From Podarcis vaucheri (lineage: Eukaryota): 64,000 nucleotides of DNA. Where the stretch lies: assembly GCA_965113315.1 (NCBI GenBank), contig OZ220366.1. The stretch is one strand, 5' to 3'. Below, piece by piece: positions 1 through 64,000 of the stretch. Every line of letters starts with the position of its first letter. Within the stretch, counting starts at the first letter, position 1. Made by a program: the position numbers and the translations under genes. The notes below the pieces were generated by a model that had not been told where the DNA came from, searched no databases, and saw nothing but the letters and a program-made list of their open reading frames with translations.

Positions 1-3000
1 GAGGAGTTAGTTCTGTGTTTTGTCAACTCCTCCCTAGTCCCAGCCTCTCAGTACATTGCCTCTTCCTTTTGGAATCCTAAATATTCCTCTACATATTCTA
101 ATAAGGGACATTGAATTTCCTCCTACTCTTCAGCACCTAACTTCCTATTCCTCTCTGACTGACCAGGAGATTCTCTTTCTCCAGCTGCTTAACCCATTTC
201 ACCCCCTCCAACAATCTCTGGTGAAGCACAGTGGCTCCAAACTATGATTTTGGTTAGTCTTCCCTAACCAGTTGCCCTCTAGGTATCTGGGACTGCAACT
301 CCCATCAGCCCCAGTGTGTTGGCAGGGGCTGACAGGAATTGTAGTCTGAAAACCAGGAGACCAACAGGTTGGGGAAGGCTGATTTTGGTGACGTCGCTTT
401 CCAAGTGTCCCAGTGGACAAAGCACTGGATTTGGAGAAAAGACACTGGTTAAACCTCCGACCTCAGTGTTTGGCTGCAGATCAATAACCGTTTTTCCTCA
501 GCTTCACATCTCTAAAGAGGGAAGAACACGTACCTGCGTTTCTGACTGAGTTGGGCAGGGGGCTGAGATAAAGTTGGCAGCAATATACAGTATCAGTAGT
601 AAATAGCAGTTGCTGTCCCATTTTCCTTGTTCCAAGTATTTAGTTACATGAAGAAAACTTTGGATCACTTATCCAAAACCTAATACATAGGCTGCAATTT
701 GAGAATGATCGCAGGATGTTGTTTGGCTGATAAAAGTGAATGAGTATAAAACTAGCAAACAGTGGACACAGGTACACAGCCCCTCCCCTCCCAATACAGT
801 GGGAGAAAATGGTGGTACCCAAGGATTCCATTTTGGCGGCAAGATTCCATTGGATTCCATTTTGGTAGCAAGAATGCGTGTTTCTTTCTTAAGATAATTT
901 CTACCCTACGCTTCTGTTCCAATAGTAATATTCAGGGCCAAATGTAGCCCCCTCCAAGGGACCCCCTATTCCCCTCACAGAGCTACAATTCCTAGAGTTC
1001 CCTGGGAAGGAGAGCTTGATTGCTAAACCGCTCTGGCTATTGTAACTCTGTGCGGGAAATAGGTGTTTCCCGAAAACTCTCGGCACCCTTAACGAACTGC
1101 ACTTCCCATGATCCTTTGAGGGAACCAGTGACTGCTTAGAGTGGTATGACGCTGCTTTAAATGTTTAGTGCACATGGAGCCTAAAATAACGGTAGTGTGG
1201 TCTTCCCAGGTTCCCCTCCCTCCAATTTTGACAAGTAGCCGCAGGCTGTGTCTGAAAGGCACATGAGGCCCCCTCTTTGCTGTAGTGAAGGAGGTCTAGA
1301 TCTAGTCAGGGCCTGGATGAGTGCCCACTTGGGAACCACAGGGCTCATTGATGGGAAAACAAGTGTGATATAAATGTAATCAGTAAAACAGAAGAGGCTC
1401 ATCCAACTCCTGTTTGGGCTAGTAGCCATGGCTGGCGGGGCTGTGTGTGCTTTTGCATAGGCGGTGGTGGTCTGGGTGCTGAGAAGCATTCTCCCCTTGC
1501 AGCAAGCTGGTACCCATCATTATCAAGCTTAGTGTCGTCCTCTTTGCAGGAGCTGGAGAAAGAGAGGAGGGATGTGGGTGAGGACCGGGTGGTCGCTAGG
1601 CAACCGCAGCACAGCTAACCAGTTGTTAAGCAACTGGAGCAATCGGGAGCCATCCTTCACGGCATAAACAGCTCCTGCTCCCTCATTAGGAAGAGAAGAA
1701 GGGAAGAACATTGTCCAGATGCTTCTGTAATTGCAGGCAACACAGCGCAGGGGGATGCTTCCGCCTGTTAAATGTAAGAGGAGCTAACCTGATTAGCTTG
1801 GGCTTGGTTTTTGAGCTAGGAATCAGCACTGGAGACAAGGAACAGCTATGCGCTCTCCTGGAATACGTAAAGCAGTAAGAGACTGGAGGAGTGGATGAAG
1901 CAGATAGAGAGATGGTTGATACTCAATGAAGTTGAGTATTGGGGGTTCAGGAGGACAGGCAAAAGGAGGTGCCTCTTTTGCAGAGCACATAGTTAAACTA
2001 CAGAATTCACTACAAGATGTCCCAGTGGCCACCAACAACCCATCAGCACCAGCCAGCATGGGCAATGGCCGGGGTGATGGAATTTGAAGTCGGTAGCATC
2101 TGGAAGGTCAGAAGTTACCCCACCCCATCCTCATCCTAGAGACTCAACGACTCCCAGCCAGCCAGCCAGCCGAAGATCTGGAGTTAAGGACAAGGTGGAG
2201 AGACTATTGCTTGCAGGATGGCTGGAACCCCAGTCCTTGTCTGCTTAGAAATTACACAGTAGCATCAGAAGGACTATGACAGCCTTGCAAATAAGCCCAC
2301 AGACGTTACTAGCCTGCTTCTTCTTTTTACCAGCCAACTAAGAAGCTACTAGTTTGCATCTTTGGTTGTAACAGAAGGAAGTCCCCTCCTCCATAGTCCT
2401 CATGAGAATTCGGGCTACTTGCAGGGCAGTTAAGAAAAGAAAATTGACTTCTACCAACCAAACTGGTGGGATGGGTGGAATGATTTGTCTCTCCTCTGCC
2501 AGCCGGTTTGGCTTCCATGGTGGCCACAGAGGAAAGGGCTCTTCTACCTTCAAGGCTTGCATGGAAGCCAGGTGGACTAGCAAATGAGAGAGAGGGCAAG
2601 AGATGGACCCATACTTCCTCTACCAAACCACTCACTCACCTGTATGGAATCTCTGATTGCCTCTGGGTACCAGGTGAGCTATGAAGTACAAGGCTAGCTG
2701 ATGCACATTCCAGGAATGGCTCTAAGGATGGAGGCCGATTGGCCATGATTCACATTGACTCCCTGACATTCCATTCATTTGTATGCGTAATTGAGTTGTT
2801 CCAAAAGCTGGTTCTGATGTAATCTCTGCATCATATTTACAGTGTCATTTGGAAAAGGTCATTCTAGTGGTCACTCTGTTACTAGAGACATCTGGAACAG
2901 GCACATTCCTTTAGGTGACTCAGGAGAAATGTGTCCTCAACCTATGTAATAATCTGAACCTGGCAAAAAGCTGTGTAATGTAAGAGGCGTGTCCACCTGT

Positions 3001-3522
3001 TCAAAATTCGACATTGTTTGTGGCAAAGGCACTGATTGGCCAAGTTGGCATGGAATGCTGCTTACGGATATTCCAACTGCTCAATGAAATGAGGTTGTCA
3101 GGATGTTTGTAGATCAGCTTCTGTAAGGGAAGGGAGAACTGCCAGTTTGGCTGGAATTGTAATAACTTTGTTATTGTAACAACCTTGCAAGAGGTGTGGC
3201 TTTGCAGGAGAATCTAGGAATAGAGATGCAAAGGGCCAGGAAGCCCTGAAGGAAAAGTGAGGAATAGGTCTCATATTAAAAGGTAGCAGCGTTACTAGGG
3301 ATACTGTTGACTGTATCAACATAGAGGTTTTATTAATAAATGTTGTGTACAAAAGTAAGTGTATCTCTGTAATTTGGAGACAGCAGTAATTACCAGAGTG
3401 TCTTTTAAATATGATGGGTTGGAGCTAATGCTAGTCCTACTCAGAGTAAACCCATTGAAGTAAACATACATTAATTTCAGTGGGTCTACTCTGAGTAGCA
3501 ATTAGTTGAATGCAATCCAGGG

Positions 3523-3673
3523 CATGGGCGTAGCCAGGATTTATGTTGGGGGAGGCAGGATTTATGTTAGGGGAACAGAACTGAGCTATCTGTGACACGT
3601 TTGTCAGCTAAGTATTTTTATTTATTTACTTGATGGGGGGCAGCTGCCCACTGCCCCCCTGGCTACACCCCTG
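3523..3673. mobile_element. Short non-autonomous hAT-like DNA transposon
   Basis: TIR-like ends catgggcgtagccagg ... cctggctacacccctg; TSD degenerate. Confidence 0.55.
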
Positions 3674-4068
3674 ATCCAATATTGAGATTTATGGAACCTT
3701 GGATGGTGATGAAAAAGTTTTTGAACCATAAAGTTACACTGCATGAATTGCAAATTTTTCAATGTCAGGTTTTGATGGTTTTTTAAATAAATTTAAAATT
3801 CAAGACTTCAGAAATACCACAAACACTGAACTCCAGCTGAAGCCCTATGTATGGTTTTGTGCTGAATTAGAGAAATGGCTGGCAAGTTTTAAATCATAAA
3901 CTTTTGTTGTTCTTGTTTAAAGGCTTGAAACAAAATGTAAATTTTGAAATTAGACAGTCTTAAGATTTCTAGAATCTGGATTGTCCAAGAAATTGCACAT
4001 AGGGCCTGAGAAATTTAATGAGTGACCTTTGTTCTAAAATCCAGTTATTTCTCTTGTTCGCATTTTAG

Positions 4069-5196
4069 ATCGATGATCCTGAAAATGGCCTGGAAGGAAT
4101 GATGCCGGAAGTTGAGGTCACAGGTTCAGTGGACAACTTGGGGTCTAAGCAGGCCCTCACAGCAGACTACGTGGACTCTGGCTATGAGAGGGGGCAACTA
4201 AACCCTAGTTCTCTTCATAAGGGCGACCACGAGATAGCCACCTACACGCTGACCAATGCGGTGCCATTGACCCCGCCTCTCCATGAGATATGGCACTGGG
4301 AGATTGAGAGCCTGGTAGGCCAGGCCTTGGCTCCACACTGTGACAATGGAAAGGGACTCTATCTTGTTTCCGGGGCAATTCCTTCCACCCTGAAAGTGAA
4401 GGACAAAGTCTCTGTCCCTGAGTCTCTCTGGCTGGCCGCCTGCTGCGATGATGGCTCCAAGACCTGGTCTTTGGGATTTATTAAGCAGGCAACTGCTGAG
4501 AATCGCCTGGAAGACCTCACCGTGGAAGCCCTTGAGAAGAAGCTCCACGCAGGAGCTCAACTGTTTAAGAACCACTGCGGCCAAGACAGACACGACCCCA
4601 AGAAACTGGAGGAGGTCCACCATGCTGTGAAACACGTCCGAGCTAAGGAACCGGTGCCACAAGCGAAGAAGTCCACCACAGGCCAGCACGCCGGCACACA
4701 GCCAAAGGAGGAGAGCGGCTTTCTGAAGAAGTTATTTTATTTCATCGTTACACCTATCTTCAAACTGCTGAAATTGGTCGTCTACCTGGTTGTCCATATT
4801 GTGAAATACACCTTCTCTCTTCTGTGGCGCCTCATCCAGACAATCGTCGGGGGGGTGTTCACCTTCATCAAAGGAATTGCCACAGCGCTGCTGAATGTCT
4901 TTGTTGACGTGGCTCGCGTGGGCGTCAACATCCTGAACGGCATTGCCAAAAACATCTACAGCGTCCTGATGGTTACATACAAGATTCTCTGCATCCCTGT
5001 GAGCGTGATACTAGACATCGTGTCCTTCCCTTTCTACGTCCTGGGTGCCATCCCTACAGTCCTCCGAGATATCGCCTCAGGTATTGGTGGATTATTCTTA
5101 CTGGCAATTGATGCCACGACAAGCATTGTGACGGGCCTAAATTACATCGTTTCGCATTTAGCCAAAAGGTTCCTTCCTAAGATTTACGATGCCTGA
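4069..5196 (+). CDS. ENDOD1: Endonuclease domain-containing 1 protein, last (large) coding exon
   Basis: Pyrimidine-rich acceptor (ttgttcgcattttag, AG at 4067-4068) opens in frame with ORF 4099-5196, giving IDDPENGLEGMMPEVE... Motifs LGSKQALTADYVDSGYERGQL, ATYTLTNAVP, LYLVSGAIPS and KDKVSVPESLWLAACC plus a long hydrophobic C-terminal region match vertebrate ENDOD1 exon 2 as recalled. Neighbouring SESN3 fits known synteny. Confidence 0.95.
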   Translation: MDDPENGLEGMMPEVEVTGSVDNLGSKQALTADYVDSGYERGQLNPSSLHKGDHEIATYTLTNAVPLTPPLHEIWHWEIESLVGQALAPHCDNGKGLYLVSGAIPSTLKVKDKVSVPESLWLAACCDDGSKTWSLGFIKQATAENRLEDLTVEALEKKLHAGAQLFKNHCGQDRHDPKKLEEVHHAVKHVRAKEPVPQAKKSTTGQHAGTQPKEESGFLKKLFYFIVTPIFKLLKLVVYLVVHIVKYTFSLLWRLIQTIVGGVFTFIKGIATALLNVFVDVARVGVNILNGIAKNIYSVLMVTYKILCIPVSVILDIVSFPFYVLGAIPTVLRDIASGIGGLFLLAIDATTSIVTGLNYIVSHLAKRFLPKIYDA

Positions 5197-5961
5197 AAAG
5201 CGGTGTGAGAAAGCGAATGGCTATGAAGAACTCTGGGGAAAGAAACCCAAAGCAATACTTTCCGATATGTTGCTAATCTCCTGCTGTTCCTATAAAGTAT
5301 TTATTTGTGATGACATTAACAGTAATGAACCGATGTTCTGGTAACATGGGTGAGCTTCATGCCCCCTTCCGCTCTCGAAGGGGCATTTTATGGCAAAATT
5401 AAATGTTCACTTATTGTAAAATGTTGCACTTTGGGTGGCTGGTTGACCTTTCCGTCTCATGTCAAGTCTTTTGAGAACCAGGAAAAGTTCTGAACAGGAG
5501 AAAAACCTTCATCCTCTCTACTAGAATATATGAAAAAGGTGGATACAGAATCCTCTGCAGTGACTGAACCTGCCAAAATACTTCTCTTTGTAGTAAGTTT
5601 GCAGCATAAGCAGAGAACCTTACTGGGGGGAAGGGGTTTTTAGAGATTTTGAAGAAATCATTTTCCCAAGTCAAGAATTATCCATGGAGAGGAGAGTCGC
5701 TTTCAAAATTTCCCTTTTTGGTTTAGGCTTTAACTCAATGATAAGAGAGCATCCTTGGCATGTCGAGTGTCCCACATTCAATCTTTGACACCTCCAGTTA
5801 AAATAGAGAACTGGGCTGGAAAAGACCCCTATCTGAGACCCCAGTTGAGCGTCTGTCAAGCAAAGGATACAGCATTTGGCTGGCCAGTGCTCTGACTCAT
5901 TGTAAGAATTATTTTTGCACTTTTTTGCACTACTTCCTCCTTCCCCCCACTCCTCTGGCAA

Positions 5962-6940
5962 ATAATAATAATAATAATAATAAGAGTTATACCCTGCCCA
6001 TCTGGCTGGGTTTCCCTGGCCACTCTAGGCGGCTTCCAACAAAATATTAAAAATACAATAAAACGTCAAACATTAAAAACTTCCCTAAACAGGGATACCT
6101 TCAGATGTCTTCTAAAAGTCAGATAGTTGTTTATTTCCATGACATCTGATGGGAGGGCATTCCACAGGGTGGGCACCACTACTGAGAAGGCCCTCTGCCT
6201 GCTTCCCTGTAACCTCACTTCTTGCAGTGAGGGAACCACCAGAAAGGCCCTCAGCGTTGACCTCAGTGTCTGGGCTGAATGATGGGGGTGGAGACGCTCC
6301 TTCAGGTATACCGGGCTGAGGCCGTTTAGGGCTTTAAAGGTCAGCAGCAGTACTTTGAATTGTGCTCGGAAACGTACTGGGAGCCAATGCAGATCTCTCA
6401 GAACCGGCGTTATGTGGTCCTGGTGGCCACTCCCAGTCACCAGTCTAGCTGCCGCATTCTGGATTACAGTGGTGCCCCGCAAGACGAATGCCTCGCAAGA
6501 CGAAAAACTCGCTAGACGAAAGGGTTTTTCGGTTTTGCGTTGCTTCGCTAGACGAATTTCCCTATGGGCTTGCTTCGCAAGACAAAAACGTCTTGCGCTT
6601 TTTTTTAAAGCCGCTTGAAGAGGCACAGTTGTGGCGGACCGTGCTTCGCAAGACGAAAAACATCGCAAGACGAAAAGACTCGCGGAACGAATTATTTTCG
6701 TCTTGCGAGGCACCACTGTAGTTGCAGTTTCTGGGTCACCTTCAAAGGTAGCCCCACGTAGAGCACATTGCAGTAGTCCAAGCAGGAGATAACTAGAGCA
6801 TGCACCACTCTGGTGAGATAGTCCACAGACAGGTAGGATGTCAGCCTGTGTACCAGATGGAGCTGGTAGACAGCTGCCCTGGACACAGAACTGACCCCTG
6901 CACCTCCATGGATAGCTGAGAGTCCAAAATGACTCACATA
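5962..6940 (-). mobile_element. L2-clade LINE 3' fragment (ORF2 C-terminus plus microsatellite tail), interrupted by a MITE
   Basis: Translates as ...ISCLDYCNVLYVGLP...QKLQL|IQNAAARLVTG...DHITPVLRDLHWLPVRFRAQFKVLLLTFKAL, typical of L2; (TTA)n tail at 5962-5983. Confidence 0.88.
6467..6718. mobile_element. Tc1/mariner (pogo/Tigger-like) MITE nested in the L2
   Basis: 22-bp TIRs cagtggtgccccgcaagacgaa / ttcgtcttgcgaggcaccactg (1 mismatch), TA on both sides. Confidence 0.92.
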
Positions 6941-8716
6941 AAGCAATTCAGCTGGCAGGTCATCTGCTGCTGTCCCTTGAAGGTAGAAGAATGAGTTCCT
7001 ACAGGGAGGAATTCAATCTAGCGCTGATGGAGCAATCTCCCCTCCCCTTGTGTGCTGTTTTGGGGTTCTTCCAACCCCCTCAAGCCAATTTCAGGGGGGA
7101 AGGGAGGAATCCCTGATGCACTAGTGGAAGCCCTTGTGTGAGGTTCTGCTAGTGTCGTTGGTTAGTTGAACCTGGTCAATACTGGTGTAGAATATCTGTT
7201 TAAGAAACAGAGTAATGGACTGGGAAGTTCCCGGTTGAATTTCATCTCTGCGATGAACTAAACTAGGCAACCTCAAGCCCCTCCATCCACAATATGGAAA
7301 ATAATTATGCTGACAGGAAGATGTGTAAGGTAAAGGCATACTGTATGTGATGCAACTTGAATCTTGCAAGCGCTGTGCACACATTCACACAATCCATTTA
7401 AGGCACTACAATACCTCTTGAAACAGTAATGGGTTGCCTCAAAGGATTCTGGGAGCAGTTTGTTAAGGGTGCCAAGAATTGTTCAGCCTTCCTTCCTCCC
7501 CGAGCTACAATTATCAATCCCTCTTCATGGAAAACTGGGAATTGTAGCTCCGGGCGGGGAACTACCGGTCTCCTAAGAACTTTCAGCACGTTTAACTACT
7601 CCTCCCAGAATTCTCTGAGGCAAGTCACAACTATTTAAATGGTGTGAATGTGGCCGTAGTGCAGTATCTATTCTATGCTCTGTTCTTTTCAGAGTGAGGC
7701 TTACTGGCTTTTGCCTCTAAGGCAGGTCTGGGTTTCAAACCTGTGCTTAGATTAACTTCTGAATTGGATTGTTGTAACACATTGGACATGGCTCTGCCCT
7801 AGAAGAGTTTAGGCCGTTTTAGTGAAAAATGAGGCAGCTAGACTTCTTATCTGTGGCTAGATGTAGGGAGCACCTTACAAGGTTTCTTGTTTTCGTTTTA
7901 AGAACTAGCCATGAGACTCCTGGTCGATTTTAATCTTTAAAAAGCCTTTAAAAGGTTTGAGACAAGTTTAGCTTAAGGACCACTTCCCCCTCCATGAAGC
8001 TTCTCAGCTCAGGAATGCTTTCCCCATGGCGACTGGCAGGGCACCAACCCATATATCTTCCGTGTTCCTGGAGAGGATCTTTCTATTTGCCCAGCCTTTT
8101 GAAGTCACAGAGTTTTAATCTGGTTCTCTGCTTTGATCTCTGCTGCTGTTTTACATTGGATTTTTGGTTTCATGTATTTATTGCTAACCTTTATTTCTGA
8201 TTTTGTTTGCCACTCTCAAGACGTTTCACATGGAGAGTGGTATAGAAACACCACCTAAGTGAATAAATAGTATTTTCACTACCTCTATAGAGTGAGGCTT
8301 CTCACAGCAATCTTTATTATTTAATTTATCCCTTGCCACATACTACGGTGTCGGCAGAAGAAAGGTGGCAGTTCTGTGCATAAGAACCTGTAGCCCAAAA
8401 GCAACTTCCATCACCCATGCCCATTGGCCACACTGGCTGGAGCACCTGGGAGCAGGAGTTCAACTGGAAAGCCACAGTTTCCCCATCTCAGTCTTAAAAG
8501 GTGGCATGGCTGACAACCACAAATAGGACCCATCTTTCCCTAATTTGTCCACAAAAAGAGTTAGCCACTAGGGAAACTTCTTCTAGTTTGCAAAATAAGT
8601 GGACCCAATTGGGGGTCAGGGAGAGGAAGAGAAAATCCTGTGAGTGCTTTTATGAACTGTCAGATTCTGCATCAGGTCATGCCTCCATGTTTAAGCTGCT
8701 AAATTGCAGACAAATA

Positions 8717-8885
8717 CCATATTTTTCGCTCTATAACACGCACCCGACCATAACACGCACGTAGCTTTTAGAGGAGGAAAATCTGTAGGCATGCCACCCC
8801 TAGGCATTCCCTCCATAACACGCACAGACATTTCCCCTTACTTTTTAGGAGGAAAAAAGTGAGTGTTATGGTGCAAAAAATACGG
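8717..8885. mobile_element. Tc2/pogo-like MITE, short internally deleted form
   Basis: ta-ccatatttttcgctctataacac ... gtgttatggtgcaaaaaatacgg-ta; both ends match 10048-10799. Confidence 0.85.
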
Positions 8886-9614
8886 TAATTATCTGGTACA
8901 AGCAACGCCAGGAAGAAGTGTATTTGCAGCATTTAGTGCCCCCCTGTGTTCAGATCAGGTTAAACAGACAACAATCTCCTTTTAACTGGCTGGTTTGAGT
9001 CCTTGGTTTGGGGCGACTGCCGTTCCTGGGAATAATGGGTATGATCCAGCCGAAGTTAAGGATTTTTAATCACACCTCATGGAGTAAAATGTGGAATCCC
9101 TCCCTTTGAAAGGCACAGGCAAGGCAAAACAAAACACATCAAGTTAGCTGTGTATTATTTTTTTTTAAGTGTGTAACAGCAAGAAGTTGAAACATTAGGA
9201 AGATCATTCTGGAAAGCTACAGATTTTAATTACGTTCTAATTAAGCTGTCTGGAGATACGTTTGAGGACAAAAGGAGTACTTCTACACACCAGGTGCATG
9301 GGATTTACACAAACTCGTTACCCCAATACGTGATGGTGGCCAGAATCTTTTAAAAGAAAGACCCATGGAAGATGTGCCTTATTAATGGCACAACCCGCAC
9401 AAAACCTCCATGATTAGAGGCCGTTTACCTTTAATTCACAAATGTTGGGGGGGGGGGAAGGGTAAATGGCTCTCTTGCACCACACCTTGCCTGTGAGCTT
9501 CTCATGTCACACAACTGGCTTCCTGCTTGGAGAAGGGAAAGCTGGATTTTAATACTGAATGTTTATATGTAAAATTAGACACACTCCAGTTTTCCTCCTA
9601 AGGCTAGAACCTGT

Positions 9615-9990
9615 GAACATCTAATGAAGCTGAATGTTGGAAAATTCAGGACAAAAGAAAGTACTACTTCGCACCGTACATAATAAAACCTATGGAATTT
9701 GCTCTGGACCAGAGGTACTGATGATGGCCACCAATTTGGATGGCTTTAAAAGAGGACTAGACAAATTCATGGGGGATAAGGCTAGCAGTAGCTACGAGTC
9801 ATGATGGCTATGTTCTACTTTCACTTTGGGGGGGCTGCATGCCTCTGATAAACCATTAATGGGAGCAATTATTTTGCAGTCATGGCCTGCTTGCGGGCTT
9901 CCTATCTGGTTGACCACTTCGAGAATAGGATGGTGTGTTAGATGGGCCTTTAGGGCTGATCCTGCGAGGCTTTTCTCATGTTCTCATGAC
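9615..9990 (+). mobile_element. Degraded CR1-like LINE 3' fragment
   Basis: aaattcaggacaaaagaaagtactacttc ... ggatggctttaaaagaggactagacaaattcatgg resembles a CR1 ORF2 end. Boundaries approximate. Confidence 0.6.
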
Positions 9991-10047
9991 TATATGGACC
10001 TTTGTTCTGATCCAGCGCGACGGTTCTCAAATCCATATATAAAATTA

Positions 10048-10799
10048 CCGTATTTTTCGCTCTATCACACGCACCAGACCATAACACGCACGTAGTTTTT
10101 AGAGGAGGAAAACAAGAAAAAAAATATTCTAAATGAAACAGTGGATGTATGATTTTTGTGGTTCATGCTGTGGCCACAGACATGTGATCTGACAGTGAGT
10201 TTGGAGTAGCCCAGTGCAAAAATCCTGAGGATCCATGTGGATCCATGCTTTGTAACCACGTTTTTGCACCACTGCGACCCCAGGCAACAGTGGGTGCGTG
10301 ATTTTTTTTGGTGCAAGATGTAGCCATGGACATGCTATGTGATCTGATGGTGAATTTGGGGTGACCCAGTGCAAAAATCCTGAGGATCCATGCTTTGTAA
10401 CCACGTTTTAAGTGGGAAGGGAAGGAAAAGCACTCAAGGGACAAGGAGCACGCATGGGGTGTGTGGAGAAGGATGCTGCTAATAATGCTATTTAGCGAGC
10501 TGAGTGGGGAGGAGAGAGGTCCAGAGAGCCTGCTTGCTTTAAAGGAGCCCCTCCCGCTTTGCTCTTTTAAAGCAAGCAGGCTCTCTGTCCCTCTCTCCAA
10601 CCCACTCAGCAGCTCTTCTCCCGCTTTACTGTTTTAAAACGAGCCACGGAGGAGGGAAGGAAGGGGAACCATGGATCCTCTGCTCACGACTGCAGCAGAT
10701 CCCCCCGCCACCCGTAGGCATTCGCTCCATAACACGCACAGACATTTCCCCTTACTTTCTAGGAGGAAAAAAGGGAGTGTTATGGTGCAAAAAATACGG
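10048..10799. mobile_element. Tc2/pogo-like non-autonomous DNA transposon, long form (752 bp)
   Basis: ta-ccgtatttttcgc ... gcaaaaaatacgg-ta termini, internal tandem duplication and internal hairpin. Confidence 0.87.
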
Positions 10800-13559
10800 T
10801 AATTTCAAAAGCACCTTCCAAGAGAGCCACTGAACTGAAGAAAGAAAGACACGCCACATTACAGGGGTGGGGTTTCTCGCCAGTTTTTATTGAACCAATA
10901 AAATTCCTACCGATAACAATGAAAGAAATTTCAGCAAGTATAAACGCTATACAGTTTTTAAACAAACCCCATTGTTCCGTACCTATAAATAGAATTTTTC
11001 AAAACCTCATAAAAAGTGCAGATTTTATGAATTGCTGTTAACAGGTTAATAATATGCACACACAAATTCCTTTATTGAAAAATATGATGTGTTTTTTTTC
11101 TTTTTGTCTCAGCTCGCTAAAAAGTTCCTTCCGCATCTGTTCAGATACAATTCAAGTTGCGTTAACTAAAAGCTTAACAGAAAGAAAAAGAGTCACACAA
11201 ACAGATCCAGTTGGATAGGCTTGTCCAATAACCACGGATGTCAGGAAAATGCTAGCTGAACTCTTGGTTCTGTTTGCAAGAAGTCCTAAATTGACACAAC
11301 TGCAGCAAGAGACACACGTGCAGTGCAACTCTATACCTGTCTACTCATAGCTAAGCCCCCAGTGAGCTCAGTGGGGATTACTCCCATGTTGTCTGTGAGT
11401 TTGCACCCCGAGGGTGTGGTGCTTTCAGGATGGGCAGCATCTAGGGTTCACCCAAGTGCTCCAGCTATTCCTGGAGTTAAATATTTCTGGGGTGTAGGAA
11501 ATGCTTTGTTGCTCCAGAGGAGCTTTATCCTGCACTTGTCCTGAGATAACAAGAGTTCTCCTAGACATATATGCTGTAGTAAAGATACGCTGTTAGTCTC
11601 TTCTCAACCCACCACCCTTCAGTGCCATTAAACTCCTTGTTGCCAAGATGGCAAGAGTAACAAATACAAGAGTAATACAAGAGCCATTGGTAGGCAACCA
11701 ATAGCCGCTTGGCGAGGCAACCATCAGCTGAATGAGTTGCAAAGAGTGTATTTGTTTTAGTCAGCTGCTCTGCACAAGGAAAGCTCTCACAAACATGTTG
11801 GGTCCATTGCTGCCGCCCTTGGAGTTTCTGACCTAATCCTTTTCCCTCCCAGGATAGTCTTTGGCTAACTGCATCCCTTATGGCAAGGGAAATGGGCCTG
11901 GCATCTTCTTATGGAGTTCAGCCTTAGTTAGGACTGCCTTGTTGGCCTGTCTAGACCTTTATGGTGGTTCTTCCTGGGTGATCATGGGAGGCCATCGCCT
12001 CCATTCACAAAGACTTTTGCATTCCCCCTTAACACATCCACTCAAGAGCTAGCACTGTACTCACTTAGTTTTGAAACAACCTTTCCCCTCGTGTGGTGCA
12101 AAATGAGCTCGTTTCCCCAGGCATGGGGTGGTGGTGGTGGTCACTATTTGAAACTTACAAAGAACGTGATCTTGCCTCTACAGCAATGTCTGTTCAGCAT
12201 GGACAGTCCTAAGCGGCTATGGATTTTACCAAGTCAGTTACTTTACAAAAGGGAAAAGAAATAAACCAAAAAAGCTTAAGCCTATATAAAACACATCACC
12301 TTTCTCTCCCCACTCCCGCAATACACACGTACAAAATGCATACACGTGGACGTTAAAAAAAAAAAAAGCTGTGCGAATCCTAAATTGCATCATTGATAAG
12401 CTTATTCTACGGACAGCCATAATGTAGAACGAACAAACTGAAAATGGGCAACCTTGGAGGACTGGTCCATCCAACTCGGGTTAGCCCTACATTTCACAAA
12501 CTTTTTTTTTATTAAAAAAAAGAAGTTACAGTAACAAAGTCAAGGACCACAAAGGCCTATCACAGCTTCTAGAAAGACACTACGTTTAAAAGGAGGGTGG
12601 GGGTGTAAAAAAAAGAAGAAGCCGAAAGAATTAAAGCAACATCAATACTGATTATTTTGCAGAGACCAGGTAAGACGTTCACAGCATGCTACATATAGAA
12701 CTTCAAACTAAGAAAAGAAAAAAAGGTCAGTTTGCTTGGCTACCCTGCATTTGTTCAGGTACCATTTTGGTTTTTACCCTAGAGAACCCCATGCATGGAC
12801 TAAAGGATTATGTAAACCAGGGGGTGGCCAGCTTATGGGTCACCATAGTCTGCAGGCGTTCACTGGGAGCCAGAACACTCAGTACCACTGCCACCCCGTG
12901 GGTGACCAAGCTGAACAAAATATTTAAAAATGGCTCATGTGTGTCGAGATGGTCATTCAGGCTGCAGATGGAATGTGCAAGCAACAAGTCCAAGAGAATC
13001 TATGCAGAATGCTAGGTGGACATTCAATTGCTTCGCTGCCGTCTAAGCGAAACTACGGAGAAACATCTGACCACCAAGTTGATCAGAATGTATTTGATAG
13101 GGCTACCAAGAGAGAGGGGGCAGAAAAAGGTGCTTTGGGGGCTGGATCCTACCCTTGTATGGTTGGCTGCTCAGCCCATAGCTTTGGTATCTCAGCCTAC
13201 TGTACGCTCAGTTAAATTGTGTACCTCTTTAAACAGGGAGCTCCTTTCTACTGTGAGCTCAGAAGCGAGAATTAAGGGGAAAGAAGGGGAGACAAAATAG
13301 CATGGAGCAGAATACTGATATAGCTGAGGTTTCTACTGCTTCTGCAAGTTTTATTCATTTATTTCCCAAGGTCCACAATAATTTAAAAGGCAAGGGCTCC
13401 TGGATGTTGCCTGGGCTATGGGAGGCTGCAGCTGAGCAGATGTGGAGCTGGTCATTCCTTTGGATGGGGGGCTGCTGGGAGCAGAATAAAAAGCAGAATA
13501 ACAGCAGAATACAAGAACTAAAAAGGATTTTAGATAAGTACATATGCCTTCCTCTGGAA

Positions 13560-13695
13560 CAGTGGTTCTCAACCTCTGGGTCCCCAGATGTTGTTGGACT
13601 ACAACTCCCATCATCCCTGAGCTCTGGTCTTGCTAGCTAGGGATGATGGGAGTTGTGGTCCAACAACATCTGGGGACCCACAGGTTGAAGATCCC
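13560..13695. mobile_element. Palindromic hAT-like MITE
   Basis: tccccagatgttgttggactacaactcccatcatccct ... agggatgatgggagttgtggtccaacaacatctgggga near-perfect inverted repeat. Confidence 0.8.
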
Positions 13696-16026
13696 CATTT
13701 GTGACCAAATTTATACAGAGGGTTGTTATTTAAGAAAATGAAGGCCTCAGTCCGGAAATCAGAATGAAGGCTCAACGAACAGTACACATCATCTGATCTC
13801 TCTGCAGACAAATCTGGATGAGTGCTCAACAAACAGGCTGCCTGGAAGCGCCTTAAGGGTTGTGGAGCTTGTGCCTAAAACAAGCATACAAAAAAACCCC
13901 ACATCCACTTGTGGCTTTCCTTGCTTTGTAACAAACATCTGTGGCAGGAGTCTGGCACCCTCTTCATTTAGTCCTGCCACTCCAATTACAGAGGGAAATG
14001 TACACTCCACAGAGGTGGGAAATCCTTACAGTTGTGCAGGAACCTCACATGCCAATTCTGATTTCTATTATTCCCGTCTCATAAGATGTGCACCTTTTGA
14101 CCATGTTCCACCTTTCGAAGACCTGAGAGCATACAAATCTAGAGGAGGTTTGTGCGGGAAATGCGAAACTTTTAAAATTTATTTGGCGCTGTAGAAAGCA
14201 GAGCCCAAAATACCGCAGATCCAACTTCCCAACTCAAGTAACAGCATTCTGACAGAAATCTCCATTAAAAATGGTCCATGCCGTTCAGCAAATGTTTGTG
14301 TCTTTATATGATGGGACTCTATGCTCCTTTTATAATGCAGGCCCAATTTTCTGTTTTATTTGTGCAAAGAACCCTTCACTTACTAAAAAAAGAAGCACTC
14401 TTTTAAAATGTCAGCAAGGGATATAAAAAACCCGAATGGTTCTTTTGAGGGGAGCGGGGGCAAGAAGGTTCAAGGCTAGTTTGAATTTCACCCTCTTAAC
14501 GAAGATGGGCCAGTTCTGGAAGGCCAGTTTAAGCAAGCAAATTTCCAATAGTATGATACCCGAGGCAATCTTAATCGGCTGTGAACGATCGCCAAAGACG
14601 ACGATGCAAGGTACCATACTCATTTGAAAAATCTGGCCAGGAGGTTTGTACATGCCTTCCTCAACGCAGGGAGTGTTAAGTGTGTACCCCATCATGGTTT
14701 AAGGGATTTCACACACTAGCTGGGCAGTGTACCAAGAGCCCTGATGCACCAGTCCAATGCCCATCTAGTCCAGCATCCTATTCACACAGTGGCACCGATT
14801 GAAGCAGACTCAGTTGAAAAGAGTGGATTGGCACTAGTAGCCAAGAAAGGTATCATTCAACCGCCTTCCAACAACATTAAGACACAGATGAACAGCTGTA
14901 CCCCAGTGTGGGGCAAACAAAGGTGGGATGGGGGGGGCAGTTCTAATGACCGATCGGACCCTCAAATCAGACTTGGGCAAAATTTCAAGTAGTAACCATG
15001 CTGTGTGTGCCTGTGCTTGCAGAGGGGAGGCTGAATACGCAGGGAACCTAGAAACCTGTTTGGTTAACATCAAATCACATAACAGTCCATTTGCTTTTGA
15101 GCCTGGCAGCTGCTGCAGATCAGAAGCACACCAAACGCCAAACTATTTAAACAAGTCAGTTCTGTGAATTGATTAGGGCATCTGAACACTGTGGGACTTG
15201 CTTCAGAGTAAACATAACCTGGAGCTGGGCAGTAATGACCTGATCCCCTGCCCCTGACCAATATGCCTTGATTTATTTATTTTTTGTTTATTTCTTTACT
15301 GGAGCTAGAATCTGGAGTTTCCCCACACATACCTATTTCCTGCATCTGCACTTGAAGGCTCATGTTTGAAACTTCTCTCTCTCTACCGAGTATGTGTAAT
15401 TCCACCTGTGAGCCCTTCTGTCTCCCACCCCAAATAAATTTGATGCAGTTCCCCTCCACCTAAAAAAGGAGGGGTGGGGAGAGGTCTTGACAAGTTCTTG
15501 AAGCAGCCATATTTTATTTTTGCAATCACAACAAAAATAGCAGAGGGAATAAACAAGCACTTGAGGGGCCTTTTTATGCCCTAAGTGGCAGCCTGAGTCC
15601 CACCTCCCACTTTGGGGATTTATATCCTGCCATATAATCCACAGAGCCTGCTGGGGAACTCCCTTGCCACCAAGTCCTGCTGCTACCTATGGCTGCAGCC
15701 TATGACACTCTTTTGCCCCTTGGTTGACAACTAGGACAGATTTTGGCCCAAGGGTGCCAGTTGCTGACACGTAATCCAAAGCCATACTAGAAGAAGCAAA
15801 ACAAAAACGAAAAACAAACCCCCAACTATGCCTACACTGCGAAAGAATGATATACATTTTTGACATCCATGAAGTTTGACGATTCATTCACATGTGCTAT
15901 TTTATAAAAAAATAGATTTTGCACGTTTTTTAATTTGGCACATCTGTGAGCTTAAGGGGTATATGTCAAGCAAAGAAGTACAATCATATTCACTTGGATG
16001 CCTACTCCGAATGTCAGCATTTAAAA

Positions 16027-16072
16027 ACACACACACACACACACGTACACACACACACACACACACACACAC
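16027..16072. repeat. (CA)n microsatellite
   Basis: Read directly. Confidence 0.95.
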
Positions 16073-16325
16073 AACCCCATCACATTTGAGTATATAAAGC
16101 TATGCACCAGATCATGACCACATAAAATGTCTACTCTGAATCAAACATCATCACCTTGAAACATTTTGTTAACATTCAAGTTTGCCATTCTATTTCTAAG
16201 GAAAAAACACAAACTGGTTTTCAAAACAGCAGGTCCCAACCTTGGATACCACATGTAGGTCTGAAATCATGTGAAATCAAGTTTACGCTCCTGTTAATGG
16301 ATTCACTTTATATATATTTCACAGA

Positions 16326-16328
<3 letters not shown>

Positions 16329-16374
<46 letters not shown>
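16329..16374. repeat. (GA)n microsatellite
   Basis: Read directly. Confidence 0.95.
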
Positions 16375-16380
<6 letters not shown>

Positions 16381-19300
16381 CAGTCTTATTGATTTAAAAT
16401 CTAATTGCCTCTCACTGAGATGACTATTCAGTTCGAACAATAAAAAAATCTAGAAGAAAAGGCACTAATGCTTCCGCAATTGGAACACCAGCCTCCCTGT
16501 TAAGAAGAAAAGCCACGACTGCTCTGAAGAAAACGTTTAAGCTCTTACAGTTACATACAAAGTCTGTTTATGTCTCTACCTCTAAAGGTGAAGACAGATG
16601 TTATATCTGAAGAGCTGTGGGGCCAGAGGGCTCAGTCCTTCCCCAGCCAATTTCCCTGCATCCACGCCCTGCCTGGCTTTTCTCTGCAACATGCAAACAA
16701 GTGCCTGGAACAACAGCAAAGAAAGAAAGGGGCAGAAGTTCCCCTGGCAGAAGTTGCTCCTTCCCCTTCCCACAATGGAGACCTGTCAGCACCTTGCTGC
16801 AGTTCAAATCCAGTCAGGGTTAAGCGTCTTAAAAGTCCCAGGGAGTCTCCAACGGAGCCCTCAAACTCTTCCACTGAAATCAACCCGGCTTTGGACAGGA
16901 CAGGGGGTCAGGGCAATGGTGCCATGCCAAACACAACCCATAAAGGTAAGCTGCAGGCAGCGTTTGCACAACCCATCCCCATTGCAGACCGCAGGTGCAA
17001 ATGGCTGGATGCTCTTGTTAAATCCAACGCCATCCTTCAAAACGCTTAACTTTAGCTGGATTTTGAGTCGGCTTTTTAAAACACACCCACCCACACACCC
17101 CTCCCGGTTTCTCACATGCACAGAGCGAGCAGTGAGCTACCATTCATCCTCAGCAGCAATGCGTCGCTCATTCAGTAACTTGTCATCACTGTAGTCATTT
17201 CCTTCCAAGGACATATAGACACACTACTGACTCCAACAGGTTTCAACGGTTTCCTGGGAAGCTGAACTGGTTTGGGAAGTGTGTGTTTGGGGGTGTCTTT
17301 TAAGAGAAAGCCCTCAGCACTATTCCCAAACTGCAATTCCCAGACTTCTTTAGGAGGAGCAACACATGCAGCCAATACGAATCTGTAGTGTCAATATCGT
17401 CTGGGAGAGTTTCCATGTCAAAACAGCCCTGGCAATTCCAAGCGCAGAAGGTTACGTCTCTTCAAAGCAACAAACAATTTTTTCAGCAGCCAAGGGGTAT
17501 GTGTGTTGCAGGACAATCACACAACATCACAGCCGTTAAGAGAGAGAAAGATCAAGTAATTTTTTTAAAAATAAACCCAACAAAATAACCACATCCAAAC
17601 TTTAGTTCCTCTACCCCCCCTTTTTTACTTTCCAAAATTGCTCTCATGAAAGAAACCACTGCAGAAGTCTTCAATGTACAAGCTTATTCTATATTGCTTT
17701 CTACAGTCTACTGGAATGAAGGTCCATCTCATTCATTTCCAATGTGTATAAAAGCAGGTAAAAATAAATATTCAGGGGGACACAAAATCTGACATCAATC
17801 TCAATTCAGCAAAAGTTAGTCACAACTGAGTCTTGTAAAAATCAAAAGAGAGGAAAAGACTGGGGCTTAAATCGCTTTATCGACTACCCAAAAGGCTTGA
17901 GGGCAAGTTAAGGTTCCTTTCCTGGATCCCAGATAACTGGCAGTGGGACACAAAGGGGTGGTCTCCAAGCCCCGCTGGGCCTAAGCAGTGTTGATTTCAA
18001 GGGGACTCAGCTGAGACTAGCTTTTTCTGAAGCAAGCCAGTCACGTGAAAGTCTCTATCATGTCTTGTCTTTCTGGCCTCTCTTTAGGCACTTCACTGGA
18101 TCATTAATGCAAGAAGGTAAAGCTCTAAAAACCAAGACATTTGTGCCCTGAAGGGAAAAAGTAATCAGTGTAGTCAAGCAATGCGAGGGCAGGACTCTCT
18201 TGGCTGCTCACTTCACTTTCCCAACAATGACATCTGCCCATGGGCACAAGCCAATCGGCCTGGCACTCCTCTGGCACCTCCTCCATTCACTTCTATGGAG
18301 CTTGCATGGGGTCTCCCCTGCTAAAAGGAAGGTGTAGAAGGGCCTGGGGACATCCGATTAAACCAACGCTTTGGTGCTCGAGTAGGAGCCGATTGTTTGC
18401 AGCAAACACTACCCAAGTTTGGGAAGGAGAAGCCATTTCCCACCGCGGTCGTGTTGAGCGGGACATTTCAGCAGCGACTTGGTTAAGGAAAGGCTCGCTC
18501 TTCTGCTATATATTGCACTTCCTTTGTTCATTCACGTCAACGTATAGAAACATGATTCTTAGCTTGAAAATATTGCAGAGCGTTGTGAAAAATATTTGAC
18601 GGGAATCAATTTCCCCAAAGCTTAAGCTGAACACTGATATAATTACCGTTGAATTAAGAAGTGGGGGGGGGGGATGACAGTGGAGCAAAACGAGACTGCA
18701 ACTCAGGGGCAAAGCACATTCTTTGTTTGTAGAAGGGTCCCGACACTTTGAGTTAAAGGTTAGGGACGATTGTGACCCAAGACCTCAAGGAATCACTGCT
18801 GGTCAGAACAGACAAGTCTGACTCAGTAAAAGACAGTGTCGTACAAGCAAAGCTTTCAGGGGAGGGGGAAATCTAGCTAAGCGACTAATACATGCTCTGC
18901 ATGCGAAAGGTCCTGGGCTCTATCCCTGCCATCTCCAGTTAAAACCATCTCAGGTAAGAGGGCTGGGAGAGACTTCTCCCCTCAACTTTGGAGGACCAGA
19001 ACAGACAGACCAGTGGCTTGATTCAGCACAAGGCAGCTCTTTTCAGTTTTAAGAGAATGTGCTCTTGCAGATTGCTCTTTTGTTTCTTTGATCGGACAGC
19101 ATGTGCGCGTGCGTGTGCTGGATTTGCACGCATCACATTACCACCAGATCAATGAACCAGTTAAGGACGAACCTGGATTTCAAAACTTTTTTAAAAAAAA
19201 ACCTCTTAAAGTCAAACTTCTACAAGTTCAGATATCCCAAGTTAAACTGGCTTGCTGGCTGGGCAGTAAGTACCATTCAAGCATCATTAGGGTCAGCAGA

Positions 19301-20041
19301 AAGAGCAATCGTAGGCAACACAGAAGAATGCAATCCCTGAACTGATTATGTACAGTTGAAATGGATATGGTAGAAAACCCTCTTCGTTCAGAAAAAGAAA
19401 AAAGCATTTGAATGCTGTGTCTCAGTAGCACGCTGCAGGATTGGCAGCAGTTCTTTTCACATTTAAAAAAAAAAAGGCAGACAATAGTTGCATCAGCTTT
19501 CACACAGCCTCCAAACTACTGCCAAAGTACTAAAATCTTAAGAAAACTCTAAGAATAAGCCAGTTGAGCACTTCAGTTTAAACACAGCACATACTGGATT
19601 CAGGAAAGCTGCATTAATATTCTAGAAAGAACTAAAAGGAGAAAATAAAATAAAATCCTTCGCTCTGGATTCCATTTGCAGGAAAAAGTGGGTAGGAACA
19701 GAACCTCGGAAGATGCACCAACAAGTGTTTTTCTTCCGAGCGTGAGAAGAAATAGCAAAAGAATCAAATATAACAAACCGTTTTAGGGTTTGTGACCAAT
19801 ACTCCAACTGGAAACAACTTAAGAAGTAGTGTTCCTCAGTGCTATTTTTGCTATCGTTAGTAATGTTAAGCATCAAGAAAACAGGGGGGGGGGAATATAT
19901 AGATCATTGCACGTTAACCACCGCGAGGAAGGCGGCTTCAGCTTTTGACACTAGAGAATCCAATAACCTGATGCAACAACCACAGGCAGGTGTTTCTGCG
20001 CATCTGCTTGGAAGCTTTCTTCACACGCTTGCAACGGCAGT

Positions 20042-20128
20042 TCAGGTCAAGTGGCGCGTAATGGCACGGAGGGCGTAAAGGAGTTCCGCCTGCATGCGCG
20101 CTTCCATCAGGAGAAGGTTCACGTGGAC
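20042..20128 (-). CDS. SESN3: Sestrin-3 final coding exon ([28 protein letters not shown])
   Basis: 87 nt including TGA at 20044-20042; matches the SESN3 C-terminus. Confidence 0.96.
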
Positions 20129-20619
20129 CTGGAGGAAAGATTCAAACAAAAAAATGATGATGGCATCTTCTAAAAAGACATAAATGCCGTAGCTCACCAT
20201 GAGGTCGACCAAAGGGCATTTATATTTCTTTCAGCTTTATCGTTCCCGAGTTGAGATTGTGATAAATGGGGTTGCCACTCGTCAGACTGCAGCATCCAGC
20301 AGTGACCTGCACATGTGAACAAGCCATTGCAGAGACGATCTTTTGTACTACCTTGTCATGTGGTGTGTGTGTGTGTGTCTGTGTGTGTGTGTGTCAGCAT
20401 TCAGCAGAATCCAGTGTGTTCATTTTTTCCAGGGTGTTTCATAGTGGTGTGATGTGGCAACCCCAAAGTTTCGCTCTTGGTGGCTGTGCAGTGCAGAACT
20501 TCACATTAATGAAATATGAACTTCGGATTTATGGATATGGAAGCTTCCCTTCTTAACAATGCCATTTCCCCTGTTTACACATAGACACTGGTTCATGCAT
20601 CCATCAATGAGACACTCAC

Positions 20620-20764
20620 CTTCTCCGAGTGCTTGAACTGGCGCCAGTAGCTATCGTACATGCGCTTGGTAGTTCGCTCTGGGTAGCAGGTCACTGTCTT
20701 AATGTAAACCTTCAGGCTCCGTTCAAGTAACTGATTAACTTCTCCATAATCGTAGTCATCATAC
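20620..20764 (-). CDS. SESN3: Sestrin-3 coding exon 9 ([15 protein letters not shown]...FKHSEK)
   Basis: 145 nt, cttag acceptor, GTGAGT donor; contains the sestrin DD motif used for GATOR2 binding. Confidence 0.96.
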
Positions 20765-21504
20765 CTAAGCAAGATTAAGCCGGCCTGAATCTCTCTTTTC
20801 TGAGCATGCACATCTTTAAAGAAAACACCTTTCTACTGCACAATTGTTTTTAAAATGCATATGCTGGGGTAAATCTGCCTGAAGTCTCCTAAAGCCAGGC
20901 TGGTATTGTTCCACTAGATTTGCAAAAGGAAGGGGGGTAAGACAGGTGGCTGAACTGTACAGCTCTTCCAGTAGCCGGCAGAACCCACGTTTGGAACTGC
21001 ACAGAGGCCACAAAGAATAATGCGCTAAATTGATTTGAATATAATTTACACCCTTGTAGATTCTTGGGGCCCAATTCACACTGTACATTTGACGGGCTTC
21101 AGATGATGACAACCATGACTCCCATGACACACACACATTTCTATGGTGGAAATGGATTGCACAGCCCTTTGGCTTCCTGGAAGTCGTTTTGAACAGCTAA
21201 AGGGAACCCATAAGATTACTGTTCAATTAATTTCCAAATAACTGGCTAACAGATTTTTATATGCACCCTAGAGAAATCACTTGAGGGTCTTTGATTCCAG
21301 AACACATGTTGCACGAGTGTGTCTCAATTTACTGTTCTGCTTGGTTTAAGAATACTTCGTCCACCCCAACTTCACCCATGTTGTCCCCATATTTATGCTG
21401 ATAAATACTGCAAACACCTTACAGGGTGGAGGGAAGACAAATGATTTTACCCTTTTATCCACTCTTTCTCCCTTCCACTTGAAACATGCTATTGTGAATG
21501 CTTA

Positions 21505-21867
21505 AAAGGTAAAGGTACCCCTGCCCATACGGGCCAGTCATGTCCAACTCTAGGGTTGTGCGCTCATCTCACTTAAGAGGCCGGGAGCCAGCGCTGTCCG
21601 AGGACACTTCTGGGTCATGTGGCCAGCGTGACGAAGCTGCTCTGGCGAGCCAGCACCAGCGCAGCACACGGAAACGCCGTTTACCTTCCCGCTATAAAGC
21701 GGTACCTATTTATCTACTTGCACTTAGGGGTGCTTTCGAACTGCTAGGTGGGCAGGAGCTGGGACCGAACGACGGGAGCTCACCCCGCCACGGGGATTTG
21801 AACCGCCGACCATACGATCGGCAAATCCTAGGCACTGAGGTTTTACCCACAGTGCCACCCGCGTCCC
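21505..21867 (-). mobile_element. Sauria-type SINE, full length
   Basis: Minus strand starts GGGACGCGGGTGGCACTGTGGGTAAAACC, has a B box and (ACCTTT)n tail; 15-bp TSD tattgtgaatgctta at 21490-21504 and 21868-21882. Confidence 0.92.
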
Positions 21868-22063
21868 TATTGTGAATGCTTAGGCCTGCGCTAAGCAAAA
21901 TGCAACCACTGGTCCAATCCTAGCCCTCAACTTCATTCCTGAAACCAAGGACATATAAGCCTCTTTAATATAAGGCATAGCTGCATTCTGAACCTGAAGC
22001 AGCACCCCAATTACAGAATACCTCCAGAAGTGCACTATTTAGCCAGATGAGTTGATGACATAC

Positions 22064-22254
22064 CTGATTCCAAACATACAGTGAACATAATTAAATAAAG
22101 CTCTTCTTAACATGGTTGTGTCAACATCTTCATGTGTGGCCATAGTGTTGTACGTGAGGCTATAGACCATTCGGAACTTCTCATCCAGGAGATGCCCAAT
22201 GTCGGAATAAAGCCTGTTCACAAGGGAGAATCCATGGTTTTCCCAGGTATAGTC
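22064..22254 (-). CDS. SESN3: Sestrin-3 coding exon 8 ([20 protein letters not shown]...[13 protein letters not shown]...HCMFGIR)
   Basis: 191 nt, canonical junctions; sestrin leucine-pocket region TYNTMA..VDT. Confidence 0.96.
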
Positions 22255-23364
22255 CTGCAAAAAAGCACAGACTACCAATTTGTACATGGCATGTTTGAGC
22301 AGTACTGCAGAATGGTTTTGAAGACACACGATGCCGTTCTACTGCTGAAGCAAAACAGTGGAGGTAACAATTTGTTGTGTGCCCTTGTGTGAAATGCACA
22401 GGGCAAGGGGGTCCCAATTTAGTCTGACTATGCACCTGTATCCAAATGCATACTTCTGATTTAAGGTGAAGCATTATCAAGAGAAGAAATTGAATTAAGT
22501 AGGAACCGTGTATCATCAGAATGTATATAAACTGTAAGTGCAAATTTATATGTAATAATAATTGACACAATGAAGTTATATTAGAATATGAAAATCAATT
22601 TATTGTTGTTGTTATTTTTAAAAAAATCAATAACTTTTGAATTCAAATGTAAAACCTCTTTCTTGCTCTGAGATGAGCAAACTTGTCGTGATTTTTGGGA
22701 ATATCCAACTGATGTACTTGCTTATTCCCTACTGAAAGAACAGCGAGTCATGAAAGCCTGTCTCGAATCAACTTTAAGTTGCACCGACCATTACGTGGAA
22801 GTTTTGAGCAGCTTAATTTTGGAAAATGACTTTTCAGCTGTGGTAACTGACAGGAATATTAAGAGTGAACATTAAACCCACGTGGATAATAGGGGTGTGC
22901 ACTGGCTTTGAGTGTACCTTGAATTACAAATCAAATCAGGGTAATTTGGGGAAAGGCTCTTACGTTTTTCCAAGTCAGATTGCACCGTTAACAAGGCATC
23001 GCAAGACAGCCAGGGACTTCTGAAGCTTCCAAGGTGATCTTTATTTAACTGAACTCAATCAGATCATGGGTGGCACCAAACTGGGTGGATATCTGCCTAA
23101 TTTGGGGTGAATTCTCCACTCCCTCAGCAGCCCCCCATGCCCCATTGTTCAATGAATGTCCCCATGCCCCTGAGGCTTTTGGGGGGACATGCATGGCTGC
23201 AGGTGGGAAGAAGTCCCACAAACTTCCTTAAATTCACTTATCTCTAGATCTGAGCCACTGCGTAGTGAGTGTGTTATCTGGAAACTTTGCATTCTGACCT
23301 CATGCAATAAACCACCTGGTTTTTCAGAGGGTTACAAACGTAAGCTACACCATGTTAAACGCAC

Positions 23365-23483
23365 CTGGGCTCGGAAAGTTGGAAGATGCTCCTCACCCCG
23401 CCTGGCAAAGTCTTTGTACCCAAAGCCAGGATCTTCAACGTAGCGCGAAACGTCGGCTGTGGAAACTATTTCATCGTCAAATG
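23365..23483 (-). CDS. SESN3: Sestrin-3 coding exon 7 ([40 protein letters not shown])
   Basis: 119 nt, ttgccag acceptor, CAG|GTGCGT donor; phases agree with flanking exons. Confidence 0.94.
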
Positions 23484-24096
23484 CTGGCAAAGGAAAATAT
23501 TGAAGCCAATTAAGTGTACTCTTCTCATTCCTCCTCCAAGGTGTAAACCACTTAGAAGTTTCTTTTGTCAATTAAGCAGTATATAAATCTTTTCGATAAA
23601 AAATAAGGTGCTTAATGGGAAGTATTCTCTGGAGTGGCATTGCATTTTATTCTTCCTGGCACTATTTCTACATACGGAAGTAAAGCAATGGCTCGGATGT
23701 GGGTTAGCCGCTTGACCTTTTAAAGGTCAGTGCCAGGCAAAACAACAACAACAGAGGCCGCTGAAGATTTGTTCCCCACTGAATACACATAATAGAGGCT
23801 GAGGGCTGAATCCACTGCTAGTCCTACTCACTCGTTCAAATTAATATGACTAACTTATGTGCCTTAATGTCAATGGGTCTACTATGAATAGGATAGTGTG
23901 GCTGTCCCTGTTGTGAGCAATAACATTTCTGTAGAACCACGATAGACAGCCACTTGCTGCATCTTCTGGAAACAATCAAAGACATTTTTGTTCCAACAAG
24001 TTTTCCCAGGTAGGTGGCTTCTGCCATGAGTGTCTACTTTGTATTGCTTTTAAACCTACCTATTGTGCTATGTTGTTTTAAACTTTCTCTCTTTTT

Positions 24097-25840
24097 GGAC
24101 TTCCGGGTTGGCGCCATCGCCGAATGGCGGACTCCCTCCGAGCTCCGGAGGGAGTCTGCTCGGCAGGGGCTGGGTCCTACCGCGCCGGCGACGCGGGGAC
24201 CCTTAAAAACCATGGGCACGGAGCCCGTGGACATAGGGACTCGGCTGGTACCGTCAGCGCCCTCCCGACTCGTGAAGGAGCCTTTTTAAAGGCTACGGAT
24301 CGGGTGCCGGGGAGCGGCGTGGTACTGTGAGTCTATCGCTTCCCCTGCCGAGCGCAGCCGCATGCCATTCGTCGGAGAGCGCTGGCTTCTTCCATTTGAA
24401 ATTCGGACATTTAACAACAACCCGTGAGTAATTGGGTAACCGGGTATAAAAGGAGGGGAAAAAAGAATTTTTTTTCGGATTCGGCACGAGCGGGGGGGAT
24501 CTAAAAAGGAAGTCAGTCCCCTCCCTGATTGTAAACATGCTAAAACAAGGACTGAGAAACCAAGATCGATTCAGAAGTTTATTGCTGACAAAAATATCAA
24601 CTCCACGATGGGATACTACAAAAATTGTGCTGGAGGAGAAAAGTCGAGGGTGAGAGGGAAAAGGCAACCCCCCCCCCCGGGAACCGGGGCGATTCGGAGA
24701 ACCTGGCGGAGAGAGATGGAGAGTTTGACAGCTGTCAAAGTAGCTGTCAAATCTTGAGAATACAAAGAGGACTTTGTTACAAGTATTTTGCTGGTTAATT
24801 TTGATACAATTGGACATAAATATGGATACAAAATGTCGGGGGGGAAAAGAAACAACAACTTGACTTTTGGATTAGAGGACACAAAGTTACTGCAACCCCC
24901 CTAGAGGGGCTTTGGGACATTACAAGTGGCGTATGTGGAAAACTACTCTGGGATGTGTACTGGTCTTAGCTTCTGGGAAAGTAGCAAAACTGAAATATTG
25001 TTTTGTCTACAGAGGTGACAACACAATAGAATCTTTCTATTGAAGCAAGGTAGGAACTGGACGTAAGTTTCTGTTCCTGAATAACAAACCTCTGTAGAGA
25101 TACTAGATTTCAGAATAAGAATGGTTTTGCAGCTGAACAAGATAGAAACCTGAGAAAGTGAGAAACAAAAGAACAAAGGACCAACTACGCCACGGAAAGA
25201 AAAATGGGAGGAGCAAAAATGACCAAGGGAAATTAAAGGCCTCTATTAGACTGGATTTTTGAAATTAAACATTATCAAAACAAGCAAATTTAAAGAAAAC
25301 CGGCAAGATGGATTGAGAAAAATTTGGCTGTGGACTTGAGACCTCCAGGCCGACAACATACAGACTGATGGACATGGGGAATCCAAACCGGGGAAGGGAG
25401 GGGGAATTCTAGAATCCAAAGGCTATGTAACCAACTTTTGGAATCTTCTTCTATCTTCTATCTTTTATCTTTCTATATAACTTTGGTATTTTGATTTGAC
25501 ATGTTTTGGAAAAAAAGGGGGAATTCGTGGAAGGAAACGGGGTAGATCTTGGGGGAAAAATCTTTGTTCTATTTTGTTAAAGATGAGGAGTGATGTTAAG
25601 ATTGTAATTTAAACTGGCTAATAGGTACAACATATTAGGTTTAAATTGGGAACGAGAACTTGTGGAACCAACGTAGGGAAAGGGGAATACAGTCGGGAGG
25701 GGAAGGAGGGAGTCCCAGAAAGAAGGTTACGAAAATAAGGGTTTAAAATTGGTCTTTCTTTTTCTTTCTTTTCTCTATCTTTTCTATTTTTTCTATTCGG
25801 TTATTATTGAAAATTTTAATAAATATGATTATAAAAAAAA
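24097..25840 (+). mobile_element. Non-autonomous L1-mobilised retroposon (~1.74 kb) with L1-like CpG-rich 5' end and poly(A) tail
   Basis: 17-bp TSD aaactttctctcttttt (24080-24096 and 25841-25857) at a TTTT/AAAC site; AATAAA then A-tail; begins GGACTTCCGGGTTGGCGCCAT; no long ORF. Confidence 0.82.
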
Positions 25841-26007
25841 AAACTTTCTCTCTTTTTTTGGCATTTTCATTGCATTTTGTACATCGTTTTGAGACATCTG
25901 AGGAGTGAGATTAATAACTAACTAACTTACTAACTAACCCTGAGGCAATGCAAGGAGCCGATAGGAAACAGAACTGGAGATGTTCAAAGTAATCAAGAAT
26001 GGAAGAG

Positions 26008-26167
26008 CCCTCCTGTGGTGCAATGGGCCAGTTTGTCTGGCTACCAACCCGAAGGCTGGTGGTTCTAGCCCACCCAGGGATGGCTGTGGGCAAAATTCCT
26101 GAATTGCAGGGGGTTGGACTAGATGACCCTCGAGGTCCCTTCCAACTCTAGAATTCTATTATTCTAA
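26008..26167 (+). mobile_element. tRNA-derived SINE with CR1-like tail
   Basis: B-box-like ggttctagccc followed by gcagggggttggactagatgaccctcgaggtcccttccaactctagaattctattattcta. Confidence 0.7.
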
Positions 26168-28473
26168 GAGACATTGTTTTAAAATAGCTCTAACAGAGGA
26201 GTCAAATTTAAGAACCAGGTGATCATAAATATTATACTTCGGAACACTGTGCAGTATATACATGCAACGGTATGGGACCAAGGCTTGGGGGTCTTGTGCT
26301 CTCCCACACTGCACACAGAACCTTAGAGTTGAATAAGACCTTATGCACACAACGCCTAGGCAAGGAAGCCCGGCTCCTCGATGATTAGAAAGGACCTCGG
26401 AGATCAGGGTTCAAATCCTCACTCAGGTATGAAGCTCACTGGGTGACTTTGAGCGAGTCACAGTGTCTAAGTCTAATCCTTAATCTTAATCTTAATACAT
26501 TTAATTAATAAAACAGACCTAAGTCCAGAAAAGGGGGTGGATAGGGACCAGCTAAACAGAGGCTACTTGAACAGGCATATACACACATAAGCCTCAAATC
26601 ACAGACATGGTTGTGTATCATAGTGGGGTGTTCGCCTAAGCCCTGGGGCTCACTTTAAGAAGGGGGAAAGCCCCTGTAGAAGGACAGAGGTCCTTTCTCA
26701 TGACGCCAATTCAAGATTGCCAGCCACGCACATGACAAGAGATGCCACAGCCTGAGCATGTCTGGCAGTGATCATTGTTAGCCCTGTTGAATCAGTAAGG
26801 GACAATCATGAACCACCCTGGCGTCATGTACTGTGGGATATCAGATGCACTGAAAAAAGAAATCCAGGCGACCCAACCCTTTAAATTAGAGCCATTTGGC
26901 TAGAGCGGAAGGGTTCAGCAAGTTGATTTATGGCTCTGTAACCAAGCACCATGGAAGAACTTCAGCAACACCAGCACTAAGGAAGGCCAATTGCTCCCAT
27001 CCAGAGATGACCTCCACCTCGTCGCCTCCTGTCTGCCAAGCGGCTTGAGCGCATTAATCACACTTCCGGAGAGCTGACTGCTGCAAAGTTACTGCAGTTG
27101 ACCTTGATGGTCCAGCTTGGCTCACTTTCAGGAGCCCTAATGAGCCGGGGTGGGGAAAGTCTCCTGTGTCTACTGCTAGAAAAATCACTACCCGGGGGGG
27201 GGGGGATCAGTTGATCCAAGAATCACAAGGCTGCCTTTATCCTGCCTTCTGGCTCATTAGCCAATCAAAACATAAATCTGTGTGGGAAGAAATCAGCTTG
27301 GCAACCATCCAAATAGGTCCTCAGTGCAGTTGGGGGGGGGTGGAATGAGCTATTGAGCCTGGGCTTATCCTTTGTTTCCTGGTTCCTGTAATCTGTTTTG
27401 AACTAATGCAGAAAGGAGGTCCATGCCTGCTTCTGCTTCTTTTAATGACTAGGCTATTAGACGCTGACTGTCAGGGATGAAATAATTTCCACCTTAAAGT
27501 TCCTTGCTTGCTTTTGAACTCTTCCATTCTAAGAGGCACAAGGAAATTTTTAGTTCACAAAATAAAAAACGGACCACTTTCAAACTGAGTTTCTTAGGCT
27601 GTGTTAGCCACCAGTCACTTTCAAAACCTAAAATCTTTTGCGTTATCTTTAAGTTAACTCTTCAAGCATCATGTGTGCCTGGATTGGCTCCAACATAAGA
27701 TTTTCTGGAGCTGATGTGCCATTTTGGTCTTCAACAGTTGCCTGCCAGCCTTTTTGGTTTCCCCAAGATTGCCACCTTCCTCTATGGCTACAGCATTTTA
27801 ATGCATCACTCAACTGGCCCCATGTTGGGTTGAACTGGGACTCACCTGAAAACACGGGACTCAAACAGCACAGAAGTGTGATGGAGAAAGTGCTCTAAGG
27901 TGTTAAATTCAAGGCCAAACTCTCCACCCAGCAAACGTTCTGCTAATAAATGTCAACTCCACCTGAACCAGATGTCAAAACCACCATTCTACTTCAGACA
28001 CTAACATCTGAACAATTATGGGCATTTTGCCTGCAGCTCTGACAAGTTCTCTTTCTCTAAATATTCATAGCATGAATACAGTAAGAAAAAGGTATTTTCT
28101 ATATGCACATATGCCTATAAGCTCTTAGGGAATCCAAAGCAAATATTAATGCTGTTAAAACAGGCATACATGTCACCAAAGATGGTTCAGTTATTCATGT
28201 CAAGTGTGTAAAGGCCATTCCGAAATCTTCTCAAGGTCCCAAATAAACCTCTTTCCTAAGGATTATTTACCTACAGAAGAAGGCCCTGTGGATTAGCCTT
28301 CTAGATATTGCGTTGCTTCAGCCACAGGTGGTTAATCAGGCTGAAGAATGTTCCAAAACTCTCCACAAGTTTATTTCATTTTTTAACAGTAACATGTCAG
28401 AAAGAAGGCTAAGCTAGAGGCTGTCAAGCTACTTTTCTATGGGCAAGTTGTTGTTCTTAAACAGGGGAGCAAT

Positions 28474-28611
28474 CATAGCTCTGTTGGTAGAGCATGAGAC
28501 TCTTACAATCTCAGGTTGGTGGGTTCAAGCCCCACATTGGACATTGCAGGGGGCTGGACTACTAGATAATCCATGGGGTCCCTTCCAACGCTACAATTCT
28601 ATGATACTATG
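28474..28611 (+). mobile_element. tRNA-Lys-derived SINE with CR1-like tail (uninterrupted relative of the Gypsy target SINE)
   Basis: agctctgttggtagagcatgagactctt...ggttcaagccccacattgg...ggtcccttccaacgctacaattctatgatactatga. Confidence 0.8.
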
Positions 28612-28827
28612 AAACAGGCAGCCTCTGACCTAGTGTATAGCTTTATTCCAGAGAAAATGGATTCCTCTGCATGTATAACTTGGCTCCAATCAAACATCAG
28701 AAAGTGGAATTCTTGTTTTCCTTTCCATCTGTTTTTATTTAACTTGGTTGTGTGTGTTCTTTGCTCTTCAGCAAAACCTCTGAAAACTGGATTAAACGAA
28801 AGCAACTAAAACGAAAAGGAGCAGTAC

Positions 28828-28975
28828 CTTCAGTGACAACCAGGAGGCTCTCAGTCTTTTCCTTTTCAAAGCGAGTATCCATTTCCTCCTGAGAGGCCTC
28901 CTCGTCCTCCTTCTCCTCCTGCAGCCTTTTCATTCTGTCCATCAGGGCCTCCAGCTCACTTAAAGAATCTGAGAT
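28828..28975 (-). CDS. SESN3: Sestrin-3 coding exon 6 ([21 protein letters not shown]...ESLLVVTE)
   Basis: 148 nt, tttatag acceptor, GAAG|GTACTG donor. Ends in phase 1, matching the start of exon 7. Confidence 0.9.
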
Positions 28976-30625
28976 CTATAAACACATCACATCCTTCAGG
29001 ATCTAATACAGATCATTCCCTCTTCGGCCCCCAGTTCCATACTCAACATTTTTGGGGAAACGCTCAGGTCTGTGCACTGCATGCACTAACAGATTTAAAA
29101 TTGCGCCAAGCAAGTTTTATGCACTGCCCAAATCATGCAAACGTTCCTGGGGCTCATTAAAGAATCCTACCAATCTGATCCAGCCACTCCTCTGGCTAAC
29201 GGAATTTCAGCAGGCATTGCCCACAGATGTTTAAGTGTATTGTAAAAGCAGTTAAGAGAAAGGAACTTCCTTTCTGTTTTAAAATGAAAGCAGAGAACCT
29301 CCGGAAGCTTGTTTTTGGGTCTAGAATCACTTTCTGTGTTTGCAATGCAGCGGCAGAACCCACAAGCTCTGACCATACCCAGCCCGTTCCTTTAGTTCTT
29401 TTGTGCCAGGCTCTTCTTTGCAAATTCCAATCCAATATGCTGCTGTGCATTTGCCAGTTCAGCCCCTAAGAGTCCGCACACTGTCACTTTTGCCTCCAAT
29501 CTACCTGTATCACTTTACTCTAAGCCAGTCAATGATATCTGATCCCCCCTTTTTAGTATCCCCCAAAGAAGTTGTGACACATCATTTGAGAAAGCCACTT
29601 TTCATTTCATAAGTAAGTCACTATTACATCATGAAAATCATTCGTTACCTCTGCCTACTGACGTTTCATAAACATAATTGCATGATTTATATGGCCAGCA
29701 GAATCCTTGGTAAGGAATGCGAAAGCCATCTTAGAAAAGGCAATTTTTAGTCATCTGGAAGAACCCAAGAGCTCTTTGTAGCTCCTTCCTCTAGAAAGGT
29801 TTGCTGTTTAGGGCTATACAAAAGGGTCAGGCTCTGGTTGGAACAGGATGGAACTAGACTGTTGTCACTTGGAATAAAAACGGTAGCAGAGGAGAATTTG
29901 GTCATCCTAAGGATGAGGGTGAAAATGTTTATGATCATCCAGATGTTGGGAGGAGAAGAACTGAGCAACAGAGAAGAAAGGAGAAACATGATCCTCCCAT
30001 GTTCTGGCATGGGTCTGCCCCTCCCAGCAACCCACTGATTCCTCCTGACCTCACATGGCTATTAAGTGCTTTCAGATGCAACCTCAGACACTGCCTGGGC
30101 AACAGAATAAGGCTCTTTTCAAGACTGCCTGTCATTTTGCTGGTTCCAATGAAGACACCAAGGTATGGGGAAATGGGGCTGGGAGGGAGAAGCGAAGTAG
30201 TGTTCAATCAGTTTATTATGGCCATAGACCAGCAGTAACAAAGTGGTGTTCTGGTGAGAGTTTGCACACTTAAGATTTGCGAAAGAGAAATATATTTCAT
30301 GTTAGTGCTGCGTTTGCAGTCCGGTGTTGCTTCCCCTCCCCTGAAACGGACATCTCGATTCTGTCCTGCAGAGCTAGCTTGCCTCTCAACTGACCTCTCT
30401 TTTGGATCTGCCCACAAAACCCCACCCAACTCGGATCCCAATTCTTCTGGGGTTTGCGTTTCAGCTCCCTATTCCCCAGCCCTGACAAACACAGGAAAAA
30501 GTTGATCTCTCAACCACAAGCAGGAAACACACCTCCTCTCCACCCTGTAAGCCCCTTCCAGAAAAAGAAGAAAAAGTGGGACAAGCAAAATGGGAATTAA
30601 AGAAAAGAAATCTGGCAAGACTAAC

Positions 30626-30862
30626 CCCAAAGTTGTTACTTATGAGGGATGCGTTTTCGATGTTGTTGTCATTGGCAAGGTCGCAGACACAGAAATTGTT
30701 AACTGATATGAGCCTGTAGCCATTCGAGGTATCGAGATCTCTCTCTGGATTGATGCCACTACCAAAGACAAAGCTTGCCAAGGCATGGTAGTGTGCCAAG
30801 AGGACCACAGCATGCACCAGTTCCGGAAGAGACCAATTATTTTCCCCTGTCTTGACAAGTTT
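30626..30862 (-). CDS. SESN3: Sestrin-3 coding exon 5 ([40 protein letters not shown]...NNFG)
   Basis: 237 nt, catttcag acceptor and GTTAGT donor, within ORF 30461-31036. Confidence 0.96.
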
Positions 30863-31039
30863 CTGAAATGAATGAAAAAAGGAAGACATATGCATATATG
30901 TTAGATGCAGACACAGGAAGGAGACGGAATATTCCAGTGGCAGGAAGGCAACAGTTATCTGGTCTCTTCCAAGTTTCCATTTTGAGAGGGGTAAGTTGGG
31001 AGCATTCAGTATGAAACGATGCCAGAAGGCTGCCAAGTC

Positions 31040-31594
31040 ACAAGGGATATAAAATGTACAGCATGCTACCGTTTAAGAGAAAATTATATGAAAATGATAT
31101 ATCGATGGCATCTAACACCAAGTAAACTTGCAAAAATGTATAAAACCAAATCAAATGAGTGTTGGAAATGTAAAGAGAAAGGTTATTTTTATCGTATGTG
31201 GTGGTCTTGTAGGAAGGTTAAGGGTTACTGGGAAATGTTATACAATGAAATGAAAAGGATGTCAAAAATAACGTTTGTAAAAAAAACCCAGAAGCCTTTC
31301 TCTTGGGAATTATAGGGACAGAACTACCTAAATTGTATAGAAATTTATTCATGTATGCGACTACAGCGGTAATGTTACTTGCCCCAAACTGGAAAGAAGA
31401 AGTCCCAGCGAAGGAAGAATGGATACAAAAACTTATGGAATACCCAGAAATGGCGAAACTTATCAGAAGAATAAGAAATAAAGATAACAAACTTTTTATA
31501 AAAGAATAGAGATGGCTTATGGAATATTTACATATATATTGTAAACAAATAGAAACACTGGCATGATTATTGTAATAACCTGCAGCTACATAAG

Positions 31595-31636
<42 letters not shown>

Positions 31637-31735
31637 ATAAATGAGTATGTTAAGTTAATTTGGATATGCAGACGATATTGTAAAATCAGTGAAATGTATA
31701 TATCTGAAAAGTACAAATAAAATACATTTTTTAAA
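31040..31735 (+). mobile_element. 5'-truncated, frameshifted L1-clade LINE 3' fragment (ORF2 cysteine-rich C-terminus and 3' UTR)
   Basis: LRENYMKMIYRWHLTPSKL...CWKCKEKG...MWWSCRKVKGYW, then LFMYATTAV..LAPNWK..EEWIQKL in another frame; contains (TA)n at ~31598-31633. Confidence 0.85.
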
Positions 31736-32374
31736 AAGTCACAAGTAAGCACTACTTAGGCTCTACCATCCTTTTCCAACCCTTTTTCTGGGCAACAGAT
31801 GGGAAGGGCAGTGACAGAGCATCTGCTTTGTATACACATTATCCCAAGGTCAATCTGTACCAAATCCATGTAGGACTGGGAATGGCCCCTGCCTGACACC
31901 TTGCAGAGCCATTGCCAGACAGTGCAGGCATTACTGAGCTAGATATACCAAGGTGGACCACAGGCCTAAGGTACTTTCCTATGCTCCTATGGGCTCTTGT
32001 GCCTTTAACCAGGATTGTAAGTGGCCGTTTCTGTATCCTGGATGCTCTTTTTAAAAAATCACTGACTTCTCTCTCTCCCCCTGTTATTGCTTGAGGAAAA
32101 ATTACTTAGCCATTACACCACTCTTCTGAAAAAAGCTTAAATAGGATTCCTAGGCAGGCCCACTGCAGAAGAAAGTCCCTACAAAGAAATTGGCTCCAAG
32201 AAACTCAAACAAACAAACCCAAGCCAAGTTCATCAGGTTAAAAAAGAAGACGTTCGAATGAGATTCCCTCCTTCCTAGATCTTATTCCTTTTAAAAAACA
32301 ACAATGCACACATAGACACTGTAGTAATTTACACATATGCAAATACTGGAGCGTTTCTCATTTGTAGTAAATAC

Positions 32375-32557
32375 CTGAATGTGCTCTTTTGAAACTAGCC
32401 AGGGTCGATGTGCAAGAAGCTTATTGATTTCATTCAGGTTTTTCAGTCTTTGTGGAACGTATTCCAAGCCATTCAGCCATTCTGGGATCCCTCCAGTCTT
32501 CAGGAACTCATCCACATGCATGTTTATAAGGTAGGAACACTGGTGCCTGGCAGCAGC
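32375..32557 (-). CDS. SESN3: Sestrin-3 coding exon 4 ([23 protein letters not shown]...KEHIQ)
   Basis: 183 nt, canonical junctions; contains the conserved AhpD-like RHQCSYL cysteine. Confidence 0.96.
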
Positions 32558-33802
32558 CTGGAGTCGGAAACAAAGATGAAAGTGAGCTGATCGAAACCTG
32601 CCTACTCTCCTTGAGGAAAGGAGGAAAGCGCAGGCACAAGAGAGAAAAATGCATTGTCATAAAGGCGGAGAACCACGCATTAAACACATGTGCAAGAAAT
32701 TCCAGTTCGTTTTCTCTAACAGAAAGGCAGATGATAGAGCAAGAAACCTGTTTTGAAAAGCATGATTTTTAAAACCAAGCAAGCGATAAATGTGCATACT
32801 GAACGTCTGCAAGTATGCCCTAGCAGAGCAGCCAGGACACTTCCAGCCAAATCTTGCTGTGAATTCAAAACGTGGCCTTGGGAAAAGCACCAGCTTTGAG
32901 CCTCAGTCCTCCCATCTACACTATGGGGATAAGAATATTGATTCATTTTACAGGACTTCATAGATTTGTTGTTGACAGACTAATATATGTGAAACACTTT
33001 GAACATATGAATGCTAAGTAATATATTTTGACTACTTGCAGGATTTGGCAATTTAAGGACTATGCTTTGCATTTTATTTATTTTAAATGGAAATTTAAAG
33101 AGGAGCAGGTGGTGTGTGGTGGCTCAACTGCTGGGCCTGGACTGGAGATATTGAAGTTCAGATCCTTACTGAGCCATGGCATATTCCAGCCAGGCAAGAA
33201 CACACAGACACCTGGTGTGGAAAGCAAGGCCAATGAGGGGAGTGCTCTGAGGAGAGGTCAAACAGCCAGATAGAGAGGCCTGGGGGAACCACATTCTGCC
33301 TTGGGCCTGAGGTTCCAAGGGAAGCAGATCACTGCTGAGAATTTATAAATTTATTCTGTAAATAAATAAAATTTATTTACTGAATAACTAAATCCATATA
33401 ACTTATTCAGAGTGCAGCTCTGAGTGTTCCTGCATGTGAAATATATATTCTATAATAGTATCCAGCACATAGTCCATGTCATTGATCGCAGGGAAGCAAT
33501 TTCATTTATGGCTGCATGTCAATCACCTTGGGATGCAAGCTCTGGTATAAATCCCTTAATACTCTGGGATTGGTGCCTTTCTTCTAAAGCCAGGCTCGAT
33601 CCTGCCTCAAGCCCAGCTGCTGAAATTTAAAGCTCTTAAAAATGCCAGACTTGTGAGATCTCACCCTTTTTCTTTTCTTTTTAAACCCTCACAAAGTGAA
33701 ACAAAGAAATGTTGGTTCGATTTGCAGAAGCGCTGGAAAGGATACAAATGTCAACTACAACCGGGAAGGAAACAATAAGAGGTAGAGTTTCTGAGTACAT
33801 AC

Positions 33803-34000
33803 CATGATTGCAATGTAGTGCCGGTAGGGCAAAGGAAGAGGCCCGTCCATACGCAACATATAGAACTGGCTGCGAAGGAAAGACTCCAGGTATTGAGTGT
33901 GTAAACTCATGACCTGGGTGATGTTGTCTAGGCGGCCCGATGTAGAATATTCTTCCACAAGCAGGTGCATGCGTTCATTCAGACTGTTGGCTTGGATAAC
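33803..34000 (-). CDS. SESN3: Sestrin-3 coding exon 3 ([34 protein letters not shown]...YRHYIAIM)
   Basis: 198 nt, AG/GT boundaries (ccctgtag ... GTATGT), overlaps ORF 33755-33970. Confidence 0.96.
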
Positions 34001-34061
34001 CTACAGGGAACATAAGCAAAACAAGCTAGCTAGAGAGGATACTTATATTTACCTCTATACT

Positions 34062-34292
34062 GTACTATAATCAGTCGCACCAACAGGCTAAAAAACAGTT
34101 TCTATCCGTGGGCTGTTAAGCTGCTGAATGGAAAATAATATAGTGCAACTGACTTTTGGGGTTGGTGTGTTGTGCGACATGCACACAGAGTGCAATGAAA
34201 TTGAGTGTTTGGGGGGGAGGCTTGGTTAATTTCATTGTACACAGACTGTACATTGACAATAAATGTATTACTACTACTATTAGTATTATTAT
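34062..34292 (+). mobile_element. Rex1/Babar-like LINE 3' end
   Basis: From 34073 reads SRTNRLKNSFYPWAVKLLNGK*, a typical Rex1/Babar RT C-terminus, then aataaa and a (TAC/TAT)n tail. Confidence 0.65.
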
Positions 34293-34962
34293 ATTCAACA
34301 CCTTTTTTATGAGACCCTTGAGGAGCTATGACCATTCCAAAAACAAACAACTTCAACAACCATAACAACCACAAACTAAGTTCAAATGGTGGTTTACTCC
34401 ATCTCTGTAGAACTTGTTGGTGAGATAGCCTCTACAGAATATCTACTGTTGCACAAACTTCTATAATCACAGCCTACTTTATTAAAGGGTTTTTAACAAT
34501 TCCGTGCATCCAGAAATCTTTTTAGCAAATAAACATTCAGTAGAAATTAAAGCCTGCAGAAACACACAACAGAATGCATGCTTGCATGCCCAAGAAGCTG
34601 GCATAAAGAAAGCAGGTTTAAGCGTATGTTTACACCAGATCCAAGCCCCGTTCAGCGGCAGGGACAGGGGCTACTGCTCTGCCTAAGCCTGGCAGAGGGA
34701 AAACAAGCCTTTAAATCAGAGTTCTATGCCAGGTTGCCAGGTCATGTGACTGAGCTGAACAGGTGAGTTTCCTAGGTGAGTTTCCCTTTTGGAATTCTCA
34801 TCCAAGAAATTTAAGCCAAGCGGTCACTTGCCTGATATAAACCTGGGGTCAAAGCTGTTTAGACACTCAGGAAGAAACATAGGGTGCAGGGGGGAACATC
34901 ATTCAACAGGAGTCTGTCCCGTCATCATTATTGCACATTTAAGGTGCGGGAAATAAACTTAC

Positions 34963-35028
34963 TTCCTTTTCTGGTATAAAGGCACTTGGTCCTCTTGTCA
35001 AAGGCAGGGACACTCTGATTTTCTTTTC
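34963..35028 (-). CDS. SESN3: Sestrin-3 coding exon 2 ([22 protein letters not shown])
   Basis: 66 nt. Acceptor ttctgcag and donor GTAAGT on the minus strand; GPSAFIP is the sestrin N-terminal motif. Confidence 0.93.
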
Positions 35029-35324
35029 CTGCAGAAGAAATAGCAGATGCAAAAATTACCATGCTTTCAAAATATTAGGCCTAGAAAGCCTGCCCTATAT
35101 TGAGTCAGACCATTGGTCCATCTAGCTCACTACTGTCTCCACTGACTGGCAGTAACTCTCTCTAGGGTTTCAGGCAGGGGACATTTCCTGCCCTGTTTGG
35201 AGGCGCCAGGGATCAAACCCGGGACCCTATGAATGCAAAGCAGATGCTACAGCCCTTCCCAGGCAAAATGGGCAAGGTTGTGTCTTCACTGAATTCTGTA
35301 TGAAGAAATGGAACACTTCTAGAA

Positions 35325-36068
35325 GCCAAGCCTTATGAGGAACGGTTGAAGGAGCTGGGTAGGTTTAGCCTGGAAAAGAGGAGACTGAGAGAAAGTATGA
35401 TAAAGGTAAAGGTAAAGGTAAAGGGACCCCTGACCACTAGGTCAAGTCGTGACAGACTCTGGGGTTACGCCACTCATCTCGCTTTATTGGCCAAGGGAAC
35501 CGGCGTACAGCTTCCGGGTCATGTGGCCAGCATGACTAAGCCGCTTCTGGCGAACCAGAGCAGCGCACAGAAACGCCGTTTATCTTCCCGCCGGAGTGGT
35601 ACCTATTCATCTACTTGCACTTGGACGTGCTTTCGAACTGTTATGTTGGCAGGAGCAGGGACCGAGCAACGGGAGCTCACCCCATCACGGGGATTCGAAC
35701 CGCCGACCCTCTGATCGGCAAGTCCTAGGCTCTGTGGTTTAACCCACACGCCATCCACAGCCGTCTTCAAATATCTCAAGGGCTGTCACATGGAAGATGG
35801 AGCAAGCTTCTTTTCTCCTGCTCTAGAAGGTAGGACTTGAACCAATGGCTTTAAGCCACAAGAAAGGAGATTCTAACTAAGCCTATGGAAAAACTTTCTG
35901 ACGGTAAGAGCTTTTTACATTGGAACGGTCTCCCTCGGGAGGTTGTGGATTCTCCTTCCTTGGAGGTTTTAAAGCAGAGGTTGGATGGTCATCTGTCATG
36001 GAGATTCCTGCATTGCAGGGGGTTGGACTAGATGACCCTTGGATCCCTTCCAAGATTCTATGATTCTG
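35325..36068 (+). mobile_element. CR1 LINE 3' fragment interrupted by a Sauria SINE
   Basis: YEERLKELGRFSLEKRRLRESMI | AVFKYLKGCHMEDG... ending in (ATTCTATG)-type repeats. Confidence 0.88.
35402..35752 (-). mobile_element. Sauria-type SINE nested in CR1
   Basis: (aaaggt)3 tail on +; body similar to 21505-21867. Confidence 0.88.
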
Positions 36069-36576
36069 ACCTGTATGACCTGGCCCCTCTTCCTGTTGTG
36101 GGGCAAAGATTCATCTACCATGCAGTACCTCTGAGAACATCCATAGCACGTCAATTTCAAATAGCACTACCTCAAATCTTCAGGTATGACATACTGAATA
36201 GAATGGGTGGTGCTAGAAGAGGGCAGAGCTTGGGAAATACCCAGAGGAGGAGCAACAGCTAGACTGTGAATTCCTAGGATGCTGGAAACCAGTCCAGCTT
36301 GCCAAGCAAGCTCCCCACTATGTAGCTTGCAGCATGGTCAAAACAATGATCCCAGCAAGAAGCCACTCATTTTTAAATATCTGTTTTTATACGCTTTTTT
36401 TTTGTTAGGAAAATGTTTACTCCAATGCAATTTACACAGAGATGTGATAATCGTACGCCATTAATACAAAACCATTCTGTGTAAATTAGGGATGGGTGAA
36501 TCCGTCCATTTAGCTTTACTTCAGTTTCTCATTTTTCCAAATCTTAAATTGACTTAACTATATTTCCACATCCGCT

Positions 36577-36954
36577 CAGTGGCGTAGCGTGGGGGGTGCA
36601 GGGGGGCCCGGCCGCAACATCTGGGGGGGGCGCTCACACTCGCAGCTCTCTGCCCCTACCTGGCTCACTCACTCTCTCTCACTGCAGTGCTGGCTGTGCG
36701 AATCCAATCCGAGCCGCTGGGTTGCCGCCCACTGTGGAGGGGGTGGGTGCCAGGCGTGTGGTGCGGAGAGAGAGCGAGGGACTATCTGGGGGAGGGACGG
36801 TGCAGCGGCCGCCCAGCGCAGCGCTGAGTGCGGAAGAGAACCACACCAGACCAGGCAGCAGCAAGAAGAAGTTGGCAGTGGCGGCAGGTTAGGGGTTAGG
36901 GGGCGCAAATTACTTGCCTTGCCCCGGGTGCTGACAACCCATGCTACGCCGCTG
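36577..36954. mobile_element. GC-rich non-autonomous hAT element
   Basis: TIRs cagtggcgtagc / gctacgccgctg; perfect 8-bp TSD catccgct. Confidence 0.9.
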
Positions 36955-38315
36955 CATCCGCTTATAGCTTTTTTAAAAAAAAAGCCCCCATGAAAATTCA
37001 TCATCATTTTAGTGCAAATTTCCCCTAACAGTTATTTGTACGCAATTTCGCCTAACTCAGTATTTCTGCAAAACAATATGTTATGCACCCCTGCCTGAAA
37101 GCAATCCTACTCGCCACAGGTGACCAAGCCATCTGCAAGCCTGCTGTAAGACTGGACAAAAGAACCCAAAGGGTTTTTGTTTTTTTCACATATGGGCAGA
37201 GAAGCACATTCTACACACATAAGCAATTTGTTTAAGGGCTCCAAAAGTCATTAACAACGCTGCAGTTCTTGGAAAGTTATCAGAAAAATATATTGTAGCA
37301 AGTTCCAAAAAGAAGGGGGGAGGGCAGAGAAGGAAGTGAAGCCCTGTCAAGTTAACACACACACACACGTTATGTCAAGCTTCTTGGACAGAAAAGGCAG
37401 AAACGTATGAAGAACTAATGCAAATTGTTTCCCAAGTGGTGAAGATTTTGGACGAGGAAACATACAGAAAAGCACAAGCAAATGCTTGCTGCCTGGGAAA
37501 ACAGCAAGCTGTAGGCTGGCCACCCGTTTATATAGCCTCTTTTTGCAACAACTGAGCCAGGAATGGCTCGAGTTCTCTTCGCCTGATACTTTCCCACTCA
37601 ATTCAAAACAAGTTCTGATTTAATTTAATTAACACGTTGAGTAATACGCTGCCCTGACTGTGCAAGTAGATGTCTCCTCATCTCACTGCGCAGCGAACTA
37701 ACTCTGTCGTTCTTCTTAACCCTTCACAGGTTTCCAAGAGCTGGGGACCTCACGTTGTGTTCCGCTGAATCCACATGATCCTGGCATCAACCTCAGACTG
37801 CCAGTATTTTGTGGGAGGGATTCAAGTGCATACAAGAAACTTAGATCTGGGCAATTAAAGTGAATTAGTTGTACCTGAGATGAGCAGATAATAACCTCCG
37901 ATGTTATTAGGCTCTTGTGTTTGTAGGGGGGAAGAGTTCTAGGGTTTGCTGCTGGGCAGACTTATTTATTAAACACCACCAATCCCCCCCCCAAAGAAAG
38001 TTGACAGGGTGACAAAATTGACCCTGATGCTTATTATGTACTATTAAGTATTCTTTCGGCATTATGCATTATTATACATTGCTAATTATTATGAACCGTG
38101 TTTATATAATTATATTATGCTTTTTGTATTTAATGAAGATTATGCTATGTATTTGCATTAGGTGGTTTATGTTGCTATGCTGTAAAAAAAAAGAGGTGGC
38201 CTTTTGAAGAAGGGTGGTATATAATTTCTTAATGGTTATTATTATTATAATAATGCTCTGCTGCTGTAGCACAGCAAATCTACTTTTAAAACAAAACAAA
38301 AACACTTCTCCCTTG

Positions 38316-38467
38316 AGAGGCTGTGGGCTCTCCTTCCTTGGAGGTTTTTAAGCAGAGGCTGGATGGCCGGTCTGCCATGGGTGCTTTTGTTGACATTCTT
38401 GCATTGTAAGGGGGCTGGACTAGATGACCCTCGGATCCCTTCCAACTCTTAAGATTCTATGATTCTG
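38316..38467 (+). mobile_element. CR1 3' end fragment
   Basis: tctccttccttggaggtttttaagcagaggctggatggcc ... cccttccaactcttaagattctatgattct. Confidence 0.8.
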
Positions 38468-39471
38468 TGTCCATGACATATCCTTCTCTCTCACAGTTCC
38501 ACTTCTCCACTGAAAATCTCCCCCTCGCAGCCTCCACTCTGTAAAGGAGAAGAGGAGCCAGTGGTCAGAAACTGAAGACATGTGGTTGGAGGTGGGGATT
38601 TCTGTTGAGCTCCAAGATACTATCTGGAACAAGATTTCAAGCCTGGGTCAAAACAATAAGGGCTTTTTCTTTTCTTTTTTTGCGACTTGTCAGATTTTGA
38701 AAAAGAAGGCGTGCCATGCAATAATATTGTATATCTGAGGCTTGGTTTAATTGAAACATTGTCTATGTGCCCTTGAGAAGGGAACATAACACATGTGAAA
38801 ATAAAATTTCAACCTCAGGCGGAAGTTTACTTTCGGAGGTGCAGCTTTCATCCATGTTTGGGGTTAGCAGCAACTGGCAACCTACGTGCAAAATTTAGCC
38901 TCTAAATGAGTGCCACCTTATTTCCTCCATCCTCCAGTTCCCAACTTTGCATCGATAAGGGTCAGTTTAGAGGCAGGACAGCAGTCCCTCAAAGCCCTAC
39001 TTCTTAGAAGTGACCTTCCAGTGAAACTATTGACTTGATCAAAAAATAGGTACTTGGCTACTAAGTGCTGTGTGTGTTTAAAGTATTTCCTTTTAAATCC
39101 CACCTTTCCTCCAGACAGTCTCCTGCTCAGGTACTAGCCAGGCTCAGACCTGCATATCTTCAGAGATGGAACTACATCAGACAACTCCAGATACATTCTC
39201 TGGGCCTGAGCCATTCTCTGATTTCTATTGTTCCAGGAAAATATGAATTGGTGCAGTTCCTATGAATTAGGTACATTTACGAGTCGTGGTTGGGGAAAAG
39301 AGGTACGAATAGTCCCGTCCCGTCCCCCCCCCCGCTAATGAAATGCAGCCTTTTGAGAGTGTTTATTATTTAGAGAGCTGAATGAAATAGTGGAAAAACA
39401 TCATAGAGCTGAAGGAACTGCAGCTTTCTGCTGCATGAAATGCCAACACTTATTCAGCTAATGGTCTAAGT

Positions 39472-39607
39472 CAGGGATTCCCAAACTTGGGTCTCCAGCT
39501 GTTTTTGGACTGCAACTCCGATCATCCCCAGCTAGCAGGACCAGTGTTCAGGGATGATGGGAATTGTAGTCCAAAAACACCTGGTGACTCAAGTTTGGGA
39601 AACGCTG
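39472..39607. mobile_element. Palindromic hAT MITE
   Basis: 8-bp TSD gtctaagt; TIR cagggattcccaaactt / aagtttgggaaacgctg. Confidence 0.88.
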
Positions 39608-39635
39608 GTCTAAGTAACCTAATGGACAGTAAGTA

Positions 39636-39835
39636 CAGCGGTACCTCATTTTGAGTCCGCCTCGTTGAGCGTCCATTTCGGCAAACATTCGCGGCAAACC
39701 TGGAAGTACCAGAGCGGGTTATTTCCTGGTTTACTGCTCTGCGTGCATGTGCAGAGTGGTGCGTTGTTGTGCATCCTTTTCATCTAGCATCCGGGGCTCC
39801 GGAATGGATCCCGGTCGCAAAACAAGGTACGACTG
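39636..39835. mobile_element. Tc1/mariner-type MITE
   Basis: ta-cagcggtacct ... aggtacgactg-ta; same family as 50451-50667. Confidence 0.82.
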
Positions 39836-41087
39836 TATCTGGGGGGTGGGGGTGGACTGAGAAATCAGATGATTAACCTGGTGCCTTACTAGTCTGCAAA
39901 GGACTTAGAACTAGTTTTATGGGAGGTGGAGGCACATGAGGAGCGCATGGAAGATGGTAGTCCAGCCCCACCCCAGTGGGCTATTAGGACATCCCGTTTG
40001 CCACAGCCATTAGTCCCTCCCCACTATTGGGCTGGCACCAAGGGACTGTGATAGTGACCAGTACTCTGTCAATCTGTCCTGGATGCTTTCCAACTCTACA
40101 ATTCTATTATTCTTAAGGGGCATATTCGGCAAACCCTGCCTTATACAGACTTCTTCCCTGAGGAAGACTGTGCTGTGCACAATATAATATCCCAAGACAT
40201 TTTATGAAAAGGGGGGGGGAGGAGCCAAGGTATGATCTCTTAAGAGTCCTTGTGCCATCCTGTTTTTAAATAAATAATCTATAAGACACCATCTGCAGAC
40301 TCTAGGTCTCCCTGCCTTTATGCAAGCCGAAGGCGAACGGCACCTTGGCAGAAACAGAACCACAAACTTGGTTGGGATGCTTTTCTACAAGGCACGTGGC
40401 ATTTCAGAGCCTTAGAACGACATTGCCTTCAGGCAGGTTTAGGCAAGAAACAGAGGGCTGCTGGGCAGGCAGCACAGAAGAGAATCAGCCATTCTGCGGG
40501 CAAGTCGGTTGAAGGGAGCTCATTAGATGGCAGCACTAAACAAGCTATTGCTCGAGAAAGCTATTTCAGATACGTGCAAATGTATCTGCGCAAATGCTCC
40601 AGAGATCATCATAAACATCCACATTTAACCTAGAAGAAAATGGGCCCTTCGTGTCCCATTCAAGTCATTATTATTTTAACCACAGGGATCTGGCATTCCT
40701 GTCTGGGTAAGGGTCATCCGCACAGCAGTGTGGGAGGAAGATGGATCGGTGCCCCAGGCCACCCCCAACCCCTTTAGCGTGAACAAAGCTGCAACTCCCG
40801 CCCTGCCCGCCCTTGCCAATCTGTTCCATAGACCACAATTGCAGGGCCAAAGTAATATCCATATTTTTTTTGCTTTTCCATGTTGTTGAAATAAAAGCAC
40901 AGGAAGCTGCCCATCTTGAAACACCCTTCAAGGGCAGAGAGACAGCCTATGGGCCAAATGAGATGATGCATAAAACGTGCGAATAATAATCATTAATGAG
41001 AATGGTGAGAAGTTCAGGGTAATTTTTTAAACATTTTGACAGAAACAAGTTGTTATTATTATTAATTACATTTTTACACTGCCCTTT

Positions 41088-41323
41088 CAGTGGTACCTTG
41101 GTTTACAAACTTAATCTGTTCCGGAAGTCCGTTCTTAAACCAAGGCATGCTTTACCATAGCAGTGGGGGACTCAATTTACAAATGGAACACACTCAACAG
41201 GAAGCGAAACATCTTCTTATTCCAAGGCAAAGTTCACAAACCAAAACACCTACTTCCAGGTTTGCAGCGTTCTTAATCCAAGTTGTTCATAAACTAAGCT
41301 GTTCTTAAACCAAGGTACCACTG
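41088..41323. mobile_element. Tc1/mariner-type MITE
   Basis: TIR cagtggtaccttggttta / taaaccaaggtaccactg. Confidence 0.85.
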
Positions 41324-41524
41324 TATACCTGTAGGTCTCAGGACTGTTCACACTACCCAAGCTTATGCCCTGGGGAGGTCACTTCGGTGCTGCTAACACA
41401 GTGGTTTTACTTCACCCCCAGAGACGCACTTCATTGTCTCTCGAGATAGACGCATGCCAACTATATCTTCCAGGCAGCTCAAGCTGGCATTCATAGTTCC
41501 CCCCGTCCCCACTATCTCCTATGA

Positions 41525-41629
41525 CAGGCATGGCCAAACTTGGTCCTCCAGCTGTTTTGGGACTACAATTCCCATCGTCCCTGACCACTGGCCCTGTTAG
41601 CTAGGGAGGGCCAAGTTTGGCCATGCCTG
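41525..41629. mobile_element. hAT MITE
   Basis: TIR caggcatggccaaacttgg / ccaagtttggccatgcctg; 8-bp TSD tcctatga. Confidence 0.9.
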
Positions 41630-44169
41630 TCCTATGAGGTAGGTTAGGCTGAAAGAGAGTGAATGACTGAAAATTGCCCCATGAACTTCATGACCAAGCA
41701 GGGATTTAAACCCTCCCTGGTCTCCCAATCAGTTGATGCTTTGCTATATAGGAATACTAGTACTCCCAATTCTGTGTCAACTACACCCTCACAGCAGCCA
41801 TTTTGTGCCAAGCCACGCCATCTTGGGGTAGCCATTTTGTGACTGGTGCCCACACAATTCTTTAAAAATTCCAAATTTGTCCCCTGGCCCAAGAAGTTTC
41901 AAACCACTGTACCAAACTATGCTGGCTCTTTAGCAGACATAGGCAGGCTGTCTTGCTCAAAAGAACTGCACTGGAAACATATAAACTGAAGTTAATTTGA
42001 AAGTTATAATGTGCATAATTAAGAACAATTCTTCCAACGTTTGCGTGTATATGGTGGATTAGAGCCATCTGCCTTTTGGCTATGCTTTCTGTAGCACATT
42101 CATCCACTTTCAAAATGTAATTTCTGGCATTGATGAGTCTTCTCCTGGCCAGCTGAATCCATGTGTCAACCAAAGTTATAAGAAGGCCTGATACTGCCAG
42201 ACTCAAGTCCAGAAATCATTTTTACCTTCCCACCCACCAGCCCAACATGGAGTACTGAGTGCATTAACTTGTGACATTTAAACATTGTGGTGTTTTTGTC
42301 TTTACTGCTGCCTTTCTTTCTTTAAAAACTGAGGAGAAACTCCCTCCCTAACAAAAAGCACCCTCCTTTACATATATTTTTTTTCCAGGACACTGCACAC
42401 ATGGGCAAAGGCAGCCACCCATTCAGAGGGACTTCAGGAAACACGGCCTTCAACTTTGAATTGATTTCATGGCATCACTACATAACCAAAGCAGACGGGC
42501 TGCGACGGCGCCACCACTGAGCATGTGACTCCAGGCCGCGGGATCACTATTCCCAACATGGTTTCATAAACAAAAAACAAAGAGGCAGAAAAGATGTCAA
42601 AGAAGCGGAAAAATAGGGACAACCAAGAGGTGCAATAAAAGAGGAACATTTGGGAGGAATATTCTGAAGAACCAATGGTTTCAAGCAAGGTAATCATAGA
42701 TATGGCATAGCGAGCTCTGAGCACGGATCTTTGTGTAGTCCAAATGGCATCATTCACACACAAAGGAGATTTCAGCAGGCGTGGAGGAACTCTAAGCTTG
42801 CAGAAGTATCGAAAATTATAACAAAAAAGTGGGGGAAGAGTCCAAAACAGATGAATGAGGTCTGAGCACATTAAATGGCTTTTGGGGGGGGGGAGAAAGG
42901 AGAAGAAGATCAGGGGGTGGAAGAATTGAATGAAATACCCTGAAAGAAGACATAGCTGGATGGCTCCCTAAGCAGAAGCATTCCACACTTCAGAAATTTG
43001 CTTCTGGTCCCACTTGAAATAATCTAAAAGCCAGTTTGCAACTCTCTACCATGCTATAGGTGTCCAACGAAAACCATTGATAAAGCTTTTGGGGAGGGGG
43101 GAGTGCTTGACTCTCATTGGCTGGGGTTTACTAGGGCCAGAGAACAGGTTTGGTCCTCATTCCAAGTGTGCTAAATGCATCCCTTTCCTTCCTGCCACAT
43201 AAATGAAGGATTGCCATTTGCTTACATGGGGAAAAGTCAACTGCTGCCCTTTGGGATAGTGCTGCAGTATGGACAAGAGCCAGAACCCCAAAACCCTATT
43301 GCACCTTACTATCCATTCCTGACACAAGCGCCCCAGCTCTCACAGAGTAGAATCCAGCAGAGCAATGCCAACTTGGGGCAGAGGTGGATATAAACTGCAC
43401 CCGCCTCGAAGAGTCCTTGCAGTAATCAGGACTTTTCTCCACGCACAAACCACCTTGGCACAATAGAGGCATTTGCAAGTCAGCCTATATAGTAATACAC
43501 AGCTCGGGAGCAATAGCAAAGAATACAGTCAAGTTTATTTTGTTGACTTCTGCTGTTTTATTGCCTCTGTTCAACAGCTTGAAACGGAGAGATATCTGGT
43601 TGCAACAGAAAAAGAAATCTTTTCTTGCTGTGGAAACTTCCACAATCTCAGTGAGACAATTCAGCATTAAAATTTCATGCCGCACCACTCAAGAGAAGAA
43701 ACTCTGAAACGTGACTGTACTGTTTGCCAAAAGGACTGTGTGTCATCCAAGCTATGCATAAGTTCAGACGGAGGACTTTGTCCCAAGAATCTTCAGTTCT
43801 ATAAACTTAAAAAAACTAGTCAATCCCTTCAGACCGATTATTACAGTCAACAAATCCAAGCATGTTTGCAAATTATTCCCAGTTTAGCTCCCGTAACACC
43901 CAACCTCTTTTTGCTTTATCTGTTTTTCCCCCAAATGAAGCTCTCCTGCAATTATTTTACTTCAAGAATCACCATCTGCTTTGATAGCCTTTGCTTGAGC
44001 ATGCTTTAAAAGGAACCTGCTCCAGCCATGATGTGCCACGTTTCTTTGGAGTAAAGATCAATCTGAACTGCTGATTCATTTAACATCCATCCGCCCAGAT
44101 GCTTTTTCATGCTTTTAAAGACAATCAGGGAAGTGATGTACCTGTGGCTCCTAGCAGTCTATTTTAATA

Positions 44170-44393
44170 CAGTTAGCCCGCAATTTGCGCATGGGTTACA
44201 TTTTGGGGGTCGCATCTGAAGCCAAAATAGTCAAAACACACTGGCAAGTGGGAATACAAATGTCTCCCCCCCCGAATGCCCACCCCCTTTCAGCCCCCTT
44301 TCAATTTTATTTTTTTTTTTTGCCAGCACATAAAGCTGAATGCATGCAAGCAGATGTGCACAAGTTAAATCTGCATAAATTGTGGGATTACTG
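44170..44393. mobile_element. Older Tc1/mariner-type MITE
   Basis: ta-cagttagcccgcaattt ... aaattgtgggattactg-ta. Confidence 0.6.
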
Positions 44394-44494
44394 TACATAC
44401 ACATCTCACCTTTCCTCAGAGTTCAAGGCAGTGCACATGGTTCTTTCCCACCCCATTTTATCTACAATACCACACCTGTGAGGTGAGGTTAGAC

Positions 44495-44634
44495 CAGGGT
44501 TTCCCAAACTTGGGTCTCCAGCTGTTTGTGGACAACAGCTCCCACCATCCCTAGCTTAGCAGGACCAGTGTGGTCAGGGATTATGGGAATTCGTCGTCCA
44601 AAAACCGATGGAGACCCCTATTTGGGAAACCCAG
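44495..44634. mobile_element. Palindromic hAT MITE
   Basis: 8-bp TSD ggttagac; same family as 39472-39607. Confidence 0.87.
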
Positions 44635-44985
44635 GGTTAGACCAAGAGATGTGCCCAAGGCTACCTGGGTGAGCTTGGTGGCTGAGGTTTCACTGGTTCG
44701 GGCCCAATACTTTCACTACTGGCACCACACTGGCAGATTGATCTTCTCCCTGCCACGCTCAAATACCTTAAGGAGCAACAGGAGGCTACTTCAACTCCCA
44801 CACTAGGGTTGCCCACACTTCCAGGAATGAAACCATCATGAGGAGGAGCTGTAAGATAGTCTCCTCCTGTATGCCCAGTCTCTCATTACCTTTGGGGTAT
44901 TGCAGTGCACCTACTTACTGGCATCACTCTGCTAAACTAAGAAGGGAGAGACAGAGAACAGTTCTAGACATTGTATGGACTAAAC

Positions 44986-45240
44986 CAAGGGTCAGTAAAC
45001 TTTTTCAGCAGGGGGCTAGTCTACTGTCCCTCAGGTCTTGTAAGGGGCCAGACTACTTTTTTTTTTGGGGGGGGGGATGAACGAATTCCTATGCCCCACA
45101 AATAACCCAAAGATGCATTTTAAATAAAAGAACACATTCTACTCATGTAAAAACACGCTGATTCCCGGACCGTCCGTGGGCCAGATTGAGAAGGCGATTG
45201 GGCTGGATCCGGTCCCCGGGCCTTAGTTTGCCTACCTATG
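44986..45240. mobile_element. hAT-like non-autonomous element
   Basis: caagggtcagtaaact ... agtttgcctacctatg; near-perfect TSD gactaaac/gactcaac. Confidence 0.75.
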
Positions 45241-46396
45241 GACTCAACTGACAAGATTTTGGGTTGCACCTTCTGGGATGCTTCCCTGCACGTTAGACTG
45301 CAGGGGACCAGAGACCTACTGAATTCTTTCTGTAACATAAAGTTTGCTGCATGTTCTGAACTGGCAACTCAAAGAGCAAGGAGGCTCTTTCCCTGGTGTG
45401 CTACTTTATGAGCATTCAGAAATGCAACCCTCGTGTCCATCTCTAGTCTGAAGCGGCACAGCCCAGAATTCTGTCCCCATCAATCTGTATAAAGCACAGG
45501 AAAATATCTCAGTGATTCACCCAAGGACACAAGAAGTGTCCCCAATTCTGCATTTTCCTCTGTATGTTGGGAGAATCCCTGGGTAGGTGACTCAACTTAC
45601 AAGAGAAGTTGCTCTTTTAAAAAAGGAAGAAGTTATTTATAGATCGGTTCTCCAGACCCAGAACTATATGGTTGTTCATTCTGGGTTAATTTAAAAGCAA
45701 CACTATAAATAGGGATGGGAGTTGACGACATCCAGTGATGCAATCCTTGTCTGTTGTGCGCTAGAAATGACATTTTAGAGGCCCTCTTTCTACGACCCCA
45801 AACTGTTTTACTGCTGCAGTTCTGTACATGTACACATTTCTAAGCATGTGAAAATATTTTATACATCAGGTTAGGGTTTGGGGGGGGGGCCTAGAAGAGC
45901 TAAACTGCATTGGTAAACAACCGAAGTAAAAATATTTGTGAGCCAAATCTAGACTTTATCTTGCAATCCATGGGTAATTCCTATTTTTGTTTCCTTTTTA
46001 AATTGTGAAATGTTCCGTTAGGCACCCTGAAGGCATTTGAAAAATAGTTTTTTTCAAATAATAAAAATAAATGATAGACTAGAAGGAGCATTTTTCCTTT
46101 AGCCTCCGTGAATTCAGTCATGTTGGAAGGTTGTTTTGCCTGTCCAAGTTTGAATTTGGCAGAGCTTGGTGGGTGTGGGAGATGATATTCTGCACAGGGT
46201 GTTAGGAGGAAGAGGGAGAGTGAGAGAGAGAGCTCAGCAGGGAGAAATCATTTAACAACTGAAACAGAAACCTGACCTGCAACTCATACCATACTTTCAT
46301 TGATGAACTGTAAATTTCTATAGGAATCAGCATTTTTGATTGTGAAAGCAGTCTGTAAGGCATCCAACTTATTCTGAGCCAAAACTGCTTCAAATG

Positions 46397-46576
46397 CCAT
46401 GTTTACTTGAGTCTAATGCGCCATCGAATCTAGCATGCACCTCAATTTTCAGACCCTTGAAACCAAAAAAAGTATTTGCTGCTGAATGTAAATGTGCCAT
46501 CAGATCTAATGCACACCTTGATTTTCACAACATAACGTGGCCAAAAAAGGCGAGCATTAGATTTGAGTAAATACGG
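46397..46576. mobile_element. Tc2/pogo-like MITE
   Basis: ccatgtttacttgagtctaatgc ... gcattagatttgagtaaatacgg-ta. Confidence 0.7.
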
Positions 46577-47403
46577 TAATCCTTCAATAACATGTAGGAA
46601 ATTGCTAGGTTATTTCTAACTATTAAACAGTGCTTGTGCATTTAGAAAAGGAAAGCATGACATCGGTTTCTCTTAAATTCTAATCACCTTGCTCATAGCA
46701 AGACTCTTTTATTAGTTGAGCTGAAAACAAAAATCTGCTTTATGTTCTTTCAGAGCCTCAAAGTTTTAAATCTAACCAGCACATCATTTCAACTATTTTC
46801 AAAGAGAGAGATTAAGGTGCCAAATGCAGCAACATGGAAGTAAACACCTTAAATAGAAGATTGCTTTGCTTCACTGCAGAATGCATAAGCAGGAGCATTT
46901 ACTCAATTCTAACAAACTCCTTTGCTCTTATATGGTTTTACTAATGCTTCAAATCTAGGTCAACAAGAGCTGAGCTTGCATGTAATGCTTGATTCACGAG
47001 CATGGTTTATTTGTGGTTAAACTATGGTTAAGACACTAGGGAAGGTTCGGATGAGCAAATCAAACCTTGATTTGTAAGCCATGACTTGACGTGTTATGTG
47101 CAAACAAGGCCAATGTGTGAGATGAAAGGGAATCGTGATTTTTCAGGAAAGCTGCAGAACTACATTTGTGCAAGAGCCATGCATGGGTGCAGGTATCTCA
47201 TTTCCTTACAGCCAAACCATGAATTGACCTCCAATCTGCACCTGTGGATAGGTGGGAAGACAGGGGGTTCGGAGTTCAAATGTGAGGTACCAAGTGTGCA
47301 TTGAAACAGCACCAAATAAACGTCCTGGAGAGGTTTTATATGTATTCTGGGCCAATTAAAAGACAATGCCCTTCAGTTCTAGAAACCACAGAAAGGGCCA
47401 GTA

Positions 47404-47633
47404 CAGTCATACCTTGGATCTCGAACGAATTGGCTCCCGAACAATCAAAACCTGGAAGTGAGTGTTCCGGATTTCGAACAGATTTCGAATTGGAAGCTGA
47501 ACGTCCGACGCGGCTTCCAATTGGCTGCAGGAGCTTCCTGCAGCCAATCAGAAGCCGTACTTTGGTTTTCAAACTTTTGGGAAGTCGAACAGACTTCTGG
47601 AACAGATTCCATTCGACTTCCAAGGTACGACTG
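47404..47633. mobile_element. Tc1/mariner-type MITE
   Basis: ta-cagtcataccttgga ... tccaaggtacgactg-ta, with an internal palindrome attggctgcagga/tcctgcagccaat. Confidence 0.85.
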
Positions 47634-50127
47634 TAATCGTAAGCATTTAACATTAGCCAAGGAAGAAACATGCATCCTAGCCTCTAGGCAAGCTCCCCTT
47701 GCTGGCAACAAGTCTCTCCAACTACTAAGCCACATAATCCAAGGTAACCCATCAAACCATTTGCCGCCTCTTGGTTTGGCATTTCCTATGTAATAAAGCA
47801 GCTGGAAGAATACCATCTTTATAGCTTTTAAATTAACTACACCAGGAAATGGGGTGGGTGTTTCTTGTGTCCTTAAGGTTCTCTACACAGAAGAGCAAGT
47901 CACTCAATAGTCAATATTTTTCTCAGTGCGAGTCCTGAGCACCACAGACTGAGATCCATGCCAAGTTGTACAAGGCTGGCTAGAGGGCAGCCAACACATG
48001 AGGATCTTAAAAAAAAAAAAGTGGGTCAAAGTTCAGAATTCTTGCTTTTTATAACAGAGTACAGATTGAATGCGAATCTCGACATTGTGCCAGATCTACT
48101 CACCCTGCAAGCTATTTTTAAAAAGGCAAGACATCCCCAACCAGCCAATCTTCCCTCTAGAATCGGAGCAGTCATTGGGAACTTATTTCCAAATATATTA
48201 CATTCTCTCCATTAGGGCTCAGTCATGCAGCTCTTCCAAGGTATCCTGTAACTCACTTTCACTGTGGATTTCGTCAGCACAACCAAAAAGCAGACCCTCT
48301 AAGTGTCACTATTTTCCAGGGACATCCCTGATTTAGAGAAGACATCCTGGTTTCTGATTTGATCCCAGAATGTCCTACTTTTCCTTATGGCATCCATATT
48401 TTCATTAGAGAAATGTTGGAGGATATGGACTTATCCACCCCCTGAGCTGTCTGAAGGCAATCCTGTATAGGAAAGGTTTCTTTTAATGTTTAATATTTTA
48501 TTATGTTCTTATATATGTTGGAAGCTGCCCAGAGTGGCTGGGGCAACCCAGTAAGGTGTGTGGGGTATAAATAGTAAAATTATCATTATGGAATGGGACG
48601 TCCCTGTTTCCATTGGAGAAATATTGGAGGGTATGAAAAAGCAAAACGAAGACAAGAGTGAATAAAAGTGAGGAAGGAGGTCTAGATAGGGGACTCAACC
48701 CTTCGGCATGGCTGCAACTACAGATGCAGCAAAAGTCTTTAAGTCATGACACCATGTTAATGCTTCTCCACATTAAAAAAAAATCTCCTTGCAAGCTGAG
48801 CAGAGCATGGAAGATGGGCTACCACCTCTCTTTGATGTGTCATCTTTCTATGTGCAGGGAGTTGATTTTAATGCGAGGAGAGCTTTAGAAAATCATTCTT
48901 CCCCATCAAAACAAAGTCATCAACCAGAATTCCTACAATTCTTTGGAAGAAGCTGTGAAAAGGACTAGAAGAACACCAATAAAAAAATGTAGTATGTTTA
49001 GGCTCTTGGGCGCAACCTACCTTCGTGATCTGGTTATTTGAAAGAAAACCCAGGACACTTCTGTCCTATTGCACAGTTTCCAACGGGACAGCTCAAAAGA
49101 TCTGATGCTGGCTGCATACCCACCCAACCCAACGCATTGCTCAGGATTACCAGAGCCTTATTTGTAGGCATTTCTAGCCAAAAAACAGTACAAAACTGAT
49201 GCAACAGGAGCACTGCGAAGAGAGTTATGCTGTATGATAGCCATAGTCAAGCGCTTCTGGATCAACTCAGAAGACTCATTATTTTAAAGCTGTTTCAGCA
49301 ACTACCAACACTGCACAGAATGCTTACGCAGCTCTCCAGGAAACATATACAAAAAGTTTTAAGAGTGTAGACTGCTCAGTATCTTGGAAGTTGATTTTAG
49401 AGCACGGACAATTAAGAACTCTCCCAACACACTCAGCCTATTTTGTCTCTGCCAGCAGAAACCTGGCTTAGTTGTCACAGGAAGGGCTGAGCTTCACATT
49501 GCAGGTACTTTCAGAATTCTTTTGTAATGCTTAATTTTTCTCTCTAGTGTAATGTACATAATCACAGAAGCAGCAGTGTGATGCAGAAGACTAGCATGTG
49601 TATCTTTTTCCCAGGGGGCGGCGAAAGGGGGTATCAAAATCAGCTTGGAGGGAGAAATATTCATCAGAACAATGGCATAAATATTCAGCAGGACAATGGG
49701 CCAGGCTTCAACTCCAAAGCATGGCCTCAGTAGTCTTGGTTTTTGTTTCAAAGGAGCCCCATCCTAAGGCTGCACCCCAAACAAGCTTACCTGGGAAAAA
49801 CCTCATTGAAATTAAAGGGATTTTCAAGGAAACATGCTTAGGATGGGGGTACAAGTTGCACATCTCTCCCCTACTTGCCACAAATCACTTTGGCAGCCAA
49901 ACGTTAAGACTACAGACAGGGAACCTGAAGCCCAAAGGCCTCACTATCTTCTCACTTAGCTCTCTCACCTTGGCCCACAGCAACTCTGCCCTGAATCCTG
50001 CTCAAGTGTTCTTTCCTGGCTGGAATGTGTCCTTGAACTCTGATAGTGACTCTTTGCTTGCCTACATGGAGGATAAAGTGTGTGCATGGGTAGAAAGTTA
50101 GTCTTTGCACAAAGGTAAAATTGCTCC

Positions 50128-50205
50128 GAAGACAGAGGTGCCTGGTGTGCTCTGGTCCATGGGGTCACGAAGAGTCGGACATGACTAAACGACTAAACAA
50201 CAACA
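50128..50205 (+). mobile_element. BovB/RTE LINE extreme 3' end
   Basis: gtccatggggtcacgaagagtcggacatgactaaacgactaaacaacaaca; 11-bp TSD aaaattgctcc. Confidence 0.85.
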
Positions 50206-50450
50206 AAAATTGCTCCATCGCTTTTGGCTCTGGCCTCAACCCCTCCGGGACCTGGAAGGTCACCCGGGTGAGAAATGCCCTTCCCTAGATTTAAACACTC
50301 CTCATCTTTAAATATTTCAGGCGTACACCTAAAATACACACCTAAAAATGTAAAACGGAATTGTTACAAACGTGTGTTTCTAAACTTGAGCATCCTATCA
50401 GGAAGCCCCAGTTTGCTGCTGCTCCCTGGAGAGAGAGTTTTGTTTATTTA

Positions 50451-50667
50451 CAGTAATACCTCTGCGAACGTCCGCCTCGTCTAGCGTCCATTCCGGCAAA
50501 CGTCCACGGCAAACCTGGAAGTACTGGAATGGGTTTGCCACTCACACATGCACAGAAGCGCAAACTGCCCCGCGCACGTGTGCAGACGCTGCGCTTTGCC
50601 CTGCATCCTTTTCGGCTAGCAGCTGGGGCTCCGGAACAGATCCCGGTCGCAAAACAAGGTACGACTG
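50451..50667. mobile_element. Tc1/mariner-type MITE
   Basis: ta-cagtaatacct ... aggtacgactg-ta. Confidence 0.82.
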
Positions 50668-51287
50668 TATTAAATTTGTGAAGTGCACATTTCCTGGGAA
50701 AACCATGTGTGAAATGGCGCTGAGAAAGCTGATCACAGCATTTGATAAACAAATCCTACAAGTCTCCTCTGAAAAAGGATCCCCTCATTGCCGTTTCTTT
50801 AGTCCTATATTATAGGTCTACTTTTTCGTTTCTCGGCTTTTAATCAAAAAGATACCAGAGATCCAAAATGCTGTTCGAGACAAACGGCTTCTTGTTTTCA
50901 AGCCAGTGTCAAGACTAAGAACACATGTTATAGCCACATCTGAAGACTGCCTGCGTTTTGGATGCTGGCCAGTATTCCCCACCCCAAGGAAAACCAGTTT
51001 CCCCATAGCCACAGCTGCAGAGCCAACTTTTACGGAGCAAGGAAACGCCGTCACATTCTCTGCTGCAAACTGTCTAACCGGCTGCTGATGAAAGGGCAAA
51101 ATGTACCCATTTGCTGCTTCCTGTGTAAAGCCAATTTCTATTCTGAAACACCAGTTGGGGCCACGGCACTGAAGTTAGGTGGGTTAAAATGGGTACAGGG
51201 ATATGAAATGGGCTGGGGGTATGAACTGATGCTCCACCTTTGCTGAACTTATTTCTCTGTTTAACAAAACATATATTCCGCTTGATT

Positions 51288-51566
51288 GTAGTAGTAGTAG
51301 TAGTAGAAGAAGAAGAAGAGGAGGAGGAGTTTGGACTTGATATCCCGCCTTTCACTCCCCTTCACTCCTCTCAAAGCGGCCAACAATCTCCTTTGCCTTC
51401 TTCCCCCACAACAAACACTCTGTGAGGTGAGTGAGGCTGAGAGACTTCAGAGAAGTGTGACTAGCCCAAGGTCACCCAGCAGTTGCGTGTGGAGGAGCGG
51501 GGAATCGAACCCGGTTCACCAGATTACGAGTCCACTGCTCTTAACCACTACACCACACTGGCTCTC
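51288..51566 (-). mobile_element. Squam3-like tRNA-derived SINE with microsatellite tail
   Basis: Minus strand starts GAGAGCCAGTGTGGTGTAGTGGTTAAGAGC, B box GGTTCGATTCCC, tail of (CTT)/(CTA) repeats. Confidence 0.82.
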
Positions 51567-51593
51567 TTTCTTTGTAGCAAAGCCTCCAAGCTT

Positions 51594-51715
51594 CATAGAA
51601 TCATAGAGTCTGAAGGGACCCCAAGGGCCATCTCGTCCAAGCCCCTGCAATGCAGGAATCTCAACTAAAGAATCCATGGCTGATGGCCATCCAACCTCTG
51701 CTTAAGAACCTCCAA
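51594..51715 (-). mobile_element. CR1 3' end fragment
   Basis: catagaatcatagagtctgaagggacccc... is the reverse complement of a CR1 tail. Confidence 0.75.
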
Positions 51716-54700
51716 TTAGAGTTATCAATAGAAACAGCGAAAAACAATGAATTGAAAGCATTTTAAAAACAAATGTACTGGTATTTAACAGAACATTTTT
51801 GCTGTAAAAATAGTCACATAGGGAGAATGGCAGTGCTGTTCTCTTTGCACCACTGAAGTGTTTAAACTTTTCTTCCTGCTTTGCTTTAAAAAAGGGAGAG
51901 CCCCTCAAGAATTATTATTTTTTTGCACTAATTTTCTTCATTAGCTATATTAACACAAGGTGTATGGACTGGTTGAGTGACTCTAGGACATGCACCTATC
52001 TTCAGCCTTACCTCAAGGGCCAAGTTCATAACATGCAATGTTTCTCTACTTGCCATTTTCAAGCATTTTAATTAAAACAGTATTAAAGAGTACGAGACAA
52101 GTCTTGAGTGCTTGCAGTGAAAATAGCTCCCTCTTCTCTTTGCTTCCTTGATGTCTGGTGGCACAAGTCCACCAGTAGCAGGATCACCATCCTAATTCTT
52201 TCAAGAGTAACAAATTCAGAAAAAACATGAAACTTAAGTATGAGCAAACCGAAACTCAAGAACTGTACTCTATCCCCAATAATAGGGATAAAGGGATAAA
52301 ACAGTGATGGCTTTATACGACAGGTGGGGAGCTTTTTTTTTTTTTAAGCCTGAGGGCCATATTCCCTCAGATGCAACCTTCTAGGGGCCGCACGCCAGTG
52401 GTGGATTGGGAAACAGGAAAAAGTGGGCAAAGCAATGAGTATGACTCTTATGTTTGTACAGTAGGCTACATTCTAGGCACAAAAAGGTCAGAGGTTTACA
52501 TGCACACAAACACACAAAACCCCTCCATCTTCCATACAAGCAAGCAAGAGAAATCATTACAGCTCAAGGAAACCTTCCGGTCAGGCACAACTCCTCAAAA
52601 GGTGTGAAGCTGGGATGGTAGGGGAGATGGCCTGGAGAAGACTCCTGAGGTTCAGACAGAGTTTTGAAGAGCTGAATTTTGGGCCCCAGCCCTGAGTTTC
52701 ACCACCCCTACTTTATATCAAAGCAACTATGTGCAGATCATTCTGTGGCCATTTACTCTCTTGCAAACAGTTTCTATCCCTGAATTCCACACATCTGACC
52801 ACACTACCACAAGCCTCAAATCCACCTCAATACCAATAAAGGGCCTGAAGTGAATAAGGTTGGAATGAGAGGGGAAAGTGACCTATGGTGAGGGAACAGA
52901 TGAGGGCCTGAACTGCGTGGCACACACAGTACATTACAGTAACTCACAACTGTAAATTGTTAAGAACAGGGAATGAGACTCGCCATCGAGCACAATCCAG
53001 TCCCTTGTATTGATGGACTGTTCACCAAGAGCACATCTGCTTATGATGATTAGCCCTCACCCAGTCCATGTGAACACACCAGGATCTAATGTTGAGAAGA
53101 AGACTTTATTTCATCAGCATACTGGCAACGCCCATGTCCAAATCTCCCAATGACCTCTCCCAGTGGTTTCATAGAAACACATAACTTTGTGGTACTTCTC
53201 AGGATTAAGAGTCATTGTGCTGAACCAGCACACCCGTCCCACTTTCTGGAACAGACCTATCAGACAGGAGTGTAACTGCTTTTAGACAGCGTCTCCAACC
53301 TTATCTAGGGCAGGCAACCCAGAAGGATACCATTGGCTGATGCTATTGAATGGTACAGAAAGGTCTAAGAGAGCCAGGAAGGATGCACTTTCCTGTTGCT
53401 CTCCCAGCAAAGGTCATTCACTAGGCTGACCCAAGCCATTGCTGCCCCCAAATCAGGCTGGGAGCTGCAATGAAATGGGTCTAAACAAATCTGTACCGTC
53501 CAGCAATGCCTTCAGTTGAACAGCCACAAGCTGCTGAAATTTTGTATCACCAAAAAGCCAAGAAGGATTAACTACTGGTTTATAGCTGGCTGAATCAACA
53601 GGTCCAGAGAAGGCCTCACTACTCCAAGGCAGCCAGAACATCTCCCTCCCTCAGTCAAAGCCTTCTAGACCCAACTAGCAATTCTCATGTACCCTGATTT
53701 CACCAGACAGGATGGGCAATGTTCAAGCAGACAGGCGACAGGCTACAACTCTCCAACCACACTGTTCTTCACTTAAAAAAAACAACAAAACTCTTCAAAA
53801 ACTGCATTTTCCCAAGATGGCAAAAAGCAGCTAAGAAAAATGACCCACAGGCAGCGAGCATTCCTGACTGCAGCTTCCAGCTTAAGAGAAAAACATAGCC
53901 AAGGCCACACTTGTGGAAGCATTCATGCAAGCAAACATCACAAGTAGCTAGGCCTAGGTTAAGGTTGCAGAATTGCACCTTCCCACCTCCCTCCTTCCTG
54001 CAGCTGGTCTTGCCTGTGGTTAAGCAGTGTCAGCAGCAATGCTAACCACACACAAGGTTTGAAACTAAGTGTTTTGGAAATGGTTAGTACATTTGGCAGC
54101 ATTGCCCCAAGTCTCTGTGCCCTCTTTACGACTCCCAGAAGATGCCCCATGCCCAGGCACCCACAACGTCTAGTCAATGCCCTTTGTTGTGGTTCTTTGG
54201 TCCTGTTGGTTGGGAATGTTGGACCACCGTGGAAAAAAAGAGGTTTGCCAACATGCTCAGCATAGAACAGCAAGTTGTTGCAGTGCTTGGGAACGGAACC
54301 CTTAATCCATAAACTATACCCTAATTCAAAGAGGCAGGCTACGGAATGCAGCCAGTCTTTTTCTCTACAAGGTGCCAATTCATTCTCATTTAACACCACC
54401 TCTCTATAGGGGCCTCCTGACAACCTATTTATTGAGTGATCACCCTGATTTGCTTGCACAGAGGTTAAACTGCTTTTAAAATTATTTTTACTGTACACAT
54501 CAGATGTATACAATATAACATAATAGTATGAGAACATTTTTCTCCTATTACAGTGGACCGCAAAATGCTTATGGTACTATAATTTCTTGAGTTCTGTTGC
54601 ATCAATATGTGACAAACATGCTCCAATTTTCAATTAAAAGGTTGTTTAGTTGCCTGCCCTTTCTCCTAACGTATTAGTTAACTTCACCATATAAACTATG

Positions 54701-56803
54701 TCCCAGATCCTTAAAATCCACTCTTCTAATGTTAATTCCCCTGCTTCCCAGTTTGCAAGAATTGTGATACCTGCTGCTCTCAAGAGGTTATTATCATTTC
54801 TTCAGATATGACTAGGTCTTTTGCATAGTCAAATAATACAATTGATGAATCTAATGGTAGTTTATATCCCCGGAAAGATCACTCACCCAGTGTCACACCC
54901 CAACAGCATTCTGGGACACTGAAAACCTGCGAGAAACATCTGCTTTAGAAAATCTGACGTAGGTAAGACATTAAAAAAGCCGTACCATCACCATAGAAAC
55001 AGAAACTAACAATTACACAATCCACATAATTAAGACAGCCACTTTTCAATAAGCATATTTGTTTCTTTTGGCAGAGTTACTTGTTTGGTGTTTGCTTAAG
55101 ATATAAAATTAGATTCCTTTGTGATCTCAAGACATCCATCCATCCAGAGTGTAATTAGAAGGCAAAGAGGCAACATTACCAGGTTGTTCTACCAGGTGTA
55201 CCTAAATTGCAGAAAGATCTCTCTATCTAAGATTGCTATCATTCTCCCTGGGCAAGTTCAGCTCTGCACATTTCCACCTGAATTTGCAACTTGGTAAAAA
55301 AGCCCTTATTTGCCAGCATTTTAGTATGAATTTCTCTCCATACAATGTTTTGATTTTTGCCTAATATACACATTTTTGCAAAGCAATTTTCTCTAATAAA
55401 GTGCATGTTTGCATGTCATTTCCACCAATATATGCATTTTTATGCACACTGAACCCTATGCATTTATGTACACATTAGGTGGCTGGAGAATTGCATTGCA
55501 AAATCTGGAGAAGTGCAAAATTCAAAGGATGGATATGATTTGTTTTGCATGTTGTTTCAGAAAGCTTGAATCAGGTAGATTTGCCTTTAAATGCAAACCA
55601 AATCAAATTTCTCCCCAACCCCTAACTGGAACATCTGCAACCATCAGTTTTCAGAACTTTGATGTATAAATCCCGACACACGAACTTAAATTGTAGACTA
55701 TTACTCAGGTTTTAAGTCCTACTGAGTTCAATAAGATTCTCATATGAACCACCTTTGCTTGCTCAGGTCTCCAATGAAGCTCTGTCTTCTGTGGCAGGCT
55801 CCTAATACAACTCTCTCCCCCCAGAGAAGTTGAATTTAACAAATTTTCATTTCTCAAGGAAAAATTTAGGTTGAATAACAGAATGCTGACTTTTCCTTCC
55901 TGTAACTCTGTACTATTATTTCTGTGTGGCCCTTTAGATTGCATTTCTATTCACTTTCATGTCATCATTGCTGGACTTTTAAACTGCCTCAAGGGTTGAG
56001 CACAGATCCAATGGTAAGTCATAAATTTAAACGTAAGTAACTTAAAATTTAAGCATGACACAACTCAGGGCAGGGGGTGTGCTATAAGGTTCTGCTGCAC
56101 TGAGAAGAAGGGGGGAGAGAAAAATACACGCATGGGTATTTCAGAATGGGGAAGTTTAGAAGCATTATAGCCGCTTTCCTTTGACTTCTCAATTCTACAG
56201 GCACGCGATGGAAGAAAAGGGAACTCGGTGGTTGTGAGCTGCTGTGCTCAGCTTGGCAGGCTTCCAGGCAAGACATGTTGACCCACCCACTCAAAGCCAG
56301 ATTTTCAGCCCAGCAAGTCAGACGACAGCATCCCTTTGCAGTTGTTTACTCCTATCCTCTGTGGAAATTAGAAGCAGAAGTCAGAGCCCAACCCCCCTCC
56401 AAAGCTTGTTTGGATAAAGAAAACCCAAAGACTGTGTATGCACCCTTTCCTTACTGGTTTGCAACCGAAAAAGATATGGTATGCATCCAAATGAAACCGG
56501 GTGCCTTGAACCACGGTGCATCCAATCACCAGGCCGCCATGTTTTTTAATAAAGGAAGAAAGTGGCGCCACTCAAACATTACCTTTTTGCTGTACATCAA
56601 ACATGGTTCAGGTGTACAGATAAAACAGGTGTAGGGAAGCTTTTTCAATACAAGGAGCACATCCCTTGTGGTGGGATGGTTTAGAGGCAAAAGCAGGCGG
56701 AACAAGGAATATAAATTTCACCTTTGTTCTGTAGGTTAGTTTCTAATACAGTCATACACTCTTCCTCCTGTCAAGCAAGTGACATTGTCAGAAATTAAGG
56801 ACA

Positions 56804-56856
56804 CAGTTGGTAGAGCATGAGACACTTAAGCTTAGGGTTGTGGGTTCGAGCCCCAC
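56804..56856 (+). mobile_element. 5' half (tRNA-Lys-CTT-like head) of a SINE split by the Gypsy insertion
   Basis: cagttggtagagcatgagacacttaagcttagggttgtgggttcgagccccac resembles tRNA-Lys(CTT) with A and B boxes; continues after the element. Confidence 0.8.
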
Positions 56857-57655
56857 TGTCAGAGCTGCTACCAGGTCCCAGCTCACATAGGACCACGCCA
56901 CACAGCGTCCACTTTAAAAGAGTCTTTATTGAGTTACAGGTTTCATTTCCGAACTGCAGCGTGCAGCTCTACACCTTCTGCTCTAGGTCGGCGAAGACCC
57001 GTCTGAGTCCCCGCCTCTTGCACACCAGCTTAATACCCTAGCCTTGCTCCACCTCCTTCGCCTCTCCCTACGTCTCTGGGTCCTTCTGCCCCCCTGGGCC
57101 TCCTCCCTTCTACTCTCCTCTGACGCTGACCCCCCTGATCCTTCTGCCTCCTTGCGGCGGGCTTTAGGACCTGGCTCACTCTCCGGGCTGCTTACTGCTC
57201 CAGCTTCCGCTGCATTTGAACTTGGCGCGCGCGCCCAACTCTCTACTTTCCTCTTAACCGTTGCCTCGCTCTCTGAGGAGGGCGTGACCACCCCTGACTC
57301 GTGCCCTCCCTCCTGCTGACAGCCTCCGGAACCCGATGCCTGGCTACCTTCCTCCCTGCTGCTCTCAGTCTTGAGCGTGGGTCCCGACTTCCAGCTGCTG
57401 CCGCCCTCAGTTATGAGCGTGGGTCCCGACTTCCAGCTGCTGCTCTCTGAATCTCCTCTGTTCCCTTCCTCCTGGGGTGTCCCCCCGGATCCCCCCCTTG
57501 CTCTGCTCACTGGGGCTCCCTTTTGGGAGTCCTCTGACTCACTGCTTAGGCTTGGAGATCTCGGGTCGTCATCATCACTCATTCTCCCTTCGGCTTCCTC
57601 CCCCTCGCTCTCTGTTTCCACCCTTCTCTGCGTCTCTGCTTCTGAACCCCTGACA
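56857..57655 (-). repeat. 3' LTR (799 bp)
   Basis: Preceded on the minus strand by a polypurine tract; AATAAA at 56930-56925. Confidence 0.97.
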
Positions 57656-60600
57656 TCCATCCCCCCCTCGAAGCCCCCCCTTCCCCCCTCCCCGCTGTCA
57701 GGTGTGGGTGCTGGGCGCTCCATCATCATGGGAGGGAATGCTGGATACAGGTCGCTCCCCGTGGGTGGCCGCCAACTGAAGACCTCCGAGTCTTCCCCCT
57801 CGCGGTCGTCGACGTGGACTTGTTGCTCTTCCATCTCTGTACCGCCGTGCTCGAACCCGAGGTCCTCCCCGAACACGTCCATGTCAGTCTCTGCGTCGGT
57901 CGCTCGACCTGGCATCTCCAGCCACTTCCTGCGCCATCGCTCCTCTGGTCGATCGTCCCACCAATACGAGTTGCCTGATGCCGAACCTGCCGGTGAACCT
58001 TCTGGGGAACGGGTGCTCCGTGCGGGTTCCCCTTCTGAGTCGAATCCATGGAACGTGCTGGAAGAAAGTGTGGGTGTGAACAACCAGTCGTCGAAGAAGC
58101 TCGCCGGCATGGGTTTGTGTGGGAAGAGGGCATGAAACTCGTCCTTGAGCAGGGGTTCCTCCAAAGCGTAGTCTGGTACCCAGCTATTGGCGCTGGCCCG
58201 GGTGCCCTCTCTGGCTAAGAGGTATTCGACTCCCTCTTCCCCCCATCTGGAGTCCAAAATCTCCGTGACCTCGTTGATGTGGTCCTGGTGCTTCACCTCC
58301 CGCGTCTCCGTCCGTTCCCGGAGCGGACTTGGCGCCGTCCCTGGCTCCTGGAACCTGTGAGGTGCCTTGTAGGGAGTGAGCACCGACCTGTGGAACACCG
58401 GATGCATTCTGGAACCCTCCGGCAGCGCCAGTCGGAAGGCTACCGGGTTGATCTGCGCTTCGACTTGGTACGGACCGATCTGCTTGTGCCCCAACTTCTT
58501 CTTGGCAAGCGACCTGGTCGGCACTGCGTGGGCTGCCAACCAGACCCAGTCTCCCACTTGGATCACTTCGCCAACCCGCCTGTGCTTGTCAGCTTGCACC
58601 TTGTAGGCGTGCTTAGCTAGCTCCAGCTGCCGTCTGAGTTGATCGTGGACCGCCTGCAGCTCTGACGCGAACGCGTCCGCCGTCTGTGGTTCTCCTTCCC
58701 CCACTCTCTCCAGTCCCGGGAAGGTTCTGGGATTCCTCCCATTGTTGGCAAAGAACGGCGTCACTCCTGTGGACACGTGCTTCGTGTTGTTGTAAGCGAA
58801 CTCGGCTAGCGGCAGGTAATCCACCCACGTCGCAGGCTGTTGATTGGCATAGCATCTCAGGTACTGCTGCATGATGGCATTGACCCTCTCTGCTTGCCCG
58901 TTGGTCTGCGGGTGTCTTGCTGATGCCAGATTGACCTTGACATGTAGAAAACCCATCAGCTTCTGCCAGAAAGACGAGATGAACTGGCGTCCGCGGTCGG
59001 ACAGGATAGACCGTGGCAGGCCATGCACTTTGAACACGTGATCTATGAACAGTTTGGCGGTTTGTTCCGCCGTGGCCACCTTCGCACACGGAATGAAATG
59101 TGCCATCTTGGTGAACAAGTCCACCACCACTAGCACAGCTGTCTTGCCTCTCGAGCTGGGTAAATCCGTCACAAAGTCCAGGGCCACCCTCTCCCACGGT
59201 TCAAACGGTGTTTGCAGCGGTTCTAACAGTCCCGCCGGTGGTCTGTGTACCGGCTTGGCCCTCTGGCAGGTGTCGCACCTCGCGACGTAGTCCGCGACCT
59301 CTCCTCTCAGCCTGGGCCACCAGAAGTCTCTCGCGACTAATTCCATCGTTTTCTCTGTGCCAAAGTGACCGGCCGTGGGTGCGTCGTGCAACTGTTGCAG
59401 TACCTTGGCGCGAAGGTCGTCTCCTGGTACATAGACAGCCCCTTTGCGTAGGAGCAAGCCGTCCCGCACCTGGAACTCGTCCGTGGTAGCCGTGCCTCTG
59501 AGCAGTTCCGCCATCTTGTCTTGCGCGAATGAGTCGTCCCGCAATGCACGTCGCACCGCATCCAGGTCTACTGTAGCTGAGGCACACGCCCACGCCGTCG
59601 GTGCGAAGATGTGCATGGCCGCCGCTGGCGTCACCTCTTCTAGGTATTGCGGTTTTCGGGACAGTGCATCCGCCATGATGTTGGTGTCGCCTGGGACGTA
59701 CTCTATTCGGAAATTGAAGTCAGCAAAGAACTCCGCCCAACGTATCTGCCTCTGGTTCAGGAACTGAGCCGTGCGCCAGTGCTCCAGATTCTTGTGGTCC
59801 GTGCAGACCTGCACCGTGTGCTTGGCGCCGATTAGGAAGTGCCTCCACGCCTTGAAAGCTGCATGAATGGCCAGCAACTCCCTGTCCCAGATGGTGTAGT
59901 TCTGCTCCGACTTGCTGAGCTTTCTGGAGTAGAACGCTCCCGGCCGCCACACCCCCTGCGGGTCTCGCTGCAGCAGGACGGCTCCCACGGCTCTGTCTGA
60001 CGCGTCTGTCTCTACCCTCAACGGTTTACTGGGGTCGATATGCAGCAGTTGCTTCTCCGATGCGAAGAGATGCTTGAGCGCTTGAAAGGACTGTTCCGCC
60101 TGCTCCGTCCAGATGAATTTCTTTTTTTTGGAGCTGAGCGTGTCCGTAATTGCTGCCGTCTGCATCGCGAACCCCTTGATAAACTTGCGATAGAAGTTGG
60201 CGAAGCCGACAAACCGCTGGACCTCCTTCCGGTTGCGCGGGCTTTTCCAATCCAATACCGCACGAACCTTGGTGCTGTCCATGGCTATCCCCTTGTCCGA
60301 CAACTTGTATCCCAGGAAATCCACCTCCGTCGTGTCGAACTGGCACTTCTCCAGCTTGGTGTACAGTCTATGTTGTTGCAACCTGCTGAGCACCTCCCTC
60401 ACGTCTCGGTCGTGAGCTTGCTGCGAGTCAGAGAAAATCAGGATGTCATCCAGGAAGCAGACGCATGTCTTGTAGAGGAGGCCCTCCAACACGTGATGCT
60501 TAAAAGCTTGAAAACAGTGAGAGCCATTTTGTAATCCAAAGGGCATAACTCTGTATTCGTAGGTGCCCAGCGGTGTGAACATGGCCGTCTTCCACTCATC

Positions 60601-61581
60601 GCCCTCCCGCATGCGGATGAGATTGTACGCCCCTCGCAGGTCCAACTTGGTGAACACGCGTCCCTTGCGCACCGTCGCGAGGAGGTCGTCAATCCTGGGC
60701 ATGGGGTAATCAGACGGTTTGGTCATCTGGTTCAAAAGGCGGTAGTCCACAACTAGTCTTTTTTGGGGCGTGTCTTTCTTTTTCACGAAGAAAACGGGAC
60801 TGCCCCCCACTGCCTTGGACTCTCTGATGAAGCCACGCTCCAGATTATGCTCGATGAACTGTTTGAGTTCCTGCATTTCATCTTCAGACATGGAGTATAG
60901 CCGCCCCTTCGGCAGCGTCGCCCCCGGTAGGAGGTCAATCTTGCAGTCATATGGCCGGTGAGGGGGTAGCTTGTCCGCCTCCTTCTCGCAGAAGACCTCC
61001 AAAAAGCTCGCGTATTTGTGGGGGACCGCTTGCAACGTTCCCAACTGCAGTTGTGATTCCTCCTCCTCTCCCTCCCGTCGGGGCAGGATGCAGTGTTCTG
61101 CGCAATAAGAGGAGCCGAAGATCAGTTGTCTCTGGTACCAAGCCAGTGTCGGACTGTGCCTGTCCAGCCAACTCATGCCCAACACAATGGGCGTGTCCGA
61201 CAGTTGGGTGACATTAAAACTGATGACTTCCCTGTGGTTGCCAAGGCGCATCACCATCGGTGGCGTCTGCTTCACCACCTGCCCCCCTAGCAACTCTCTG
61301 CCATCCACTGTGACGACTTGCAGGGGCAGAGTGGCAGGCAATAGCTGTATAGCGTGCTGCTCCACAAAGCTCTGCGCTATAAAGTCTGCGTTGCTTCCAG
61401 AATCCACAGAAAGCGGCACTTCGATAGTGACGCCGTCGGGTAGCTGGAGAGATGCTGTGAGCTGCACTACTGGTTTGGGTGGGAGGGGATCCGTGGGTTG
61501 CAAGATTGCTGGGGACTGCTTCACAGATGCGTCTGGCTGGGCCCCAGTGCCTCCGTCTCCAGCCAGACATCGTCGTTTCCC
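56983..61581 (-). CDS. pol: Pol (PR-RT-RNase H-integrase-chromodomain-long acidic tail), expressed as a ~1870-aa Gag-Pol by -1 frameshift
   Basis: Uninterrupted ORF 56983-61698. Protease VDSGS; RT KLDLRGAY, MPFGL, FLDD; RNase H TDASD, ELLAI, TDHKNL, ADALSR; integrase HHCC, LDF, SDRG, GQAER; GPY motif; chromodomain-like EVTEILDSRW...NSWVP. Confidence 0.95.
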   Translation of the reverse strand, partial: GKRRCLAGDGGTGAQPDASVKQSPAILQPTDPLPPKPVVQLTASLQLPDGVTIEVPLSVDSGSNADFIAQSFVEQHAIQLLPATLPLQVVTVDGRELLGGQVVKQTPPMVMRLGNHREVISFNVTQLSDTPIVLGMSWLDRHSPTLAWYQRQLIFGSSYCAEHCILPRREGEEEESQLQLGTLQAVPHKYASFLEVFCEKEADKLPPHRPYDCKIDLLPGATLPKGRLYSMSEDEMQELKQFIEHNLERGFIRESKAVGGSPVFFVKKKDTPQKRLVVDYRLLNQMTKPSDYPMPRIDDLLATVRKGRVFTKLDLRGAYNLIRMREGDEWKTAMFTPLGTYEYRVMPFGLQNGSHCFQAFKHHVLEGLLYKTCVCFLDDILIFSDSQQAHDRDVREVLSRLQQHRLYTKLEKCQFDTTEVDFLGYKLSDKGIAMDSTKVRAVLDWKSPRNRKEVQRFVGFANFYRKFIKGFAMQTAAITDTLSSKKKKFIWTEQAEQSFQALKHLFASEKQLLHIDPSKPLRVETDASDRAVGAVLLQRDPQGVWRPGAFYSRKLSKSEQNYTIWDRELLAIHAAFKAWRHFLIGAKHTVQVCTDHKNLEHWRTAQFLNQRQIRWAEFFADFNFRIEYVPGDTNIMADALSRKPQYLEEVTPAAAMHIFAPTAWACASATVDLDAVRRALRDDSFAQDKMAELLRGTATTDEFQVRDGLLLRKGAVYVPGDDLRAKVLQQLHDAPTAGHFGTEKTMELVARDFWWPRLRGEVADYVARCDTCQRAKPVHRPPAGLLEPLQTPFEPWERVALDFVTDLPSSRGKTAVLVVVDLFTKMAHFIPCAKVATAEQTAKLFIDHVFKVHGLPRSILSDRGRQFISSFWQKLMGFLHVKVNLASARHPQTNGQAERVNAIMQQYLRCYANQQPATWVDYLPLAEFAYNNTKHVSTGVTPFFANNGRNPRTFPGLERVGEGEPQTADAFASELQAVHDQLRRQLELAKHAYKVQADKHRRVGEVIQVGDWVWLAAHAVPTRSLAKKKLGHKQIGPYQVEAQINPVAFRLALPEGSRMHPVFHRSVLTPYKAPHRFQEPGTAPSPLRERTETREVKHQDHINEVTEILDSRWGEEGVEYLLAREGTRASANSWVPDYALEEPLLKDEFHALFPHKPMPASFFDDWLFTPTLSSSTFHGFDSEGEPARSTRSPEGSPAGSASGNSYWWDDRPEERWRRKWLEMPGRATDAETDMDVFGEDLGFEHGGTEMEEQQVHVDDREGEDSEVFSWRPPTGSDLYPAFPPMMMERPAPTPDSGEGGRGGFEGGMDVRGSEAETQRRVETESEGEEAEGRMSDDDDPRSPSLSSESEDSQKGAPVSRARGGSGGTPQEEGNRGDSESSSWKSGPTLITEGGSSWKSGPTLKTESSREEGSQASGSGGCQQEGGHESGVVTPSSESEATVKRKVESWARAPSSNAAEAGAVSSPESEPGPKARRKEAEGSGGSASEESRREEAQGGRRTQRRRERRRRWSKARVLSWCARGGDSDGSSPT
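57656..57691 (-). promoter_or_regulatory. Polypurine tract (...GAGGGGGGGATGGA|TGTCA)
   Basis: Purine run immediately 5' of the 3' LTR on the element strand. Confidence 0.85.
61509..61581 (-). promoter_or_regulatory. -1 programmed ribosomal frameshift signal: GGGAAAC + 6-nt spacer + H-type pseudoknot
   Basis: Slippery heptamer at 61581-61575 links the gag frame (CAG GGA AAC) to the pol frame (GGG AAA CGA). Stem 1 GTCTGGCTGG/CCAGCCAGAC (10 bp), stem 2 CTGGGG/CCCCAG (6 bp). Confidence 0.88.
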
Positions 61582-62597
61582 TGCTGTGGTTCTCCTTGCT
61601 GCGTTGCTGCAGTCACCATTGCTGAGGCTGCAGTGTGCTTGTGGAGCCTCCGGGGACACTCCTTCGCCAAATGGCCTGGATCCTCGCAGATGTAACACTT
61701 CCTGTTCCCTCTAGGAGGCTTCGCTTTCCCTGCTGCCGGTGCTAGGGCTCTGGCTGCTGACTGAGCCCTTGCACCTCCAACCTCCATCGGTTCCCCTCCC
61801 CCTCCTGGCGGAGGTGTGGATTGCGCACGCGCTGCTTCCCTCGGAACGAAAGAGAAACTTCTCGCTGCTTCGCGCCCTCCACGTCCTTCATCTCTGCACC
61901 ATGGACGTTCTTCCAGCCTCACCCCCACAGTCAGCGCCCTTTGGACCACCTCCTGCGTGCTTCGGGGCCTCTCCCCCCTTGCAATTTCATCCTTAACCGC
62001 TGAACTTAGACCCTCCCAGAAGAGGTCTCTGACAGGGGGCGAATCCCGATCCCATTCTAAAGCACTGACCAGCGCAAAAAATCGGGCGTGATACTGCCGG
62101 ACGCTCGCCCTCCCTTGTTTTAGTCCATGAATCTCCCGTCTGGCAAGATCCACATCAATAGTAGACAAAAAACACGCATCCATCGCTTTGATAAAGGCAT
62201 CTGCATTCTGAAGCGCCGGATCTTTATCCCTCCACAAATTGCGCAGCCAGGCTTTGGCATCCCCATGCAAATGGGACAATATGAACCCCACCTTCTCTTC
62301 CTCATCTCTAAAGTCTTTTGCCAGCAGTTGCAGTGCGCACATTACGTCTGCTCTAAAATTAGGGTACTGTTGCAAAGTCCCATCGAAGTGAGCCACAAGC
62401 CCTCCTGCTCTCCGTGCCAATCCCACGCCCTCCGGTCTGGGTCCCGGTTGCCCTTGCTTAACAAGCATTTCAAACCTGGCGTGTAGGTCTCTGTAGGCGG
62501 CTGTAGTCTCCTCCTCCCGTTTCTTGGAAGCCAATACCTCTGAGGACAACTGGGTCACTGCCTCTTGCAGCGCGGAGATCCTCTGTTCTTCCGTCAT
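61521..62597 (-). CDS. gag: Gag (358 aa from the first ATG): N-terminal coiled coil, capsid-like region, EPMEVG motif, CCHC zinc knuckle
   Basis: ORF 61521-62630; first ATG (MTEEQ) at 62597 with A at -3. Motifs LKQGRASVRQYHARF, FWEGLSSAVKDEI and CYICEDPGHLAKEC (CX2CX4HX4C). Confidence 0.93.
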   Translation of the reverse strand: MTEEQRISALQEAVTQLSSEVLASKKREEETTAAYRDLHARFEMLVKQGQPGPRPEGVGLARRAGGLVAHFDGTLQQYPNFRADVMCALQLLAKDFRDEEEKVGFILSHLHGDAKAWLRNLWRDKDPALQNADAFIKAMDACFLSTIDVDLARREIHGLKQGRASVRQYHARFFALVSALEWDRDSPPVRDLFWEGLSSAVKDEIARGERPRSTQEVVQRALTVGVRLEERPWCRDEGRGGREAARSFSFVPREAARAQSTPPPGGGGEPMEVGGARAQSAARALAPAAGKAKPPRGNRKCYICEDPGHLAKECPRRLHKHTAASAMVTAATQQGEPQQGNDDVWLETEALGPSQTHL

Positions 62598-62694
62598 CTT
62601 GCTAACCTTTGTGAGCTCGCTTACAGACACCCCTCTTCCTCCCCTAGCGGCTTCTGCTCCCGCTGCGAGGTTTCAGGTTTCTGAAGCTTTGATG

Positions 62695-62705
62695 AGACGG
62701 GTCTT
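62695..62705 (-). promoter_or_regulatory. Primer-binding site, self-priming type (AAGACCCGTCT)
   Basis: Lies 2 nt after the 5' LTR, lacks the TGG of a tRNA PBS, and is the perfect complement of AGACGGGTCTT at 62855-62845 inside the LTR. Confidence 0.85.
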
Positions 62706-62707
62706 AC

Positions 62708-63506
62708 TGTCAGAGCTGCTACCAGGTCCCAGCTCACATAGGACCACGCCACACAGCGTCCACTTTAAAAGAGTCTTTATTGAGTTACAGGTTTCATTTC
62801 CGAACTGCAGCGTGCAGCTCTACACCTTCTGCTCTAGGTCGGCGAAGACCCGTCTGAGTCCCCGCCTCTTGCACACCAGCTTAATACCCTAGCCTTGCTC
62901 CACCTCCTTCGCCTCTCCCTACGTCTCTGGGTCCTTCTGCCCCCCTGGGCCTCCTCCCTTCTACTCTCCTCTGACGCTGACCCCCCTGATCCTTCTGCCT
63001 CCTTGCGGCGGGCTTTAGGACCTGGCTCACTCTCCGGGCTGCTTACTGCTCCAGCTTCCGCTGCATTTGAACTTGGCGCGCGCGCCCAACTCTCTACTTT
63101 CCTCTTAACCGTTGCCTCGCTCTCTGAGGAGGGCGTGACCACCCCTGACTCGTGCCCTCCCTCCTGCTGACAGCCTCCGGAACCCGATGCCTGGCTACCT
63201 TCCTCCCTGCTGCTCTCAGTCTTGAGCGTGGGTCCCGACTTCCAGCTGCTGCCGCCCTCAGTTATGAGCGTGGGTCCCGACTTCCAGCTGCTGCTCTCTG
63301 AATCTCCTCTGTTCCCTTCCTCCTGGGGTGTCCCCCCGGATCCCCCCCTTGCTCTGCTCACTGGGGCTCCCTTTTGGGAGTCCTCTGACTCACTGCTTAG
63401 GCTTGGAGATCTCGGGTCGTCATCATCACTCATTCTCCCTTCGGCTTCCTCCCCCTCGCTCTCTGTTTCCACCCTTCTCTGCGTCTCTGCTTCTGAACCC
63501 CTGACA
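62708..63506 (-). repeat. 5' LTR (799 bp)
   Basis: Direct repeat of 56857-57655 at offset 5851; translations of overlapping ORFs are identical in both copies. Confidence 0.97.
62855..62886 (-). promoter_or_regulatory. LTR core promoter: TATTAA box (62886-62881) and predicted TSS at 62855
   Basis: TATA-like box starts 31 nt upstream of an Inr-like CTCAGA whose A begins the self-primer sequence. Confidence 0.65.
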
Positions 63507-63592
63507 CCCACGTTGGGCAAAAGTTTCCTGCAGTGCAGGGGCTGGACTGGATGACCCTCATGGTCCCTTCCAACTCTACAATTCTATGATTC
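63507..63592 (+). mobile_element. 3' half (CR1-like tail) of the split SINE
   Basis: cccacgttgggc completes the tRNA-Lys acceptor arm, then ggactggatgaccctcatggtcccttccaactctacaattctatgattc forms a CR1-type 3' end. Confidence 0.8.
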
Positions 63593-64000
63593 CAGCCAGG
63601 CAAAAGCATTCAAGGAGGGTACAAAGCAGGGCCAGTGAGGGGCAGGGATAATCCCAACAGCCAGATCGGCTTGGAGAGCCACACTTGGCCCCAGGCCTAA
63701 AGTTCCCTAGCCCTGAACCAATGGATGAGTGCAAGAAATATTACCATCTTTGCCACTTTACTTAAGCATCACTTTATACTGTAAGTGTCTCAAGGCAACC
63801 CAAACCACAAAATACTACATACAACACTAAAAAAAAAAAAAGAGATCATGCACCAATCTAAACATCCCAATCCTAGCTTTCTGTACAATCACCATGAACA
63901 GCAGACTGAAACAAAATGCAGACTGTTAAATAGGAGGAAAAAAATAATAACAACAGGCAGGTGCCTGGATGGAAATTTTCAGTCTGATGCTGAAAAGGCG

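Follow-up and report, generated by a model that had tools for sequence, protein, structure and literature searches.

The pol frame of a lizard chromovirus crosses U3 of its 3′ LTR under purifying selection

A self-priming chromovirus in a sestrin intron

The window, a 64,000-nucleotide stretch of Podarcis vaucheri DNA, contains a young self-priming chromovirus of the Tf1/sushi type (Table 1), which is inserted in sense orientation within a sestrin intron. An exon of that gene lies at 30461-31072, and its first exon is probably in a CpG island ~16 kb outside the window. The LTRs, both 799 bp, are identical and have TGTCA/TGACA ends, the target-site duplication is 5 bp, and ~2,800 PPT/LTR junctions of the family occur in the genome. 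As in the Tf1/sushi group, the domains follow the order PR-RT-RH-IN with an SH3/GPY-F region, and dN/dS from the integrase core to the end of the chromodomain is 0.12. A putative −1 frameshift at a slippery heptamer would join gag to pol.

The 11-nt self-primer site sits two bases behind the 5′ LTR, and a complement of 10-11 nt is found in all 28 copies with both parts readable, in six covarying versions. This covariation places the start of transcription, as deduced from the sequence, at 57004, with a TATTAA 31 nt upstream. Self-priming instead of a tRNA site is given as a Tf1/sushi trait in two reports (PMC4600332, PMC6317226).

Table 1 Features of the element in the window
Feature	Coordinates	Strand	Basis
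Full-length Ty3/gypsy chromovirus-type LTR retrotransposon, 6650 bp	56857..63506	-	Identical LTRs, 5-bp target duplication, Pfam domains
5′ LTR, promoter copy, putative start site 62855	62708..63506	-	
Self-priming primer-binding site, complementary to LTR nt 652-662	62695..62705	-	
gag ORF, 358 aa, capsid and CCHC knuckle	61521..62597	-	Pfam
Slippery heptamer, then predicted hairpin (-25 kcal/mol)	61575..61581	-	
pol core: protease, RT, RNase H, integrase zinc finger, core, SH3-like domain	58369..61422	-	Pfam
Degenerate chromodomain	58132..58272	-	Pfam Chromo 17.1 bits, cut-off 25.1
TND-interacting-like motif: aromatic helix, 8-residue Ser/Thr linker, FxGF	58042..58098	-	dN/dS 0.11
Acidic pre-LTR tail including translated purine tract/PPT (about 57693-57656)	57656..58041	-	Charge profile
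3′ LTR; U3 (57655-57005) entirely within the pol frame	56857..57655	-	dN/dS
Most constrained U3-encoded block, Ser/acidic	57511..57561	-	dN/dS 0.08
In-frame 42-nt tandem duplication, in part of the family only (799- vs 757-bp LTRs)	57361..57444, approximate	-	
15-nt block, DNA invariant in 16/16 divergent copies	57214..57228	-	One codon per residue, all subfamilies
Basic cluster, then hydrophobic [W/L]-[S/G]-x3-[V/L]-L-x-W motif	57022..57087	-	dN/dS 0.30
First 11 nt of R: self-primer copy, codons in the 3′ LTR	56994..57004	-	
pol stop codon TAG, +20 in R	56983..56985	-	
AATAAA polyadenylation signal	56925..56930	-	

An open frame through U3 under amino-acid-level purifying selection

A single stop-free minus-strand frame of 1575 codons extends from 61710 to 56983, and its last 375 codons, counted from 58110, comprise 152 before the LTR and 223 within it, the PPT being translated in frame with pol. 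This is the same frame that a preliminary description had followed for ~375 aa past the chromodomain, through the PPT and all of U3, with ~150 codons before the LTR and ~223 inside it. The stop, which that description had placed in R, lies 20 nt downstream of the start deduced from the self-primer complement and 52 nt from AATAAA. The chromodomain that was said to precede the tail is present near its expected place, ending near 58130, but in a degenerate state (17 bits against a cut-off of 25.1).

Stops in this frame are fewer than expected by chance both for the whole tail, which was stop-free in 1 of 20,000 dinucleotide shuffles, and for its LTR part (47 of 20,000), as the preliminary description had proposed to check, whereas the pre-LTR part alone is unremarkable (6.3% of shuffles stop-free). 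The homologous stop is reached with an open U3 frame in 19 of 20 copies, picked by position among rows with an in-frame PPT, and the frame likewise stays open to it in 11 of 15 diverged copies whose junction could be read. A Podarcis muralis protein (P0001) is 75% identical over the chromodomain and tail and ends at the same residue. No family stop was found directly after the chromodomain, the late stop being shared by sister subfamilies and the P. muralis protein, and frameshifts were not common inside U3. Frame-breaking lengths of the G-run in the PPT occur at 291 + 23 of 2,839 junctions (~11%), and in one copy (L031) such a length accompanies identical LTRs and an otherwise open pol, indicating that tail-less copies have often been inserted.

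In the pol frame, U3 has a dN/dS of 0.38 (p 9e-24), whereas the two remaining sense frames give 1.87 and 1.17, and a frame-blind alignment gives 0.40 against 1.07 ± 0.15 in 60 column shuffles (lowest 0.75). Third codon positions hold 168 of the 328 changes and 119 of 244 outside CpG columns, an excess that none of 20,000 permutations equalled. The frame is a family trait and U3 is under purifying selection at the amino-acid level, and the tail is almost certainly selected as a protein. For these estimates, codon alignments retained 16 of 31 U3, 14 of 25 pre-LTR and 17 of 29 integrase rows, after removal of near-duplicates and of any copy whose segment was shifted or interrupted by a stop; one copy search left out 6 of 26 matches, and row L096 was excluded from the block-wise dN/dS, the charge profile and the post-stop permutation. 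The 30 nearest copies, selected for likeness and with too little variation, were unfit for a constraint test.

Across the whole pre-LTR tail dN/dS is 0.34. The first 32 codons of U3 show values not below 1, and constraint outside a few blocks is weak (0.53-0.69). In the Ser/acidic block, synonymous change is free, with 2-4 codons per invariant residue, and its composition makes a phosphorylation cluster possible. An antisense ORF (57320-58135) was rejected as a separate gene, being the shadow frame that shares its third positions with pol, with a weaker signal (dN/dS 0.52) and stops in some copies.

The invariant 15-mer, the TATA-like box, the initiator, the self-primer and the att end all share bases with the coding frame, the TATTAA (57035-57030) being overlapped by the segment that holds the basic cluster and hydrophobic motif. 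The CHR/E2F-like 15-nt block is likely a promoter element overlapping the frame, judging from its single codon usage. The dual promoter and coding constraint on U3 proposed earlier is supported by the shared stop, dN/dS of 0.38-0.40, off-frame or shuffled controls of at least 1, and a block constrained as DNA.

Tail motifs, the chromodomain and related families

The strongest functional clue, overlooked in the preliminary description, is the FxGF motif, whose region starts within ~10 residues of the chromodomain end and outside the LTR. Its F, F, F and G residues are invariant in all 20 aligned copies of two families while synonymous change is free. TND-interacting motifs consist of a helix, an acidic or phosphorylated Ser/Thr linker of 8-16 residues and FxGF, and are described as essential in all known LEDGF/HRP2 partners (PMC9987994). 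The window family has a hydrophobic helix and FxGF 8-16 residues apart, with a spacing identical to that of the human JPO2 and POGZ motifs. The motifs of JPO2/CDCA7L, POGZ, MLL1 and IWS1 likewise have a hydrophobic helix ending in Phe, an 8-9-residue linker, FxGF and an acidic flank, but their linker is Asp/Glu-rich, whereas that of the window family is Ser/Thr-rich and belongs to a predicted binder on a retrotransposon Pol. The linker is acidic in the sister family, and in the window family binding would depend on phosphorylation. FxGF itself is short: one occurs in 3% of shuffled tails, and one also in RT. Complex prediction for a 35-residue motif with the lacertid LEDGF domain, made with no alignments and by a method not validated for peptides, gave 0.21 twice against a mark of 0.34 and was counted neither way; a PDB search with the motif profile returned one match, by chance. 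For the tail, a Pfam search matched no family and the ESM Atlas gave no usable match, and AlphaFold (pLDDT 37 for chromodomain plus tail, with the chromodomain itself unfolded) was uninformative on disorder.

The chromodomain lacks all three aromatic cage residues of Group I methyl-lysine-binding chromodomains, none of the three positions being aromatic in the window family, while one is kept in the sister family and all in another family of the same genome, family G. We set these positions by comparison with the intact family of this genome, which scores 62.5 bits for Pfam Chromo, and by the HP1 numbering. The sister-family domain scores 42 bits and aligns with the weak one of the window.

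The sister family is only 53-55% identical to the window family in integrase, and its frame runs 109-110 codons into a 436-bp LTR (rows L085 and L088 left out), with a dN/dS of 0.44 there and a stop at +20 to +23. Both end motifs of the tail are common to the two families, including by alignment the hydrophobic motif after the basic cluster, and 13 of 14 sister-family copies carry two acidic FxGF motifs (chance of two, 0.1%), in tandem as in JPO2. In a tree of 20 integrases, the two families with FxGF form a single clade (100/99), both having a damaged cage, and the outside relatives are fish-type, on long branches. Fish-type relatives P0025 and P0033 end at the chromodomain or a few tens of residues past it, whereas in the window clade the cage is lost and the tail has 200-375 residues. 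Family G, which keeps the cage, has a tail without FxGF and an LTR-frame dN/dS of 0.60, which falls short of significance (p 0.09; 8 close copies).

Possible roles of the tail

On balance we favor the reading that the 375-codon extension is a real, selected integrase tail, disordered and motif-bearing, that serves chromatin tethering and nuclear entry. Ribosomes would shift from gag to pol and translate the full-length RNA as far as 20 nt inside the 3′ R, and the tail, largely disordered, would act through short motifs as a targeting and nuclear-entry module supplementing a chromodomain without a methyl-lysine cage. After phosphorylation of linker Ser/Thr, the helix, linker and FxGF would engage LEDGF or HRP2 through the TFIIS-N-terminal domain of these proteins, tethering the integration complex to transcribed chromatin, and the terminal basic cluster may provide nuclear import or nucleosome/DNA contact. 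Translation of the tail, partner binding and NLS activity we infer from the sequence; an integrase-attached role in targeting or import is reasonably probable, and LEDGF/HRP2 is a tentative candidate for the partner. More speculatively still, the lizard clade may have given up methyl-lysine (heterochromatin) reading and mimic TND-interacting motifs to reach transcribed genes through LEDGF/HRP2, the lentiviral tethering factor, with vertebrate Tf1/sushi elements more widely using U3 as an evolvable cassette of integrase chromatin-binding motifs; a third family of this genome has an HMGN-type RRSARL nucleosome motif in the tail that its U3 encodes. Gene-body tethering would not predict the pile-up of the sister family, with 57 of 90 listed matches on one repeat-rich 41-Mb contig, although older copies accumulating on a non-recombining chromosome could be its cause.

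All the selection evidence would fit equally a tail selected for something other than targeting, a protease-cleaved accessory factor of the nef/sag/bet kind made within the polyprotein, such as a host-defence or silencing antagonist, an RNA chaperone, or an LTR transactivator via TND-containing elongation factors. Frequent tail-less copies fit a trans-acting factor, and TND-interacting motifs mainly serve transcription elongation complexes (PMC9987994). Nevertheless we consider such a factor rather unlikely, given that the motif occupies the position of chromovirus targeting domains directly behind the chromodomain, that the presence of FxGF tracks cage loss, and that no splice joint for a separate tail message appears in the contigs, which show splicing unreliably. 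These contigs come from four sequencing runs, three of them presumed to be RNA and from diverged relatives; they cover the element piecemeal and resolve neither its start nor its strand.

Another account holds that only openness of the frame matters, a stop ~55 nt from the poly(A) signal sparing the genomic RNA from long-3′-UTR decay with an incidental peptide; the stop is indeed fixed in two distant families with a twofold difference in tail length, and much of the tail is weakly constrained. Openness as the sole cause predicts a dN/dS near 1 and is refuted by the observed 0.38, with blocks at 0.08 and 0.11, which makes it highly improbable, but RNA protection may contribute to the stop position. 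Even less credible is an open frame that arose as a by-product of strand composition, rich in purines and poor in T, and of the recent expansion of one master copy, with apparent constraint from promoter elements or CpG decay. The LTR part contains 10% T, the 30 nearest copies hardly differ from one another, one block shows constraint at the DNA level, and the post-stop control initially gave some excess in the third phase (p 0.007 with CpG columns left out); yet permutation did not find that excess significant (p 0.10, 0.27) and it is absent in the sister family, only 0.2% of shuffles of the LTR part are stop-free, the frame-specific periodicity holds outside CpG columns, and families 54% identical in integrase retain both the frame and its phase. 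This by-product account is refuted by the U3 dN/dS, the third-position periodicity, the post-stop control and the frame-blind test.

HIV nef and MMTV sag give U3 of the 3′ LTR a protein-coding role under dual constraint, as separate ORFs on spliced or separate messages, whereas the tail of the window element is in frame with pol, with no stop between and no sign of a start of its own. Lentiviral integrases contact the LEDGF domain through their folded core. This host domain is the one bound by TND-interacting motifs (PMC9987994). The preliminary description had taken LTR-overlapping coding to be known mainly from retroviral accessory genes, which needs correction, because plant CRM and some Reina chromoviruses already provide cases of pol extending into the 3′ LTR, and for CRM the LTR-encoded integrase end is a proposed targeting domain (Neumann et al. 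2011, PMC3059260; Weber et al. 2013, PMC3605345). CRM group A resembles our element in layout, the chromovirus polyprotein entering the 3′ LTR and its LTR-encoded end being proposed to target integration in place of a canonical chromodomain, but is a plant lineage, tRNA-Met primed and single-ORF, with a CR motif in place of the chromodomain. The window element, by contrast, keeps a degenerate chromodomain upstream of the PPT, primes itself, and has a frame that traverses the entire U3 together with the TATA-like box and start site; the tRNA-Met primer site and TGATG/CATCA ends of CRM group A are absent, and in place of a single ORF, gag and pol are joined by the putative frameshift. The Tf1/sushi V-clade (Sushi-ichi, Amn-ichi/ni/san; PMC6317226) shares with it the PR-RT-RH-IN-chromodomain order, TG...CA LTRs, a 5-bp duplication, AATAAA near the LTR end and a self-priming site. 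Our search of article listings in the openly licensed literature turned up neither an account of such a tail nor a retrotransposon with an FxGF motif.

The window family is young and very high-copy, with thousands of recent insertions, a candidate host partner and a short testable motif, and the cage-keeping family of the same genome is a natural control for targeting. To our knowledge, insertion-site choice of vertebrate Ty3/gypsy elements is largely untested. If the motif binds, a retrotransposon would be using the host domain that lentiviruses use. Independently of this, the element is a measured case in which an entire U3, with core promoter and self-primer, also serves as protein code, and it bears on LTR-evolution models in which U3 is taken to be non-coding.

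The extended pol frame and its conservation

The element is an LTR retrotransposon lying between a sestrin exon of the host and the likely first exon, ~16 kb outside the window, and its closest named relatives are Podarcis proteins, which makes a lacertid lizard its probable host. Pol lies in the −1 frame relative to gag, behind a slippery heptamer and a predicted hairpin, and encodes protease, RT, RNase H, integrase and SH3-like domains (Pfam) as well as a weak chromodomain. As the preliminary description had stated, pol continues without a stop through the polypurine tract (PPT) and all of U3, with a tail of 152 codons ahead of the 3′ LTR and 223 within it.

Coordinates of the element, its tail and other features of the window
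Feature	Position	Strand	Remark
LTR retrotransposon	56857-63506	minus	6650 bp; identical 799-bp LTRs, 5-bp target duplication
gag	62597-61521	minus	
PPT	57669-57656	minus	
U3 of 3′ LTR	57655-57005	minus	
15-nt block	57228-57214	minus	
Transcription start (inferred)	57004	minus	3′ LTR numbering
End of stop-free pol frame	56985	minus	
Antisense ORF	57320-58135	plus	271 codons over the tail
Sestrin exon (host)	30461-31072	minus	one flank of the element
Host exon(s), non-specific endonuclease-domain gene	4069-5196	plus	Pfam Endonuclease_NS
ORF	6066-6947	minus	second half looks like a LINE reverse-transcriptase C-terminus

No stop or indel was found in the tail among the 30 best-matching copies, a sample biased to likeness. 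As to frameshifts in U3, which the preliminary description had raised, the frame was open to the homologous stop in 19 of 20 copies picked by position from the in-frame rows. Among more diverged copies (26 found, 20 fetched, 15 with a readable junction), U3 was open for 209-223 codons in 11 and broken in four, and several more were frame-shifted in purine runs before the LTR. A Podarcis muralis protein (P0001) contains the whole tail with the same final residue. Two copies, L034 and L047, represent recombinant subfamilies, with a U3 almost identical to that of the window and different upstream and U5 parts.

The PPT/LTR junction pattern matched 2,839 places in the 1.6-Gb genome, with a G-run one base shorter than the in-frame length at 291 and one base longer at 23; the ~11% of junctions that are frame-shifted count against the tethering role proposed for the tail. 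These PPT length variants, strongly one-sided and found in more than one subfamily, may reflect replication slippage or assembly error.

Selection on U3 and the signals it shares

A codon model run on de-duplicated natural copies gave a dN/dS of 0.38 for U3 in the pol frame (p 9e-24; 16 copies, 233 columns), in line with the proposed coding role; the values were 0.12 in integrase and 0.34 in the part of the tail ahead of the LTR. Reading U3 in the two remaining sense frames raised it to 1.87 and 1.17, and the antisense frames gave 1.54, 0.52 and 1.74, the value of 0.52 belonging to the frame that shares third positions with pol. The antisense ORF was explained as a shadow frame of pol. A frame-blind alignment of 13 copies yielded 0.40 versus 1.07 ± 0.15 in 60 column shuffles, and third codon positions carried 168 of 328 changes (119 of 244 outside CpG columns). 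Indels were few: two of 42 and 3 nt in the coding part, both multiples of three, and two of 1 and 5 nt behind the stop, where a mild phase excess at first look was not significant by permutation. Several tail stretches were weakly constrained (0.53-0.69), and the tree is only approximate because subfamilies are mosaics. U3 evolves as protein code, with a frame conserved family-wide and selection at the protein level.

An open frame arising from composition and recent expansion is barely credible, since dinucleotide shuffles were stop-free so rarely (1 of 20,000 for the tail and 47 of 20,000 for its LTR part) that composition is rejected as the cause. It is also highly improbable that the frame is open because a short 3′ untranslated region protects the RNA; every open copy has AATAAA 54-55 nt past the stop, and selection acts on the protein.

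In 28 of 28 copies, 10-11 nt lying two bases behind the 5′ LTR can pair with LTR nt 652-662, and six covarying versions of this pairing occur. This is the self-priming layout of Tf1/sushi elements, in which the RNA 5′ end is described as the primer (PMC4600332, PMC6317226), and because the self-primer is the RNA 5′ end, the putative transcription start was placed directly behind U3. With this start, the frame crosses a TATTAA at −31 and stops at +20, in R, as had been proposed; the most distant subfamily has no TATA-like hexamer. Protein-level selection overlaps with promoter and primer signals in the 3′ LTR, consistent with the suggested dual constraint on U3. Within the 15-nt block each residue keeps a single codon across 16 of 16 copies, whereas synonymous changes occur in other conserved blocks; it appears to be a CHR/E2F-like DNA element within the coding frame.

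Precedents and related families

The view that LTR-overlapping coding is mainly a matter of retroviral accessory ORFs was not supported, as plant chromoviruses whose Pol reaches into the 3′ LTR are already described, namely every group A CRM element (PMC3059260) and, within Reina, the families Bingo1-4 and 7 (PMC3605345). CRM and the window element have this layout in common; membership in CRM was ruled out by priming, ORF layout and ends. In the mostly open-access literature covered, founding Tf1/sushi papers and repeat databases aside, we found no account of such a tail in vertebrate elements and none of a retrotransposon integrase that carries FxGF. The tail is real and selected, a variation on the known read-through layout.

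When 1.8 billion representatives were searched with a profile, 33 proteins matched, a handful of them with the tail, and one pointed to a sister family, F, in the genome. Its integrase is 53-55% identical to that of the window family, and both families form one clade with protein P0011 (100/99). The family F frame enters a 436-bp LTR for 109-110 codons and stops at +20 to +23, with a dN/dS of 0.44 in the LTR-coded part. The family F LTR is three-quarters coding and lacks AATAAA. The two tails do not align overall and have two features in common, an aromatic helix, 8-residue linker and FxGF directly behind the chromodomain, and a terminal basic cluster accompanied by a hydrophobic motif, Leu-x-Trp. 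In 13 of 14 family F copies the FxGF motif is doubled, both motifs being acidic. Of the three methyl-lysine-binding cage aromatics of the chromodomain, the window family has lost all three and family F two.

A more distant sushi-type family, G (~115 motif matches; L071-L078 examined), keeps the cage and has a tail without FxGF. It is also self-priming, and its frame runs 109-117 codons into the 3′ LTR, stopping just ahead of a TATA-like box (dN/dS 0.60, not significant). The LTR-coded tail is acidic and Pro-rich, followed by RRSARL, described as the core of the consensus with which HMGN proteins bind nucleosomes (PMC12871379). In all three families codons start at LTR nt 2, a common phase that hints that the read-through may be ancestral.

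The FxGF motif as a candidate chromatin tether

In the window family the FxGF block has a dN/dS of 0.11. Motifs binding the TFIIS N-terminal domain of LEDGF and HRP2 are described as a helix joined to FxGF by a linker of 8-16 residues that is acidic or phosphorylated by CK2, with FxGF essential in all known partners of the two proteins (PMC9987994). The 8-residue spacing matches that of human JPO2 and POGZ, and the host genome encodes both the LEDGF and HRP2 domains. We infer that the motif is a candidate tether of integrase to LEDGF/HRP2. Gag-pol frameshifting would lead to translation of the tail, carried on integrase as a disordered, phosphorylatable extension in which FxGF may contact LEDGF/HRP2 and the basic end may serve nuclear entry or nucleosome contact.

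That FxGF binding and gene-body targeting both hold is a tentative proposition, specific and cheap to test. Against the proposed mechanism, the linker is non-acidic in the window family, the short motif has a 3% chance of arising randomly, and family F copies are piled up on one contig. Release of the tail from the polyprotein as an accessory factor is rather unlikely; selection on the tail would suit such a factor too, and FxGF sits directly behind the chromodomain. On C41, a 41-Mb contig that is possibly a non-recombining sex chromosome, lie 57 of 90 family F and 51 of 100 family G matches among those listed; for the young window family, the 40 best matches all lie elsewhere, age and targeting being confounded. 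Window-family junctions are unevenly spread on contig C1, where, of the first 100 listed, 32 fall in the first 10 Mb and 20 between 60 and 112 Mb.

Follow-up and report, generated by a model that had tools for sequence, protein, structure and literature searches.

The minus strand of the window (the whole 64,000-nucleotide stretch of Podarcis vaucheri contig OZ220366.1 analysed here) carries a Ty3/Gypsy LTR retrotransposon of the chromovirus type, with its 5′ LTR at 63506-62708 and its 3′ LTR at 57655-56857. Its class is plain from the TG...CA LTRs, the target duplication, gag, the protease-RT-RNase H-integrase order and the polypurine tract. The two LTRs are 799 bp long and have the same sequence, and a 5-bp target-site duplication, GTGGG, bounds the element (63507-63511, second copy 56856-56852). 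GT is found 3′ of both LTRs, the 5′ LTR sequence running to ...TGACA at 62708; because the target duplication fixes the ends, the LTR length is 799 bp and not 801. The gag gene (62597-61521) encodes 358 amino acids with a capsid and a CCHC knuckle (Pfam: Retrotrans_gag, Ty3_capsid and zf-CCHC). The sole PDB match of Gag is PEG10 (E 3e-5), and an early homologue search returned eight proteins without names and nothing else. The pol frame (61710-56983, 1575 codons from stop to stop) contains, in order, protease, RT, RNase H, integrase, SH3, a degenerate chromodomain, an acidic linker and a tail encoded by the LTR. Pfam matches cover the protease, RT, RNase H, integrase and a Tf2-like SH3; the RNase H domain, as read from the sequence, has its motifs, and the top PDB match is Ty3 Gag-Pol (E 1e-133). 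The nearest proteins bearing names are Podarcis wall-lizard annotations. Pol also reads in frame through the G-rich polypurine tract region at 57700-57656.

The window copy belongs to what is called family A here; two distant families in the same genome, B and C, share its layout but have unrelated letters. The gag and pol frames overlap, and a GGGAAAC heptamer lies near the gag end in all three families. On the minus strand of the window (61585-61531) the heptamer is followed by a complementary GTCTGGCTGG/CCAGCCAGAC pair that could form a stem. A −1 frameshift is predicted at the gag-pol junction, and the heptamer with its stem resembles what we take to be the PEG10 frameshift signal. The chromodomain (PF00385) of the window copy scores 17.6 bits against a cut-off of 25.1; since those of families B and C pass the Pfam cut-off (58.2, 36.2 and 34.9 bits), the family A domain is judged degenerate.

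Family A is young and high-copy: all 40 scored hits among 1650 candidate genome matches are 100% identical over 341 nt, and 30 fetched 5′ LTRs (window copy included) show 0-1 base differences, one with a 42-nt deletion too, while their flanks differ. Three contig runs compared with the leader showed the family to be present and diverse. The window copy is inserted in a tRNA-Lys-like SINE (63600-63507 and 56856-56770; 91% to tRNA-Lys(CTT) over 53 nt), several further copies of which lie elsewhere in the window; an ARAGORN tRNA-Gly call at 26008-26084 adjoins one of them and is probably SINE-derived. Targeting of tRNA genes was considered and rejected, with tRNA genes in 0/30 of the 5′ flanks and no second insertion at that SINE site. 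Three of the 30 young copies (L007, L008, L026) lie within telomere-type hexamer arrays, and many matches are near contig ends. Gag matches of several Gypsy families cluster on a 41-Mb contig (C41), as on a heterochromatic or sex-limited chromosome.

Predicted primer, PBS and leader fold

The primer-binding site (PBS; AAGACCCGTCT, 62705-62695) is separated from the LTR end by a 2-nt spacer, GT (62707-62706). The original prediction, whose coordinates were all found correct when rechecked against the sequence, proposed Tf1-type self-priming: a PBS that does not start with TGG and is the exact complement of 11 nt of the LTR at the predicted 5′ end of the mRNA. Both points are borne out. The PBS is of a non-tRNA type without the TGG start, and its perfect complement, the putative self-primer, makes up the predicted first 11 nt of R (62855-62845), located 31 nt after a TATTAA box that starts at 62886 (62886-62881) and probably serves as the TATA-like element. 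Downstream lie a small hairpin in R (62839-62824, pairing 62839-62836 with 62827-62824), the R arm of an R-U5 stem (62821-62814), a polyadenylation signal (AATAAA, 62781-62776, largely retained among the relatives in alignment A1), a U5 hairpin (62745-62725, pairing 62745-62741 with 62729-62725) and the U5 arm of the stem (62719-62712). The two longer segments that had been proposed to pair, TGTAGAGCTGC at 62824-62814 and GCAGCTCTGACA at 62719-62708, are both present as described.

Could such complementarity arise by chance or as an inherited accident? A perfect complement in the LTR exists for only 2/5039 internal 11-mers, the PBS itself counted. The folding energy of the leader is weakly unusual (z = −1.84, 200 shuffles), which leaves some room for this reading, as does the shared ancestry of the copies; ensemble pairing probability at primer positions 2-10 is 0.97-1.0. 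Given the modest z, the case stands on position and covariation and not on energy. An Rfam scan of 55000-64000 gave no match at E <= 1. Host tRNAs were compared through a partial set (33 ARAGORN calls covering 11 anticodons, and 30 Rfam matches), within which the longest run shared with the window primer is 5 nt, and up to 8 nt for the other primer types found among relatives. Within that partial set, the PBS is complementary to the element's own R segment and not to a tRNA 3′ end, as in the Tf1/sushi group.

Covariation gives the stronger argument. Two diverged Gag queries added subfamilies with about 58-90% Gag identity, and of 63 upstream regions taken, each of the three anchors was present in 58 (the other 5, being chimeric or truncated, were left out). 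Primer and PBS pair at 11 positions in 28 of these copies, at 10 in 29 and at 9 in one, and the TATA-like box stands 31 nt from the primer in 56/58 and 35 nt in the other two. When primers are set against the PBS of other types, mostly 7-8 pairs form (1603/2242 combinations). Alignment A1 comprises the window copy and 50 of its 57 relatives (51 rows; 7 were omitted as duplicates at the compared sites). Over a 30-pair structure, 96.7% of its cells are paired, against 90.1 ± 0.3 in shuffled alignments and 37-46% in slid controls, and 12 of the 30 pairs show double changes, a number reached in 0/500 shuffles; the copies share kinship, so that cells overcount events and the shuffle result is not a probability. 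Double changes occur at 4 of the 11 pairs of the primer:PBS duplex and at four pairs of the R-U5 stem, and in the U5 hairpin at two pairs (in 6/51 and 17/51 rows). The small R hairpin is paired in 99.5% of cells, and the window copy itself has two double changes there. Compensatory primer/PBS changes across subfamilies, one of the tests that had been suggested, are thus present. Left unaided, RNAalifold draws 36 pairs, 13 of them compensated: those of the primer:PBS duplex (positions 2-11), of the R-U5 stem, of both hairpins and of another, short R-U5 helix. A duplex between R and U5 beside the PBS, as in the Tf1/sushi group, is thereby indicated by the alignment.

The R-U5 stem as originally proposed consisted of 8 bp plus three more pairs after a 1-nt bulge, and only the first part has held up. 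Two of the three extra pairs do not covary (paired in 46/50 and 38/50 rows), and the base of the third pairs instead in the covarying hairpin inside R.

Because related sequences can beat alignment shuffles, changes were also counted as events on a gag tree, where the 7 primer types require 7 changes. The tree used 71/101 rows, namely the ones that pair perfectly at positions 2-11 and have a near-full gag; as this choice favours paired rows, the tree is a count of transitions and not a test of pairing. Three copies combine parts of different subfamilies: L221 and L227 have the primer of one and the PBS of another (L221 has it in both LTRs), and L068 is also among the mixed copies (primer/PBS or U3/R from different subfamilies). 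They may be either recombinants or intermediates of a templated correction.

The same arrangement occurs in the distant families. Family B (Gag about 34% and RT-IN about 53% identical to family A) has a different 10-bp primer:PBS pair in 27 of 30 loci, the other three being a compensated variant, a 9-bp copy and a locus without anchors. Family C has a third, 11-bp pair in 18 of the 30 loci of a Retrotrans_gag search; among the other loci of that search, 6/30 lack a pair of at least 8 bp, and the remaining 6/30 comprise one additional 11-bp type, a copy of family B, an 8-bp copy and three hits of doubtful status. Matched primer/PBS changes therefore extend across two distant families as well as across subfamilies. 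The spacer is 2 nt in 10/10 elements whose ends are set by target duplication (GT in A and B, GC in C); 20 elements had been fetched for their LTR ends, of which 5 had no LTR pair and two (L164, L168) gave unrelated pairs. A 2-nt spacer in three families suggests a cDNA end that integrase would trim. One more family, represented by L122, has another 11-bp primer/PBS pair and a GT spacer behind a putative LTR end, without an obvious TATA-like box.

Taken with the 2/5039 rate, the repeated double changes and the same spacing with unrelated letters in distant families make a chance or accidental origin of the complementarity hardly credible; the covariation in these alignments already contradicts it. 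It is also improbable, though less extremely so, that the pairing is real but has another role, such as packaging, dimerisation or translational control, and that a host small RNA or tRNA fragment does the priming. The whole leader is a covarying multi-helix fold, which is common in untranslated leaders, and the tRNA check was partial, with runs to 8 nt for other primer types. Against this, three families whose letters are unrelated have the duplex exactly at the PBS position, 2 nt past the LTR end; a host primer would need to keep step with every one of the primer types, of which family A alone has at least 7, and the PBS lacks the TGG start.

Probable self-priming and the comparison with Tf1

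The element very probably primes reverse transcription with its own LTR stretch at the predicted RNA 5′ end, in the manner of Tf1. What the copies show directly is the PBS:primer pairing, its fixed place behind the TATA-like box, the covariation, and the R-U5 stem with its two hairpins; pairing, position and covariation together support the original reading. Self-priming has been described for the Tf1/sushi group in yeast and vertebrates (PMC6317226, PMC4600332). In Tf1 the RNA's initial 11 bases anneal to the PBS, and cleavage by RNase H falls between bases 11 and 12 (PMC7175516). In the lizard element Pol II would start at 62855 (or 62854), as promoter spacing suggests, and the RNA 5′ end would fold onto the PBS with the R-U5 stem closing the loop. 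By analogy with Tf1, the RNase H of the RT would then cut after nt 11, and the new 3′ end would be extended by RT through the 2-nt spacer into U5. The cDNA end would be two bases longer than the LTR, and integrase would trim it. Plus-strand synthesis would copy the primer RNA, so that a primer change could be written into the PBS without a second mutation: after cleavage, the progeny primer sequence would derive from the 3′ R copy and the PBS could be recopied from the primer RNA. A primer change would then be seen in both LTRs at first, and templating would carry it into the PBS one round later. Such templating would account for the large number of matched changes, and also for why the partner of base 1 drifts freely. 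The mixed copy L221, with its changed primer in both LTRs and the PBS of the other type, fits templating; recombination explains it too.

Some features point away from a strict copy of the Tf1 scheme. Primer base 1 is always A; opposite it the PBS has T in 29 of the 51 rows, C in 19 and A in 3. Base 1 is thus unpaired in 22/51 rows, and positions 2-11 are kept. As base 1 need not pair, a start at 62854 is also possible, and the working duplex may be 10 bp. Tf1 RNA has been described as a "pretzel" of three duplexes, one on each PBS-adjacent side (bioRxiv 2022.12.06.519325). In family A, comparison of R nt 12-33 with the 40 nt 3′ of the PBS gave p < 0.05 in 1/50 distinct pairs (window p 0.13), for a helix that may differ from the published one, and RNAalifold, which cannot draw crossing helices, found no duplex 3′ of the PBS. 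These observations, together with the family B pairing at 10 positions only and the mixed primer/PBS copies (L221 in both LTRs, L227), could be accommodated by self-priming through another route: a 10-nt primer, a primer supplied in trans (by another RNA molecule or by a short transcript with a cap) or release by some nuclease that is not RNase H. This reading overlaps with the Tf1-type one and seems unlikely on its own account, since the covariation of the R-U5 stem favours a loop within one molecule, like that of Tf1, an RNase H domain with its motifs is present, and the mixed copies follow equally from templated correction or recombination.

The element can also be compared more widely with its fission-yeast counterparts. 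In Tf1 and Tf2 of Schizosaccharomyces pombe, Tj1 of S. japonicus and Tosmo1-3, the PBS is likewise complementary to the first 11 nt of the RNA (PMC7175516, PMC4600332, PMC5341516, bioRxiv 2022.12.06.519325). There are two differences in the proteins: the lizard Gag has a CCHC knuckle, whereas the fission-yeast elements are described as being without CCHC, and the lizard gag-pol overlap has a predicted −1 frameshift, whereas the fission-yeast elements have one ORF or an in-frame stop (bioRxiv 2022.12.06.519325). The fission-yeast elements share the R-U5 stem next to the PBS and the chromovirus-type Ty3/Gypsy domain order. Unlike the Tf1 group, the lizard element has a 2-nt spacer (to our knowledge Tf1 has none between LTR and PBS) and a Pol that runs through the LTR, and the search for a duplex 3′ of its PBS gave none. 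The CCHC Gag and the −1 frameshift at gag-pol, the latter predicted, are traits of Tf1/sushi elements outside yeast and appear here on the sequence. Vertebrate Tf1/sushi chromoviruses resemble the element in their proposed self-priming and in Gag, which here matches PEG10; mammalian PEG10 and RTL1 probably derive from the Tf1/sushi group. The element is most likely a V-clade Tf1/sushi member, an assignment made by features; for a place beside Sushi-ichi and the Amn elements, the PEG10 match is indirect support.

The mechanism is known already and its vertebrate version has already been proposed; the lizard genome gives it unusually good comparative support. In the literature consulted, self-priming experiments concern fission-yeast Tf1, and in vertebrate Tf1/sushi elements self-priming is implicated or stands as a proposal (PMC4600332, PMC6317226, bioRxiv 2022.12.06.519325). 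V-clade chromoviruses have been reported in fish, amphibians and amniotes, including a full-length Anolis element (PMC2774666), and full-length chromoviruses have been reported from reptile genomes (PMC3670739), so that the novelty the original prediction implied for an amniote example was overstated. The literature searched (main texts, with few subscription papers) held nothing specific on this lizard family or on experiments on vertebrate self-priming. The evidence added here for vertebrates is comparative: numerous matched changes of primer and PBS, and a leader whose fold covaries. As the family is young, native RNA and cDNA intermediates may be detectable, and independence from host tRNA would let the element escape silencing by 3′ tRNA fragments.

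The reading frame through U3

A separate feature of the element is a U3 that would encode protein, which was not found described for vertebrate elements in the literature searched. The pol frame crosses the polypurine tract, stays open over the full length of U3 and ends just past the primer copy of the 3′ LTR (stop codon at 56985-56983). U3 and the start of R in the 3′ LTR thus encode the last 223 residues of Pol (57655-56983; the same sequence lies at 63506-62834), in a frame that takes in U3 from end to end, with the TATA box and the primer. The composition of the tail is acidic and then Arg-rich, with conserved Trp residues. It had no match in Pfam or the ESM Atlas, which proves neither novelty nor absence.

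The frame was examined in 56 family A 5′ LTRs with both anchors, from 61 looked at. The Pol frame of U3 is without a stop in 26/56 LTRs, and the other two frames in 2 and 0. Where U3 length keeps the frame, 26/30 are open, compared with 2/2000 dinucleotide shuffles. The Pol stop codon is TAG in 32 of the 56 LTRs, TAA in 23 and TAC in 1. For the 24 distinct open U3s, pairwise dN/dS comes to 0.21-0.30, whereas the shifted frames give 1.1-2.2 and 0.67-0.91; the pairs are not independent and include at least one recombinant LTR. By these measures U3 evolves as coding sequence for the C-terminal tail of Pol. Among young copies, U3 is read through in 28/30. At 38 testable 3′ ends, mostly from older copies (53 were examined), the linker is open and in frame in 12 and read through in 5; many of the remaining older 3′ ends lose the frame at or near the G-rich polypurine tract region. 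U3 also contains a tandem duplication of 42 nt, or 14 codons (63294-63207 and 57443-57356), and one young copy that is minus one unit is still in frame.

Related arrangements can be found nearby and in plants. The Podarcis muralis protein UniRef100_A0A670KNJ5 is 75% identical over 409 aligned C-terminal residues of Pol and has the same end residue; its automatic annotation, "Gypsy retrotransposon integrase-like protein 1", is a name that is silent on priming and on an LTR-derived tail. Families B and C likewise carry, where the LTR begins, an open frame of 91-115 codons, which agrees with the Pol frame in 3/4 elements. In plant CRM and the beet chromoviruses Bingo and Beetle the ORF likewise extends into the 3′ LTR (PMC3059260, PMC3605345), and the literature searched (main texts, few subscription papers) held nothing specific on an integrase tail encoded by the LTR outside plants. 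Membership in CRM group A was considered and rejected: that group is primed by tRNA-Met and carries a CR motif in place of the chromodomain, whereas the lizard element has a non-tRNA PBS, a tail with no Pfam match and a chromodomain-like stretch upstream of the polypurine tract. CRM shares with it only an ORF that runs on into the LTR.

A joint reading of both features can be offered tentatively, and as a whole we regard it as somewhat doubtful. The element would represent a still-spreading lizard chromovirus lineage whose LTR is at once promoter, self-primer and coding sequence for an integrase tail of 220 residues, which would replace the decaying chromodomain in chromatin or nuclear targeting; an HMGN-like RRSARL motif in the tail of family B is in keeping with this. 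Its priming would depart from that of Tf1 (base 1 dispensable, two spacer bases, the region 3′ of the PBS without a duplex), and templating of primer changes into the PBS would make its copies a natural series of swap variants.

In family B, where the tail (L163:5639-6244, and L166) stands behind a full-scoring chromodomain, the tail has the sequence RRSARLKA. The acidic-patch (nucleosome-binding) motif of HMGN proteins is RRSARLSA (PMC12480509), to which the family B sequence is close.
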